Source: an uncultured Gemmataceae bacterium (GTDB lineage: Bacteria > Planctomycetota > Planctomycetia > Gemmatales > Gemmataceae). From it: 64,000 bases of DNA. The notes under the pieces are model-generated. The model was not told where the DNA came from. It searched no databases and saw only the letters and a list, made by a program, of their open reading frames with translations. How positions within the stretch are numbered: the stretch's first letter is position 1; every line of letters begins with the position of its first letter. Below, in pieces: positions 1-64,000 of the stretch. A program made the position numbers and the translations under genes. The DNA lies in NCBI GenBank assembly GCA_963750165.1, contig CAVVPN010000012.1:800001-864000 (forward strand), read 5' to 3'.

Positions 1-62
1 GAACTGTCCGAACTGCCGCTGGCCCGCCACTGGCTGGTCACGCGCGGCACAGGGGAGAAGAA

Positions 63-851
63 ATGAACCGCTTGCTCATCACCGCCGGCCTCGTCGTCGG
101 CCTGGTGGGGATTGCTTCCTCGCCCACGTCCACCGCGGTGGCCCAGAACGGCGCCGCCAACTGGGTCACCATCAAGGGCCGCATTATCTGGAAGGGTAAG
201 GCGCCCGAGCGCGAGAAGATCCCCGTCACCGCGGACAAGGCCCACTGCCTGTCCAAGGGCGATCTGTTGACCGAGGATTACCTGGTCAACCCCAAGAACG
301 GCGGCCTGGCCAACGTCTTCATCTGGCTGCTGCCCAAGACGGACGACGGCAAGTTGCCGATCCACCCGAAACTGCAGAACGTCAAGCTCAAGCCGGTGAT
401 GATGGATCAGCCGTGTTGCATGTTCGAGCCGCGCGCCATCGCCATCCGTGAGGGCCAGGTGGTCATCGCCAAGAACAGCGCCCCGGTGCCGCACAACGTG
501 CGCGTGACCGGCAACCCGGACGTGAACCCGGGCTGGAACCCGAGCCTGCCGTCGGGCGCGACCTATGAGTTGAACAAGCTGAAGGCGCAGAAGCTGCCGC
601 TGATGGTCGAGTGCAACATCCATCCGTGGATGCGCGCCCGCATCGGCGTCTTCAACCACCCGTACTTCGCGGTCACGGACGAGAACGGCAACTTCGAGAT
701 CAAGCTGGCGCCCAAGGGCGAGTATCGGCTGATGATCTACCACGAGAGCGGTTACCGCGGCGGCAAGGCCGGCAAGAACGGGATGCCGATCACCATCAAG
801 GGCGGTCAGACGCTGGACCTGGGCAAACTTGAGTTCAACGTCAAGAAGTAG
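63..851 (+). CDS. Exported cupredoxin-like protein with carboxypeptidase-regulatory-like C-terminal domain (paralog 1)
   Basis: Signal peptide (…AVAQ); DQPCCMFEP, PHNV and ECNIHPWM motifs; HPYFAVTDENGNFEI tail; purine-rich RBS upstream. Confidence 0.75.
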   Translation: MNRLLITAGLVVGLVGIASSPTSTAVAQNGAANWVTIKGRIIWKGKAPEREKIPVTADKAHCLSKGDLLTEDYLVNPKNGGLANVFIWLLPKTDDGKLPIHPKLQNVKLKPVMMDQPCCMFEPRAIAIREGQVVIAKNSAPVPHNVRVTGNPDVNPGWNPSLPSGATYELNKLKAQKLPLMVECNIHPWMRARIGVFNHPYFAVTDENGNFEIKLAPKGEYRLMIYHESGYRGGKAGKNGMPITIKGGQTLDLGKLEFNVKK

Positions 852-868
852 TGTAGCGGAGAAAGCCC

Positions 869-1657
869 ATGCAACGCTTCCTGATCGCCGCCGGCGTCGT
901 CGCCGTGCTGGCCGGACTGACCGCGACGCCCACGGCGCCTGTCAGCGCTCAGGTCAACAAGAACGACTGGGCGACCGTCAAGGGCCGCATCGTCTGGAAG
1001 AACGCCCCGCCGCGCGAGAAGATCGTGGTCAAGGTGAACAAACCGGACTGCCTGAGCAGGTCCGCCGACGGCAAAACCATTCTCGACGAGGAAATCGTGG
1101 TCAACCCCAAGAACAACGGGCTGGCCAACGTGGTGGTGTTTCTGTTGCCGAAGCAGGACGGCGGCCTGATCCCGCTGCACCCGGATTTGAAAGCCATCAA
1201 GAACAAGCAGGTGGTCATGGATCAGCCCTGCTGCATGTTCGAGCCGCGTGTCGTTGCCGTCCGCGAAGGGCAGGAGCTGGTCGTCAAGAACAGCGCCAAG
1301 ATTCTGCACAACGTCCGCTGGCTCGGCGAAATGGGCGTCAACAAGAGCGGCAACATCCTGCTGCCGCCTGGCCAACAGAAGGTCATCGAGGGGCTTAAGG
1401 TCCAGCGCGGGCCGCTCCTCGTCGAGTGCAACATTCACGGCTGGATGAAGGGCCGCATTGTCGTCTTCAACCACCCGTATTTCGCCGTCACCGACGAGAA
1501 CGGCAAGTTTGAAATCCCGAAGGCGCCCCAGGGCGAGTACCGGATCAAGTTCCTGCACGAACAGGGCTACCGCCTCGGCGCCAAGGGCAAGAACGGCCAG
1601 CCGATCACCATCAAGGGCGGCAAAACGCTGGACCTGGGTGATTTGCCTTTCCGGTGA
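869..1657 (+). CDS. Exported cupredoxin-like protein (paralog 2)
   Basis: Same length (262 aa) and motifs as paralog 1 (DQPCCMFEP, LHNV, ECNIHGWM); signal peptide; 17 bp after paralog 1. Confidence 0.75.
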   Translation: MQRFLIAAGVVAVLAGLTATPTAPVSAQVNKNDWATVKGRIVWKNAPPREKIVVKVNKPDCLSRSADGKTILDEEIVVNPKNNGLANVVVFLLPKQDGGLIPLHPDLKAIKNKQVVMDQPCCMFEPRVVAVREGQELVVKNSAKILHNVRWLGEMGVNKSGNILLPPGQQKVIEGLKVQRGPLLVECNIHGWMKGRIVVFNHPYFAVTDENGKFEIPKAPQGEYRIKFLHEQGYRLGAKGKNGQPITIKGGKTLDLGDLPFR

Positions 1658-1754
1658 GAGCCGGAGTTTTTGTGGGGCAGGCTTTCCAGCCTGCCGAACC
1701 GTTTCGTTAACTCTCAGGCTCGTCGTCCCGGCCTGTTTTTTCGGAGAACTGATA

Positions 1755-2642
1755 ATGCGTCGTTGGTGGAGTGTGGGGGCGATGGTGCTGGTGCCGGCGC
1801 TGGCGTGTGTGCTGCTGGCCGGCTGCGGCGAGGAAGGCGGCCCGCCGCGGCGCATGGGCACCGGCCCGAGCACGCAGGGCAATGAAGCCGGCAAGGGCAG
1901 CAGCGGGCCGGCCAAGGAGGCGGCCTCGACCGGCTGGGCCAAAATCAGGGGCCACGTCGTCTACCAGGGCACTGCGCCGGTGATGGCGTTCATCGACGCC
2001 ATCCGCAAACACGAGGACCGCAGCGTTTGTGAGGCCGGCACCGACCGTGAGAAAAGCGAGCAGACCTGGATCGTCGGCCCCGACGGCAGCGTCGCCAACG
2101 CCGTCCTCTGGCTGCAGCCGCCGGAGAACACCTTCTTCAAGATCAAGGACGACATGAAGAAGCCGGCAGATGTCAAGCTGCATCAACCGCACTGCGCCTA
2201 CATGCCGCACGCGGTCGCGCTGTTCCCCAAGTACATCGACAAGGACACCGGCACCATGAAATTGACCGGTCAGGTGCTGGAAATCCTCAACGATTCGCCC
2301 ATCAACCACAACGCCAAGATGAAGGTCGGCGGCCGCGACCTCAATCAGAACATCGAACACGGCAAGAGCATCACCCTGTCCAAACTTGACCCGACCGACG
2401 AGCCGATCAAGGTCGAGTGCTCCATTCACAACTGGATGAACGCCTACATCTGGGCGTTCGATCATCCCTATTTCGCGGTCACCAGGGACGACGGCAATTT
2501 CGAGATCGTCGTGCCCGCCGGCATTCCGGTCACGCTCATGGGCTGGCACGAGCAGCGCAAGGACTGGGGCCCCATCGCCACCCTGACTCTCAAGGATGGT
2601 GAAGAGCGGGACCTGAACAACATCGAGATTTCCGCCCGGTAA
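1755..2642 (+). CDS. Lipoprotein cupredoxin-like protein (paralog 3)
   Basis: ATG at 1755 after GGAGA; lipobox LLAGC; HQPHCAYMP, NHNA, ECSIHNWM, DHPYFAVT motifs. Confidence 0.72.
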   Translation: MRRWWSVGAMVLVPALACVLLAGCGEEGGPPRRMGTGPSTQGNEAGKGSSGPAKEAASTGWAKIRGHVVYQGTAPVMAFIDAIRKHEDRSVCEAGTDREKSEQTWIVGPDGSVANAVLWLQPPENTFFKIKDDMKKPADVKLHQPHCAYMPHAVALFPKYIDKDTGTMKLTGQVLEILNDSPINHNAKMKVGGRDLNQNIEHGKSITLSKLDPTDEPIKVECSIHNWMNAYIWAFDHPYFAVTRDDGNFEIVVPAGIPVTLMGWHEQRKDWGPIATLTLKDGEERDLNNIEISAR

Positions 2643-2661
2643 TTGGACAATCCAAGTCCGG

Positions 2662-2767
2662 CGAGCGTGGTCGCGTCAGCGCCCCGTGGGCGCCGCATGT
2701 GGGCGCTGCACGAGGCGCTGACGCGACCACGCTCGGCTCCCACGGGGCGCTGACGCGACCCTGCTCA
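2662..2767. repeat. REP-like palindromic cluster
   Basis: CGAGCGTGGTCGCGTCAGCGCC (2662-2683) inverted at 2714-2735, with a further inverted partial copy at 2739-2760. Confidence 0.8.
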
Positions 2768-2944
2768 CCTTCTTCTTGCCGGCACAACCGCTACGACCGA
2801 TCCGCCCTCTTTTCCCATCGCAGGCCGCCACGCCATCGCCCCTTGGCGCCGGCGGCGTCTGCGGCGTAACGTGGTTACCGTGGGAGTTTGCGCCCGCGGA
2901 GCGGGCGTCGGGTCGGATAGCAACCTCTCTCGCCGGACACGCCG

Positions 2945-4006
2945 ATGCCCTCGACCGACGATTGGTACGTGCGCCTGCCGGACGGCAGTGTGGTCCACGC
3001 GAACAGCAGCGCCGCGGTGCGCCACCACCTCGAAACCGGCCGGCTGCCGCGCGACGTGCAGGTGCGGCGCTCGCCGCGCGAACCCTGGGCCGCCCTGGAC
3101 CGCTTCGACGTGTTCGCTGACCTGGCCCCCACACGATCACGCCCACCGGGCCGGGGCGGCGATAACCTCCCCGGCGCCCACCCCAACCTGGACCTGGAAG
3201 CGATTGGCGTCCGCGGCTTCGTGGAGCGCCTGTGGACGGCCACGGATGCGGCGCTGCAGCCGACGCGGTTGGGGCCGGCGGCACTGGCGGGCGGCGGTCT
3301 CGGCGTGGCGGTCGCGGTGGCCGGGCTGGCGAGGCTGCTGGCGGCGCCATGGTCGGTGCTGACGCCGGTCGCGGCAGCCCTGGCGGCGTGGCTGCTGCAG
3401 GGCTGGGCAGTGGTGGTGCTATCACGACTGACATTCCTGGAGCTGGCGCAGCTGCGGCCGGCCGCGTGGCGCGAGGCGACCGCTGGCCTCGGTGACCGCT
3501 TGACGCAGTGCCTGCTGGCGCAGCTGCTGCTGGCAGCGCCGGTCGGCGGCGTGCTGACGCTGCTGCGGCTGCCGTGGACGGTGGCGGTCGAGGAGCCGGC
3601 GTGGCTGGGACCGGCCCTGGCGGCGGCGGGTGTGGCCCTACGGCTGGTGCTGGAGGCGATGTTGTGGCTGCTGCTGGGGTTGGGGCTGCTGCTCACCCCA
3701 GTGGTGGTCGTCGAGGAGTGCCCCGCGTCGCAGGCGCTGCGGCAGTGGTGGGCGCTGCTGCGGCAGCACCCGGGGCGCGTGGTCGTGTACGAGGGGCTGG
3801 CGCTGGTGTGGGCGCTGGCGCTGGCGCTGCCGTTGCTGCTGGCGGTGGCTGTCGCTGCCGGGTTGGTCGGGACGGCAGCACCAGCGGCAGCGGCGACACT
3901 GGCCGTCCTCACGGGCCTGGCGCTGGCGCCGGCGCTGGCGTTCCTGGCCGTGGCCAATGTGTGCCTCTATGTGAACCTGCGCTACGAGAGTCCGACGAGG
4001 GAGTGA
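2945..4006 (+). CDS. Multi-pass membrane protein with short N-terminal GYF_2-like (DUF4339-like) domain
   Basis: N-terminal WYVRLPDG…V…W motif followed by several Leu/Ala-rich hydrophobic segments. Confidence 0.6.
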   Translation: MPSTDDWYVRLPDGSVVHANSSAAVRHHLETGRLPRDVQVRRSPREPWAALDRFDVFADLAPTRSRPPGRGGDNLPGAHPNLDLEAIGVRGFVERLWTATDAALQPTRLGPAALAGGGLGVAVAVAGLARLLAAPWSVLTPVAAALAAWLLQGWAVVVLSRLTFLELAQLRPAAWREATAGLGDRLTQCLLAQLLLAAPVGGVLTLLRLPWTVAVEEPAWLGPALAAAGVALRLVLEAMLWLLLGLGLLLTPVVVVEECPASQALRQWWALLRQHPGRVVVYEGLALVWALALALPLLLAVAVAAGLVGTAAPAAAATLAVLTGLALAPALAFLAVANVCLYVNLRYESPTRE

Positions 4007-4016
4007 GCGCATACGT

Positions 4017-6722
4017 TCAGGTGGTCCGATTCCCAAACGCCTCGCCGGAACCCAGGATCTCGGCGAGCACCGTCTGGTCCGTGTTCTTGCCCTGCAGCGA
4101 CGCGACGAAGCCGCTCAGGCCGTCGGCGTCCGGCTGCCGGCCCAGCAGGTTCTGATAGTCGCCGGTCACCAGGTCCGACAGGTACTCGGTCGAGCCGAAC
4201 ACCGCGGCGGCCACCTGGGTGCGCGTCTGGCTACCCAGCACCTGCTGCCAGGCGTTCAACTCGTCCATGCCGGGCGTGCGGTTCAGGGTGTCGGCGTACA
4301 GCGCGTCCAGGAAGCCCTCGTTCGTGCTGCCGTGCAGCGCGAAATACTCCTGCGAACCGACCACGAATGCCTCCACCTGCTCCACCGTGAAGCTGCCCAG
4401 CAGGCCGACGAAGCTTTGCTGCTCCTGAGGGTTGGCGGCGCGGTGCAGGAAGTGCTCGAAAATGTTTTGCACCATGTCGCCGCGATACTCGGGGCTGGCC
4501 TCAATGTCCTGGATGACGGTGATGGTGGAACCGCCCTGGTTGAGGAACGCGACCCAGCCGGCGGCGCCGGGGTCGGCGACGCGGTTCAGCAGCACCTCGT
4601 AGACGTTCTCGACGAACACCGTGTTGGCGCTGGCGTTGGCCGCGTACTGCGGCTCGTAGGCGCCGATGCTCAGGTTGGTGTGGCCGTTGCCCGGCCGCGG
4701 GAAGCCGCGCGCGTCCGTGGTCGCGGCCCCCGGGCTGACACCGTTGCCGATGGCGGTACTGCCCGGCAGCAGGGCCTCGGTCAGCAGCACCTGGCCGAAG
4801 CCGGTCAGGCCGACCGCCGGGCCGCCGTTGTCCTCCAGCGGCCCGAGCTTGGGGTTGCCCGTGAGCGAGAAGGGGTTGAGGCCGAGGGCGCCGGTGAAGT
4901 TGCCGATGAAGTTGCCGCCGTGGTCCATGGCGCCGGTGGTGGCGAGGATGTCGGGGTCGCTGGCGGCGGTGTTCAGCGCGACGATCGTGTTCTCAAACAT
5001 GTACGTGCTCATGTTCGTCTGCAGGAACACGCCGCCCCCCATCTGGCCGGCGTGGTTGCCGTTGATGGTGTCGTTGAGGAAGCTCAGCGTCTCACCGCCG
5101 TTGTCCGCCACGGCGCCGCCGTTGACCCCCGCGGTGTTGCCGGTAAACGTGTCGTTGGTCAGTGACGTGGTGGGCGGGTTCATCGACGTGCCGGGGGTGT
5201 TCAGGTAAACGGCACCGCCCAGGCTGCCGGCCTGGTTGTTGGCGAAGGTGCTGCCCGTGATGGTCACCGGCATCAGAACGAAGGAGTTGACGGCGCCGCC
5301 CAGGTCGGTCGCGTAGTTGCCGAGGAACTCGGAACTGTTGATGGTCAGTGTCCCGGAAGCGTGGTCGATGGCGCCGCCGTTGCCGACGGGCGCGTTGATG
5401 GCGGCGTTGTTCAGGAACAGGCTGTTGTTGATGGTGACGGCGTTGCCGCCCGCGATGTCCAGGCCGCCGCCGTTGCCGCCGGTCGGGTTGCCGACGGCGC
5501 GGTTGTTGTCCACCTCGCAGGCCGTCAGGGTCAGCGTGGTGCCGCTCTCCTCGATGCCGCCGCCGGACTCCGCGGTGTTCTCGGTGAAGCGCGTGTCGGT
5601 GATCGTCGTCGTGCCGCCCGTCAGGTCCAGGCCGCCGCCGAGGCCGCCCGCCGTGTTGTCCGCGAACAGGCAGCCGCTGATGGTGGTCGTCGTGCCGGCG
5701 CCGCCGGCCTGGACGCCGCCGCCGTTCGTCAGCGCCGTGTTGCTGATGAACTGGTCGTTGACCAGGGTGACGTTGGCGGTCAGGTTCTCGTCGCCGAAGC
5801 CGCCGCCGGTCGTGCCCGAGTAGTTGTCGCGCACCGTCGTGCTGGTGATCGTCACGGCGCCGTTGCCGGCCACGCCCAGGGCGCCGGTGGCGCCGTTGAA
5901 GGCCATGTTGCGGTTGACCAGCGAGTTGCTCAGCGCCAGCGTGGCGCTGACGTTGTTGATGACGTCGAGCCAGACGGCGGCGCCCTGGTTGACGCAGACG
6001 TTGCCGGTCAACTCACTGTTGTTGATGATGACGTGGCCCTGGCCGATGGTGTCGATGCCGCCGCCCGCGTCGCCGGCCCGGTTGTCCGTGACGGTGCTGC
6101 CGTTGAGAGTCAGCGTCCAGGGGGTGTTGACGGTGTTCTGCATGAGGATGCCGCCGCCGGCCCCCGAGGCGACGTTGTTGAGCACGGCGCAGCCGTCCAG
6201 CTCCAGGCTGGCGTCGCCGGTGTCCTGGATGGCGCCGCCACCGACGATGTTGCCGCCCTGGGCGCCGGCGATGCCGTGCTGCAGCACCAGGCCCTGCAGT
6301 GTCACCTTGAACGCGGGCGTATTGGCCGGGTGGTTGGGGTCGAAGGTCGGGTTGATGTCGAAGATGCGATCCAGGTTGTTGCCGTCCACCGTGACACTGC
6401 CGCCGCTGGTGTTGGCGATGGTCAGGTTACCGCCGCCGGCCAGGATGTCGAAGTCGCCGGTCTTGTTGGCGTCCTCGTTGGCGCCCGGGAGGGTGATCTT
6501 GTAGGTGCCGGGGACGGTCAGGTTGATGGTGTTGCCGCCGGGCGTGGCGTTGGCGGCGCTGATGGCGGAGCGCAGGGTGACGGTGCCGGCCGGCGGGTTG
6601 AGGAGGTCGGCGGTGCTGTTGACGTTGAAGACCGCGGGCACGGCCCGCGCCTCCAGCGCCTCCACGGACAGGGTGGCGCGGCGGGGCTTGCTCGTGGTGC
6701 GGCTGCGGAACAGGCGGAACAT
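4017..6722 (-). CDS. Planctomycete surface protein: export motif, CSLREA-like start, beta-helix repeats, choice-of-anchor-Q-like segment, DUF4214-like C-terminus (copy 1)
   Basis: RRATLSVEALEARAVPA; VNSTAD…TLRSAI; many GGAI/FxxNxA repeats; LGPLEDNGG…ALLPGSTAIG…DARG…IGAYE; Y..LL.R..D..G repeats. Confidence 0.85.
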   Translation of the reverse strand: MFRLFRSRTTSKPRRATLSVEALEARAVPAVFNVNSTADLLNPPAGTVTLRSAISAANATPGGNTINLTVPGTYKITLPGANEDANKTGDFDILAGGGNLTIANTSGGSVTVDGNNLDRIFDINPTFDPNHPANTPAFKVTLQGLVLQHGIAGAQGGNIVGGGAIQDTGDASLELDGCAVLNNVASGAGGGILMQNTVNTPWTLTLNGSTVTDNRAGDAGGGIDTIGQGHVIINNSELTGNVCVNQGAAVWLDVINNVSATLALSNSLVNRNMAFNGATGALGVAGNGAVTITSTTVRDNYSGTTGGGFGDENLTANVTLVNDQFISNTALTNGGGVQAGGAGTTTTISGCLFADNTAGGLGGGLDLTGGTTTITDTRFTENTAESGGGIEESGTTLTLTACEVDNNRAVGNPTGGNGGGLDIAGGNAVTINNSLFLNNAAINAPVGNGGAIDHASGTLTINSSEFLGNYATDLGGAVNSFVLMPVTITGSTFANNQAGSLGGAVYLNTPGTSMNPPTTSLTNDTFTGNTAGVNGGAVADNGGETLSFLNDTINGNHAGQMGGGVFLQTNMSTYMFENTIVALNTAASDPDILATTGAMDHGGNFIGNFTGALGLNPFSLTGNPKLGPLEDNGGPAVGLTGFGQVLLTEALLPGSTAIGNGVSPGAATTDARGFPRPGNGHTNLSIGAYEPQYAANASANTVFVENVYEVLLNRVADPGAAGWVAFLNQGGSTITVIQDIEASPEYRGDMVQNIFEHFLHRAANPQEQQSFVGLLGSFTVEQVEAFVVGSQEYFALHGSTNEGFLDALYADTLNRTPGMDELNAWQQVLGSQTRTQVAAAVFGSTEYLSDLVTGDYQNLLGRQPDADGLSGFVASLQGKNTDQTVLAEILGSGEAFGNRTT

Positions 6723-6795
6723 GGTTGATGCTTCCTGGGAAATCGGTGTGTTGGGATGGTGGTTGGCTGATCGTGCTTACTCGGTCTCCCCTACT

Positions 6796-6866
6796 GCCGG
6801 CGAGCGGAGGGCGTGAGCCCCGAGGGGCAGCGTCCCTCGGGGGGCTCACGCCCTCCGCTCGCCGGC
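6796..6866. repeat. Long GC-rich REP-like hairpin between surface-protein genes
   Basis: GCCGGCGAGCGGAGGGCGTGAGCCCC … GGGGCTCACGCCCTCCGCTCGCCGGC inverted arms. Confidence 0.8.
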
Positions 6867-6886
6867 GGGGGGTATCCTGGGCGTGC

Positions 6887-9793
6887 TCAGGTGGTACGGT
6901 CGCCGAACGCCTCGCCGGAGCCGAGGATGTCGGCCAGCACGGACTGGTCGGTGTTCTTGCCCTGCAGCGACTTGACGAAACCACTCAGGCCGTCGGAGTC
7001 CGGCTGCCGGCCCAGCAGGTTCTGATAGTCGCCGGTCACCAGGTCCGACAGGTACTCGGCCGAGCCGAAGAACTGTGACGCCGCCTGCGTCCGAGACTCA
7101 CTCCCCAGCAGCTGCAGCCAGCCGGTGGTCTCGCCCGCAACAGGGGCGCGGCCCAGGGCGTCCTCGTACACCGCGTCGAGGAAGCCCTCGTTGGTGCTGC
7201 CGTGCAGCGCGAAATATTCCTGCGAACCGACCACGAACGCCTGCACTTGCTCCACCGAGAAGCTGCCCAGCAGGCCGACGAAGTTCTGCTGCTCCTGGCT
7301 GTTGGCGGTGCGGTGCAGGTAGCGCTGGAAGATCTGCTGCACCTGGTCGCCGCGGTACTCGGGGCTGGCCTCAATGTCCTGGACGACGGTGACGGTGGAA
7401 CCGCCCTGTTTGAGGAACGTGACCCAGCCGGCGGCGCCCGGGTCGGTCACGCGGTTGAGCAGCACCTCGTAAATGCTCTCGACGAACACCGTGTTGGCGT
7501 CGGCGTTGGCCGCGTACTGCGGCTCAAAGGCGCCGATGCTCGGGTTGGTGCGGCCGCCGGCCGTCCGGCCGAAGCCACGCGCGTCGGTGTTCGAGGCGCC
7601 CACCAGGATGCCGGTGCCGATGGCGGGGCTGCCGGGCAGCAGCGCCTCCGTCAGCAGCACCTGGCCGGAGCCGGGCAGGCCGACGAACGGGCCGCCGTTG
7701 TCCTCCAGCGGGCCGACCTTCGGGTTGCCGGTCAGCGTGTTCACGCCAAAACCGGAGGAGCCGGCCAGGTTGCCGATGAAGTTGCCGCCGTTGTCGGTGA
7801 AGTGGACGCCGTTGGCGGCGATGTCCGGGTCCATCGGCGCCGTGTTCAGGGCGATGATGGTGTTCTGCACGACGAAGCCCTGGCCGCCGCCGCCGTGCGG
7901 GAAGGTAAGCAGGCCGGCCCCCATGCTGGTGGACGTGTTGCCGGTGATGGTGTCGTTCAGCAGCGTCGTCACCCCCGACGCCTGAATGTTCAGGCCGCCG
8001 CTGTTGCCCGTGAAGGTGTCGCTGGTCAGCGTCACCGTCTGGCTATCGACAACGACCAGCGTGGCGTTTTGGCTCGCGTTGCCGTTGAACGTGCTCGCCG
8101 TCACCGTCAGGGTGGCCCCCCCGAAGAACAGCGCCCCATCGTCGCCGGTGTTGGCGGTGAACTGCGAGGCGGTCACGGTCAGAATGCCGACGGGCTGGTA
8201 GATGGCGCCGCCAGTCCCGTTGCCGCCGCGGGCATCGTTCTCGACGAACAGGCTGTTGGCGACGGTGAGCGGCCCCGTGACCTCCGCGTCGATGGCGCCG
8301 CCGCTGCCGCCCATGCCGGCGTTGTTGCCGACGGCCTGGTTCGCCTCGAACAGACAGGCCGTGACAGTCAGGGGGCTGGCCTGGTCCTCGATACCGCCGC
8401 CCATGTTGGCCTGGTTGGCCTGGAACAGCGAGCCGGACACGGTCGCCGTCGGGCTGCCGACGAGCAGGCCGCCGCCGTTGCCCATCGCCGTGTTGCCCAC
8501 GAAGTACGTGCCGATGATGGTCGTCTGCGGCCCGCCCTCCTGGATGCCGCCGCCGTCGGTGAACGCCGTGTTGTCCAGGAACAGGCTGTTGACCACCGTG
8601 AGCGTGCCCAGGTTGTTCTCGTCGCCGAAGCCGCCGCCGGTGCCGCCGCTGAAGTTGTGCTCCACCGTGCTGTTGGCGATGACCACGGCGCCGGTGCCGG
8701 CGTTGCCGATGCCGCCGCCAAAATTGTCCGCCGCGATGGCCGTGTTGTCGCTGAAGACGGCGCCGCTGATGGTCAGGTTGGCCGTCACCGGCGTCAGCGT
8801 GGCACTGGCGTCCGCCCCCGAACCGCCGCCGCCGGTGAAGGTGATGGTCGGCGGCGTCAGGTAGCCGCTGCCGGGGTTGGTGATGTTCACCGCCGTGACC
8901 ATGCCGTTGGTGATGTCGGCGGTGCCGGTGGCCGTGGTGCCGCCGGCCGGCGGGGCGCTGAAGGTGACGGTCGGCGCCGTGGTGTAGTTGGTGCCGCCGG
9001 CGTTGACGGTGACCGCGAAGACGGTGTTCTGGCCGACGCCGTCGAGCCAGATGCCGGCGCCCTGGTTGACCGAGGTGTTGCCGGTGATGACGGTGCCGGA
9101 GTTGATGAAGATCTTGCCCTGGCCGTCCTCGTCGATGCCGCCGCCGGCGTCGCCGGCGTGGTTGTTACTGATGACGCTGCTGTTGACCGTCAGCGTCCAC
9201 GGCACGTTCACCGTGTTCTCGAAGACGACGCCGCCGCCGTCGGCGGTGGCGCTGTTGTTGAAGATGGCCATGCCGTTCAGCGTCAGGCTGGCGCGGCCGT
9301 TGTCGCGGATGCCGCCGCCGCTGGAGGTGCCGCCGTCCGGGTTCATCGGGTCGGAGGCGATGCCGCCGGTGATGGAGAAGCCCTGCATGGTCACGGTGAA
9401 CGGCGTGTCGGCGAGGGTGGGGTTGATGTCGAAGACGCGGTCGATGCCGTTGCCGTCCACGGTGACGCTGCCGCCGCTGGTGTTGACGATATTCAGGTTG
9501 CCGCCGCTGGCCAGGATGTCGAAATCGCCCGTGGCGTTGTTGTCCTCGTTGGCGCCGGGGAGGGTGATCTTGTAGGTGCCGGGTGCGGTCAGGTTGATGG
9601 TGTTGCCGCCGGGTGTGGCGTTGGCCTGCTCGATGGCCGAGCGCAGCGTCACGGTGCCGGCCGGCGGGCTGAGGAGATCTGCGGTGCTGTTGACGTTGAA
9701 GACGGCGGGCACGGCCCGCGCCTCCAGCGCCTCCACCGACAGGGTGGCGCGGCGGGACTTGTTCGTGGTGCGGGTGCGGAACAGTCGGAACAT
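6887..9793 (-). CDS. Planctomycete surface protein, beta-helix/DUF4214-like (copy 2)
   Basis: Same architecture and near-identical N- and C-termini as copy 1; carries an extra ~78 aa insert. Confidence 0.85.
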   Translation of the reverse strand: MFRLFRTRTTNKSRRATLSVEALEARAVPAVFNVNSTADLLSPPAGTVTLRSAIEQANATPGGNTINLTAPGTYKITLPGANEDNNATGDFDILASGGNLNIVNTSGGSVTVDGNGIDRVFDINPTLADTPFTVTMQGFSITGGIASDPMNPDGGTSSGGGIRDNGRASLTLNGMAIFNNSATADGGGVVFENTVNVPWTLTVNSSVISNNHAGDAGGGIDEDGQGKIFINSGTVITGNTSVNQGAGIWLDGVGQNTVFAVTVNAGGTNYTTAPTVTFSAPPAGGTTATGTADITNGMVTAVNITNPGSGYLTPPTITFTGGGGSGADASATLTPVTANLTISGAVFSDNTAIAADNFGGGIGNAGTGAVVIANSTVEHNFSGGTGGGFGDENNLGTLTVVNSLFLDNTAFTDGGGIQEGGPQTTIIGTYFVGNTAMGNGGGLLVGSPTATVSGSLFQANQANMGGGIEDQASPLTVTACLFEANQAVGNNAGMGGSGGAIDAEVTGPLTVANSLFVENDARGGNGTGGAIYQPVGILTVTASQFTANTGDDGALFFGGATLTVTASTFNGNASQNATLVVVDSQTVTLTSDTFTGNSGGLNIQASGVTTLLNDTITGNTSTSMGAGLLTFPHGGGGQGFVVQNTIIALNTAPMDPDIAANGVHFTDNGGNFIGNLAGSSGFGVNTLTGNPKVGPLEDNGGPFVGLPGSGQVLLTEALLPGSPAIGTGILVGASNTDARGFGRTAGGRTNPSIGAFEPQYAANADANTVFVESIYEVLLNRVTDPGAAGWVTFLKQGGSTVTVVQDIEASPEYRGDQVQQIFQRYLHRTANSQEQQNFVGLLGSFSVEQVQAFVVGSQEYFALHGSTNEGFLDAVYEDALGRAPVAGETTGWLQLLGSESRTQAASQFFGSAEYLSDLVTGDYQNLLGRQPDSDGLSGFVKSLQGKNTDQSVLADILGSGEAFGDRTT

Positions 9794-9848
9794 GGTCGAT
9801 TCTCCCTGGAAAAATGGGTTCGTTGGGTTGGGTTGGTTGCGGTTGTGC

Positions 9849-12557
9849 TCAGGTGGTACGGTCGGCGAACGCCTCGCCGGAGCCGAGGATGGCGGCCAGC
9901 ACGGACTGGTCGGTGTTCTTGCCCTGCAGCGACTGGACGAAGCCGGCCAGGCCGTCGGCGTCCGCCAGCCGGCCCAGCAAGCTCTGGTAGTCGTTTGACA
10001 CGAGGTCGGTCAGATACTCGGTCGAGCCGAACACGGCCGCGGCCACCTGCGTGCGCGTCTGGCTGCCCAGCGCTTGCTGCCAGGCGTTCAGTTCGTCCAT
10101 GCCTGGCGTGCGGTTCAGGGCGTCGGCGTACAGCGCGTCCAGGAAACCCTCGTTGTTGCCGCCGTGCAGCGCGAAGTACTCCTGCGAGCCGACCACGAAC
10201 GCTTCCACCTGCTCCACCGTGTAACTCCCCAGCAGGGTCACGAAATTCTTCTGCTCCTGGGAGTCGGCGGCGCGGTGCAGGAAGCGCTGGAAGACGGTCT
10301 GCACCTGGTCGCCGCGGTACTCGGGGCTGGCCTCGATGTCCTGGACGACGGTGATGGTAGAGCCGCCCTGGTTGAGGAACGTGACCCAGCCGGCGGAGCC
10401 CGGGTCGGTCACGCGGTTCAGCAGCACCTCGTAGACGTTCTCGACGAATACCTGGTTGGCACTGGCGTTGGCGGCGTACTGCGGCTCGTAGGCGCCGATG
10501 CTCGGGCTGGTGCGACCGCCGGCCGGGCGCGGGAAGCCGCGCGCGTCCGTGGCCGGGGCGCCCGCGGCGACGCCGGCGCCGATGGCGGTACTGCCGGGCA
10601 GCAGGGCCTCGGTCAGCAGCACCTGGCCGAAGCCGGTCAGGCCGACCGCCGGGCCGCCGTTGTCCTGCAGCGGGCCGAGCCTGGGGTCACCAGTCAGTGT
10701 GCCTGGGCCGAAGCCGGTGGCGTTGCCCAGGTTGCCGATGAAGTTGCCGCCGTGGTCGGTGGCCGTGCTGCTGAAGAGCCGGATGTCCGGGTTGGGTTGC
10801 CCGATGTTCCGGGCGATGAGGGTGTTCTGCAGAACCACGGTCGTGCCCATGCCGCCGGACACCGCCAGCCCGCCGCCGTCCGGGGCCGTGTTGCCGCTGA
10901 GCGTGTCATTGAGGAAGGAAACCAGAGCAGCGCCGTTCGCCGTGACCGCCCCGCCAACGTCATGCGCGACGTTGGCAGTGAACGTGTCGTTGGTCAGGGT
11001 CGCGCTGAGGGGGGAGGACGATTGGAAGAAAAACAGCGCGCCGCCGACGCCCATCGCAGTGTGGTTGTCATTGAACGTACTGCCGGCCACCGCCAGGTTC
11101 GGACCCGTGTACTCGACCGCGCCGCCGTTGGCGGTCGCCACGTTGCCGGTGAACTGGGAGGCCGACACGGTCAGGGTGCCGAGCGTTTGGTAAACGGCGC
11201 CGCCGTTGAAGTTCTGGTCGCTGACGGCGGTGTTGCCGAGGAAGAGGCAGTTGGCGACGCTCAAGGCCGTCACGCCGCTCTGGGCGTCCACACCGCCGCC
11301 GCCGCCCATGACGCCACCGCCGGCGCCCACGGCGCGGTTGTTGTCCACCTCGCAGGCCGTCAGGGTCAGCGTGGCGGCCTGGTCCTCGACGCCGCCGCCG
11401 TTGGGCGCGGTGTTCTCGGTAAAGCGGGTGTCGGTGACGGTCGCCGTGCCGCCCGTCAGGTCCAGGCCGCCGCCGAGGCCGCCCGCCGTGTTGTCCGCGA
11501 ACAGACAGCCGCTGATGATCGTCGTCGTGCCGGCGCCGCCGGCCTGGACGCCGCCGCCGTTCGTCAGCGCTGTGTTGTTGATGAACTGGCTGTTGAGGAT
11601 GGTCACGTTGGCCATCATGTCCTCGTCGCCGAAACCGCCACCCGTCGTGCCGGAGTAGTTGTCGCGCACCGTCGTGCTGGTGATCGTCACGGCGCCGTTG
11701 CCGGCCACGCCCAGCGCTCCGGTGGCGCCGTTGAAGGCGTGGTTGTCGTTGACCAGCGAGTTGCTGAGCATCAGCGTGGCGCTGACGTTGTCGATGACAT
11801 CCAGCCAGGCGGCGGCCCCCTGATTAACGCAGACGTTGCCGGTCAGTTCGCTGTTGGTGATGACGACGTGGCCCTGGCCGATGGTGTCGATGCCGCCGCC
11901 CGCGTCGCCGGCGCGGTTGTCGGCGATGATGCTGCCGTTGAGCGTCAGCGTCCAGGGCGTGTTGACCGTGTTCTGCATGAGGATGCCGCCGCCGGCCCCC
12001 GAGGCGACGTTGTTGAGCACGGCGCAGCTGTCCAGCTCCAGGCTGGCGTTGCCGGTGTCCTGGATGGCGCCGCCACCGACGATGTTGCCGCCCTGGGCGC
12101 CGGCGATGCCGTGCTGCAGCACCAGCCCCTGCAACGTCACCTTGAACGCGGGGGTGTTGGCCGGGTGGTTGGGGTCGAAGGTCGGGTTGATGTCGAAGAT
12201 GCGGTCGAGGTTGCCGCCGTCCACGGTGGCGCTGCCGTGGCTGGTGTTGGCGATGGTCAGGTTACCGCCGCCGGCCAGGATGTCGAAGTCGCCGGTCTTG
12301 TTGGCGTCCTCGTTGGCGCCGGCCAGGGTGATCTTGTAGGTGCCGGGGACGGTCAGGTTGATGGTGTTGCCGCCGGGCGTGGCGTTGGCCTGCTCGATGG
12401 CGGAGCGCAGGGTGACGGTGCCGGCGGGCGGGCTGAGGAGGTCGGCGGTGCTGTTGACGTTGAAGACGGCGGGCACGGCGCGGGCTTCCAGCGCCTCCAG
12501 CGTCAGCGTGGTCCGGCGCGGTTTCCGGGTGGTACGGTTGCGGAAGAGACGGAACAT
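9849..12557 (-). CDS. Planctomycete surface protein, beta-helix/DUF4214-like (copy 3)
   Basis: Start at 12557 (MFRLFRNRTT) by homology to copies 1 and 2; same architecture. Confidence 0.85.
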   Translation of the reverse strand: MFRLFRNRTTRKPRRTTLTLEALEARAVPAVFNVNSTADLLSPPAGTVTLRSAIEQANATPGGNTINLTVPGTYKITLAGANEDANKTGDFDILAGGGNLTIANTSHGSATVDGGNLDRIFDINPTFDPNHPANTPAFKVTLQGLVLQHGIAGAQGGNIVGGGAIQDTGNASLELDSCAVLNNVASGAGGGILMQNTVNTPWTLTLNGSIIADNRAGDAGGGIDTIGQGHVVITNSELTGNVCVNQGAAAWLDVIDNVSATLMLSNSLVNDNHAFNGATGALGVAGNGAVTITSTTVRDNYSGTTGGGFGDEDMMANVTILNSQFINNTALTNGGGVQAGGAGTTTIISGCLFADNTAGGLGGGLDLTGGTATVTDTRFTENTAPNGGGVEDQAATLTLTACEVDNNRAVGAGGGVMGGGGGVDAQSGVTALSVANCLFLGNTAVSDQNFNGGAVYQTLGTLTVSASQFTGNVATANGGAVEYTGPNLAVAGSTFNDNHTAMGVGGALFFFQSSSPLSATLTNDTFTANVAHDVGGAVTANGAALVSFLNDTLSGNTAPDGGGLAVSGGMGTTVVLQNTLIARNIGQPNPDIRLFSSTATDHGGNFIGNLGNATGFGPGTLTGDPRLGPLQDNGGPAVGLTGFGQVLLTEALLPGSTAIGAGVAAGAPATDARGFPRPAGGRTSPSIGAYEPQYAANASANQVFVENVYEVLLNRVTDPGSAGWVTFLNQGGSTITVVQDIEASPEYRGDQVQTVFQRFLHRAADSQEQKNFVTLLGSYTVEQVEAFVVGSQEYFALHGGNNEGFLDALYADALNRTPGMDELNAWQQALGSQTRTQVAAAVFGSTEYLTDLVSNDYQSLLGRLADADGLAGFVQSLQGKNTDQSVLAAILGSGEAFADRTT

Positions 12558-12622
12558 GGGTGGAACTTCTTGGAAAAAAGGGTCGGTTCGGGTTCGGTTG
12601 TAAGGTCGAAGGACGGAGCACA

Positions 12623-13072
12623 TCAGGGACAGCGGAGTTTGCAGAGGGAGAGACGGTTGCCGCGGCCGTGGAAGCGCAGCCAGTTCGTGTATTGCCGCAT
12701 CAGCAACAGGCCGCGGCCGCTGGGTTTTTCGAGGTTCTCCGGGGCGGTCGGGTCAGGGACGCGAGCCGGGTCGAATCCCCGTCCCTCGTCCTCGACCTCC
12801 GCCAGCAGGGTGTCGGGGTCGATCCAGTAGCAGACCCGGACGCGCTTCGCGGGGTCGCCCTGGTTGCCGTGTTGCAGGCCGTTCACGATGGCCTCGCCGA
12901 GGACCATCCGGGCCCCCAGGCAGTCGGTGGGGGAGTAGCCCATCCCGGTCAGTTCGGCCACCACTTCGTCCAGGAGCGGCGTCAGTTCCTCGATCCGGCG
13001 CAGGCACACCTCTCGGAAGATGCCCTCCTCAGTTTTGCCCGGGACCGGCGCGCCCATCGCGGAGGTGTTCAT
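12623..13072 (-). CDS. RsbW-like anti-sigma factor / Ser-Thr kinase (HATPase_c_2)
   Basis: EAIVNGLQHGN, VEDEGRGFDP, PDPTAPENLEKPSGRGLLLMR motifs. Confidence 0.88.
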   Translation of the reverse strand: MNTSAMGAPVPGKTEEGIFREVCLRRIEELTPLLDEVVAELTGMGYSPTDCLGARMVLGEAIVNGLQHGNQGDPAKRVRVCYWIDPDTLLAEVEDEGRGFDPARVPDPTAPENLEKPSGRGLLLMRQYTNWLRFHGRGNRLSLCKLRCP

Positions 13073-13087
13073 CGGCGGGCTCCTTTG

Positions 13088-13537
13088 TCATTTGGAGACG
13101 AGGTTGAAGTCCTGTACGTTCTGGCCGGGCGTGACGACGACCGTGAGCCCGGAGGCGTCCCAGTCCGCGTAGCGCTGCGGGATCAGTGAGACATTGCCGA
13201 CGGGCCCGGGGACAGCGGTTCGGCTGTGGCGGCTCGCCGACCTGCTGACGGCTCGGCTCAATCGGGCCTCATCGACGCAGCGGACGATGACCTTCGCCGG
13301 CCCGGCCGGCAGTCGGACGCTGAACGTTCCGTCCGGCTGAATCTGGGCGGCGTAAGGGATGCCGTCCGCACCGAGGAACTGGACGGTCCCGAACGCCAAC
13401 GGTTTGCCCTGGTAGCGGACGGTGCCGCTGACTTCTCCCTGGCTGGTGCCGCAGCCGACGGCCAGTCCGCCCAGCAGCAGGGCCAGCAGCGCGGCCCGAG
13501 TCGGCCGCGGCGAGAGCAACGAACGCAAACGGTTCAT
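13088..13537 (-). CDS. Small lipoprotein of the type that accompanies DUF1559 genes
   Basis: Lipobox LAVGC; VSGTVRYQGKPLAFGTVQF; IPQRY…SGLTVVV. Confidence 0.8.
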   Translation of the reverse strand: MNRLRSLLSPRPTRAALLALLLGGLAVGCGTSQGEVSGTVRYQGKPLAFGTVQFLGADGIPYAAQIQPDGTFSVRLPAGPAKVIVRCVDEARLSRAVSRSASRHSRTAVPGPVGNVSLIPQRYADWDASGLTVVVTPGQNVQDFNLVSK

Positions 13538-13563
13538 GGCAGTGCCTCGGTGTCAAGGGGTTG

Positions 13564-14463
13564 TCAATACTGGGTGAGGTCCACGACCTCGCCGCCGTTG
13601 CGTGAGGCCAGGGGGATGGTCAGGGCGCTGGCGGCGTAGGGCAGGAAACGCACCGAGCCGTCGGCCAGCAGCCAGTTGGCGCCGCCGGTGTGGAAGCTCC
13701 AGAAGTGGTTGCTGTCGCCGTCACAGGGCCCGCCGAGACTGCCCGGCCCGAACAGTCCCGGCAGCACGCAGCCGCCACTGTTGAAGGGGTCGCCGTACTG
13801 CTGGTTGGTCGAGAGCAGGCAGTCGTAGTCGCTCGCCCCCCACCAGCCGAGGAAGAGGTCGGCGGCCGGCGGCCGTTCGCCGACCATCACGGTGTTGCTG
13901 GTGCCGTCCGTGATTTCCTGCAAACGGATGCCGAGCGAGGAGACGTTGAAGACGCCGTTGGACGGCCCGTTGAGTTGGGCGGCGGCGGTGGCGTCCGAGC
14001 CGATGACGCCGACATAACTGGTCATGGCGCCATTGCCGCTGGGGACGCTGAGCAGGTCGCGGGGGTCGGACGGGCAGAGGTAAGTCTGAACGGGCAGGTT
14101 GTACGTGACGAAGAAGCCGACGTACCAGGGATCGGTGTACATGTTGCCGGCCAGGGTGTCCTGTTCGATGTAGGGCAGGATTTCGCACATCCAGCCGCGG
14201 TACTCCGTGAAGAGCGGCGTGGGAACGTGATTGCCGCGCGGCGGCGGCAGGTGCTTGTACACGTCGTGGTAGCCGTGCAGGGTCAGGCCGACCTGCTTGA
14301 GGTTGTTGGCGCACTGAGAGCGGGCTGCGGCCTCGCGCACCTTCTGCACCGCCGGCAGCAGCAGACCGACGAGGATGGCGATGATCGCAATCACCACCAG
14401 AAGTTCGATCAGCGTGAAGCCCTGGCGGGGCACGCGCGCAGGGCGGACGCAGGACGGCGGCAT
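13564..14463 (-). CDS. DUF1559 prepilin-type N-terminal cleavage/methylation protein
   Basis: GFTLIELLVVIAIIAILVGLLLPAVQKVREAAARSQCANNLKQ; ITDGTSNT; H-x9-DG motif (HTGGANWLLADGSV); AGGAG upstream. Confidence 0.93.
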   Translation of the reverse strand: MPPSCVRPARVPRQGFTLIELLVVIAIIAILVGLLLPAVQKVREAAARSQCANNLKQVGLTLHGYHDVYKHLPPPRGNHVPTPLFTEYRGWMCEILPYIEQDTLAGNMYTDPWYVGFFVTYNLPVQTYLCPSDPRDLLSVPSGNGAMTSYVGVIGSDATAAAQLNGPSNGVFNVSSLGIRLQEITDGTSNTVMVGERPPAADLFLGWWGASDYDCLLSTNQQYGDPFNSGGCVLPGLFGPGSLGGPCDGDSNHFWSFHTGGANWLLADGSVRFLPYAASALTIPLASRNGGEVVDLTQY

Positions 14464-14559
14464 GAAGCAACTCCTTGAGCAATGGCGGGAATTCAGGTAA
14501 ACGAGCACCTGGGGGGCTGGCCTCGGACGAATACCGTTCCGGGAAACAGCAATCCCTTA

Positions 14560-14576
14560 TGCAGCGCTCGTGCCAA
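14560..14576 (-). promoter_or_regulatory. Sigma-54 (-24/-12) promoter for the DUF1559 unit
   Basis: Minus strand TTGGCACGAGCGCTGCA, with GG-N10-GC spacing, ~100 bp upstream of the 14463 start. Confidence 0.65.
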
Positions 14577-14739
14577 GAATGTGCTTGCCGGCGATATGGC
14601 CCACCGCGCTCGGGATTTCAGGGGGATTGCGGCTTTTTTCTCGGAAGGATGGCCGATGTCCGTGACCGGGACTTGAGAGGCGCTGTTGGACTGGCACAAA
14701 CCCTGGGCCGGTGGTCAGAAATCGGACCAGGGGGAACGG

Positions 14740-17700
14740 TCAGGAATGCGCCTGGCCCGACCGGGACTGCAATTCCTCCACGGACAGGCCGGTCAGCAGC
14801 GGGGCCAGATCCCGAATCATGGCCGCGAGGGTGGCCAGCTGTTCGGCCATGCCGTCGAGCCGTCCCGCGGCCGCCGCCTGCTCCAGATGCAGAGCAATCG
14901 CAGCGGCGTCGCTGGAAAACGCCGACACCAGGCCGCGCAACTTGTGGGCCGACTCCCGCACCGCCGCCGCGTCCCGGCTGCGCACGGCCGCCGCGACGGT
15001 GGCCAGCTGAGCGGGGGCGCCGGCCTGAAACACCGCGATCATCCGGGCCAGCAGTGTGGCGTCGCCGTCGCAGGCCGTCAGCAGTGTGGCCGTGTCGAGC
15101 AGGCCATCGCTGGGCAGCGCCTCCGTCGGCACGGTCTCGGCGACCGCTCGACCGACCAGCACGCGCTCGATGGTGTCGAACAGTTCCTGGCGGCGGATGG
15201 GCTTGGCCAGGAACTCGTCCATGCCCGCTTGCAGGCAACGCTCGCGGTCCCCCCTCATGGACCGGGCGGTCAGCGCGACCACGGGTAGGTGCCGGCCGGT
15301 TGTCCGTTCACCGCGGCGCACGGCCTCGATGACGCGGAAGCCGTCGAGTTCCGGCATATGCACGTCCAGCAGCAGCAGGTCGAAGCGGTCGCGCTCCAGG
15401 GCGTCCAGGGCTTCCCGGCCATCCCGGGCCACCTGAACGGTGTGGCCCTGCCGCGCGAGGAAGTGCTGCACAACCTGCTGGTTGAGGTCGTTGTCCTCGG
15501 CGAGCAGCACCCGCAGCGGCCGGGAGGGTGAGGGGGTGAAGGGGTGAGGGGGTGAGGGGGTGACCGAGGACGGCTCGACGTTTCCGGTTGCCCCGTCGCC
15601 TGCCGGCCGGGACAGCACGCGCTGAATGGTGTCGAGCAGTTCTTCCTGCTGGATCGGCTTCATCGCCGCCGCGGCGATGCCGAGTTCGCGCTGCCGGGCG
15701 AGGTTGCCCGGCTGATCCTCGGAGGTCAGCAGGATGATGCGGCAGCCGGCCAGTTCGGGGCTTTGCGAGATTTCCGCCGCCAGGGCCGGGCCGTCGATTC
15801 CGGGCATACGGCTGTCCAGGAGCACCACGGCGTAGGGCCGGCCCAGGGCGACGCCGCGCCACAGACTGTTCAGGGCGGTCAGGCCGTCGGCGACGGCGGT
15901 TGGCTCCGCCCGCCAGCCGCGTAGCCATTCCTGGAGGATCAACCGGTTGGTCGCGTTGTCATCGACGATGAGGACGCGCAGGCCGCGGATTTCGACGGGC
16001 GGTGGACTCGGGGCGGCGTCGGTCGTGGACTGCACACCGAAGCGAGCGGTGAAGCGGAAAGTGCTGCCGCGGTGCGGCGCGCTCTCGACCGTGATCTGAC
16101 CATCCATCAGTGCCACCAGGCGCGAGGCGATGGACAGCCCGAGGCCGGTGCCGCCGTAGCGGCGCGTGGTGGAATTGTCCCCCTGTTCAAACGCCTGAAA
16201 AATCTTCGCCTGCTTGTCCGCAGGAATGCCGATGCCGGTGTCCCGCACTGAAAAACAGAGGGAAACCACGGAACACACGGAAAACACGGAAGAAGACAGG
16301 GCAGACTGCTCCTGGACCTTTTCCGTGTCTTTTTCCGTGTATTCCGTGTGTTCCGTGGTTTCTGTCCGCACCTCGACGACCACTTCCCCTTCCTCGGTGA
16401 ACTTGATCGCGTTGCCGACGAGGTTCAGCAGCACTTGCCGCAGCCGGCCGGCGTCGCCGAGCAGGGCGTCGGGCACGTCGGCGTCGAGATGGCACACCAG
16501 TTCCAGCGCTTTCTTGTGGCGCGCAGGGCCAGGGCGCGTAAGGTCTCGTTCAACACCTTGCGCAGCGAAAAAGCGGCGTGATCCAGCTCGAACTTGCCGG
16601 CCTCGATCTTGGAGAAGTCGAGCAGGTCGTTGATGACGTTCAGCAGAGCGTTCGCCGAGGTGTTGACGATGGTGAGGTAGTTGCGCTGCTCGTCGCTCAG
16701 GCGCGTGTCGAGAGCCAGGTCGGTCATGCCGAGGATGGCGTTCATGGGCGTGCGGATTTCATGGCTGACGTTGGCCAAAAATTCGCTCTTGGCCCGGCTG
16801 GCCGCCTCCGCCGCCTCCTTCGCCTGCCGCAGTTCCTCCTCGATCCGCTTGAGATCGGTGATGTCGATGCGCGTGCCGGCGAAGCGGACGGGCTTGCCGC
16901 TGGCGTCGCGCACCGCGATCCCGCGCGACAGGATCCAGCGGTATGACCCGTCCCGGTGCCGCGCCCGGAATTCCACGCAATACTCCGGCGTCTCGCCGTC
17001 GAAGTACGCCCGCAGCGCCTCATGGATTTTCTCTACGTCGTCGGGGTGGTACGGCACCGCAACCGCGTCATACGTCGTCGCGGACTCCGGCGGGTAGCCG
17101 AGCTGCTCCATGATGTTGATGCAGTGGACCTTGCCGTGGTGATAATCGCCGTCCGGAAAGTCGTTCTCCCACAGGCCGACGTTCGAGCCGCGCACCGCCA
17201 GGTCCAGCCGGGCGTTCGCCTGCCGCAGCGCCTCCTCCGACTGTTTGCGCTCCGTGATGTCGATGTTCAGGCCGTCCAGGTAACGGAAGGTGCCGTCTTC
17301 CGCGAAGATGCCGCGGCCGCGAGCCAGGATCCACTTGACGTTGCCCGCCCGGTCGAAGATGCGGTGCTCGTTCTCGTAAGGTTCGCGGCGCGCCAGCGCC
17401 TCGGCAACGTTGCGGGCGCAGCGCTCGGCGTCGTCGGGGTGCAGCATGTCGCCGTAGTACACGCGGCCGGCGGCGAGGTCGTCGGCGTCAATGCCGCCAA
17501 TGGGCCGGAAGTTGCCGCGGGCGAACAAAACGGACCAGTTGCGATCCACCAGGCAGCGGTACGCGAGCCCCGGCAGCTGGCTCAGCACGGAATTCATCAG
17601 CCGCTCGTTCTCGCGCAGGGCGTCCTCGGTACGGCGGCGGTCGGTCACGTCGATGCCGACGCCCCACACCGGCAGCCCCGGGATGCGCACGTCGGCGGAG

Positions 17701-18011
17701 AAGTTCGACCAGGAACAGACGCGCGTGCTGCCGTCCGCGGCGGTCGGTGTCGTTTCCAGATCACGGTAGCGGTGGCCGGCGACCTGCGCCACAACCCAGG
17801 CCCGGTAAGCGGCGTCCGGGTACATGCGCTCGTACAGGTCCAGGCGCGTCCGCCCCAGGATTTCCGCCTTGGGGTAGCCCAGCACGCGCTCGCACTCGCG
17901 GTTCCACAGGCAGAAGCGGTTGTCCGCGTCCAGGCCGTAGATCATGACCGGCAGATGGTCCAGCAGGACGACGAGCCCCGTGGGTTCCAGGTCGGGGAAT
18001 GGTGTGTTCAT
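14740..18011 (-). CDS. Hybrid sensor histidine kinase (3 PAS, HisKA, HATPase, 2 REC, HPt); frameshift near 16510
   Basis: [15 protein letters not shown]-box in ORF 16425..18011; [22 protein letters not shown], two receiver domains and AHKLRG in ORF 14740..16497; the halves join with a 1-base shift. Confidence 0.88.
15526..15563. repeat. 8-bp tandem repeat (GGGGTGAG-like, ~5 units) inside the kinase 1 inter-REC linker
   Basis: GGGTGAGGGGGTGAAGGGGTGAGGGGGTGAGGGGGTGA; reads [13 protein letters not shown] in the kinase. Confidence 0.8.
16262..16362. repeat. Palindromic element with 9-bp periodicity inside the kinase 1 HATPase domain
   Basis: GAAACCACGGAACACACGGAA (16262-16282) and perfect inverted TTCCGTGTGTTCCGTGGTTTC (16342-16362); encodes [10 protein letters not shown]…[10 protein letters not shown]. 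Confidence 0.85.
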
Positions 18012-18129
18012 CGTTGCTCGGTGCTCAAAAACGCGACAAGCTCCGCCACGGCCGCACGTCTCGGGGGCAGGCTACGCACGAGGCCGTCTCCAGCAGCAAA
18101 CCCGGTGCCGTCTCGTCCTTATCCTAACA

Positions 18130-18188
18130 AGGGCGCCCAATCTCGACGTGTGCAAAAGTTGGCGTTCTTGGCGTCCTTGGCGTCCTTG
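18130..18188. repeat. Dispersed intergenic element, copy A
   Basis: AGGGCGCC-n-AATCTCGACGTGTG-n-AAAAG followed by three TTGGCGTYC units; recurs near 20318, 54147 and 54257. Confidence 0.85.
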
Positions 18189-18252
18189 ATCTGACAACCG
18201 GCGCCAGTTACAGGTGCAGCCTGGGGAGTTGAATTCCCGGCGGCCTGGTGGG

Positions 18253-18693
18253 TCAGGGGGAGGGAGAAGAGGCTTTCGCAGTTTCGGCAGCTACGAACTG
18301 CTCGTGGACCGCCGTATAGAAGGCGATGATGGCCATCCAGTCGGGCGGCCCGGTTGCAGAAATGCTGTTCAGAAAGGCTCGGTTGTTCTCGGCCTTCTCT
18401 TGGTGCTGCTTGGGTTTTGGCATAGATCTGGACAGAATGTACTCGTCGAAAAAGTTTTTCACCCAGGCGTCAGCGTCGCACGCTTGCCGGAGGGCCTCAA
18501 TGGCTGGCCTGGCATCGATCCAGAACTGGTCATCATCCCGTGGGGTGACAAAACCCTTGCCGTCGTCAAAGCGAAGGTACACGGGGCCTTTTTGTTGCGT
18601 CCGCGTCGGCATGTCGGCTGTCGCCCTGGTTGTTGTTTGCAAACTGCTTGCCATTCTCTCAACCGAGATAGGGGGAATTTGCAAGCTTGTCAA
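18253..18693 (-). pseudogene. Probable fused remnant containing the N-terminus of a HEPN-like toxin
   Basis: From 18423 reads MPKPKQHQEKAENNRAFLNSI…DWMAIIAFYTAVH, resembling HEPN N-termini, then diverges with no RxxxxY/H motif; visibly lower GC. Confidence 0.45.
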
Positions 18694-18827
18694 GATAAAA
18701 AGCAGCTCCGCTTGAGTTGTTGAGTTGCGGATCGTCCATAGACTTTCTCAAAGGAGAACTCCCTGTCACGCGCCCCGTTGGGGCATCCGGGACCAATGAT
18801 CGCCGCGCGGCCAACCAGAGGGACACC

Positions 18828-20282
18828 ATGCCCAGAGTGCTGCTGGTCGATGACGACCCCGACCTGATCGAGGCCCAGGTGAGTCACGCCCTGGCCCCGC
18901 TCGGTGTCGTACTGGAGGTGGCTCGCACCGGGGCGGAGGGACTGGCCCAGCTGGCGGCCCGGCCGGCGGACGTGATCCTGCTGGACGTGCGCCTGCCGGA
19001 CCTCTCAGGTCTGGAGGTCTACCAGCGCGTCCGCCAGCTCGACGCCCGCACCCCGGTCATCTTCATCACCTCCACGACCGCGGCCGAGACGGCCATTGAG
19101 GCCATGCAGCAGGGCGCCCACGACTACCTGTTCAAGCCGCTCGACCCGCAGCAACTGCGCCGTGTGGTCGAACAGGCGCTGCAGCTGGTGCGGTTGGCGC
19201 GCGAGCCGGCCGTGGTCGCCGAGGCGCTGCCGGAGGACGACCGCGGCGACGCCATCATCGGCTGCTGTCCCGCCATGCGTGAGGTCTACAAGGCCATCGG
19301 CCGCGTGGCACGGCAGAACGTCATCGTGCTGGTCACCGGCGAGAGCGGCACCGGCAAGGAGTTGGTCGCGCGGGCCATCTACCAGCACAGTGCCCGGGCG
19401 CGGGCGCCGTTCCACGCCATCAACTGCGCCGCCATCCCCGAGACGCTGCTGGAGAGCGAACTGTTCGGCCACGAACGCGGGGCGTTCACCGGCGCTGATC
19501 GCCGCCGCATCGGCAAGTTTGAGCAGTGCAACGGCGGCACGCTGTTCCTGGACGAAATCGGTGACCTGCCGCTGGGGATGCAGGGCAAACTGCTGCGGGT
19601 GCTGCAGGACCAGAAGTTCGAGCGCGTCGGCGGCAACGACACCATCCAGACGGACGTGCGGCTGATCGCGGCGACGCACCGCGACCTGAAGGCGTGGTCG
19701 GCCGAGGGCAAATTCCGGCCGGACCTGTATTACCGGCTGAGCGTCTTCACGATCGCGCTGCCGCCGCTGCGCGAACGCGGCGACGATTTGACCATGCTCA
19801 TCCAGCAATACCTGCGCCGCCTGAACCGGGAGCTGGGCCGCGAGGTGACCGAGATGGCGGTGGAAGCTCTGGGACTGCTGCGGGCCTACCCCTGGCCGGG
19901 CAACATCCGCGAACTGCAGAGCGTGCTGAAGCAGGCGTTGCTCCAGGCCACCGGTTCGGTGCTCATCCCGGCGTTCCTGCCCGAGGCGGTGACCGGGAGC
20001 GGTGGGCAATCCGTCGCGCCCACGGCGGGGACCGCGGAGGTGGGCTTTGCGTTCGAGCCGTTCATCCGGCAGCGGTTGGAGGCCGGCGGCAACAACGTCT
20101 ACGCCGAGGTCCACCGGCAACTCGACCGCATTCTGTTGCCGCTGGCGCTGGAGTTCACCGATGGCAACCAGCGCCTGGCGTCGCGCCTGCTGGGGGTCGC
20201 CCGGGGCACCTTCCGGCTGCGCCTGCAAGAAGCTGGGCTGAACCTGAAGCTAACCGTCGAGGATGGGGACGAAGCCGGGTAG
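18828..20282 (+). CDS. Sigma-54-dependent response regulator (NtrC family: REC-AAA-HTH)
   Basis: LLVDDD receiver; [39 protein letters not shown]-terminal HTH. Confidence 0.93.
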   Translation: MPRVLLVDDDPDLIEAQVSHALAPLGVVLEVARTGAEGLAQLAARPADVILLDVRLPDLSGLEVYQRVRQLDARTPVIFITSTTAAETAIEAMQQGAHDYLFKPLDPQQLRRVVEQALQLVRLAREPAVVAEALPEDDRGDAIIGCCPAMREVYKAIGRVARQNVIVLVTGESGTGKELVARAIYQHSARARAPFHAINCAAIPETLLESELFGHERGAFTGADRRRIGKFEQCNGGTLFLDEIGDLPLGMQGKLLRVLQDQKFERVGGNDTIQTDVRLIAATHRDLKAWSAEGKFRPDLYYRLSVFTIALPPLRERGDDLTMLIQQYLRRLNRELGREVTEMAVEALGLLRAYPWPGNIRELQSVLKQALLQATGSVLIPAFLPEAVTGSGGQSVAPTAGTAEVGFAFEPFIRQRLEAGGNNVYAEVHRQLDRILLPLALEFTDGNQRLASRLLGVARGTFRLRLQEAGLNLKLTVEDGDEAG

Positions 20283-20296
20283 CAATGGTTGTCGAG

Positions 20297-20434
20297 GCGT
20301 GCCACCCGTACGGAGCCAGGGCGCCGATTCTCGACGTGTGAAAAAGTTGGCCCCCTTGGCCCCCTTGGCTCCCTTGCTGTGGCAATGCAGGCCGCTGGTG
20401 GTCAAGCCGTGGCCGCCGCCCCACCCCATGCGCG
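20297..20434. repeat. Dispersed intergenic element, copy B
   Basis: AGGGCGCCGATTCTCGACGTGTGAAAAAG, three TTGGCYCCC units, then TTGCTGTGGCAA…GCCGCTGGTGGTCAAGCCGTG; closely matches copy D. Confidence 0.85.
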
Positions 20435-20452
20435 AACCGCGCGAGAACCGCT

Positions 20453-22324
20453 CTAGCGGAGCCCGGCCAGCCGACCCAGTTTTCGCAGCGCCCCCAGAAG
20501 CAGGTTGGCGGGCGGCGCTGGCTCGGCCACGATGACCGTCCGGTTCAGATCCTTGGCCGGGTCGCGCACGATCAACGGTGGAGTGCTGGGCTTCTTGGCC
20601 AGGACGATGTTCCGAACCTTCTGCCGTTTCTCATACGGAGGCAGCACGATCCGCAGCGGCGCCGGCGGATCTTCGGTGCTCGCCTGCTCGAAATCCCTGC
20701 CCACCAGGATCTCGACTTCGTCATGGACATCCGGCAACACCCAGTAGCACCACCTTCCCAGGGTGAAAAATTCCTGCGCCGGCAGCCGCACCGTGAACGT
20801 CCCTGGCCGCGTGAGCGGCAAATAGGTCATCGGCCGATCCGCCCTGGTGAAGTGGAGAAAAGTGATGACCGGCTGGCGCATTGCCGGCAGGGCGTGATGC
20901 GGATCCTCGACGCGGACTTGCAACTCGACCGTCTCGCGGTAGCGGTCGCGGGCCCGCCGAAGGATGTCCTCCAGGGCGTCTATCATGCCCAGGGGGTTGA
21001 CGCGCTGGACGGCACGCTTCCGCCGGGACACCGCCTCGCGCACCACCTCCCGCGCCTCCGCCAGCACCTGGTCCCAGCCGGCCGTTTCCGCCTGCACGTC
21101 ATGGAAAACGTCCAGCCGTTCGTGGACCGGGTAGATGACCAGGGGGCCGAAGTTGACGCCGATGTCGTGCGCGCTGGCGAAGCGCAGGTTGTCGGCCAGT
21201 TCGCGGATGTTGGACTTCATCACCACCGAGCCGACCGAAAAGACGCGCCGCGGCGCGTCATGGGCCGCCAGCAAGCGGAACACGTTTTTCAATACCGTGT
21301 CGTAGTTCGCCCCGGCGCAGATGCGCTCGAAGGTCGTCCGCTGGAAACTGTCCATCGACACGCTGGCGTTCAGCCGCGGGAACTTCTTGAGTTGCTCCAG
21401 CACTGTCTCGGTAATCATGACGCCGTTGGAAGTGAAGCCGAAGGTCAGGTTCGGGTTGTCCGACACCTGGAACTGCTCGTAAAAATCGCGAAAGTCCTTG
21501 ATGAGGAACGGCTCGCCACCGTGCCAGACGAACTGGCCCAGGTACGGGACATGAGCCAGCACGTCGCGCCCCGTCTCCGGGCGATGGCGAACGTTCAACT
21601 TGCGCACCTTGTTCTGGCTGCAGAAGCCGCAGTCGATGTTGCAGTCGGCGGTGCTGATGAACGAGATCATGCTCGGCCGGGCCGACAGTTCCACCTTCCG
21701 CTCCAGATACTCCTGGTAAGCGCGCTGAAGGTTGCGGCCCGACTCCGAGTCCCGAACCGTGGAGCGCAACTCACAGCTGGCCTGGCCGCGGCGGAGCACG
21801 TAGACCCGGCCGTTGCACCGTGGGTCGGAGTTATCGGAGGCGGACAGATACAGCAATTCGCCCCAGACACTGAAACGACCGCAGCCGTGCTGGCGGATGT
21901 CGGCGTGCAAACAGTTTCCTGGACCGAGGGGTTGGCCATCCTCCAGCAACTCGAAGTCCGCCGGCGCCTCGCCCTCCGCAAGCTTGAGGAACGACTCCGA
22001 GACATGGGCGACGTAGCAGTGACCGGTCTCCGGCTCGAAGTCAGCCGGCCAAACAAAGGGGGGGTATCGGCCCTGAGACCACTTGTAGGCGAGGCACTCA
22101 TGGCAGGGAAAGCCCTTGGTGTTGTCGTTAACGATCTGTAACCGCAGGCGGCGGTACTCGGGCCCGTTCCAGATTTCATCCAGGGTGTTGACATTGGTGT
22201 TGCCGAGCGGCTTGCCGGTATTGTCGTAGCCGCTCCAGAAGCAGCAGGGGACGACCTCGCCGGTCAGATCGATAATCATCTGCTGCCAGGGGTAGGCGCA
22301 GAGGTTACTTTGCTTGGTCCCCAT
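20453..22324 (-). CDS. Radical SAM enzyme with N-terminal SPASM/twitch-like domain
   Basis: CAYPWQ…GEVVPCC…EIWNG…PCHEC; CNIDCGFC (CxxxCxxC); GGEPF; FTSNG; GGAGGA upstream of 22324. Confidence 0.85.
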   Translation of the reverse strand: MGTKQSNLCAYPWQQMIIDLTGEVVPCCFWSGYDNTGKPLGNTNVNTLDEIWNGPEYRRLRLQIVNDNTKGFPCHECLAYKWSQGRYPPFVWPADFEPETGHCYVAHVSESFLKLAEGEAPADFELLEDGQPLGPGNCLHADIRQHGCGRFSVWGELLYLSASDNSDPRCNGRVYVLRRGQASCELRSTVRDSESGRNLQRAYQEYLERKVELSARPSMISFISTADCNIDCGFCSQNKVRKLNVRHRPETGRDVLAHVPYLGQFVWHGGEPFLIKDFRDFYEQFQVSDNPNLTFGFTSNGVMITETVLEQLKKFPRLNASVSMDSFQRTTFERICAGANYDTVLKNVFRLLAAHDAPRRVFSVGSVVMKSNIRELADNLRFASAHDIGVNFGPLVIYPVHERLDVFHDVQAETAGWDQVLAEAREVVREAVSRRKRAVQRVNPLGMIDALEDILRRARDRYRETVELQVRVEDPHHALPAMRQPVITFLHFTRADRPMTYLPLTRPGTFTVRLPAQEFFTLGRWCYWVLPDVHDEVEILVGRDFEQASTEDPPAPLRIVLPPYEKRQKVRNIVLAKKPSTPPLIVRDPAKDLNRTVIVAEPAPPANLLLGALRKLGRLAGLR

Positions 22325-22347
22325 GCCCGTCCTCCGCGGAAAAAGAC

Positions 22348-23532
22348 TCAATCGATCCGATACTGTTGCAGGGCCGGCGTCTTCTCGATGTGCGGTAGCA
22401 ACTCCCGGGCGAATATTCGGTGGGCTGTCTCGTTGGGGTGTCCCTCCCACCAACTGACCCGCCACTGCTGCTTGCCCTTCTCCCGTCGGTACGTGGCGGG
22501 GACGACCTCCATGCCGGCTTCCTTCAGATACTTCTCAGCGATGGCAGTGATCTCGTCCCCGCCCGGTATCTCGGGGAATTGATCCAGGACCATGGTCACC
22601 AGGGGGGGCAAGCCGTTGGCCACAACGTACTCGTTCATCTCCTTGACATCTCTGGCAAAGCGCGTTCGGTAGCCCTTGAAGTCGCGCAAAATGTCCTGGT
22701 AGAAGTCATACCGAACGCCATAGTGTACCAGCAGGTCGTCGTACTTCTTGGCCAGGAACGGCCCGATCCTGGTCTTGCAGAGCAGGTGCTGCTGACCGGG
22801 GAACGTGATCTCCCAGGCCATGTGTTGATACTGGCCCATGCCGGAGGGCAGAAAGTCGTTCAGACAGACGCCGTAAACCACCAGATCCGGGCGCAGCACC
22901 GGGAGCTTGGCCTTAAGGGTCTTGAGGATGTCTTCACTCTGGTCGCCACAGCGGCCCAGGTTAAGGCATTCGATCCGATAGTTTTTTCCCAACTCCCGAT
23001 CCAGGACGCGGCAGTAAGTATCTTCCTGATCGACCCCATGACCGTAGGTCAGGGAGTCTCCCAGCACCATGACGCGGAAGGTGTCATCTTTCCTGGGAGG
23101 GAACTGGCCGGCGAGGCGCATGAGGTCGGCGTTGTAGACGTGCAGCTTGCCGTGCCAGTAGTAAGCGTCAAGCGTCCCGGCAACCTGCACCGGCCGCTGC
23201 TGCCACTCCTGGGGCATGGTGAGCCCGTTGGCGCCCGCCTCCGCGTCCACCTTCTGCTTCGCCAGGTGATCGAGATAGGTCTCGAACGCGAAGATCGGCA
23301 ACAGCGTTGACCCCGAAAACAGGGCACAGACACTCAGGGAGCGGAGAGCAAGCTCCTTCTTGAAGAGACAGGCAACCAGTTCGACAAGGTACTTGAGAGC
23401 CAGTAGTCCCGCAACCCACAGAACGCCGAGACTCGCCAGCGTCGCGACGCCGCGAGATCTGGGGAAGCAGAACGCCCCGACACCGGCCAGCCCGGCGCAA
23501 ACAGCAAAGCGAATGGCTTTGGCTTTCCACAT
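22348..23532 (-). CDS. Membrane-anchored SGNH/GDSL hydrolase or acyltransferase
   Basis: N-terminal TM helices; [26 protein letters not shown]. Confidence 0.85.
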
Positions 23533-23709
23533 GGTTGACCCATTCCCTCCTTTTCCGGGACGAAACCAGGGGACGACTCAGGCTGCATCAGGAGACGCAC
23601 TGACCTGTGGGGAACCCGGATCGGCCCTGGCCGACGACGGGTAGGCTGCCAGGCTCTGGGGCCGGCTCCGATACTCGGCCCAGCTCTTGATCGCCAGGTC
23701 TCCCACCAG

Positions 23710-24240
23710 CGTGTCGCCAGATCGATGAAGTTGGCCCCATACACCTTGGAGACAAAGGGGAAAGTGCGCGAGGCCCGCAGGTTGCACTCGATCACCTTGA
23801 CGAAGTTGTCCCGGGCGATGAACTGAATGTTGAATGGCCCGGTGCTCTGCAGGGCGGCCGACACCTTGCGGGCGATGAGGTGAACTTGCCGTAGGGTCTC
23901 CAGGTAGGTGCGCTGCGGCGGCAGCACCAGGGTGGCGTCGCCGGAGTGGACGCCCGCGTTCTCCACGTGCTCGGAAATGGCACTGGCGACCAACTCTCCA
24001 TCCTGGGCCACGCCGTCGAACTCGATCTCCTTGGCGTTTTCGATGAACTGGGTGATGACGACCGGGTGCTTGCGCGACACCGCGGCCGCCTTGAGCAGAA
24101 ACCGCTTCAGTTCGTGGTCGGTGGCGGCCGTACCAGCACCGGGTAGCCGACTCGAATTCCACCGAACTGCCGATGCGGTAGGCCCCCGAACCGAGAACGA
24201 GGACCGCCCGGTCGCCACGAGGCCCCACATCGTCACCACT
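23710..24240 (-). pseudogene. carB: Collapsed fragment of carbamoyl-phosphate synthase large subunit
   Basis: [17 protein letters not shown], then VGYPVLVRP, then [21 protein letters not shown]…[15 protein letters not shown]…GPFNIQF…IECNLRASR, in shifting frames with intervening sequence missing. Confidence 0.85.
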
Positions 24241-24265
24241 TCTCCCAGGGGAAGAGACTCGGATC

Positions 24266-24460
24266 CTAGAACATGGTGTAGATGAAGGGGGCCGCGCCGG
24301 TGCCGGCGAAGAAGCACAGCGCCGCCAGGAGCGCGATCGTCAACAGGATCGGGAGCAGCCACCATTTCTTGTTCTGCCGGAGGAAGTAGACGAACTCCCC
24401 CACCACTCCCAGGCGCCGCGGCGGCGTCGCCATCTCGAAAGCCGTCTTCTCCGGTTTCAT
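24266..24460 (-). CDS. DUF5989 family (SxtK-like) small membrane protein
   Basis: [17 protein letters not shown]…[20 protein letters not shown]. Confidence 0.88.
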
Positions 24461-24487
24461 GGGTTCCTCCTTCGTGGCATGGATCAA

Positions 24488-24925
24488 TCAAGATTGCCGG
24501 AAATACTGCTCCGGCCCGGACGGTTGGTTGCGCGGCACCCAGTAGCTGGTGGCAGCGGGCTCGAAGCGGCGCTGCAGTGCGTCACGGCCCAGCAGGCGGA
24601 ACAGAATCGCCATCGGCGTGAACACCGCGAAATAGATGAGCAGCATTGCCAACTCGCTCACGACCATGCCGATCGGGAGCGTGACCAGAGTGGCGGCCAG
24701 GAACACTGGCTTGAGGGCGCGCGGCCACGCCAGGGCCAGTCCTCCCAGGACCGCGCCGGCGGCGAGGAAACAACCGAAAAACAGCCGTTCGCTGTCGGTC
24801 CAGTCGAGCGGCCCTGTCCGTTCCAGGACGAACCAGCCGAGCAGCGGCAGTACGACCAGGCCACACAATCCGAACTGTCGGAGCTGGCGGCGGTCGGGGT
24901 TCCAGGAGATTTCGATCAGTGCCAT
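24488..24925 (-). CDS. SxtJ-family membrane protein
   Basis: LRQFG, three TM segments, YFAVFTP…LGRDAL…SYW…QYFRQS; typical position after a carbamoyltransferase. Confidence 0.82.
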
Positions 24926-24967
24926 GAGCAGCGTCCTCGCCTACGGGATGAACGGCCCTGGAGGTAA

Positions 24968-26806
24968 TCAGTCCAACTGGAACTGTCCCAGGTGTTGCCG
25001 CCGGGCGTTTTCGCTGAGCTTCTGCTGCTCCTCTCGATGAAGGATCTGGTTGCCCAGGACCAACACATCCATGTTGGTGACCAGAAAGCAACGGTAAGCG
25101 TCCTCGGGAGTGCAGACGATCGGTTCGCCGCGCACATTGAAGCTGGTGTTGATGAGCACCGGACAGCCGGTCTTTTCCTGGAACTTCTTCATGAGCTTGC
25201 ACAGCAAGGGGTGCCGTTCCCGGTCCACCGTCTGCACCCGGGCCGAGTAGTCGATGTGGGTGACGGCCGGGAGCGTTGAACGCTTGTAGTTCAGCTTCTC
25301 GATGCCGAACGCCTCATCGTAACCCGCGCCGGTCGGCGTTCGGAACTGCTCCCGTACCGGGGCGACCAGCAGCATGTAGGGGCTGTCCTCTCCCGGCCGC
25401 ATCTCGAAATACTCATCGACATGCTCGCGGAGGACAATTGGGGCGAAGGGCCGGAAGGACTCACGAAACTTGATTTTCAGGTTCATCACCGACTGCATCG
25501 TCTCACTGCGGGCGTCGCCGAGGATGCTGCGGGCACCCAGGGCACGCGGGCCGAACTCCATCCGGCCTTGCACCCAACCGACCACTTTTTCCTGGGCAAG
25601 CAGCCCGGCCACCTCCTCGCACAGGTGATCCTCGTTGACGCAACTGGTATAGATGGCCCCGAGCCGATCCAGCGTCTCGACGATCTCCTCGTCGGTGAAG
25701 GCTGGTCCCAGGAAGGAGCCCTGCTGAGTGTCCTTGCGGTTGGGCCGCCGTGGGTTTTCGAGGAGCTGATACCAGGTGAACAGGGCCACGCCCAGTGCCC
25801 CGCCGGCGTCGCCCGCGGCCGGTTGAATCCAGAGATTCTCGAAGGGGCACTCCCGCAAAATCCTGCCGTTGGCGACACAGTTGAGGGCCACACCGCCAGC
25901 CAGGACCAGGTTCTTCAGCCCCGTCCGTTTCTGCAGGTCGCGGGCCATGCGCAGCATCACCTCTTCCGTCACCGCCTGGACCGAGGCGGCCAGGTCCATG
26001 TCGCGTTGGGTGAGCAGACTCTCGGGCATCCGCGGCGAACCGCCGAATAGTCGGTGGAACTTCGCCGAGGTCATCGTCAGACCCTGGCAATAGTTGAAGT
26101 AGCTCATGTCCAACCGGAACGAGCCGTCCGGCTTGAGGTCCAGAAGGTGTCGCAGGATCAGGTCGCGGTAGACCGGCCGGCCGTAAGGGGCCAGGCCCAT
26201 GACCTTGTATTCGCCGCTGTTGACCTTGAAGCCGGTGTAGTAGGTGAACGCGGAGTAGAGCAACCCCAGCGAGTGGGGAAAGCGAATCTCATGGGTCAGT
26301 TCGATCCGGTTGCCTCGGCCGACCCCCTGACAGGACGTCGCCCATTCGCCGACACCGTCCAGTGTCAGGATGGCGGCCTCGTCGAAGGGGGAGGGGAAAA
26401 AGGCACTGGCCGCGTGGGACTCGTGATGGTCGGTGTACACGAAGCGGCCCCGGTAGCGACCCTGCAACCCTCGGTCCATCTCCCGGGTCAGGTGGAGCTT
26501 TTCCTTGATCCACACCGGCAGCGCCTGGCGGAACGACCGATACCCGGCCGGGGCGTAGGACAGGTAGGTTTCCAGGAGCCGTTCAAACTTGAGGAGCGGC
26601 TTGTCGTAGAAGCCCACGTAGTCGAGATCCTCCGGCCGAAGCCCGGCTTCCCGGAGACAATACTCGATCGCCTGGGCGGGAAGGCCGGAGTCATGCTTGA
26701 CGCGGCTGAAGCGCTCTTCCTGAGCGGCGGCGATGATCTCCCCGTCCACGACCAGGGCGGCGGCAGAGTCGTGGTAAAATGCGGACAGGCCGAGGACCGC
26801 AGTCAT
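24968..26806 (-). CDS. O-carbamoyltransferase (CmcH/NodU/TobZ family)
   Basis: YHDSAAAL, EERFSRVKH, HHESHAASAF, DGVGEW, SGEYKVMGLAPYG, GRMEFGPRALG, RESFRPFAP, NTSFNVRGEPIV. Confidence 0.95.
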   Translation of the reverse strand: MTAVLGLSAFYHDSAAALVVDGEIIAAAQEERFSRVKHDSGLPAQAIEYCLREAGLRPEDLDYVGFYDKPLLKFERLLETYLSYAPAGYRSFRQALPVWIKEKLHLTREMDRGLQGRYRGRFVYTDHHESHAASAFFPSPFDEAAILTLDGVGEWATSCQGVGRGNRIELTHEIRFPHSLGLLYSAFTYYTGFKVNSGEYKVMGLAPYGRPVYRDLILRHLLDLKPDGSFRLDMSYFNYCQGLTMTSAKFHRLFGGSPRMPESLLTQRDMDLAASVQAVTEEVMLRMARDLQKRTGLKNLVLAGGVALNCVANGRILRECPFENLWIQPAAGDAGGALGVALFTWYQLLENPRRPNRKDTQQGSFLGPAFTDEEIVETLDRLGAIYTSCVNEDHLCEEVAGLLAQEKVVGWVQGRMEFGPRALGARSILGDARSETMQSVMNLKIKFRESFRPFAPIVLREHVDEYFEMRPGEDSPYMLLVAPVREQFRTPTGAGYDEAFGIEKLNYKRSTLPAVTHIDYSARVQTVDRERHPLLCKLMKKFQEKTGCPVLINTSFNVRGEPIVCTPEDAYRCFLVTNMDVLVLGNQILHREEQQKLSENARRQHLGQFQLD

Positions 26807-27006
26807 GCGGTGAACTCCTTCCGGAGACTCTGAGTTTGTGGCGGGCCTGGGCGTGCGACGGGTTGCAGGCTCATCGGCTCAGTCAGGGTGGGAAACCTAA
26901 CAGATGGGGGGATCGGATTCAAGCCCACCCAGGGCCGTTTGCTTCTTCCTCCCAACCCTCCGGCGGGGAGGCATCCCGAACGGCCCTGGCCGTGGGCGCA
27001 AGGCCG

Positions 27007-27035
27007 TTCCCCGGAAGCGGGTTGGGCGGTATAAT
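27007..27035 (+). promoter_or_regulatory. Possible sigma-70 promoter for the WD40 gene
   Basis: TTCCCC-N17-TATAAT; perfect -10 in GC-rich DNA, weak -35. Confidence 0.35.
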
Positions 27036-27273
27036 GTACATAGTGCCAGGGAGGGCTTGCGTTTCATTTCATTTCACAGACCCCCTGACTGCCCCAGGGG
27101 TCGCGCCCACTCTCCACCCGCAACCTCGCACCCCGGGCAACTCCCAGCCGGGGCGGAGCCAGCAGCGAACGGCCCTGGCGTTTCCCCGATCTTCCGTGGC
27201 GGCTGCCGGGGCCATCGGCTATTGTGGATGGGGTATTCGTGACCACCCTCCCGGCCCTTCCCGGAGACCTCTG

Positions 27274-29897
27274 ATGGCACTGCGTCCTTGCCGCTGTCTG
27301 CTGGTGCTCTGCTGCTTGCTGGCGCTGCCGCTGTTCGCCCCCGCTCAGCCGCCGCAGGCGAAAGCCAAAACGGGCCGCCTCGACCGCCACGGCGTCCCGC
27401 TCCCCGAAGGGGCGGTCGCGCGCCTGGGCCACCGCCGCTTCTACAACTCGGCCGGCGTGTACGCCACCACCTTTTCGCCGGACGGCAAGATCGTCCTGGC
27501 GGTCGGGCCTGGGCAAACCAGTGGCGTGTCCCTGATCTTCTGGGAAACGGCCACCGGACGCGAAGTGCAGCGTTTCAGCACCACCGGATACAACCATGTG
27601 CGCAAGGCGGTGTTCTCCCCCGACGGCAAGACCGTGGCGCTCAACCAGGAGTCCGCCCTCGCCATGTACGACTGGCGCACCGGCAAGCTGCTGCGCACCT
27701 ACGGCAAGGACCACGACATCTACTCGTTCGCCTTCTCGCCGGACGGCACGCTGCTGGCCGCTGGCTGCCTGGGGCTGAGGGACGATTACCGTATCCGCGT
27801 GTGGGAAGTCGCCACGGGCCGCGAGCTGCCGCCGTTCGCGGGCTGCGGCGAGAGTTTCCGTCCCATCCAGTTTAGCGCGGACGGCAAGCACTTGCTGACC
27901 GGGGATGAGGCCCCAGCGAAGATGCGGCCACTTGAGAAGGGGTTCCCCGGCGGCGTCTGCGTCTGGGACGTGGCCACGCGCAAGAAACTGCACGACCTCC
28001 CCGACGCCCGCGGCCCGGTCGCCTTCGCGCCGGACGGGCAGACCATCGCCCAGGGGTGGAAGGACGGCCAGGTTCAGGTACGCACCGTCGCCACCAACCA
28101 GGAGGTTTGTCGGGTGCCGTCCCGGGCGGCGTCCTTCGGCTTCACCCCCGACGGCAAGGCGCTGGTAACGTGGGACGCGAACGATGGAGCGCGGCTGTGG
28201 GACGCAGCCACCGGCAAGGAACTCCGTCGCTTTCAGGGCTATTTCGCAAAAGAGATGCGCTGGGAGGCGTTTCCTCGGACGGCAAGTTGCTGGCACTGCT
28301 GGACGGCGACAACTGGCAGGGGGGGTATGAGGTGCGCTTCTGGGACATCGCCACGGGCCAGGAAGTCCGCCACGGCAGCGGCCACCAGGACGAGGTGAAG
28401 TGTGTCGCGTTCGCCCCGGGCGGCAAGCTCCTGGCCTCGGGCGGCCTGGACCGCACGGTGCGACTGTGGGACGCGACCACGGGCAAGGAACTGCGGACCC
28501 TGGCAGGGCACACAGCCGGAGTCACCGCCCTGGCGTTCGCCCCGGACGGCCAACGGCTGGCGTCCTCCAGTGAGGACGGCAAGGTCCGGCTTTGGGACGT
28601 TGACAATGGCAAGGAGCTGCTCCGGCTGGACGGGCCGGCGTCCAATGGCGCCACTCTGGCCTTCTCCTCGAACGGGAAACGGTTGATCGCTGGATCCAGA
28701 CCCTACCGTCCCATGATCGAGAACAGGGGGGTGCGGGGGGGCCGGGTCTGTGTCTGGGAGTTGTCGGGCGGCAAGCGGCTCCGGCAGTTCGAGACTGACC
28801 AGTACGCTACCATTTCCGCGCTCAGCCCGGACGGCGCCGTGGCCCTGGCCGCCGACGGCGTACCCGAGTTGCCGGAAGCTGCCGAGCGGGTGCGCCTGTG
28901 GGACACGGTCAGCGGCAAACGGCTTTGCGACCTCCCGCTGCGCCTGGTCCGGGACGACCGGACTTCGCTTCGCTGCCTTGGGGCCACCTTTTCCAGCGGC
29001 GGCAGGCTGATCGCCACCAGTCAAGTGGTTCAGTGGCAGGGCGGATACGACAGCTCCGCACTCCGGCTCTGGGAACGGGCGACGGGCCAGGAAATCCTGA
29101 AGATCGAGAACACGCTACCGCACTCCCTGGCCTTCTCCCCCAATGGCCGGTTGCTCGCCGCAGACAACGGTAACGTGTTCAATGCGCTTCGCCGCGTATG
29201 GGGTTGCGGCATCAACTTGTGGGATGTGCGAACGGGCGAAAAGGTTGGCCAACTTGGGGAGCACTGGTCCCGGGTCTACTGCCTGACGTTCTCTCCGGAC
29301 GGCGCACACCTGGCATCGGGCAGCGCCGACCACACCATCCTCCTCTGGGAGGTTCCGCGGCCCGCTCGGAAACCCACGCCCGCCGCGACCGCGAATCAAC
29401 TGCAAGCCTGGTGGTCCGAACTGGGTGGCGACGCCGCCGCCGCGCACAAGGCGTCCGCGCAGCTGGCCGCCCGGCCGGCGCAGGCGGTGCCGCTGTTCGT
29501 CAAGCACCTCAAGCCGGCCCCGGCGGTGGACGGTAAGCAGATTGCCGCGCTCCTCCGGGAACTCGACGACAAGCGCTTTGCGGTGCGGGACAGGGCCAGC
29601 ACCGCGCTGGAGCAGTGGGGCGAGTTGGCCGAGCCCACCCTGCGGCAGGCGCTGGCCAAACCAGCTTCCCTGGAGTATCGGCGGCGTCTGGAGCAACTAC
29701 TCGGCAAGCAGGACGGAGTGCCCGCGGCCGCCCAGCTGCGCCGGCTGCGAGCGCTTGCCGTGCTGGAGTATGACGGCGGCGCCGAGGCACGGCGGCTGCT
29801 GACGGCGCTGGCCGCGGGAGCGCCCGAGGCCCGGGTCACGCAGGAAGCGCGGGCGGCGCTGCGGCGGCTCGACGCCTGGGCCGCCCTGGGAAAATAG
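27274..29897 (+). CDS. Exported WD40-repeat protein with C-terminal HEAT-like helical domain; frameshift near 28265
   Basis: Signal peptide; DRHGVPLPEGAVARLG; repeated FSPDGK…W[DE] blades across ORFs 26779..28398 and 28056..29897. Confidence 0.85.
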
Positions 29898-29920
29898 CTC
29901 CTGGGCCAGCTCAACGCGCT

Positions 29921-34270
<4,350 letters not shown>

Positions 34271-34389
34271 GCCAACCTCGCAGTCCGGGGTCGTCTCGTG
34301 CCGTGCTCCCCCGGCTGGACAGGCCGAGCCATCGCCCCGACAATGATCTTGCCTTTCCTTCCCCTGGCGTACCGAGGCGGAGCCGAACC

Positions 34390-35842
<1,453 letters not shown>

Positions 35843-36037
35843 GACCGCTCGGCCAGCGCGGTCACCGCCGCGGTAGTAAATGTTCCACGCCGTCTGGTAA
35901 GTCGGCTACCATTTCACTGCCTGTGCCGCAGCCAGGGAGTCACCGAACCTCCAGGTTCAGGTTTGGATTTATTGGTTCGCGTGGAAGTGGGCCGCGCGAA
36001 CCGATAAATCGGGAAGGGGTTTTCGGTGCCTGCCCCC

Positions 36038-36054
36038 TTGGCATACGGGTTGCC
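36038..36054 (+). promoter_or_regulatory. Sigma-54 (-24/-12) promoter for the ACP-efflux operon
   Basis: TTGGCATACGGGTTGCC, near-consensus TGGCA-N6-TTGC, ~75 bp before the ACP start. Confidence 0.75.
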
Positions 36055-36129
36055 TTACCCCGTACCATCCAAGCTCTACGGCTGTTGTAGACCCGGAGAG
36101 CGGTAATTTCCTTGAGAAGGGGTGGGGCC

Positions 36130-36558
36130 ATGTCCGCTTCCGAAACCATTTACGAGACGGTAGTGAGGGTGCTGGTGGAATCGCTGAACGTGGACGAAGA
36201 GGACCTCACGCCGACCATCACCCTGAAAGGCGACCTGGGCGCGGAGTCCATCGACTTTCTGGACCTCCTGTTTCGCCTGGAGCGCGAGTTCGGCATCAAG
36301 ATTCCGCGCGACGAATTGTTCCCCGAGTCGCTTTTCCAGGGCGACCCAGACTTCGTGCGGGACGGCCGGGTGACCGACCAGGGCATGGAGGAGTTGCGAT
36401 CGCGCATGCCCTACGCGGACCTGGAGGCCCTTGATCGAGACCGACGGTTGAGCGCCGTCGCCGACCTGTTCACTGTCGGCCTGATGGCCCGGTACGTGGC
36501 GTGGAAGCTCGGCCAGCCGCAGTCCCAAAGTGAGCCTCCTGCCTACCTCCAGTCGTAA
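36130..36558 (+). CDS. Acyl carrier protein, long form with internal extension
   Basis: DLGAESIDFLDLLFRLEREFGIKIP phosphopantetheine-site motif; extension before LFTVG. Confidence 0.85.
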   Translation: MSASETIYETVVRVLVESLNVDEEDLTPTITLKGDLGAESIDFLDLLFRLEREFGIKIPRDELFPESLFQGDPDFVRDGRVTDQGMEELRSRMPYADLEALDRDRRLSAVADLFTVGLMARYVAWKLGQPQSQSEPPAYLQS

Positions 36559-36672
36559 TCGTTCAAGGTCCGAGGCCGCAGACCCGATATAATCACTACC
36601 ACCGCGCGCCCAGAAGATGACTCCACTGGACACCCTGCACAAACCTGGGAAATTGAGAGATCCAGGGAACCG

Positions 36673-38304
36673 ATGGTTTGCCCGGAAAGTGGAGTGTGTC
36701 ACCGCCGCAGCCCTGGGGGCCTGACCTTGGCGACCAGTACGACCACTACCGGGCGGCTCCGTGTCGGGTGGCAGTTCGTCGGCTTCCTGCTGCTGAGCAT
36801 CACACTCGGTTGCAGCCAGGGACGCTTCCAGCGCCAGGAGGGTCTGACCCAGCGCATTCTGCCGCCGCAACCGGTCAGCGTTCCCGAAGAGCCCCCCACC
36901 GCCGGGACTCAGGCCCGACTGGGGGCTCCCCGAGCAACCAGTGAGGGGGACGCCGAACGCCCCGTGGTACAGGCATCAGCTCAGGGAATCGGGACCGGCT
37001 GTGAGCCCGCCCAGACACTCAGCCTTCCCGAGGCGATCGACACGGCTTTTCGACAACAGCCGCGCTTGCGGGTCTACCTGGAGGGCGTCGAGCAAGCCCG
37101 TCGTGCCGAGGACGTGGCATTCGCTCCGTTCTTGCCAATGGCCGTGGCGGGATACTCGGCGGGCGGCTTCAACCTGAACGCCGGCGGACTAAGCGTGATC
37201 CCGGGGGTTCCTCCCGGCTTCACGTTCATCCCCGCCCTGGGGGCCATCCCCATCGGGTTGAACATCAACACTGGCTATGAGCTGGCCGACCTGAAGTTGC
37301 AGTGGCTGATCTGTGACTTCGGCCGCCGGCTGGGCCGCTATCGTCAAGCCGGTCTCGCCGCCGACATTGCCCAGTTGCAGAGCGAGCGGGCCTATCAGAC
37401 GGTGGCCAATGAGGTGTCGGTGGCGTACTACCAGGTGCTGCGCACCCGGGCCCTGCGGAAGACCGCCCGGGACGCCGTTCGCCGCGGTGAAGACGATCTG
37501 GAGGTGGCGAAGAACCTGGAAAAAGGCGGCGCTCTGGAGAAGGAGAAGCGACTGCGGGTCGAAGTGCTGTTGTCGGAAAGTCATCGGCTGCTCGACGCCG
37601 CGGAGGGGGCGGAAACGGTGGCGGTCGCCACCCTCAACCTGGCCATCGGCCTGAACGTCAACGCCCCAACTGCCGTTCAGGAAAGCGCGGACGTGCCGCC
37701 CTTCACGCAGTCGCTGGCCGAGTGCTTGCAGACAGCGGTCGGTCTGCGCCGCGAGTTCCAGGTGGCCCGCCGCTCGATCCAGGCCGCCGACGAGGGCCGG
37801 CGCGTGGCCCAGGCCGACTTCGCCCCGCGTATCGTCGCCGAGGGCTCGCTGATCGATTTCCAGCAGTCCGATCCACGCGGCCACGCCGACCTGGCGCTCG
37901 GTTTCATCAAACTGGAGTGGGGCCTGTTTCAAGGCGGCAAACGGGTGGCCGAGTTGCGCGCGTCCGATTCCAGGATCCGCAGCGCCATGGCCCAGGCGGA
38001 GTCCATCGCGGATACCATTGCTTTCCAGGTGACGGAAGCCTATCGCAACCTGGTCACCGCGCGCCTGGGGATCGAGCGCTCGCGCCCGGCGGTGGCTCAG
38101 GCGGAAGAGAATCAGCGGCTGGTTCGCGCCCGGGCCAATGTGGGGGCCGCCACGTCCGCCGAAATCACCGACGCCGAGAGCACGCTGACCCGCGCCCAGC
38201 AAGCTTACCTCAATTCGATTCACGATTACCTCATCGCCCTGGCGCGCCTGGAATACGCGATGGGGGTCACTCCGACCCCCGGCCGCGCTCACGGCCATCA
38301 GTAG
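36673..38304 (+). CDS. TolC-family outer membrane efflux lipoprotein (true start may be slightly downstream)
   Basis: Lipobox TLGC; LSLPEAI; two OEP-like halves; ALARLEYAMG C-terminus. Confidence 0.85.
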   Translation: MVCPESGVCHRRSPGGLTLATSTTTTGRLRVGWQFVGFLLLSITLGCSQGRFQRQEGLTQRILPPQPVSVPEEPPTAGTQARLGAPRATSEGDAERPVVQASAQGIGTGCEPAQTLSLPEAIDTAFRQQPRLRVYLEGVEQARRAEDVAFAPFLPMAVAGYSAGGFNLNAGGLSVIPGVPPGFTFIPALGAIPIGLNINTGYELADLKLQWLICDFGRRLGRYRQAGLAADIAQLQSERAYQTVANEVSVAYYQVLRTRALRKTARDAVRRGEDDLEVAKNLEKGGALEKEKRLRVEVLLSESHRLLDAAEGAETVAVATLNLAIGLNVNAPTAVQESADVPPFTQSLAECLQTAVGLRREFQVARRSIQAADEGRRVAQADFAPRIVAEGSLIDFQQSDPRGHADLALGFIKLEWGLFQGGKRVAELRASDSRIRSAMAQAESIADTIAFQVTEAYRNLVTARLGIERSRPAVAQAEENQRLVRARANVGAATSAEITDAESTLTRAQQAYLNSIHDYLIALARLEYAMGVTPTPGRAHGHQ

Positions 38305-38342
38305 GGCCCGAGGAACTGGCCTGCGACCTCCTGAGTACGCAC

Positions 38343-39771
38343 ATGACAGCCGATGCACCCAAGGCGCCGCCTCCTCCCACTCCGACTGGCTCACCCCCCG
38401 TCACGGCGCCTGCATCCCACGAGCCGCGCCTGTTCCGGTGGGTCGTCTGGTGCGCCGTCGCCGGGGTGGTCATCGCGGCGGCGTACTTCGGCACGCACTG
38501 GTGGACCTACAGAGTCTCCCATTCCATCACCGACGACGCTTTCGTCGAGGCGCACATCGTCAACATCGCTCCCGAGATGGTTTCGGGCCGCATTGTCCGT
38601 TTCCTGGTCGAAGAGAACGATCAGGTCAAACAGGGTCAGCCGCTGGCGGTGATCGAACCGATCCACTACCGCGATCAGGTGGAGCAGGCGCGTGGCAAGC
38701 TCGACCTCGCCGAAGCAGAGCTGAAACGGCAGCAGGCGGGCCTCGACAAGTTCAGGAATGAGGTTCCCCTCCAGATCGGCATTTCCGGGCAGACGCTCGC
38801 CAGCGCGCAGACCGAGGCGGATCGGGCGGAAGACGCCCTGACACTCACCTACAACGAGGTCTACAAGACCATTGACGAGGCCAGGGCGGCGGTCGCGGTC
38901 GCGCAAGGCGAACTCCGTGCTCGCCAAGTCGGAGTATGACCGCTGGACGAAACTCGCCGCGCAGGACGCGACGACCAAGGTGAAAGCCGATGAGGTGAAG
39001 CGCGCGTTTGACGCAACCAGGGCCGAGAAGCGGCTGGCCGACGCCAGGCTGGCCAAGGCCGTGGCCGCCTTGACGCGGATCGAGGTCGCCGGTGCGCGAC
39101 CTGGAGATTGCCCAGACACTGGTCACCAAGGCCGGGATCGCCCTGAAGCTTGCCGAGACCGGCTACGACCAGATCAAGGAAGTCGAGCAGATGGTCGCGG
39201 TGAAACGGGAGGTGGTCAAGGACGCCCAGATCGCGCTGGACTCGGCTCGGCACACCTTCCAGTTCACGGAGGTCCGCGCCCCGTTTCCCGGCGTGGTGGT
39301 CAAGCGCTACCGCAACCTCGGAGACTTCGTGTCCCCCGGCGTCTCGATCCTGAGCATGTACAACCCGAACCTGCTCTACGTGACGGCCAACCTGGAGGAG
39401 ACACGGCTGCGCGGAGTGGCTCCCGGCAACCCGGTCGAACTGCGGCTCGATGCCTTCGACCGAGCCGTTCCAGGGCCGGGTTGTCTGGATCAACAAATCG
39501 ACCGGGGCGCAGTTCGCCCTGATGCCACGGAACGTCGTTTCCGGCGAGTTCACCAAGGTCGTGCAGCGCGTCCCGGTGCGCATCTGGATCGAGAAAGATG
39601 AACGCTGGCCGCTGCTTGCGTGCCGGTCTCTCGGCCCAGGTGGTCATCGCACACGGAGACGGGGACGCCGTCTGGGCCGAGCAGGCCGCCCGGGAGATGC
39701 GCGACCTGGAGATGCGCTACAACCAGCCGCAGTTTCCGAACCGCGGGGCTGGCCCGGGGGACCCGCCATGA
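38343..39771 (+). CDS. HlyD/EmrA-family membrane fusion protein; several frameshifts
   Basis: TDDAFVEAHIVNIAPEMVSG; VRAPFPGVV; VTANLEET; TGAQFALMP…GEFTKVVQRVPVRI; stop overlaps the next ATG (ATGA). Confidence 0.82.
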
Positions 39772-41391
39772 CCGCCACGCTGGCCCCCGCCCCCCAGGCC
39801 GCGGCGCCCGAGCCTGCGCCGGCCCCGCCGCTGCTGCTCGCGCGCCGACACTGGCTGGCGGCCCTGGCGATCCTTGTCGTCTTCTTCGCGCCCTACCAGA
39901 CGCTCGTGCAGACCGTCATCACCGACGATGCCGTGCGGAAAGGCGTCAACGTCGATGATTACGACATGACCTGGTGCAGGTCGGCTACGGTGTCGGCGTC
40001 CTGTACGGGGTGTTCACGGGACTGTGGCTGTCGGCCCGGATCGGCGCCCGCTACACCATCGCCCTGGGCCTCGTGGGTTTCGCCCTGGGCAACCTGCTGT
40101 GTGGGGCAGCGGTCGGGCTGGAGAGCCTGATCGTCGGCCGTTTCGTCGATGGCTTCGGCAAGATGATGGTGATGGGCCTCTGCCGGACCACGCTCTACAA
40201 GCAGTTTGACCGGCTGCTGCTCGTGGCCATCGGCTTCTACGGCGATCTTCGCCTACGCGACGCGCAACGCGACCCCGCTGCTCATGGCGGAGCTTGACCG
40301 TGGGGCTGTCGTGGCGGTGGATGTACTGGTTCTACGTCCCGATCGCGCTGCTGGGAGTGGTGCTCGTCTGGAAGTATCTGCGTCCCGACCGCCCGCCGCG
40401 GCCCATGCACCTGCCCATCGACTGGCTGGCCGTCACGCTTTTCATGGCCTGGGTGGTCGCGGTCGTGTTCGCCTTCAGCTGGTATCGCAAGTGGGGCGGC
40501 TGGACCTCGAACACCTTCGCCGTGACGGTCATCCTCTGCGTCACCCTGCCCGTGGTCCTGGCGGTCTGGCTCGGGTCGGGCTTCAGCCCCGACGAGCATC
40601 TGAAGCGGCTGCTGCGAACCCGCGTCTTCATCCTGTCGATGACGCTCCGCGGCCTGATGCTCACGCACCTGGTCGGCGTGCTGACAATCGTGGGCCTGTA
40701 CGCCACCGAGCTGCGCGGCTACGACCGGACCACGGCGGGCTGGCTGATGGTGCCGACCACACTGACGATGGCGAGTCACCACATTCCTGACGACCTGGTT
40801 CCACCGGCGCAGCCTGCGGCACGTCTGGCTGTTCGTGGGCGTGGTGGGGACGGCGGCGTGTGTGTGGTGGCTGTCGTCGCTGGACAACTTCACTCCGAAG
40901 GGGCACGTGGCCTTGATCCTGGCCTGCTGGGGGGCGTTCCTCGGCCTGATCCCGCCCGTCTTCCTGACCGACGAGATCGAGGGGCTGAACCCCAGGGAAT
41001 TCCTCTACGCCGGCGCCCTGGCCGTCGTCGGCCTGGTCACGCCGATCATCACGGTGCCGACGGCGACGGGGACCGATGATCAAGGCGTGGTCCGACCGGG
41101 CGCTGGACACCTACCGCCTCAACCTCAGCACCAACCGTCCCGCGGTGTCGGCAGCCGCAGGCCCGCGTCGCCGACTACTATCGACAGCGCGGACAGAGCG
41201 GGCCTGTCCTGCAGCAGGAAACCGCGACCGTCCTGGGCGGGTTCGCCACGGTCGAGAGCGTCGCCTACGGTTTCCGCCACGGCCTGCGTTTCCTGAGCCT
41301 GATGATGCTGGGGCTCGGACTGGCGATTGCCTGGCTGCTGTGGCGGGCGGCCCGGGGCTTGCGCGCGCCGCCTGGGGCCGGTTACACCTGA
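39768..41391 (+). CDS. MFS (DHA2/EmrB-like) transporter; several frameshifts
   Basis: Successive TM segments, GRFVDGFG, LSWRWMYW, IDWLAV; follows the EmrA-like gene; ends …RAPPGAGYT*. Confidence 0.78.
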
Positions 41392-41497
41392 GGTTTGCTG
41401 TTTCCCCGGCATGGTTGTTTCCTTGATTGAAACTGCTGCAAAGAAATTGGGTGGAGAAAAGCGTCTGCCCGGCAACAAGTCGAAACCGGGGGGTTGA

Positions 41498-41660
41498 CCG
41501 TTTGAGTCTGCCATTGCAAGTTTTGATGGGCTTCACGCGATCGGGGTAAGATCCATTGACTCGCAGTCATCGCGAAAAATTCGTGGCATCAAGACGCGAG
41601 CGAACTTCTTTTACAACCCCATGTGGCGCGTGTATGGTCAACAGGCAGCAGATGAAGCTG
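41498..41660 (+). pseudogene. Fragment of an endonuclease/exonuclease/phosphatase-family gene
   Basis: Start-less frame reads PFESAIASFDGLHAI…RKIRGIKTRANFFYNPMWRVYG; preceded by an in-frame stop; visibly lower GC. Confidence 0.55.
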
Positions 41661-41741
41661 CTCGTCGTGCTTATGAGGATCTTTCCTGCCGGGGTAATAT
41701 GCTTCGCCAGCATTTCACGCCTGGGACCGGCGCAGTGCTTT

Positions 41742-41820
41742 AGGAGGCGCCGAACAACAACTTCCAAGAGTAGGACGGCTCTGGAGAGCCGTCCTACGAA
41801 GTTGTTGTTCGGCGCCTCCT
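41742..41820. repeat. Composite hairpin at the 3' end of pilT (possible terminator)
   Basis: 23-bp perfect IR AGGAGGCGCCGAACAACAACTTC / GAAGTTGTTGTTCGGCGCCTCCT enclosing GTAGGACGGCTCTGGAGAGCCGTCCTAC. Confidence 0.8.
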
Positions 41821-42917
41821 TAGCGATTGAGCAAACTAACATCACGGACATTTTGTTCGGCGATCGCGCGGCTGATCTTGTTCGCCCGCCACAGCTGCCG
41901 CACCGATTCGTCAAAACTCAACATACCATCATCACGGCAGGTCAGGAGGTAGTTGTCAATGCTCTCGATCTTGCCGGTGCGGATGGCACTGGCAATGGGA
42001 AACGTGTTCCATAACACTTCCAGCGCCAGGTGCCGCTTGACCCCCTTTTCGACACCGGGGAGCAGCCGCTGGCTCACGATCGCGCGCAAACCCAGGGCCA
42101 GGAGTGCCCGCACCTCGCGCTGCGCGTCCTGCGGAAACAAATCGGCGTAGCGGCTGATGGCGCCCTTGGCGTCCCGGGTGTGCAGGCTGGTAAACACCAG
42201 ATGTCCCGTTTCCGCGGCACTGAGCGCCATCTGGGCCGTCTCCTGATCGCGGATTTCGCCCACCAGGATGATGTCCGGGTCTTGCCGCAAACCGTACTTG
42301 AGGCCGTCGGCGAAGGTCAGGACATCCGGCCCCACTTCGCGCTGCGTCACCACCGAGTTCGCCGCCCGCGGAAAGCGGTATTCCACCGGTTCCTCAACCG
42401 TGATGATGCGGTAGCCCCCGGTCTTGTTCAACAGGTTGACGAGCATCGCCAGGGTAGTGGTCTTCCCGGAACCGGTGGCGCCGGTCACGATCACCAGCCC
42501 GTCGCGCACGGAAGTCAGCCGCTGGGCCAGGTCCAACGGGAAGCTCGCCCAGGCAAAATCCGGGATGCTGGCGGGCACCACCCGCACACAGGCGCCCAGT
42601 TGCCGGCCGGTGTGGAAGACATTGGCGCGGAAGCGGCTGATGCGGCCGTTGATCACCAGGCCAAACGAAAAATCGACGTTCTTCTGGGCCTGGAGGCGAG
42701 CAAACACTTCGGGCAAACACAGGGCCGCAAGTAACTCGTGCGTCTCTTCCGCGGACAGGGGTGGCTCGGACAGTTCGGTCAGTTCGCCGTGCAAGCGCAG
42801 CACTGGTGGGTAGCCAACGATGACGTGCAGGTCCGAGGCCCCGGTTTGCACCGCACGGCTCAGCCATTTGCGAAGCTGGTCCGGAATCGGCGCCGCTTCT
42901 TGTTTCCTGTCGGTCAT
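41820..42917 (-). CDS. pilT: PilT/PilU-family type IV pilus retraction ATPase
   Basis: ASDLH; GATGSGKTTT; TVEEPVEY; QREVG; LRQDPDIILVGEIRD; AETGHLV; IASAIRTG. Confidence 0.9.
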   Translation of the reverse strand: MTDRKQEAAPIPDQLRKWLSRAVQTGASDLHVIVGYPPVLRLHGELTELSEPPLSAEETHELLAALCLPEVFARLQAQKNVDFSFGLVINGRISRFRANVFHTGRQLGACVRVVPASIPDFAWASFPLDLAQRLTSVRDGLVIVTGATGSGKTTTLAMLVNLLNKTGGYRIITVEEPVEYRFPRAANSVVTQREVGPDVLTFADGLKYGLRQDPDIILVGEIRDQETAQMALSAAETGHLVFTSLHTRDAKGAISRYADLFPQDAQREVRALLALGLRAIVSQRLLPGVEKGVKRHLALEVLWNTFPIASAIRTGKIESIDNYLLTCRDDGMLSFDESVRQLWRANKISRAIAEQNVRDVSLLNR

Positions 42918-43234
42918 GGTCGCCCTCGGGTGTTACCAAGTTCCAGGTAGAGAATCTCCGGTCCTCCGCAAGCTGCCGAGGTTGACGACTCTGGAGAGCT
43001 GTCCTACACCTCACCGCCGCTACAGCCCGCACAGGAGAAGGACGGAAGGCGAAAATATGGGGAAATTGTACCGCGCCCGCGCCCGCTGACCTGGTACATT
43101 CTCCTTCGGCGTTTTGGAACAACTCGATGCCACTATGGCAGATTTTTCAGCCAGCCTGGCCAATCGGCTGCCAAAACGACGTTCATGGCCGCGACAACCA
43201 TGCGGGCTCGGCCGAAAAACCACTGAGTGGAGTC

Positions 43235-43251
43235 TTGGCACAGGACATGCT
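43235..43251 (+). promoter_or_regulatory. Sigma-54 (-24/-12) promoter upstream of the alpha-glucan cluster
   Basis: TTGGCACAGGACATGCT with GG-N10-GC spacing; ~320 bp before the first gene. Confidence 0.55.
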
Positions 43252-43573
43252 TTCTCATAGAGACAAGATTAACCCCTGCACTTTTTGAACCCGCAGCCGG
43301 TCGTCCCTGTTACGGGGCGAATACCGCAAGAAAAGCAGGGTTCGCCGCAAAGCGCGACGCCGAAATGTTGGCGTGCGTTACTTTTGTACACCGAAATGAT
43401 TCAAAGACTCCCGTTGCCCACGGTCTTTGCAGACCCCAGGATGTTCGCGAACTGCCAATGATGGCAACACAACCTGCCTCCAAAACGTGCAGATGTTGAG
43501 CCCAGCTATGTCAGCGGGCGCTGCTCGTTCTGTTCCTACTCTCTCACCCTGGATCGCAAAAGGAGTTTGACTC

Positions 43574-44737
43574 GTGCGGATCGCATTGTTTTCATGGGAA
43601 ACCTTGCATTCCATCGCTGTGGGTGGCGTGGGGGTTCACGTCACCGAGATGGCTGCCGCCCTCGAACGCCGCGGCCATGAGGTTCACGTCTTCACCCGGC
43701 GCGGCCACAATCAGCCGGGTTACGAAAACGTCCACGACGTCCACTACCACCGCTGCCCCTTCGACCTGACGCCGAACTTCGTGGACGAAGTCAACAACAT
43801 GTGCCGGTCGTTCGTCCACCACTTCAACGCTGTTGAGGATCAGGTCGGCCGTTTCGACATCGTTCATGCACACGACTGGTTAGCGTCGAATGCCGCGGTC
43901 TGGATCAAGGAGGGCCGCCGGCACAAGGCCATCCTCACCATGCACTCGACGGAATACGGCCGCAACGGCAACCGCTTCCTCGGCGGCCAGTCCGTCCGCG
44001 TGCAGGACCACGAACGCCACGGCACCTATTGCGCGGACCGCGTCATCACGGTTTCCAACCAGCTCAAGGAGGAGATCAAGTGGCTCTACAACCTGCCTGA
44101 CCACAAGGCCCAGATGATCTACAACGGCGTGAATTCCCAGGTCTTCGACTATGAGGTCGATGCTGGCGAGATCAAGCGCCGCTACGCCATTGGCCCGTTC
44201 GATCCCACGATTCTGTTCGTCGGCCGCATGGTGGTGCAAAAGGGCCCGGACATCCTCGTCCGCACCATGCCGTCGGTGCTGCGGTACTACCCCAACGCCA
44301 AGTTCGTCTTCGCCGGCGACGGCTACATGAAGAACGAGGTCTGCGGCCTGGCCCATCACCTGGGCGTCGCGCATGCCCTGCGGATGCTGGGCGACAAGCG
44401 CGGCCGCGACCTGCACGACCTGTTCAAGGCCTGCGACGTCGTGTCGGTGCCGAGCCGGAATGAACCGTTTGGGATCGTCATCCTGGAGGGGTGGAGCGCC
44501 CACAAACCGGTGGTCAGCACCAAGCGGGGCGGCCCGGCCGAGTTCGTCTGGCATGGCGTGAACGGCTTGCAAGTGGACGACACGGTCGATTCGGTGGCCT
44601 GGGGTTTGGGCACCCTGCTGGCCGACCACAACCGCTGTCGCTGGATGGGCCGCAACGGCCGAGCGGCCGTCGATGCCGCGTTCAGCTGGGACAACATCGC
44701 CGAGCAAACCGAAGCAGTCTACGCCAGTGTGGCCTGA
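43574..44737 (+). CDS. GT4 (GT-B retaining) glycosyltransferase with intact catalytic motifs
   Basis: GGVGVHV; HAHDW; HSTEYGR; GRMVVQKG; PSRNEPFGIVILE (E-x7-E); AAGGAG RBS with GTG start. Confidence 0.9.
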   Translation: MRIALFSWETLHSIAVGGVGVHVTEMAAALERRGHEVHVFTRRGHNQPGYENVHDVHYHRCPFDLTPNFVDEVNNMCRSFVHHFNAVEDQVGRFDIVHAHDWLASNAAVWIKEGRRHKAILTMHSTEYGRNGNRFLGGQSVRVQDHERHGTYCADRVITVSNQLKEEIKWLYNLPDHKAQMIYNGVNSQVFDYEVDAGEIKRRYAIGPFDPTILFVGRMVVQKGPDILVRTMPSVLRYYPNAKFVFAGDGYMKNEVCGLAHHLGVAHALRMLGDKRGRDLHDLFKACDVVSVPSRNEPFGIVILEGWSAHKPVVSTKRGGPAEFVWHGVNGLQVDDTVDSVAWGLGTLLADHNRCRWMGRNGRAAVDAAFSWDNIAEQTEAVYASVA

Positions 44738-44757
44738 GTCATCATTGAGGATGCACC

Positions 44758-46578
44758 ATGACGATGTTCACCAACGGATTTGTTGGCTTCCCGGATGTCG
44801 AATCCATCTTGCGGCTGGCCGAGGGGGCAGCGGCCCCCGGCAAAAATGGCCACGAACCGACTGCCCGGCTTCCCCTCAGTGCTGAGTTGCTGCGCAGTTT
44901 TGCCTGGGAAATTGGCGAAACGCGGCCGGGCGATTCCTTTGTTCCGTCCGTCAATCATGTGGGTCTGGCACTGGTCGCCCCCCTTCACGGCTTCGTCCAC
45001 TGGCGCATCCTGCCCGCCTGGGTGGACCAGACCGAGCGACACAGGGGCGACGCCTGGCACAACTGTCGTCTGGTGCTGCGCCTGTACGACGTGTCCTACA
45101 TCCAGTTCAACGGTCTGAATGCCCATCACATTCAGGACCACGCGCTGCCGGGCCTGTGCGGGAGCTTCTTTTTCAAGCTGCCACGCCCTGGCACCTGGCA
45201 ACTGGCGGAGGTCGGTTTCCTGCTGCGCGGCGGCGAGTTCATTGCGGCGGCCCGCTCGCAGTCCACGCCGTTTCCGCCGGACGCTCCCTCGCCCCGTTGC
45301 AGCAACGCCGGCCTGCTGGTGGACGAGTGCCGCCACATCACGGAAGTCGGCAACGTCTGGGAACAGGAGCAAATCCTGGCCGCACGCCGCCGGCCCCGGT
45401 TGCGCCGGCCCTTGCGCATCGCGGCGTTCGCCCTGGCCTCGCCAGCTTCGGGCCAGGAGGGTTGGCTGGCCACCTTCGTTTCCGAGCTGGCCGCCGGTCA
45501 GTGCGCCCAGGGCCACGAAACCCACGTCTTTGTACCGGCCTGCGACGCATTAAACGCCTCGCGCGAGGTGGCGGGCGTTCACTACCATCCGCTGGCGGTG
45601 AGCCTGGAGGGCTCGCCGCTGGAGCAGGCGCGAACGTTCGCTCAGGTTGCAGGCCAGCGCCTGCGCGAATTTCCGCCATTTGACATCATTCATCTACACG
45701 AGTGGATGACCGCCCTGGGTCGCTGGTACGGCGATGCGGCGGCGGTTCTTTCGCTCAGTTCCATCGAGGCGACGCGGCGCGGCGACGAGGCGCCGACGGA
45801 TCAGTCGCGCGTGATCGAGGAAGCCGAGGGCGCAGCGGCCCGCGCTGCTGATTGCGTCCTGACACCGGACTGGCTCCGCAAGCGCGCATGCTTTGAACTG
45901 AGCCTTGACAGCACCCGTGTCCACGCCTTTCCGATGGAAGGGCGGATGCCCAACGAATGGGAAACGCCGCTCGATTACGGTGAGGTCAAGAAGGGCATCG
46001 GCCTCGGTCCGCTCGACCGGCTGCTGCTGTTCGTCGGGCCGCTGGAACACGCGGCCGGTGTGGATGTGCTCCTGGAGGCGCTGCCCGTCCTGCTGCAGCG
46101 CGCCGGCAATGTGCGCCTGGCTTTCGCGGGCGCGGGCAACCTGTACGGCCACCTGCATCACCGCGCCCACCAACTCGGCGTGGCCGGCGCGGTGCGCATC
46201 CTGGGCCACGTGGACGGTCCCCGAGTGACGCGGCTGGTTCGGGCCGCGGAAGCCCTGGTGTTGCCGTCGCGCTACCGGGTGCCCTTTGACGACGCGGTGG
46301 TGGACCTGGCACGGCGCGCGGGGCGGCCCGTGGTGACGACCCACGGCGGCCCGGTCCATCTCGTGCGCCACGAGGACAACGGGCTCATCACCTACGACAA
46401 CCCGGGCAGCATGGTCTGGGCCCTCGACCGGATCCTGGGCGACCCCGCGCACGCCGAGCGCATGGGCCAGCACGGCCGGCGCACCGAACAAGCTTCCGTG
46501 GTGTGGCCTGAGGTCGCAAGCCATTATCTGGATCTTTGTGCGACGCTTTTTCCTAAACTGATTGAAACGCTTTGCTGA
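44758..46578 (+). CDS. DUF4912-like domain fused to a degenerate GT4 domain
   Basis: FVHWRI…LVLRLYDVSYIQFNG…AEVGF…FIAAARS; then HLHEW and a GT-B fold lacking R/K and E-x7-E. Confidence 0.8.
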   Translation: MTMFTNGFVGFPDVESILRLAEGAAAPGKNGHEPTARLPLSAELLRSFAWEIGETRPGDSFVPSVNHVGLALVAPLHGFVHWRILPAWVDQTERHRGDAWHNCRLVLRLYDVSYIQFNGLNAHHIQDHALPGLCGSFFFKLPRPGTWQLAEVGFLLRGGEFIAAARSQSTPFPPDAPSPRCSNAGLLVDECRHITEVGNVWEQEQILAARRRPRLRRPLRIAAFALASPASGQEGWLATFVSELAAGQCAQGHETHVFVPACDALNASREVAGVHYHPLAVSLEGSPLEQARTFAQVAGQRLREFPPFDIIHLHEWMTALGRWYGDAAAVLSLSSIEATRRGDEAPTDQSRVIEEAEGAAARAADCVLTPDWLRKRACFELSLDSTRVHAFPMEGRMPNEWETPLDYGEVKKGIGLGPLDRLLLFVGPLEHAAGVDVLLEALPVLLQRAGNVRLAFAGAGNLYGHLHHRAHQLGVAGAVRILGHVDGPRVTRLVRAAEALVLPSRYRVPFDDAVVDLARRAGRPVVTTHGGPVHLVRHEDNGLITYDNPGSMVWALDRILGDPAHAERMGQHGRRTEQASVVWPEVASHYLDLCATLFPKLIETLC

Positions 46579-46629
46579 ACGGTGCGTGCAGCAGGAAAAC
46601 CGAACGGACATTTGTCCAGGAGCATTGAC

Positions 46630-47910
46630 ATGTTGCAGGCCAACCAGAATGGCACGGGTGTGGTGAGCGAACTCGACGCCACGGCGACGGAAGGCCGAAC
46701 GGCGGTTCTGATTCGCTCGGAGGTGCCACCGCGGCCTATCCAGGAAGATCAGCAGGAGCGCCCGGAGACGCGCCCGGCCCTCGCCGTCTTCTGTTACGAG
46801 GATCCCGAAAGCGTGGTCGGTCGTTTTGTGACCCGGCTGGCCAGTGCGCTCACAAGACGCGACATCGCCGTTCACGTGTTCTCACGCCGGGACTTCGCCC
46901 TGGATGCCCTCGGTGTCGCCAGCCACGCGCTCGGCGGTGATGAAGGCGACGACCTGGTCAGCCCGGTGCAAGAGTTCGCTGGCCGCGCGTGCAATGCCTT
47001 CCTCAAACTGTTCCCCGGCGGCTGCGGCAATGTCACGCTGATGGGTCTGGAGTGGTCTGCCATCCCGGTGCTGGCGTTGCTTCAGGGGCTAAAAAACCTC
47101 AACGTCATCCTGTCGCTGCACTCCCTGGAGCGCCAGCGCAGCGATCTGACCAGCGACGTGAGTCAGCAAATCGAAGCGATCGAACAGGCCGGGTTGCGCG
47201 CGGCGAAGGCCATCCTGGTTCACGACCCGGTGACTGCCGCGGTCGCGCAGGCTGCCGTCCCGGAGTGCGCCGAGCGCCTGACCCCGGTGCGCGACATCTT
47301 CCCCGCGCACCTCTTCGAGACCCCGCTCGATCCCGGAGAGGTCAAGGCGCGTTACCAGATCGGTCCCATCGACCCCACGATTGTGTTCCTCGGCGACCTG
47401 AGCGAGCGGTACGGCCCCGACCTGCTTGTGAAGGCAATGCCGGGAATCCTCAAGAACCATCCGCAGGCACGGCTCGTCGTGGCCGGCGCGGGCGATCTCT
47501 ACTGGCCGTTGCGTGTCTACAGCCGTTACCTGCTGCTGGAGCACGCGGTTCGCCTGCCCGGCAGCGTGGAGGGGCAGGCCGCTTGCGAATTGCTGCAGGC
47601 CGCGGATGTTGTTGTCGTTCCCAGCCGCGAGTCAACGTCGTGGTGGCCGATCCAGGCCGCGTGGGCCGCCCGCCGTCCCGTGGTCGCCACGCACCCGCTG
47701 GCTCCGGGGCTCCTGGAACACGAAGGCGACGCGGTGCTGTGCTACCCGAGCGAGAACAGCCTCGTGTGGGGCGTTGAGCGCGTGCTGTTCGACGCCGAGC
47801 TGCGCCAGCGCCTCGGCGAGAAAGGCAGCCTGAAGCTGAACGACCAGTTCGGCTGGGGCCAGGTGGCCGCGCAGGTGGAAGCACTGATGAGCGCTGCAGT
47901 AATGCGCTAG
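46630..47910 (+). CDS. Degenerate GT4-like protein
   Basis: Paralog of 43574 (DPGEVKARYQIGPIDPTI, GPDLLV) but GDLSERYG and PSRESTSWWPIQA replace the catalytic motifs. Confidence 0.8.
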   Translation: MLQANQNGTGVVSELDATATEGRTAVLIRSEVPPRPIQEDQQERPETRPALAVFCYEDPESVVGRFVTRLASALTRRDIAVHVFSRRDFALDALGVASHALGGDEGDDLVSPVQEFAGRACNAFLKLFPGGCGNVTLMGLEWSAIPVLALLQGLKNLNVILSLHSLERQRSDLTSDVSQQIEAIEQAGLRAAKAILVHDPVTAAVAQAAVPECAERLTPVRDIFPAHLFETPLDPGEVKARYQIGPIDPTIVFLGDLSERYGPDLLVKAMPGILKNHPQARLVVAGAGDLYWPLRVYSRYLLLEHAVRLPGSVEGQAACELLQAADVVVVPSRESTSWWPIQAAWAARRPVVATHPLAPGLLEHEGDAVLCYPSENSLVWGVERVLFDAELRQRLGEKGSLKLNDQFGWGQVAAQVEALMSAAVMR

Positions 47911-47935
47911 GGCTTTTGGTTCACGAACGCCCCTC

Positions 47936-48124
47936 GTTGTGGCCTGGTCTCCTGACCAGGCCCCCTGTTGTGGCATGGTCTCCTGACCAGGCCCCCTGTT
48001 GTGGCATGGTCTCCTGACCAGGCCACTCCGCCGACCGAAGGTCTCCAGCAATCGCCCTGGTCCAGGGAGTGCGGGGAGACCTTCGGTCGAGCCCGGTGGC
48101 CTGGTCAGGAGACCATGCCACAAC
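47936..48124. repeat. MITE/REP-like element: three tandem 31-bp units plus an inverted arm
   Basis: GTTGTGGCMTGGTCTCCTGACCAGGCC at 47936, 47967 and 47998; inverted copy 48096-48124; inner IR 48032-48046 / 48075-48089. Confidence 0.85.
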
Positions 48125-48193
48125 GGGAGGGAGATGAGCGCTGCAGTGACGCTCTAGGGCTTTCTACCTGCCTCGTAGTTACGGAGAGCATTC

Positions 48194-49798
48194 ATGCCGA
48201 AAGGTTACCTGTTCCTGGTCCTGCACGCGCACCTGCCCTACGTCCGGCATCCGGAGTTCGACCGCTTCCTGGAGGAACGCTGGTTCTTCGAGGCCGTCAC
48301 CGAGACGTACATTCCGCTCATCAAGTTCTTCGACCGACTTCGGGACGAGCGCGTGCCGTTCAAGGTGACGCTGTCGATCTCGCCGACGCTGGCGAACATG
48401 ATGGAAGATCCCTTGCTGCGCGCGCGCTGCGTGCGGCACCTGGATCTGTCGATCGGACTCGCCGAGAAGGAATGCGACCGCACGCAGCACTGGCGCGATG
48501 TCAATTCGCTGTCCTGGATGTACAAGCGCCTGTTCGAGGAGGCGCGGCACACGTTTGTCGAGCGCTGTGGCACGCGGCTGATCTCGGCCTTCAAGGAATA
48601 CGCCGACTCGGGCAACCTCGAGCTAATCACCTGCGCCGGTACGCACGGCTACCTGCCGCTGCTCAGTTCGGAGCCGGTCGCGGTGCGCGCCCAGGTGTTG
48701 ACGGCCGTCCAGGAACACCAGCGCATCTTTGGGCAACAACCGAAGGGCATGTGGGTGCCCGAATGCGCGTTCTATCCGGGGCTGGACAACGTGCTCGCCG
48801 AGGCGGGCATTCGCTACTTTTTTGTCGATTCGCACGCCATTGACCATGCGGACCCGCGACCGCTGTTCGGCGTCGCCGCCCCGCTCTACTGTCCTTCCGG
48901 CGTGGCCGCCTTCGGCCGGCATCCGCTCACCTCCAAGCTCGTCTGGAGCAAGAGCGTCGGCTACCCGGCGGATTACAACTACCGCGAATACTATCGCGAC
49001 ATCGGCTTCGATCTCGACCAGCACTATCTGGAGCCGTTCCAGTACGCGCACGGCATTCGCACGCACACGGGCATCAAGTACCATCGCATCACCGGGCTGC
49101 CCGGCGACAAGCACCTGTACCATCCCGATTGGGCACGCGAGACTGCCGAGCGCCACGCCCACGATTTCGTTCGCCGTTGCCGCGCGCAGGCGAGCCGTGC
49201 CAGCAGCGACATGCCGTTCCCGTCCGTCGTGGTGTCGCCCTACGACGCCGAACTCTTTGGTCACTGGTGGTTTGAAGGTCCGCAATGGATCTATTACGTG
49301 CTGCGCGAGCTGGGCGGGGGTGGGGAACTGGAGGCGGGCACGCCCGGTGAATACCTCCGCGCGTTCCCCATTCAGCAGCAAGCGCTGCCGGCCGCCAGCA
49401 GCTGGGGCAAGAACGGCTACAGCGAGCACTGGATCAACGACAAGACCGAGTGGATGTGGCGTCCGCTGCACGAAGCCACGGCGCGGATGCGACAGGCCGT
49501 GGAGAGCCGCCCCGAGGTGTCGGCGGATAGCCTGGAGGACCGGGCGCTGCGTCAGGCCGGGCGGGAGTTGATGCTGGCCCAGGCGTCCGACTGGCCGTTC
49601 ATCATCAGTAACGGCACCACTGAGGAGTATGCCCGGCGCCGTTTCCACGACCATCTGCACCGTTTCCACGACCTGCTCAACGGCCTGGACAACCAGCACA
49701 TCGAGACCAGACGCCTGGAGGCCCTGGAATACATGGACGCCCTGTTCCCGGAACTGGACTATCGTCTGTTCGCGCCGGCGGGCGCGGCCGGTCCCTGA
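48194..49798 (+). CDS. GH57 1,4-alpha-glucan branching enzyme (DUF1957 type)
   Basis: LHAHLPYVRH; EAVTETYIPL; GMWVPECA; PYDAELFGHWWFEG; ELMLAQASDWPFI. Confidence 0.92.
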   Translation: MPKGYLFLVLHAHLPYVRHPEFDRFLEERWFFEAVTETYIPLIKFFDRLRDERVPFKVTLSISPTLANMMEDPLLRARCVRHLDLSIGLAEKECDRTQHWRDVNSLSWMYKRLFEEARHTFVERCGTRLISAFKEYADSGNLELITCAGTHGYLPLLSSEPVAVRAQVLTAVQEHQRIFGQQPKGMWVPECAFYPGLDNVLAEAGIRYFFVDSHAIDHADPRPLFGVAAPLYCPSGVAAFGRHPLTSKLVWSKSVGYPADYNYREYYRDIGFDLDQHYLEPFQYAHGIRTHTGIKYHRITGLPGDKHLYHPDWARETAERHAHDFVRRCRAQASRASSDMPFPSVVVSPYDAELFGHWWFEGPQWIYYVLRELGGGGELEAGTPGEYLRAFPIQQQALPAASSWGKNGYSEHWINDKTEWMWRPLHEATARMRQAVESRPEVSADSLEDRALRQAGRELMLAQASDWPFIISNGTTEEYARRRFHDHLHRFHDLLNGLDNQHIETRRLEALEYMDALFPELDYRLFAPAGAAGP

Positions 49799-49840
49799 AG
49801 CATCGAACCCGGCGCTCAACTCGAACGGGAGGCACTGGCG

Positions 49841-50050
49841 ATGTTGTGTTGGTTTTGCGAGCAAGAAGCGCGGGGCAGCTGCGCCGCTTGTGGCCGGGGC
49901 CTGTGCCACAAACACGCCAACATCCACGATGAGTTGACGCTGGTCAAGTCCGATACCAGCACGGGATACGCGACGTACCTCAATGTTTACGGAGCGCTCA
50001 AGTGTGTCGAGTGTCGGCTCGAGTGGAAATCATTTACCCCGCAAGCATGA
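49841..50050 (+). CDS. Small Cys/His-rich zinc-finger-like protein
   Basis: CWFC…CAACGRGLCHKH…CVEC; GGGAGG RBS. Confidence 0.7.
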   Translation: MLCWFCEQEARGSCAACGRGLCHKHANIHDELTLVKSDTSTGYATYLNVYGALKCVECRLEWKSFTPQA

Positions 50051-50148
50051 GAGGCCAATAACCCTGCGAATCCGCACTGCGAAGCCAGGGCCATCGTTTG
50101 TCCTTGCTTCGCGTTGCGGTCGCGCGGTTTTTTTCGGAGAAATACTGC

Positions 50149-51600
50149 ATGAACATGTCTTCCTTGCCCGAAATTATTGATGGCCTGCCGAACATCAGTG
50201 GCGCTGAGGCTCAGGTTGAGGAAATCACCCGCCGGCAACAACCCGTCTATTTGCCGGACACGAACCTGCAACTGGGCCGTCTCCAGGCGGTCTTCGCCAT
50301 CGCGTTGCACATGCACCAGCCGCTCATCCCCGCGGGGGGCGGCGATTTGCGGTCGGCGGACGTTATCAGCAATCTCGACCACATGATGCGCTCCGGTGAC
50401 GAGTACAACGCTTCGGTTTTTGCCGACTGCTACGGCCGGATGGGCGACATCATTCCCGAACTGGTCCGCGCCGGCCGGAATCCGCGCGTGATGCTCGATT
50501 ACTCCGGCGAGCTGTTCTACGGACTGCGCAAGATGGGTCGCGGCGATGTGCTCGAACGGTTGCGCGCCATCACCTGCGATCAGCACCTGCGGCGGTATGT
50601 CGAATGGCTTGGGACCATGTGGGGGCACGCCGTCGCCTCGTCCACACCGTTGCCGGACCTGAAACTGCACATGCGGGCCTGGCAGCAGAACTTTGCCGCC
50701 GTCTACGGCTGGGAGGCGCTGAGTCGAGTACGCGGCTTCTCACCGCCGGAAATGCACATGCCCAACCACCCGGACGCCGCTTTCGAATACGTCAAAGCGC
50801 TGAAGGAGTGCGGCTACCGCTGGCTGCTGGTACAGGAACACACGGTCGAAACCCTGGAGGGACGCGGACTGGGCTACAAACATGTGCCGCATCGGCTCAT
50901 CGCTCGCAATTCCTGCGGCGAGGAAGTGAACATCGTCGCCATCATCAAGACGCAGGGATCGGACACCAAGCTGGTGGCACAAATGCAGCCTTTCTATGAG
51001 GCACAGGGTTTGCAACGTCGAGAGGTCGGCGGCATCAGCATTCCGCCCCTGGTGACGCAGATCGGCGATGGCGAGAACGGCGGTGTGATGATGAACGAGT
51101 TCCCCTCCGGTTACCGCCAGGCGATTGGCCGCTTCGGTACGGAGGGGGTCGTCAACGTGAACGTGACGGAATACCTGGAGATGATCGAGCAAGCCGGTAT
51201 CCGTGAGCCCATGCTGCCGGGCTGCCGGCCGATCAACCAGGGCCAGGTGTTTGCACGCATCAGCAAGTGGGAGCCGGGCGCCGCGGACAAAGCCATTGCC
51301 AGCATCAAGCGCGAGCACTCGAACTTCTCAATGGACGGCGGTTCCTGGACGAACAACATCAGCTGGGTGGCCGGCTACGACAACATTCTGACACCGATGA
51401 ACAAGCTCAGCGCCCACTTTCATCAGATTCTGGACTCGCGCCCCGTGGACCGAAACAGCCGGGCCTATCGCAATGCCCTCTTTTACCTGTTGATGGCGGA
51501 GACGAGTTGCTTCCGCTACTGGGGGCAGGGAGTGTGGACGGACTACGGTCAGGAACTCTGCCGTCGTGGGGCGGAGATTCTGGCGCATGATTTTCACTGA
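50149..51600 (+). CDS. GH57-family glycoside hydrolase (second type)
   Basis: ALHMHQP; LDYSG; WLGTMWGH; GFSPPEM; IGDGENGG; ETSCFRYWG. Confidence 0.8.
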   Translation: MNMSSLPEIIDGLPNISGAEAQVEEITRRQQPVYLPDTNLQLGRLQAVFAIALHMHQPLIPAGGGDLRSADVISNLDHMMRSGDEYNASVFADCYGRMGDIIPELVRAGRNPRVMLDYSGELFYGLRKMGRGDVLERLRAITCDQHLRRYVEWLGTMWGHAVASSTPLPDLKLHMRAWQQNFAAVYGWEALSRVRGFSPPEMHMPNHPDAAFEYVKALKECGYRWLLVQEHTVETLEGRGLGYKHVPHRLIARNSCGEEVNIVAIIKTQGSDTKLVAQMQPFYEAQGLQRREVGGISIPPLVTQIGDGENGGVMMNEFPSGYRQAIGRFGTEGVVNVNVTEYLEMIEQAGIREPMLPGCRPINQGQVFARISKWEPGAADKAIASIKREHSNFSMDGGSWTNNISWVAGYDNILTPMNKLSAHFHQILDSRPVDRNSRAYRNALFYLLMAETSCFRYWGQGVWTDYGQELCRRGAEILAHDFH

Positions 51601-51673
51601 CCCAATTTGATCGGAGCCATCGATGATCCTGCGTGGGGCGCCGAATGTGGAGCAAACGAGGTCTCAGTTAACG

Positions 51674-53791
51674 ATGAGTGCCAGGAATGTCGTCCCGCGA
51701 ACCACGTTCACGACCGCGCGTGGCCATTGCCTGCCCTTCGGCGCCACCCCGCGGCCCGGCGGCGTCAACTTCGCCGTGTTTTCCCGGCATGCGCAGCGCG
51801 TCCATCTGGTATTGTTCAAGGAAGGACAGGAAGAACCGATCATCGAGATCCCGCTGGATGCAACCCACAACCGCACGGGTGATGTCTGGCACATCTTCGT
51901 CCATGACGTGACCCCGGATTTGCTGTACGGTTATCGCATCGCGGGGCCGTCTGTGCCGCGGGCCGGCCACCGCTTCGATCACAACGCCATCGTGTTGGAC
52001 CCTTACGCTCGGGCGATCAGCGGCGGCCAGCGCTGGGGTTTCCCCGACATTCCCCACATCCTCACGCTGCCCTCTGCCAATGGGGTCGGGGAAAACGGCA
52101 AGGTGAAGGGAAACGGCAGTCGTCTGTCGCGGCGCGGGCGCCTGGTCATCGATGAGTTCGACTGGGAAGATGATGTACCCCCGGCCACGCCGCTGGGGCA
52201 GACTGTTCTGTATGAGTTACATGTACGCGGCTACACCCGGCACCCATCGTCCGGCGTCGCGCATCCGGGCACGTTCCTGGGTCTTTGTGAGAAGATCCCG
52301 CACTTGAAGGCGCTCGGGATCACTGCCGTTCAATTCATGCCGGTTCTTGAATTTGACGAACTGGACCTGGAACGTAAGAACCCGCTCACTGGCGAAATGC
52401 TCAAAAACTACTGGGGCTACTCGCCGCTCTCGTTCTTTGCTCCAAAAGCGTCCTATGCCGCGCAGCCGGGCCAGCAGGTGCGCGAGTTCAAGGAGATGGT
52501 CAAGGCCTTCCACCGCGCCGGCATCGAGGTCATCCTCGACGTGGTGTACAATCACACGTGCGAGGGAAACGAGAAGGGGCCCATCATCAATTTCCGGGGC
52601 CTTGACAACGCGATCTACTACATGCTCGACGGCGAGGGGCGCTACTACAACTTCTCCGGCTGCGGTAACACGCTGAACTGCAACCATCCCGTGGTTCGCG
52701 ATCTCATCATCGACAGCCTATCTTACCTGGTCTCCGAGTTGCACGTCGATGGTTTTCGGTTTGATCTGGCAACGATCCTCGGCCGCGGTCCCAACGGCAA
52801 GGTGCTGGAAGACCCGCCGCTGATTCAGCATATCGCCGAACATCCCGTGCTGGCAGGCACCAAATTGATCGCCGAGGCCTGGGACGCCGCCGGCGTTTCG
52901 CAACTCGGCAAATTCCCCGCGTGGGGCCGCTGGGCGGAGTTGAATGGTTGGTTCCGTGACGATGTGCGCCATTTCCTGCGCAGCGACCCTGGGGCCGCGG
53001 CGGCAGTCGCCAAACGCATCTGCGGCAGCCTGGACCTGTACGGCGATTCCTCACGCCATCCGTATCATTCCGTCAACTTCATCACCAGCCATGACGGCTT
53101 CACCCTGTACGACCTCGTTAGTTATAACGACAAACACAACATCGCCAACGGCGAAAACAACCGCGACGGCTGGAGCGAAAGCATCAGCTATAACTGTGGC
53201 CACGAAGGCCCAACAGAAGTTCCCGCCATCGTCGCCCTTCGGCAGCGGCAGATGAAGAACTTCCTCACGATGCTGTTCATCTCCCAGGGTGTGCCGTTCC
53301 TCGCCCAGGGAGATGAGTTCGGCCGCACGCAGAAGGGCAATAACAACGCCTACTGCCAGGACAACGACATCTCCTGGGTGGACTGGAGTCTGGCGCAAAA
53401 GAACGCCGGACTGCTGCGCTTCACGCGGATGATGATTGCCTTGCGGAAGCGCCATTTCGCCCTGAGTCGAGAGCAGTTCATCAACCGCGTCACCTGGCAT
53501 GGCACGCAACCCGGCGATCCGGACTGGTCCGGGCAGAGCCGCACGCTGGCGTTCCATCTCCGTGGCTGGCACCGGCAGCCGCACTTCTATGTCCTTTTCA
53601 ACGCTCACTGGGAGTGGCGTAAGTTCGTGCTGCCCCCGCACGACGGCCAATGGCGCTGGCAACGCCTGGTAGACACGAATCTGCCTGAGTCGGAGGACAT
53701 CGTCGAGGACAAAGACGCGGTTCTGCTGCGCCCCGCGGACCACTACGTCACAGCGCCGCGCTCCGCCGTCATTCTGATCGCTCATAGTTGA
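51674..53791 (+). CDS. glgX: Glycogen debranching enzyme / isoamylase (GH13)
   Basis: GVNFAVFS; YELHVRG; NYWGYSP; DVVYNHT; DGFRFDLA; IAEAWD; NFITSHDGFTL; GNNNAYCQDN (alternative start 51623). Confidence 0.95.
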   Translation: MSARNVVPRTTFTTARGHCLPFGATPRPGGVNFAVFSRHAQRVHLVLFKEGQEEPIIEIPLDATHNRTGDVWHIFVHDVTPDLLYGYRIAGPSVPRAGHRFDHNAIVLDPYARAISGGQRWGFPDIPHILTLPSANGVGENGKVKGNGSRLSRRGRLVIDEFDWEDDVPPATPLGQTVLYELHVRGYTRHPSSGVAHPGTFLGLCEKIPHLKALGITAVQFMPVLEFDELDLERKNPLTGEMLKNYWGYSPLSFFAPKASYAAQPGQQVREFKEMVKAFHRAGIEVILDVVYNHTCEGNEKGPIINFRGLDNAIYYMLDGEGRYYNFSGCGNTLNCNHPVVRDLIIDSLSYLVSELHVDGFRFDLATILGRGPNGKVLEDPPLIQHIAEHPVLAGTKLIAEAWDAAGVSQLGKFPAWGRWAELNGWFRDDVRHFLRSDPGAAAAVAKRICGSLDLYGDSSRHPYHSVNFITSHDGFTLYDLVSYNDKHNIANGENNRDGWSESISYNCGHEGPTEVPAIVALRQRQMKNFLTMLFISQGVPFLAQGDEFGRTQKGNNNAYCQDNDISWVDWSLAQKNAGLLRFTRMMIALRKRHFALSREQFINRVTWHGTQPGDPDWSGQSRTLAFHLRGWHRQPHFYVLFNAHWEWRKFVLPPHDGQWRWQRLVDTNLPESEDIVEDKDAVLLRPADHYVTAPRSAVILIAHS

Positions 53792-53876
53792 TCAGATGAT
53801 GGGTCGTTCCGTCTTCACTCGCCGCCGCCAATCTTCGTGTTGACATGGCTATTACCCCGGCCAGCAATAAGCTCAA

Positions 53877-54067
53877 GTAGGACGGCTCTCCAGAGCCGTC
53901 TTTTGCAGGGGCATGGCGTATCGCTTGCCCGGTCATTGGTTGGCCTTACTCGGCTACACCCCCTTCTCCAGGAATTAGAGCAGTTCCCAGTCGCGTGAAC
54001 CACCAACCGTGGCACGGCTCTCCCGAGCCGTGATGGCAACCGCACGGCTCGGGAGAGCCGTGCCACG
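53877..54067. repeat. REP-like palindromes
   Basis: GTAGGACGGCTCTCCAGAGCCGTC (53877-53900, same family as 41770) and hairpin CGTGGCACGGCTCTCCCGAGCCGTG / CACGGCTCGGGAGAGCCGTGCCACG (54008-54067). Confidence 0.8.
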
Positions 54068-54146
54068 CCTTGTGCGCCTGCCCTGCGTGAACCGCTCCAG
54101 AGCAGTTTGCCGTCGCAAGAACCACGAACCGCAGGCCAGCGCTGCC

Positions 54147-54372
54147 AGGGCGCCAAATCTCGACGTGTGAAAAAGTTGGCGTCCTTGGCGTCCTTGGCGT
54201 TCTTGCTGTGGCAACCGCCGCCGCTGGTGGTCGCGCCGTGCCAGCCGTGCAGGGCAAGGGCGCCAATTCTCGACGTATGAAAAAGCTGGCCCCCTTGGCC
54301 CCCTTGGCCCCCTTGCTGCGACAGCGCAGGCCGCTGGTGGTCAAGCCGTGTCCGCCGTCCCACCCGTGCGCG
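54147..54372. repeat. Dispersed intergenic element, tandem copies C and D (110-bp period)
   Basis: AGGGCGCCAA-n-TCTCGACGT[G/A]TGAAAAAG plus three 9-bp units, at 54147 and 54257. Confidence 0.85.
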
Positions 54373-54674
54373 CTCCGCCTGCGCACCGCGCTAAGGTCCA
54401 GGAGGAGCCCGTTATTTCAGGAACCGACTCAAGAATCAAGGCGGATCGTGGTGCCTCCTGGCGAATCGGCAAGCGCTGCGAGCGGGTGAAGGGCAAACTT
54501 GAAGCTTTTCGGCTCCTTTCGCAATTTTTTTCAAGATCAGAGCCGTTACGACCGATACTGTTTAACACTCTCTTTCGTCATGGCACTGGTAGTGGTGGAA
54601 GCTCGATCCGTACCAACCCGTGGCCGTTGTGGTACACCCGCCGTGTGGACGGCAAGTTCCAGAAGGGGGCTTCC

Positions 54675-56702
54675 ATGAAGCGCCTGTACGTGCCAATGGC
54701 CCTACTCGGAATCTGGGCGCTGAGTGGCTGCCACTCGCCGGTCCAGCAGAGCGTCGATGCGCTGCTCTGCGACCGGGCCGGGCAACCCATCGACCTGGGC
54801 CCGCCGGCCGCGCTCCCACCGGCCGCGACTCCGCCGACCAGCCCGCTGGGCCAGGCGGCCGCCCCCCTCCTGGGCGACGGCGGCGGGGAGATTCAACTCG
54901 TGTCCGCCCAGAAGGGGCAGGGAAAGCCTGCCACTACCCTGGAAAAACGACTGCTCGAGGCCGGCAAGGACGTCCCCGGCGCGACCGTCCCGCCGATCCG
55001 GTTGCCCCCACTCGACGAGAAAACCCAACTGGACGCGGCAGTCAAAAAATACTTCCCGCCGTTGGCGGAGGCAGGCAAGGAATTCCAGCCGCCGCCGGGA
55101 CCGGACGGCCGACCGCTCACGCTCGCGGACCTGCAGAAAATGGCCGTCGCCAACAGCCCGCAACTCCGCCAGGCGGCCGCCGCCATCGAGCGGGACAAGG
55201 GGGCGGTTGTGCTCGCGGGGCAGTACCCCAACCCGTCGATCGGCCCCGGGGCCTCCTCGTCACCCGGCCCCAGCGGCGGCCCACTGTACGGCGTCATCCT
55301 GGGTCAGACGATCATGGGCTTCGGCAAACTCAAGGCTGCCGAGGCGGCCGCCGTCGCGAACCTGGAACAGACCAAGCTGGCTTACCGCCGCGCCGAAACC
55401 GACCTGATGGCGGCTGTCCGCACCGGCTACTTCGCCGTCCTGGTGGCCCAGGAAAACGTCCGGGCCAACCGGGCCCTGGTGGACCTGACCGACGAGGTGT
55501 ACAAGGTCATGGTCGCCCAGCTCAAGGGAGGAGAGGTCGCCACCTACGAGCCGATGCAGATGGGCGTGTTCGCCATCCAGGCCCGGGCCGGCCTCATCAC
55601 CGCCCGGAACAGTTACACGCTGGCCTGGAAACAGCTGGCCAGCAGCATGGGCCTGCCGGGCATGCCGCCGACCCAGCTGGAGGGCCGCATCGACATGCCC
55701 CTGCCGCTGTACCACTACGACAGCGTCCTGGCCCAGGTCCTGACCAACCACACCGACGTGGGAATCGCCAATCTGGGCGTCGCCGTCGCCCGCTACAACC
55801 TGCGCCTGGCCGAACTGCAGCCGTACCCGGACTACACCGTTTCGGCCAACATCATCCACGACAACACGCCGACGTTGGCCACGGGCCTGTCGAGCTTCGG
55901 CGGATCGGCCCTGCACTGGCGGGTGATCACCAGCGGCGTGCAGGTGACCTTCCCCATCCCGGTGTGGAACCAGGGCCGCGGCGGCATCTGGCAAGCCCAG
56001 GGGGCGTTGATGCAGGCCGTCGAGGAACCGCACCGCGTCCGCAACGAACTGAGCGCCCGCGTCGCCGACGCCTTCCGCCGGTACAACGAGAACCGCTCCC
56101 TGGTCGAGTTGTACGTCAAGGAGGCCCTGCCGAAACAGGTGCAGGCGTTCCGGGCCGCCGTCAAGCGCCACTACGGCGCGGAGCCCGACAAGGTGGCCTA
56201 CAACGACCTCATCAGCTCGGAGCAGAACCTCGTCTCGGTCGTGGGCAGTTACCTTACCTTGCTCAGTCTGCAGTGGCAGGCTGTCGTGGACGTGAGCAGC
56301 CTGCTGCAGACCGACGACCTGTTCGCGGGGACGGAGCGCCTTCCGGTCGCCTCGGTCGCCGACCTGCACGAGCTGCTGAAGCTGCCGTGCTGCCACCCGT
56401 GCAGCACCCCGCAGGCGCAGTCCCTCCGGGGGGCGCAGCTTGTTTGGCCGGAGGCGGGCCTGGTCCCGGAGCCGGAGAAAAAACCGCTGCCCCCGCCGCA
56501 AACCATGCAAGCGCCGCAGGCCCCGCCGCAAATCAAGCAACCGCCGCAGGCCCCGCCGCCAGCCGAGAAACCGGGGCCTGATCAGCTGTCGTTCCCCAGG
56601 TACACCGTGCCGTCCCAGCTCCGCCCCGTCGTGTTGAGCGCCCCGCCGTCCCTGATGCAACAGCCGCCGCCGGTCGCCACGCCGGCCGCGCTGCGGGACT
56701 GA
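54675..56702 (+). CDS. TolC/CzcC-like outer membrane efflux lipoprotein with Pro-rich termini
   Basis: Lipobox LSGC; LTLADLQKMAVANSP; GQYPNP; FPIPVWNQ. Confidence 0.85.
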   Translation: MKRLYVPMALLGIWALSGCHSPVQQSVDALLCDRAGQPIDLGPPAALPPAATPPTSPLGQAAAPLLGDGGGEIQLVSAQKGQGKPATTLEKRLLEAGKDVPGATVPPIRLPPLDEKTQLDAAVKKYFPPLAEAGKEFQPPPGPDGRPLTLADLQKMAVANSPQLRQAAAAIERDKGAVVLAGQYPNPSIGPGASSSPGPSGGPLYGVILGQTIMGFGKLKAAEAAAVANLEQTKLAYRRAETDLMAAVRTGYFAVLVAQENVRANRALVDLTDEVYKVMVAQLKGGEVATYEPMQMGVFAIQARAGLITARNSYTLAWKQLASSMGLPGMPPTQLEGRIDMPLPLYHYDSVLAQVLTNHTDVGIANLGVAVARYNLRLAELQPYPDYTVSANIIHDNTPTLATGLSSFGGSALHWRVITSGVQVTFPIPVWNQGRGGIWQAQGALMQAVEEPHRVRNELSARVADAFRRYNENRSLVELYVKEALPKQVQAFRAAVKRHYGAEPDKVAYNDLISSEQNLVSVVGSYLTLLSLQWQAVVDVSSLLQTDDLFAGTERLPVASVADLHELLKLPCCHPCSTPQAQSLRGAQLVWPEAGLVPEPEKKPLPPPQTMQAPQAPPQIKQPPQAPPPAEKPGPDQLSFPRYTVPSQLRPVVLSAPPSLMQQPPPVATPAALRD

Positions 56703-56762
56703 ACGGGTGTGGATGGGAATGGACAAGATCTCACGCTTCCAGTGTGAAAAGGAATTCCAGAA

Positions 56763-58006
56763 ATGGTTCGCACATATGGTATCCTGGTGACGGCCGTGAC
56801 CCTGGCCGTGCTGGCGGCGGGCGGGGGGTACGGTCAGGCGCCGAACAGTCCGGTCTACAGTTTGCCGCTGGTCCCTCCCCTGGCACAAAGTCCCGTGTCC
56901 CCGCAGGCTGCCCTGCTGCCGCCTACTGCGGTGGACGAGTCCCCCCTGCCCCCTGCCGGGGGGGCGCCGCCCGGCGTCGTGGGGGTTCAGGCTGCGCCGC
57001 CCTACACGCCTCCTGCCTGGGGGGGGCCGCCCGGTGTGCTGGGGGGGTATCAGGCCGGGCGGTCCTATACGCCCCCTGCCAGGTGTGCGCCGCCAGGCGT
57101 CCTGGGGGTTGAGGCCGGGCCGCCGCCGTGCGCACTGCACGAGGACAACAACGGGTCGCTCCTCAAGTTCGACCCGCTGCTGGAAGACTTGAAGCACGCC
57201 CCGCCAGGCTGGTACGCCGCCGTCGAGGTCGATCTGGTCGGGCCCCACATCGAGAACCGGGTGTCCGACACTCTGGTAACGACCACCGCGGGCACGACCA
57301 ACACGGTCCATCTGCCGATGCCCCGCAGGGCTGGACGGGGTCGCCGCGGTTCGAACTGGGCTACCGGCCCGGCCAGGGAAATCTTGAGGTCTTGATGTCG
57401 TACCGCTTCCTGACGACATCCGGGAACGAGGTGCTGCCAGCCTTCGACGCGGCCGGCAATCCCGGCAACGTCAACAGCCGCCTGGCCTTGAACTCCTTTA
57501 ACCTGGATCTCGCCGGCCGCGAGTTTAGCCTGGGGCCGCTCTGGGACATGAAGTGGCGGGTGGGTGCCCAGGTGAGCAGTGTGTTCTTCGACTCGCAGGC
57601 GGTGAGCCCGGAACTGCTGCAGCGGACCTCCAACAACCTCGTCGGGGCTGGCCCGCACGTGGGTCTCGACCTGACGCGGCGCTTTGCCGAGGCCCCGGGG
57701 TGGGGCCTGTTCATGCGGGCCGAGTCCGCACTGCTCATCAGCGAAATCCACCAGAGTTTCACCGAGTCGATCACGATTCCCGGCGGCGCCCCAGTCAACG
57801 GCGTCGGCCGGCAGGCGCAGACGCAGCCAGCGCCGACCCTGAACATCCAGTTCGGCGTCAACTACACGCCTCCCTGGAACGAGGGGCTGCGCTTCTCGGC
57901 AGGCTACATTTACGAGGAGTGGTGGAACGTCGCCGAGGCGGAATTCCAGAGCAAGGGCAACGTGACGTTTCAGGGCGGCTTCCTGCGAGCGGAGTGGCGG
58001 TATTAA
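56763..58006 (+). CDS. Outer membrane beta-barrel protein (planctomycete BBP7/Lpg1974-like); frameshift near 57322
   Basis: Signal peptide, Pro-rich N-terminus, PRFELGY, GAGPHVGL, SAGYIYEEWW, terminal GGFLRAEWRY. Confidence 0.72.
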
Positions 58007-58010
58007 CGCT

Positions 58011-58039
58011 CTCGTTCCCACGCGGAGCGTGGGAACGAG
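58011..58039. terminator. Hairpin between convergent genes (REP-like, possible bidirectional terminator)
   Basis: CTCGTTCCCACGC-GGA-GCGTGGGAACGAG, 13-bp perfect stem; no clear U tract. Confidence 0.5.
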
Positions 58040-58052
58040 GATGTCGAGGATG

Positions 58053-61000
58053 TTAGTGCGACAACCGGGCGGCGTCGGCCGGCGGTTCGCGATGGCCGTA
58101 GAAGCTGTACAGCACGGGCATCATGTACCGCGTGAGGAACAGCGTCGTGACCATGCCGCCGACGACCACGATGGCCAGCGGACGCTGCGTCTGGGCGCCG
58201 ATGGCCGTCGAGAACGCCGCCGGCAGCAACCCCAGAATGGCCGTCAGTGCCGTCATGGTCACGGGCCGCACGCGCTTCTCGGCCCCCTGCATGATCGCCT
58301 CCTTGACCGGCACCCCCCGGGCCCGCAGGTCGTTGAAGTAGGAGATCATCAGCAGGCCATCCATGATGGCCACGCCGAACAGCGACACGAAGCCGACCGC
58401 GGCCGAGATGCTGAAGTTGGTGCCGGTCAGGAACAGCGCCCAGATGCCGCCCACCGCCAGGGCGAGCACGTTGGACAGGACCACCGTCGCGTCCAGCATC
58501 GACTTGAAGGCAATGTAGAGCAGGATGAAAATCAGCAGTAGCGACGCCGGCACGATAATCAGCAGGCGACCCTCGGCGTCCTCCATTTGCTCGAACTCGC
58601 CGCCGAAGGCCACGCGGTACGGCGGATGGTACAGGTGGGCGGTCTTCTCCTTCACCAGGGCGACGCGGCTGGCCAGATCGTAATCCTCATCGACGCTGTA
58701 CTTGACGGCGATGAAGCGTTTGCCCTGTTCGCGCGTGATCATCGAGCCGCCGGGCGCGAGAAACTGCCCTTGGGGTCGGGCCGCCCGTCCGCGCCCCCTG
58801 GCGACACCAGGTCGCGCAACCGCAGCCGTGTCTGGTAACCGGTGTTCGGCGCTACGTTGGCACTCATCACCGCGGGCAGAAACAGGCCGAAACCGGTCGG
58901 CGAACTGCCCTGCTGCGGCCCCGTGGTCGTCGTCTGCCCCAGGCCGGGCGCCGAGCCGGGTGTCAGCGTGTTGTTCCACACGTCCACCGGAATGTCCAGG
59001 ATCGAACTCTGGTCCCAGCGGCGGTTGAACGGCCAGCGCAGTGTCACGTCAAAGGTCTTTTCGCCCTCGACCATCTGCGTCATGGGGGCGCCGTGGACGG
59101 CGCTGTTGATGACGTTGGTCACGTCCTGCACCTGCACGCCCCAGCGCTTGCACTTCTCCTTGTCCACCACGGGCACCAGGTTCGACTGCCCCATGATGCG
59201 GAACACGCCGATGTCCTTCAGGCCGTCAATCCGGGCCAGCACGTTCTTGGTCCGCGCGGCCAACTCCTCCAACTTGTCCAGGTCCGGTCCATAAATCTTG
59301 ACGGAGTTGTCGCCCTTGACGCCGGAGATGGCCTCCATGACGTTGTCGCGGATGTACTGCGAAAACGCCCACTCGACGCCGGGCATCTTGCGGTTCAACT
59401 CCGCGCTCATGTCGGCCACGAGTTCCCGACGGGTGCGTTTTTTGCGCTGGCCGTTGGGCCGTTGCACCTCCGGCCACTCCTCCTCTTTTTTCAAGGGCAC
59501 GAAGAACTCGACGTTGTTGAAGCCGCCGGGGTCAGTGCCGTCATCCGGGCGGCCCGCCTGCGTGGTGACGGCCGCCACTTCGGGATATTTGGCCGAACTC
59601 ATGACCCGGCGCGCCGTGTGCACGGAATCGGTCACGGCATCCAGCGACGTGTGGACGGGGTAGGTGGCGCGAATCCACAAATTGCCCTCCTCCAACTCGG
59701 GCATGAACTCGCGGCCCAGGTGTATCAGCGGCCAGCAGACGGTCAGCACCACCAGCGCCACCATGAGAGCGACAGTGACCCAGCGGTACTCCAGGCACCG
59801 GCGGAGATTGTTCAGGTAACGCGCCTTCATGATGCGCACAAAGAAGTTGTCCCGAACCGGCTTGATGCCGCGGAAGAACAGCAGGCACAGCACCGGGCAC
59901 AGCGTCAGGCTCAGCATCAGGGCGCCGCCCAGGGCCAGGGCGTAGGTCTGGGCCATCGGCCCGAACAGCTCGCCCTCGGCCCCCGTCATGGTGAACAACG
60001 GCATGAAGGCGCAGATCATGATGCCGGTGGAGAAGAGCAGGGCCTTGTCGATTTCCTTGCTGGCATACAGGATGCGCTCCTTGAGCGGCAGCTCGGCGTG
60101 GTCACCCGAGGAGAGGTGGCGGTAAATGTTCTCGACCATGATGACCGAGGAATCGACGATGATGCCGAAATCGACGGCGCCGATGGACAGCAGGTTGGCC
60201 GACTTGCCACGCAGGTAGAGCGTGGCGAAGGCGAACAGCAGCGCCAACGGAATGTTGATGGCCACGATCAACGCGCTGCGGATGTTGTTGAGGAACATCA
60301 GCAGGATCAGCGTGACCAAGACCATGCCCAGGACCAGGTTGTGCTCGACCGTGTGCGTGGTGACGTGGATCAGTTCCTCACGGTCGTAGTAGGGCTCCAG
60401 TTCGACGCCGGGCAGCAGCCGGCCCGGCTGGTTCAACTCCTCGACCTTGTCCTTGACGGCCTTGATGGCGGGCAGGGACTGTTCGCCCTTACGCATGAGC
60501 ACGATGCCCTGGACCTTCTCGTCGCTGTGCCGCCAGTGGTGGCCCTCGTCATCCAGGGCCCTGTCGAGACTGACCCGGCCCAGGCGCGTCTGGTGGCTGA
60601 CGACGACGCCCCGGGTGCTCGGCGCCTCCCTGTGCGGCAGCGGCCCGCCGTCCACCACGTCGTCGATCTTGATCGGCACGTTGTTGACCGACTTGATAAC
60701 GATGTCGCGGATTTCACTGAGGCGCTTGTTGTCCTCGGCTCGCAGAAACGCGGCGGCCTGCTGCGGGGTCTTCATGGCGAAGGCCCGCTCCATCGGATCC
60801 TTGCCGCCGCCGATGACGCCGATGACACGCACCATCTGCACGGTGCGGCCCTGGACGAGGAAGTCGCCGCCGACGTTGGCGTTGCTGTTGGTCAGGGCGT
60901 TCTGGATGTCCGCGAGGGCGATGCCGAAGCGCTTCATGCGCTCGGGGTCGGGCTGAATCTCGTAGCGCTTGACGGTGCCGCCGGCGCTGGTCACGGCGAT

Positions 61001-61531
61001 GATGCGCGGCACGCGGCGGAACTCACGCTCCACCAGCCAGTCCTGCAGGGCCTTGATGTCGTTGAGGGTGTAGATTTCCTGGCCCAGGGCGTTTTTCGGC
61101 GTCTTCAGGGTGTAGCGGTAGATTTCGCCGATGGGGCTGGCCGGCGAGATCAGCGGCTGAATGCCCGGCGGCAGGTTGGTGACGAACTGCAGGCGGTTGA
61201 TAACCTCCTGCCGCGCCGCGTTGTAGTCGGTGCCGTATTGGAAGACGTTGCGCAGGTGGGTCAGGCCGAACAGCGATCGGCTGTGGGTGGCTTTCAGGCC
61301 GGGCATGCCCGCCAGGGTTACCTCCAGCGGCACGGTGACCTGACGCTCCATATCCTCGGCGGAGGCGCCGGGCCACTGGGCGACGACCTCGACGATGGCC
61401 GGAGCCGGGTCGGGGTACGCCTCAACGTTGATGTTGTTGAAGGCGTAATAGCCGAAGACGGCCAGGGCCACCCCCAGCAACACGACGATCAGCGGACTGT
61501 TGAGGGACCACTCGATGAGTTTGCGAACCAT
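58053..61531 (-). CDS. CusA/CzcA-family RND efflux permease; frameshift near 58760
   Basis: VEAYPDP; ERQVTVPLE; ANLLSIGAVDFGIIVD; FMPELEEG; GRPDDGTD; RVRPVTMTAL…QRPLAIVVVGG. Confidence 0.92.
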
Positions 61532-61606
61532 GTATGGGGAATTCTCCTGCGGTTGCTTTCAGGCAACCGGGCTTCAGGGCTGGGTTGGGTGTGGGATCTT
61601 GCCTCC

Positions 61607-61674
61607 GGCGAGCGGCGCGGCGTCAGCCCGCCGGTACTGCACAGCACCGGCGGGCTGACGCCGCGCCGCTCGCC
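61607..61674. repeat. GC-rich REP-like hairpin between the MFP and RND genes
   Basis: GGCGAGCGGCGCGGCGTCAGCCCGCCGGT … ACCGGCGGGCTGACGCCGCGCCGCTCGCC; related to the 6796 hairpin. Confidence 0.8.
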
Positions 61675-61690
61675 AGGAATGACACGGGAC

Positions 61691-63220
61691 TCATTGATCG
61701 GTGTCGTCGGGCCGTTCCCGGGCCTGAAGGTTTTCGAGGGCCGCGGTCAGCTCCACGACGCCGCGGGTGATGACGCGCTCGCCCGGCAGCAGGGGCTGAA
61801 TCGGCCGCCGGCCGCGCTGGACCTCTGCGCGGGACGTCTGCTCCTCCTCCGGCGTCAGTTTCGTGCGGACGTAGGTGACCTGCTTGAAGCGGCGCACCAC
61901 GGCGACCCGCTTGAGCGTGTACTCCCGTTTGGCCGCGTTGGTCTCCACGAAGACCAGGGCCTGGTTCTCCACCTCGTTGAGGGCCTCGGTGGGAATCTCC
62001 ACCGTGTCCGGGTCGGGCGGCACGAAGATGGTCGCCGTCACGAACTGGCCCACGAGGTACTTGTTACCGCCAGGGTTGTCCAGGTAACCCATGACGATGG
62101 GCGTGTGCTGGTTGGGCTCCAGGCTGGGCGCGACCTGGACGATGTCCAGTGTCAGCGGCGGCGCGTTGGCCGACTCGCTCTGGAGGCGGATCAGCCACTT
62201 GAGCCCCTGGCCGTCGCGTTTCGCCAGCCGTTCGCGCAAGATCGGCAGGTATTCCTCCGGCGGGTGGACCCAGATTTGCAGCCGGCGCAGGTCGGCCAAC
62301 TTGAACAACGGCGTGGGGTTGCCCGGGTCCACCTTTTCGTCGTTGTTGCAGTTCTTCTCGACAATGGTCAATTCCGCGTTCGCGTCGAAGCGGTTGAGCG
62401 GCACCTTCACCTCGTCGCGCGCCCACTTCATCTCCTTGTCGGCGGAGCGCACCAAGTTCTGGTCGATGATGATGTTGGCCTCGCGCTTGATCTTGTCGAT
62501 CTCCTCGTCGGGTAGCTTCCACATCTTCAGGGTGCGCTCAGCGGTGAGCACGGCACCGCTGTCGGCCTGCACCTGGCGCTTGGTGACCTGGACGCTGGCG
62601 TAGGACATGGCCCCTTCCTGGAAGATGTCCAGCTGGCGCTTGAGGGTGGCCTGGCTCAGGCGCAGGGCGCAGACGGCATCCACCAGGGCGGCCTTCTTCT
62701 CGCCCAGGTCGCGGCTCCAGACGACGCAGAGCGTGTCGCCCGGTTTCACCTTATCGAACGCGCGGATCGGCCGCAGTTTCGTGAAGTAGCTGGGCGTATC
62801 GGTGTCCAGCACCATGCGAAATTCCGCCAACTCGCCCGTGAAGCGCGGCTTGACGGTGTAGAGGCGATCCACATCGTAGTTAATGGTGCCGATTTGCGGC
62901 GGCAGCGGCAGCGGCTCCCTGGCCAACTTGACCGTTACGGGCTTGATGCCCAGGCCTTTGACAGCGTCGGCGGTCAGGCGCAGGCCCGGGTTACCATTAG
63001 CGTCGCGGAACAGTTCGGCGGACGTGTTTTCCTCGTCGCCGCCGGGCTGGGCCTTGCGCTTCTTGCCGGGCAGCAGGTTGCTGACGGCATCCTGCGCCGC
63101 GGTGGAGACGGCCATGGTGATGCCACCGCCCACAACCAGCACGGCGAGGACAATCAGCACAACGTATCGAATTCGAGTGGAACGATTGTCAGGCACTGAC
63201 GAGTCCCCGCGTATAGTCAA
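61691..63220 (-). CDS. RND efflux periplasmic adaptor (CzcB-like); start uncertain
   Basis: N-terminal TM anchor; VKPRFTGE; VWSRDLGEKK; LFKLADL; GQFVTA; IPTEAL; PGERVITRG. Confidence 0.85.
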   Translation of the reverse strand: MTIRGDSSVPDNRSTRIRYVVLIVLAVLVVGGGITMAVSTAAQDAVSNLLPGKKRKAQPGGDEENTSAELFRDANGNPGLRLTADAVKGLGIKPVTVKLAREPLPLPPQIGTINYDVDRLYTVKPRFTGELAEFRMVLDTDTPSYFTKLRPIRAFDKVKPGDTLCVVWSRDLGEKKAALVDAVCALRLSQATLKRQLDIFQEGAMSYASVQVTKRQVQADSGAVLTAERTLKMWKLPDEEIDKIKREANIIIDQNLVRSADKEMKWARDEVKVPLNRFDANAELTIVEKNCNNDEKVDPGNPTPLFKLADLRRLQIWVHPPEEYLPILRERLAKRDGQGLKWLIRLQSESANAPPLTLDIVQVAPSLEPNQHTPIVMGYLDNPGGNKYLVGQFVTATIFVPPDPDTVEIPTEALNEVENQALVFVETNAAKREYTLKRVAVVRRFKQVTYVRTKLTPEEEQTSRAEVQRGRRPIQPLLPGERVITRGVVELTAALENLQARERPDDTDQ

Positions 63221-63495
63221 TCAGGTCGGCTAAAGTTCATTGGGGAAGAGTCGATGGTGAGCGCGAGATAAACTCTCCCACACCCATAAAAGCAAACCTG
63301 GTTCCATATCGATGGATTCCGGCAATGGTTGGCGCAAGAGATATGGCTGCAAGGAACTTGCGCCTGATGGTGGGAAAGAGGCCTCCGTGAAAATTCCCGC
63401 GGTTGCTGGTCTGGCACCAACCAGGCTGGTCAAAGGACGTACAGACCGCCTGGTTTTCCCGACCGGCAAGCTCAGCGGGGGCAGGCCGGTGTTTG

Positions 63496-63876
63496 TCAGG
63501 CTTGCGGGTGGGTCGAGAGCCAGAGCCGGGCGAGCGCGCCTACGACCGACTGCGGCCCGGCCCCGGCCACGCCGACTGTCTCGACCGTCGTCCCCCCGGC
63601 GGCCAGCGTGCCCGCCCAGGTGCCGTCCGGTTGGAGGGTCAGCGTCACCTGCGCCCCCGCCGGGAGTTGCTTGAGCGCCTCCCCCTTGGGGATCGGGGCC
63701 ATTCGCCGCTGCTCCTCGTCCAGCCTGGCGACACACGCGGCGCAGCGGGTCCGCTGGAACTTGGCCAGCCGCTGCGCTCGGTACTTGTCCACCTCATAGT
63801 GCTGGAACTCCTGCTGATGGCCGCAGGCCCGCTTGACCAGCGGCCGCGCCACGATCCTGCCTGATGGTTCGGTCAT
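63496..63876 (-). CDS. Hypothetical protein with a possible metal-binding CGH…CxxC motif
   Basis: GAGGAGA RBS before ATG 63876; RACGH…RCAAC. Confidence 0.6.
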   Translation of the reverse strand: MTEPSGRIVARPLVKRACGHQQEFQHYEVDKYRAQRLAKFQRTRCAACVARLDEEQRRMAPIPKGEALKQLPAGAQVTLTLQPDGTWAGTLAAGGTTVETVGVAGAGPQSVVGALARLWLSTHPQA

Positions 63877-64000
63877 CGTCGCTCTCCTCGTTCCGGGCGG
63901 CACACCGTCAGTCTACGAATTACCGCCCCGTTAGGCGAAACTTCACCGGCAGCGGTCCCGGCGGCGCGTGGCAATATCTGGCGAATCTTCTTGACGATGC

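Follow-up and report, generated by a model that had tools for sequence, protein, structure and literature searches.

A GT4 glycosyltransferase and two conserved pseudo-GT4 paralogs in an alpha-glucan gene cluster of a Gemmataceae bacterium

Why would a bacterium keep, next to an intact GT4 glycosyltransferase, two related genes whose catalytic residues are gone, and what would the three proteins do among enzymes of alpha-glucan metabolism? The locus lies in a window of 64,000 nucleotides from an uncultured member of the Gemmataceae (source genome G000). As an earlier sequence-only reading had claimed, all seven ORFs lie on one strand and span 43574..53791 (Table 1); the GT4 motifs that it quoted for g1, g2 and g3 were exact on re-check. 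Pfam/NCBIfam searches found GT4 in these three proteins and DUF4912 at residues 66-180 of g2. g7 is one among several glgX paralogs of the source genome. A promoter scan found none. The palindromic repeat is genome-wide, with matches in 64 bins of 500 bases, and is outside the conserved module.

Table 1. Features of the cluster, in positions of the window.
Feature	Positions	Strand	Description
g1	43574..44737	+	Intact GT4 (GT-B) glycosyltransferase, 387 aa
g2	44758..46578	+	DUF4912 (predicted FN3/Ig-like beta-sandwich) fused to pseudo-GT4, 606 aa
g3	46630..47910	+	Pseudo-GT4, ~426 aa; start ATG 46630 with AGGAG site; ORF open from 46582
Repeat element, palindromic	47917..48132	.	Between g3 and g4; 31-nt direct repeat on both flanks
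g4	48194..49798	+	GH57 branching-enzyme-type protein, Pfam GH57 + BE_C
g5	49841..50050	+	69 aa, Cys-rich, zinc-finger-like; DUF2180-like lead
g6	50149..51600	+	Candidate second GH57-family protein, from similarity to one half of P0122 and GH57-like motifs
g7	51623..53791	+	GlgX glycogen debranching enzyme; profile score above cut-off

g1 has the GT-B domains, the donor-site His/Asn/Arg/Lys/Glu and the E-x7-E motif of an active retaining GT4. The section of PMC7137382 on donor contacts gives eight residues for GlgM/GlgA; transferred by alignment, all eight are present in g1 (H124, V160, N184, R218, K223, E297, G300, I301). Among orthologs, after exclusion of rows with less than 80% query coverage (3 for g1, 6 for g2 and 5 for g3; frameshifted or at contig edges), the Arg is found in 26 of 27 and the Lys and E-x7-E in 27 of 27. 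The closest PDB profile match is GlgM (6tvp, E 7.5e-43), the eight donor residues being common to both. Identification of g1 as GlgM was nevertheless rejected, with a TIGR02149 score of 155.9 far below the family cut-off of 302.4 and GlgE not found in the source genome, which is 93% complete. GlgA (GT5) was likewise rejected (TIGR02095 76.5 versus 328.45; the true glgA sits elsewhere in the genome). In the tree, g1 and its sister clade are separate, at about 30% identity. The sister clade carries a SWE[YF]PP motif, includes members fused with GH57 branching enzymes or with DUF4912, and presumably holds Rv3032. Archaeal members of the g1 family were found, and a literature search for a measured activity of any member of the subfamily found none. 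Judged by residues and phylogeny, g1 is the founding member of an uncharacterised GT4 subfamily linked to bacterial alpha-glucan genes.

The Arg/Lys pyrophosphate ligands and the E-x7-E motif of active GT4 enzymes are missing from both g2 and g3. g2 has none of the eight donor residues and g3 has one, the His, kept in 80% of its orthologs. The full R/K/E-x7-E set occurs in 0 of 28 g2 orthologs and 0 of 26 g3 orthologs. Median omega is 0.28 for g2 and 0.35 for g3 (maximum 0.49 and 0.63) and the value stays below 1 in every usable pair, falling to 0.18 and 0.13 in the single close pair; these NG86 estimates are rough at such divergence (median pS ~0.62; 31-64 of 253 pairs excluded as saturated). 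Loss of the catalytic residues from full-length proteins preserved under purifying selection marks g2 and g3 as predicted pseudoenzymes, and the earlier expectation that the substitutions are conserved has held. Both retain W102, S125/E127/R130 and E147, and the subfamily-specific D196, K201, P208 and W343 are common to g1, g2 and g3. Their donor pocket is refilled with conserved Asp/Trp/Arg (R297/D300/D301/D305 in g2; D218/W300/W301 in g3), the replacements reaching 88-100% conservation at several positions. The predicted structure of g2 matches the GT-B fold. Its DUF4912 compares with FN3/Ig-like sandwiches at a level that does not exceed background (Z at most 8.2, with rmsd 3.5 across 93 residues), and this structure comparison gave no specific CBM match.

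Degenerate paralogs account for 18 of 51 representatives of the g1 subfamily, whereas among 42 of the sister clade there are 0. We do not claim independent origins for them: they form separate groups in free trees, but a single clade is not rejected (AU p 0.518). When the degenerate proteins were used to seed a metagenome scan, most of what came back was intact g1 or triplets already known; g3 relatives were drawn from genome loci alone. Most degenerate paralogs occur in genomes that also carry intact g1 (six of the seven f41 genomes with a match have two copies; also G382).

Searching related genomes, we found g1-g2-g3 consecutive and in fixed order in 29 of 33 loci, which bears out the predicted conservation of the triplet. 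Only 2 of the 251 genomes sampled from the class have the triplet, a rarity that limits the reach of the finding. Intact g1 was followed in 19 metagenomic loci of at least 8 kb: 15 have a GH57, branching-enzyme, GlgB, GH133, GlgX or DUF4912 neighbour and 4 have no glucan neighbour. Because most of the glucan-context loci (11 of 15) have no neighbouring pseudo-GT, the pseudo-GTs are not obligatory for the g1 family. In L055 and L057, g1 adjoins two glucan-water-dikinase-like genes, and in the verrucomicrobial sample it stands beside GH57 and GH13 genes in 3 of 201 genomes. A tandem verrucomicrobial ORF 3' of g1, considered as a pseudo-GT on account of its size, is actually a GH57. Four loci (L096, L105, L115, L118) have the order g1, stand-alone DUF4912, branching enzyme, without pseudo-GTs. 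These glucan-gene neighbours in separate lineages support the alpha-glucan context of the g1 family, and with it the setting first proposed for the cluster. In G225 and G072 (both 91% complete), g1 is accompanied by a GH57 branching enzyme, the loci contain no pseudo-GT, and GT5, GT3, GlgE and GlgC were looked for in these genomes and not found; this gene content fits g1 as an elongating enzyme. The stoichiometry of g1, g2 and g3 is not fixed: in the draft genome G383 a g2-like gene is present but a g1 ortholog was not found (1.8e-42 for the best of the other matches), and the G237 locus has g1 and g3 without g2.

Among the remaining genes, g4 has GH57 and BE_C together with the conserved Glu and Asp motifs of GH57 branching enzymes. 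These catalytic-type motifs are kept in 23 of 23 orthologs; the scores of g4 are below the equivalog cut-offs of two NCBIfam models. g5 is found in 2 of the 33 loci of the triplet search and co-occurs with g1 in other lineages (L077-L079, L110, L112, L114, L119). g6 gave no direct Pfam match and no match in a PDB sequence search. It is linked to GH57 indirectly, through L078 and through P0122, a fusion of a g1-type GT4 with a g6-type GH57, to whose GH57 (PF03065) half g6 is 56% identical. GH57-like motifs are kept in 16-17 of 17 g6 orthologs; we take them to be of the catalytic type.

We propose, with about even confidence, that the cluster encodes an accessory module for building glucan: g1 would elongate short alpha-glucans, and the pseudoenzymes would be partner subunits that bind glucan. 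g1 would transfer glucose from a nucleotide sugar to short alpha-1,4-glucan chains, g4 would branch these chains, and g6 and GlgX (g7) would trim them. g2 and g3 would co-assemble with g1 as non-catalytic subunits, with the DUF4912 of g2 probably linking synthase and branching enzyme. Such a module would build and remodel alpha-glucan in cells that also have a canonical route, through glgA or glgE. In its favour we count the glucan neighbours of g1, the P0122, myzozoan and sister-clade fusions, the GlgM match with its donor residues, the content of G225 and G072, the selection and shared positions of g2 and g3, and the g1-DUF4912-branching-enzyme order. The GtfB/Asp1 and RjoGlgAb precedents, as far as the portions cited below describe them, point the same way. 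Against it stand the many g1 lineages without neighbouring pseudo-GTs, the partial sets of G383 and G237, the long loci without glucan neighbours and a preprint's reading of the myzozoan GT4 as a regulator.

That g2 still adjoins a GH57 branching enzyme in L040 and L044, where g1 is unlinked or not found, is counted for the module; it would also suit free-standing glucan-binding or metabolite-sensing proteins, seated on the granule or the branching enzyme and not assembling with g1. The strongly conserved refilling of the pocket and the substrate sensing proposed for the myzozoan GT4 (10.64898/2026.09.25.754361) favour this second arrangement. The fixed gene order of the triplet, the co-residence of most degenerate paralogs with intact g1 and the subfamily-specific positions common to all three proteins argue against it, and we consider it fairly unlikely.

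Several known systems bear on what g1 would make. Rv3032/Rv3031 and Rhodococcus GlgAb share with the cluster the pairing of a GT4 with a branching enzyme. According to the portions of the sources concerned, the former pair serves methylglucose lipopolysaccharide (PMC2674218), and the Rv3032-like RjoGlgAb, encoded next to a branching enzyme, assembles into large oligomers and acts by elongating short-branched glucans (10.1101/2023.02.13.525685). The product of g1 might be small, such as maltose-1-phosphate as for GlgM, a short primer or an oligoglucoside of the MGLP kind, instead of a storage glucan. The GlgM matches and the Rv3032/Rv3031 pair lean this way, as does the presence of GlgE in all 7 triplet genomes without glgA. 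However, g1 falls short of the GlgM cut-off and the source genome yielded no GlgE; the 4 GlgE genomes tested all have their own TreS-maltokinase, the neighbours of g1 family members include GlgX, GH133 and dikinase-like genes, and the seven-gene cluster lacks the methyl- and acyltransferase genes of MGLP systems. We hold a small product to be decidedly unlikely. Rv3032-type proteins, if correctly placed in the sister clade, also differ from g1 in having no degenerate copies.

For the accessory module, a parallel to g1-g3 is streptococcal adhesin glycosylation, where active GtfA is encoded with GtfB and Asp1, inactive GT-B paralogs in which the Glu and the basic residues are missing; the portion of 10.1101/219105 concerned describes acidic clefts and substrate binding for the two. 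GtfA/GtfB is a proven complex for protein O-GlcNAcylation, whereas the complex of g1-g3 is a proposed one in a glucan context. A literature search for pseudo-glycosyltransferase partners in bacterial storage-glucan metabolism found none. It is very unlikely that g2 and g3 are active in another way, such as by transglycosylation or with a different donor: the conserved replacement residues and the intact fold of the g2 model would allow it, but the proteins have lost the GG loop, the Asn and the two basic ligands of the pyrophosphate, and their cleft has turned acidic or aromatic, like that of the inactive streptococcal proteins.

The sequence-only reading had noted that glgA, glgC, glgB and glgE are absent from the window, which is correct, the profile matches falling elsewhere in the genome: glgA, GH13 glgB and two glgC that pass the cut-off. 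Its framing of the cluster as a substitute for the canonical pathway is hardly credible, for although g1 may be the sole candidate synthase in G225 and G072, where the loci have no pseudo-GT, G000 has those canonical genes and the triplet genomes contradict it, 24 of 24 tested having glgA (17) or glgE (7).

GT4 genes in glycogen clusters have been noticed before. The part of a review that treats them asks for their clarification and speculates that a GT4 of Methanoculleus bourgensis among glgB and GH57 genes is an uncharacterised glycogen synthase (PMC11046441); that neighbourhood resembles ours, and the passage mentions no pseudo-GTs. New here are the g1 subfamily, its link to alpha-glucan genes in bacteria, its frequent degenerate paralogs and its kinship with the GT4 inserts of myzozoan proteins. 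Full-length GT4 inserts of myzozoan BE2/GT4 proteins are 42-52% identical to g1 over 99% of its length, share its motifs, have R/K/E/E intact and nest inside the g1 clade. By identity, motifs and clade, they and g1 are one subfamily. A GT4-containing branching-enzyme fusion is reported to be essential for starch in Chromera (bioRxiv 10.64898/2026.09.25.754361). Its GT4, which we infer from architecture and taxa to be the domain compared here, is the one read as a regulator in that preprint, with 20% starch without it.

Tentatively, and with more doubt than confidence, we suggest that g1 is an alpha-glucan synthase or initiator of a class so far unrecognised, shared by planctomycetes, archaea and starch-making protists and controlled by assembly with its own pseudoenzyme copies, the operon corresponding in bacteria, as separate genes, to the myzozoan fusion. 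If so, the planctomycete operon would offer a soluble route to the reaction of the myzozoan GT4 domain. The cluster pairs a small bacterial member, not fused to another protein, with paralogs that have naturally lost their catalytic residues, making substrate, product and regulation directly testable. The myzozoan proteins (Toxoplasma SBE2-type, chromerid, dinoflagellate) resemble g1 in GT4 subfamily and in coupling to a branching enzyme. They differ in that the GT4 lies inside a GH13 branching enzyme, without GH57 clustering. The fusion also has an intact GT4 and a branching half said to be inactive (bioRxiv 10.64898/2026.09.25.754361), the reverse of g2 and g3.

The seven genes, read from the sequence as co-directional, indeed all lie on the + strand, at 43574-53791 of the window. 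The GT4 paralogs g1, g2 and g3 share 28-36% identity and are one another's best matches in the genome. Eight donor-contacting residues reported for the GlgM structure are common to GlgA (PMC7137382). Alignment places all eight in g1, none in g2 and one in g3, which upholds the sequence-only reading that the first GT4 alone is intact. The second GH57-family protein, g6, gave no match in a Pfam search and shares 56% identity with the GH57 portion of P0122, a fusion of a g1-type GT4 with a g6-type GH57. A PilT-type ATPase gene adjoins the cluster here and was not found next to it in any of 33 related loci.

Features of the cluster, its surroundings, the rest of the genome (G000) and two planctomycete loci
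Feature	Location	Strand	Content
g1, g2, g3	window, within 43574-53791	+	GT4 paralogs; g2 with DUF4912 alongside GT4
g4		+	GH57 with branching-enzyme C-terminal domain
g7		+	GlgX
PilT-type ATPase gene	window 41820-42917	-	divergent from glucan cluster
Palindromic repeat element	window 47886-48163		216 bases; 31-nt flanking direct repeat, which overlaps g3 end; related copies match in 64 bins of G000
Second repeat family	window, about 53870-54080		after glgX; 69 bins of genome
TreS/maltokinase-type match	G000:C3:3260161-3264667		split over two frames; adjoins partial GlgB-like GH13
Second GH57 branching-enzyme gene	G000:C3:3173240-3174811		48% to g4
Second DUF4912 gene	G000:C3:2425466-2425828		stand-alone
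Tandem alpha-glucan water dikinase-like genes	L055:2443-9505 (G135)		straight after intact g1
Tandem alpha-glucan water dikinase-like genes	L057:2087-9150 (G188)		straight after intact g1

Scanning GTDB genomes with g2 as query yielded 33 loci, titled as Planctomycetota groups (31), Polyangiaceae (1) and Verrucomicrobiota (1). The three GT4 genes are consecutive in 29; two exceptions are cut at contig ends and two (L040 and L044) have g2 and the branching enzyme alone. g4 comes next in 30/33 loci. GlgX occurs in 21 and g6 in 16, besides a single g6 fragment; the zinc finger is present in two. Once partial rows were removed (3 for g1, 6 for g2, 5 for g3), the donor-binding Arg is kept in 26/27 g1 orthologs and the Lys and E-x7-E in all 27; Arg, Lys and E-x7-E are kept in 0/28 g2 and 0/26 g3 orthologs. 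Median NG86 omega over 23 loci is 0.13 for g1, 0.28 for g2 and 0.35 for g3, with 64, 32 and 31 of 253 pairs, respectively, dropped as saturated; the sole close pair gives 0.01, 0.18 and 0.13. Purifying selection on GT4 paralogs without catalytic residues, raised as a question by the sequence-only reading, is borne out by the g2 and g3 medians. Both proteins are therefore being maintained rather than decaying. Few genomes have the triplet (2/251 of the class sample); a g3 match occurs in 5/61 relatives and g1-like genes in 19/301 genomes of the phylum sample, each count including the present genome. In the Polyangiaceae-titled genome G382, three unlinked loci (L066, L070, L040) carry an intact g1, a paralog that is partly degenerate, and g2; no other genome of the 201 in its phylum sample gave a match.

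Both g2 and g3 have lost the GG loop, Asn184, Arg218, Lys223 and both Glu. They retain W102, S125/E127/R130 and E147 in common, as well as the subfamily-specific positions D196, K201, P208 and W343. W102 presumably lies at the acceptor subsite, as in GlgA. The donor pocket is refilled by conserved residues, Arg/Asp in g2 and Asp/Trp in g3. The predicted g2 structure combines a GT-B fold with an FN3/Ig-like DUF4912 domain, for which structure comparison gave no specific match; no paper linking DUF4912 with glycogen was found in the literature searched, and other DUF4912 literature appears unrelated, judging by its listing. The order g1, stand-alone DUF4912, branching enzyme occurs without pseudo-GTs, which suggests that g2 arose when a duplicate fused to the DUF4912 gene next to it. 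Representatives were clustered at 50% identity, and 101 of the 143 new ones had sufficient length for scoring. At least two of R/K/E/E are missing in 18/51 from the g1 clade versus 0/42 from the sister GT4 clade; clustering of this kind over-counts faster-evolving proteins. A second degenerate group (L052, L054, L056, L058, L061, L063), with the first Glu changed to Asp and the second lost, lies unlinked in genomes of family f41 in which an intact g1 is also present; a tree test of two degenerate groups did not reject a single origin.

The sequence-only reading also proposed a glycogen-like pathway using a GT4 synthase. As a replacement for the canonical pathway this does not stand, since the present genome (93% complete) has glgA, GH13 glgB and two glgC above cut-off, with a third below; GlgE and GT3 were not found in it. 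Likewise, among 24 triplet genomes tested, which cover 24 of the 29 loci, 17 match glgA, 16 of them above cut-off, and the other seven all have GlgE. The split TreS/maltokinase-type match may belong to a GlgE-route cluster that has decayed or undergone a frameshift. Most likely, g1 would act as elongating enzyme, its predicted activity lengthening short alpha-glucan chains that would then pass to the GH57 branching enzyme, g2 and g3 would join as putative non-catalytic glucan-binding subunits, g6 and GlgX would trim the glucan, and the whole module would be accessory to the organism's main glucan route. Reported precedents are RjoGlgAb (10.1101/2023.02.13.525685) and Rv3032 (PMC2674218) for elongation and GtfB/Asp1 (10.1101/219105) for g2 and g3. 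Against this mechanism, pseudo-GTs are missing from the neighbourhood of most g1 genes, and gene sets are partial in genomes G237 and G383.

A metagenomic set returned 80 loci, 36 of them g1-type. Glucan-enzyme or DUF4912 neighbours occur in 15 of the 19 with an intact g1 and at least 8 kb, pseudo-GTs in only 4. GH133 adjoins g1 in L048, GH57 and GH13 in L078, and the zinc finger follows g1 in seven further loci; at several other planctomycete g1 loci a glucan neighbour was not found. Glucan phosphorylation genes of the water-dikinase kind, of which L055 and L057 each have two, are best known from starch metabolism. G225 and G072 (91% complete each) carry g1 and a GH57 branching enzyme, and no GT5, GT3, GlgE or GlgC was found in either.

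A search for longer g1 relatives identified 38 proteins, mostly eukaryotic CBM48/GH13 branching enzyme-GT4 fusions from Toxoplasma, Neospora, Eimeria, Vitrella and dinoflagellates. Their GT4 is 42-52% identical to g1 across 99% of its length, is nested inside the g1 clade in trees and, where complete, retains R, K and both Glu. According to a preprint (10.64898/2026.09.25.754361), all starch-making Myzozoa have a GT4 insertion in the branching enzyme BE2, and Chromera mutants across the BE2/GT4 fusion are starchless. A truncation without the GT4 still makes 20% starch, hence the regulatory role proposed there. From architecture and taxa, we infer that this insertion is the same domain as the g1-like fusion GT4; the preprint's supplementary GT4 tree may already include bacterial members. 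Toxoplasma SBE2 is left unstudied in PMC9241709, and PMC11046441 speculates that Methanoculleus has a GT4 glycogen synthase of this kind. Parts of the cluster have known analogues; no description of the cluster itself was found in the literature searched (mainly listings, with subscription journals outside coverage). Other subfamily members come from Aenigmarchaeota, Methanosarcinaceae, a glaucophyte and a giant virus; the Yasminevirus protein P0192 is an intact member.
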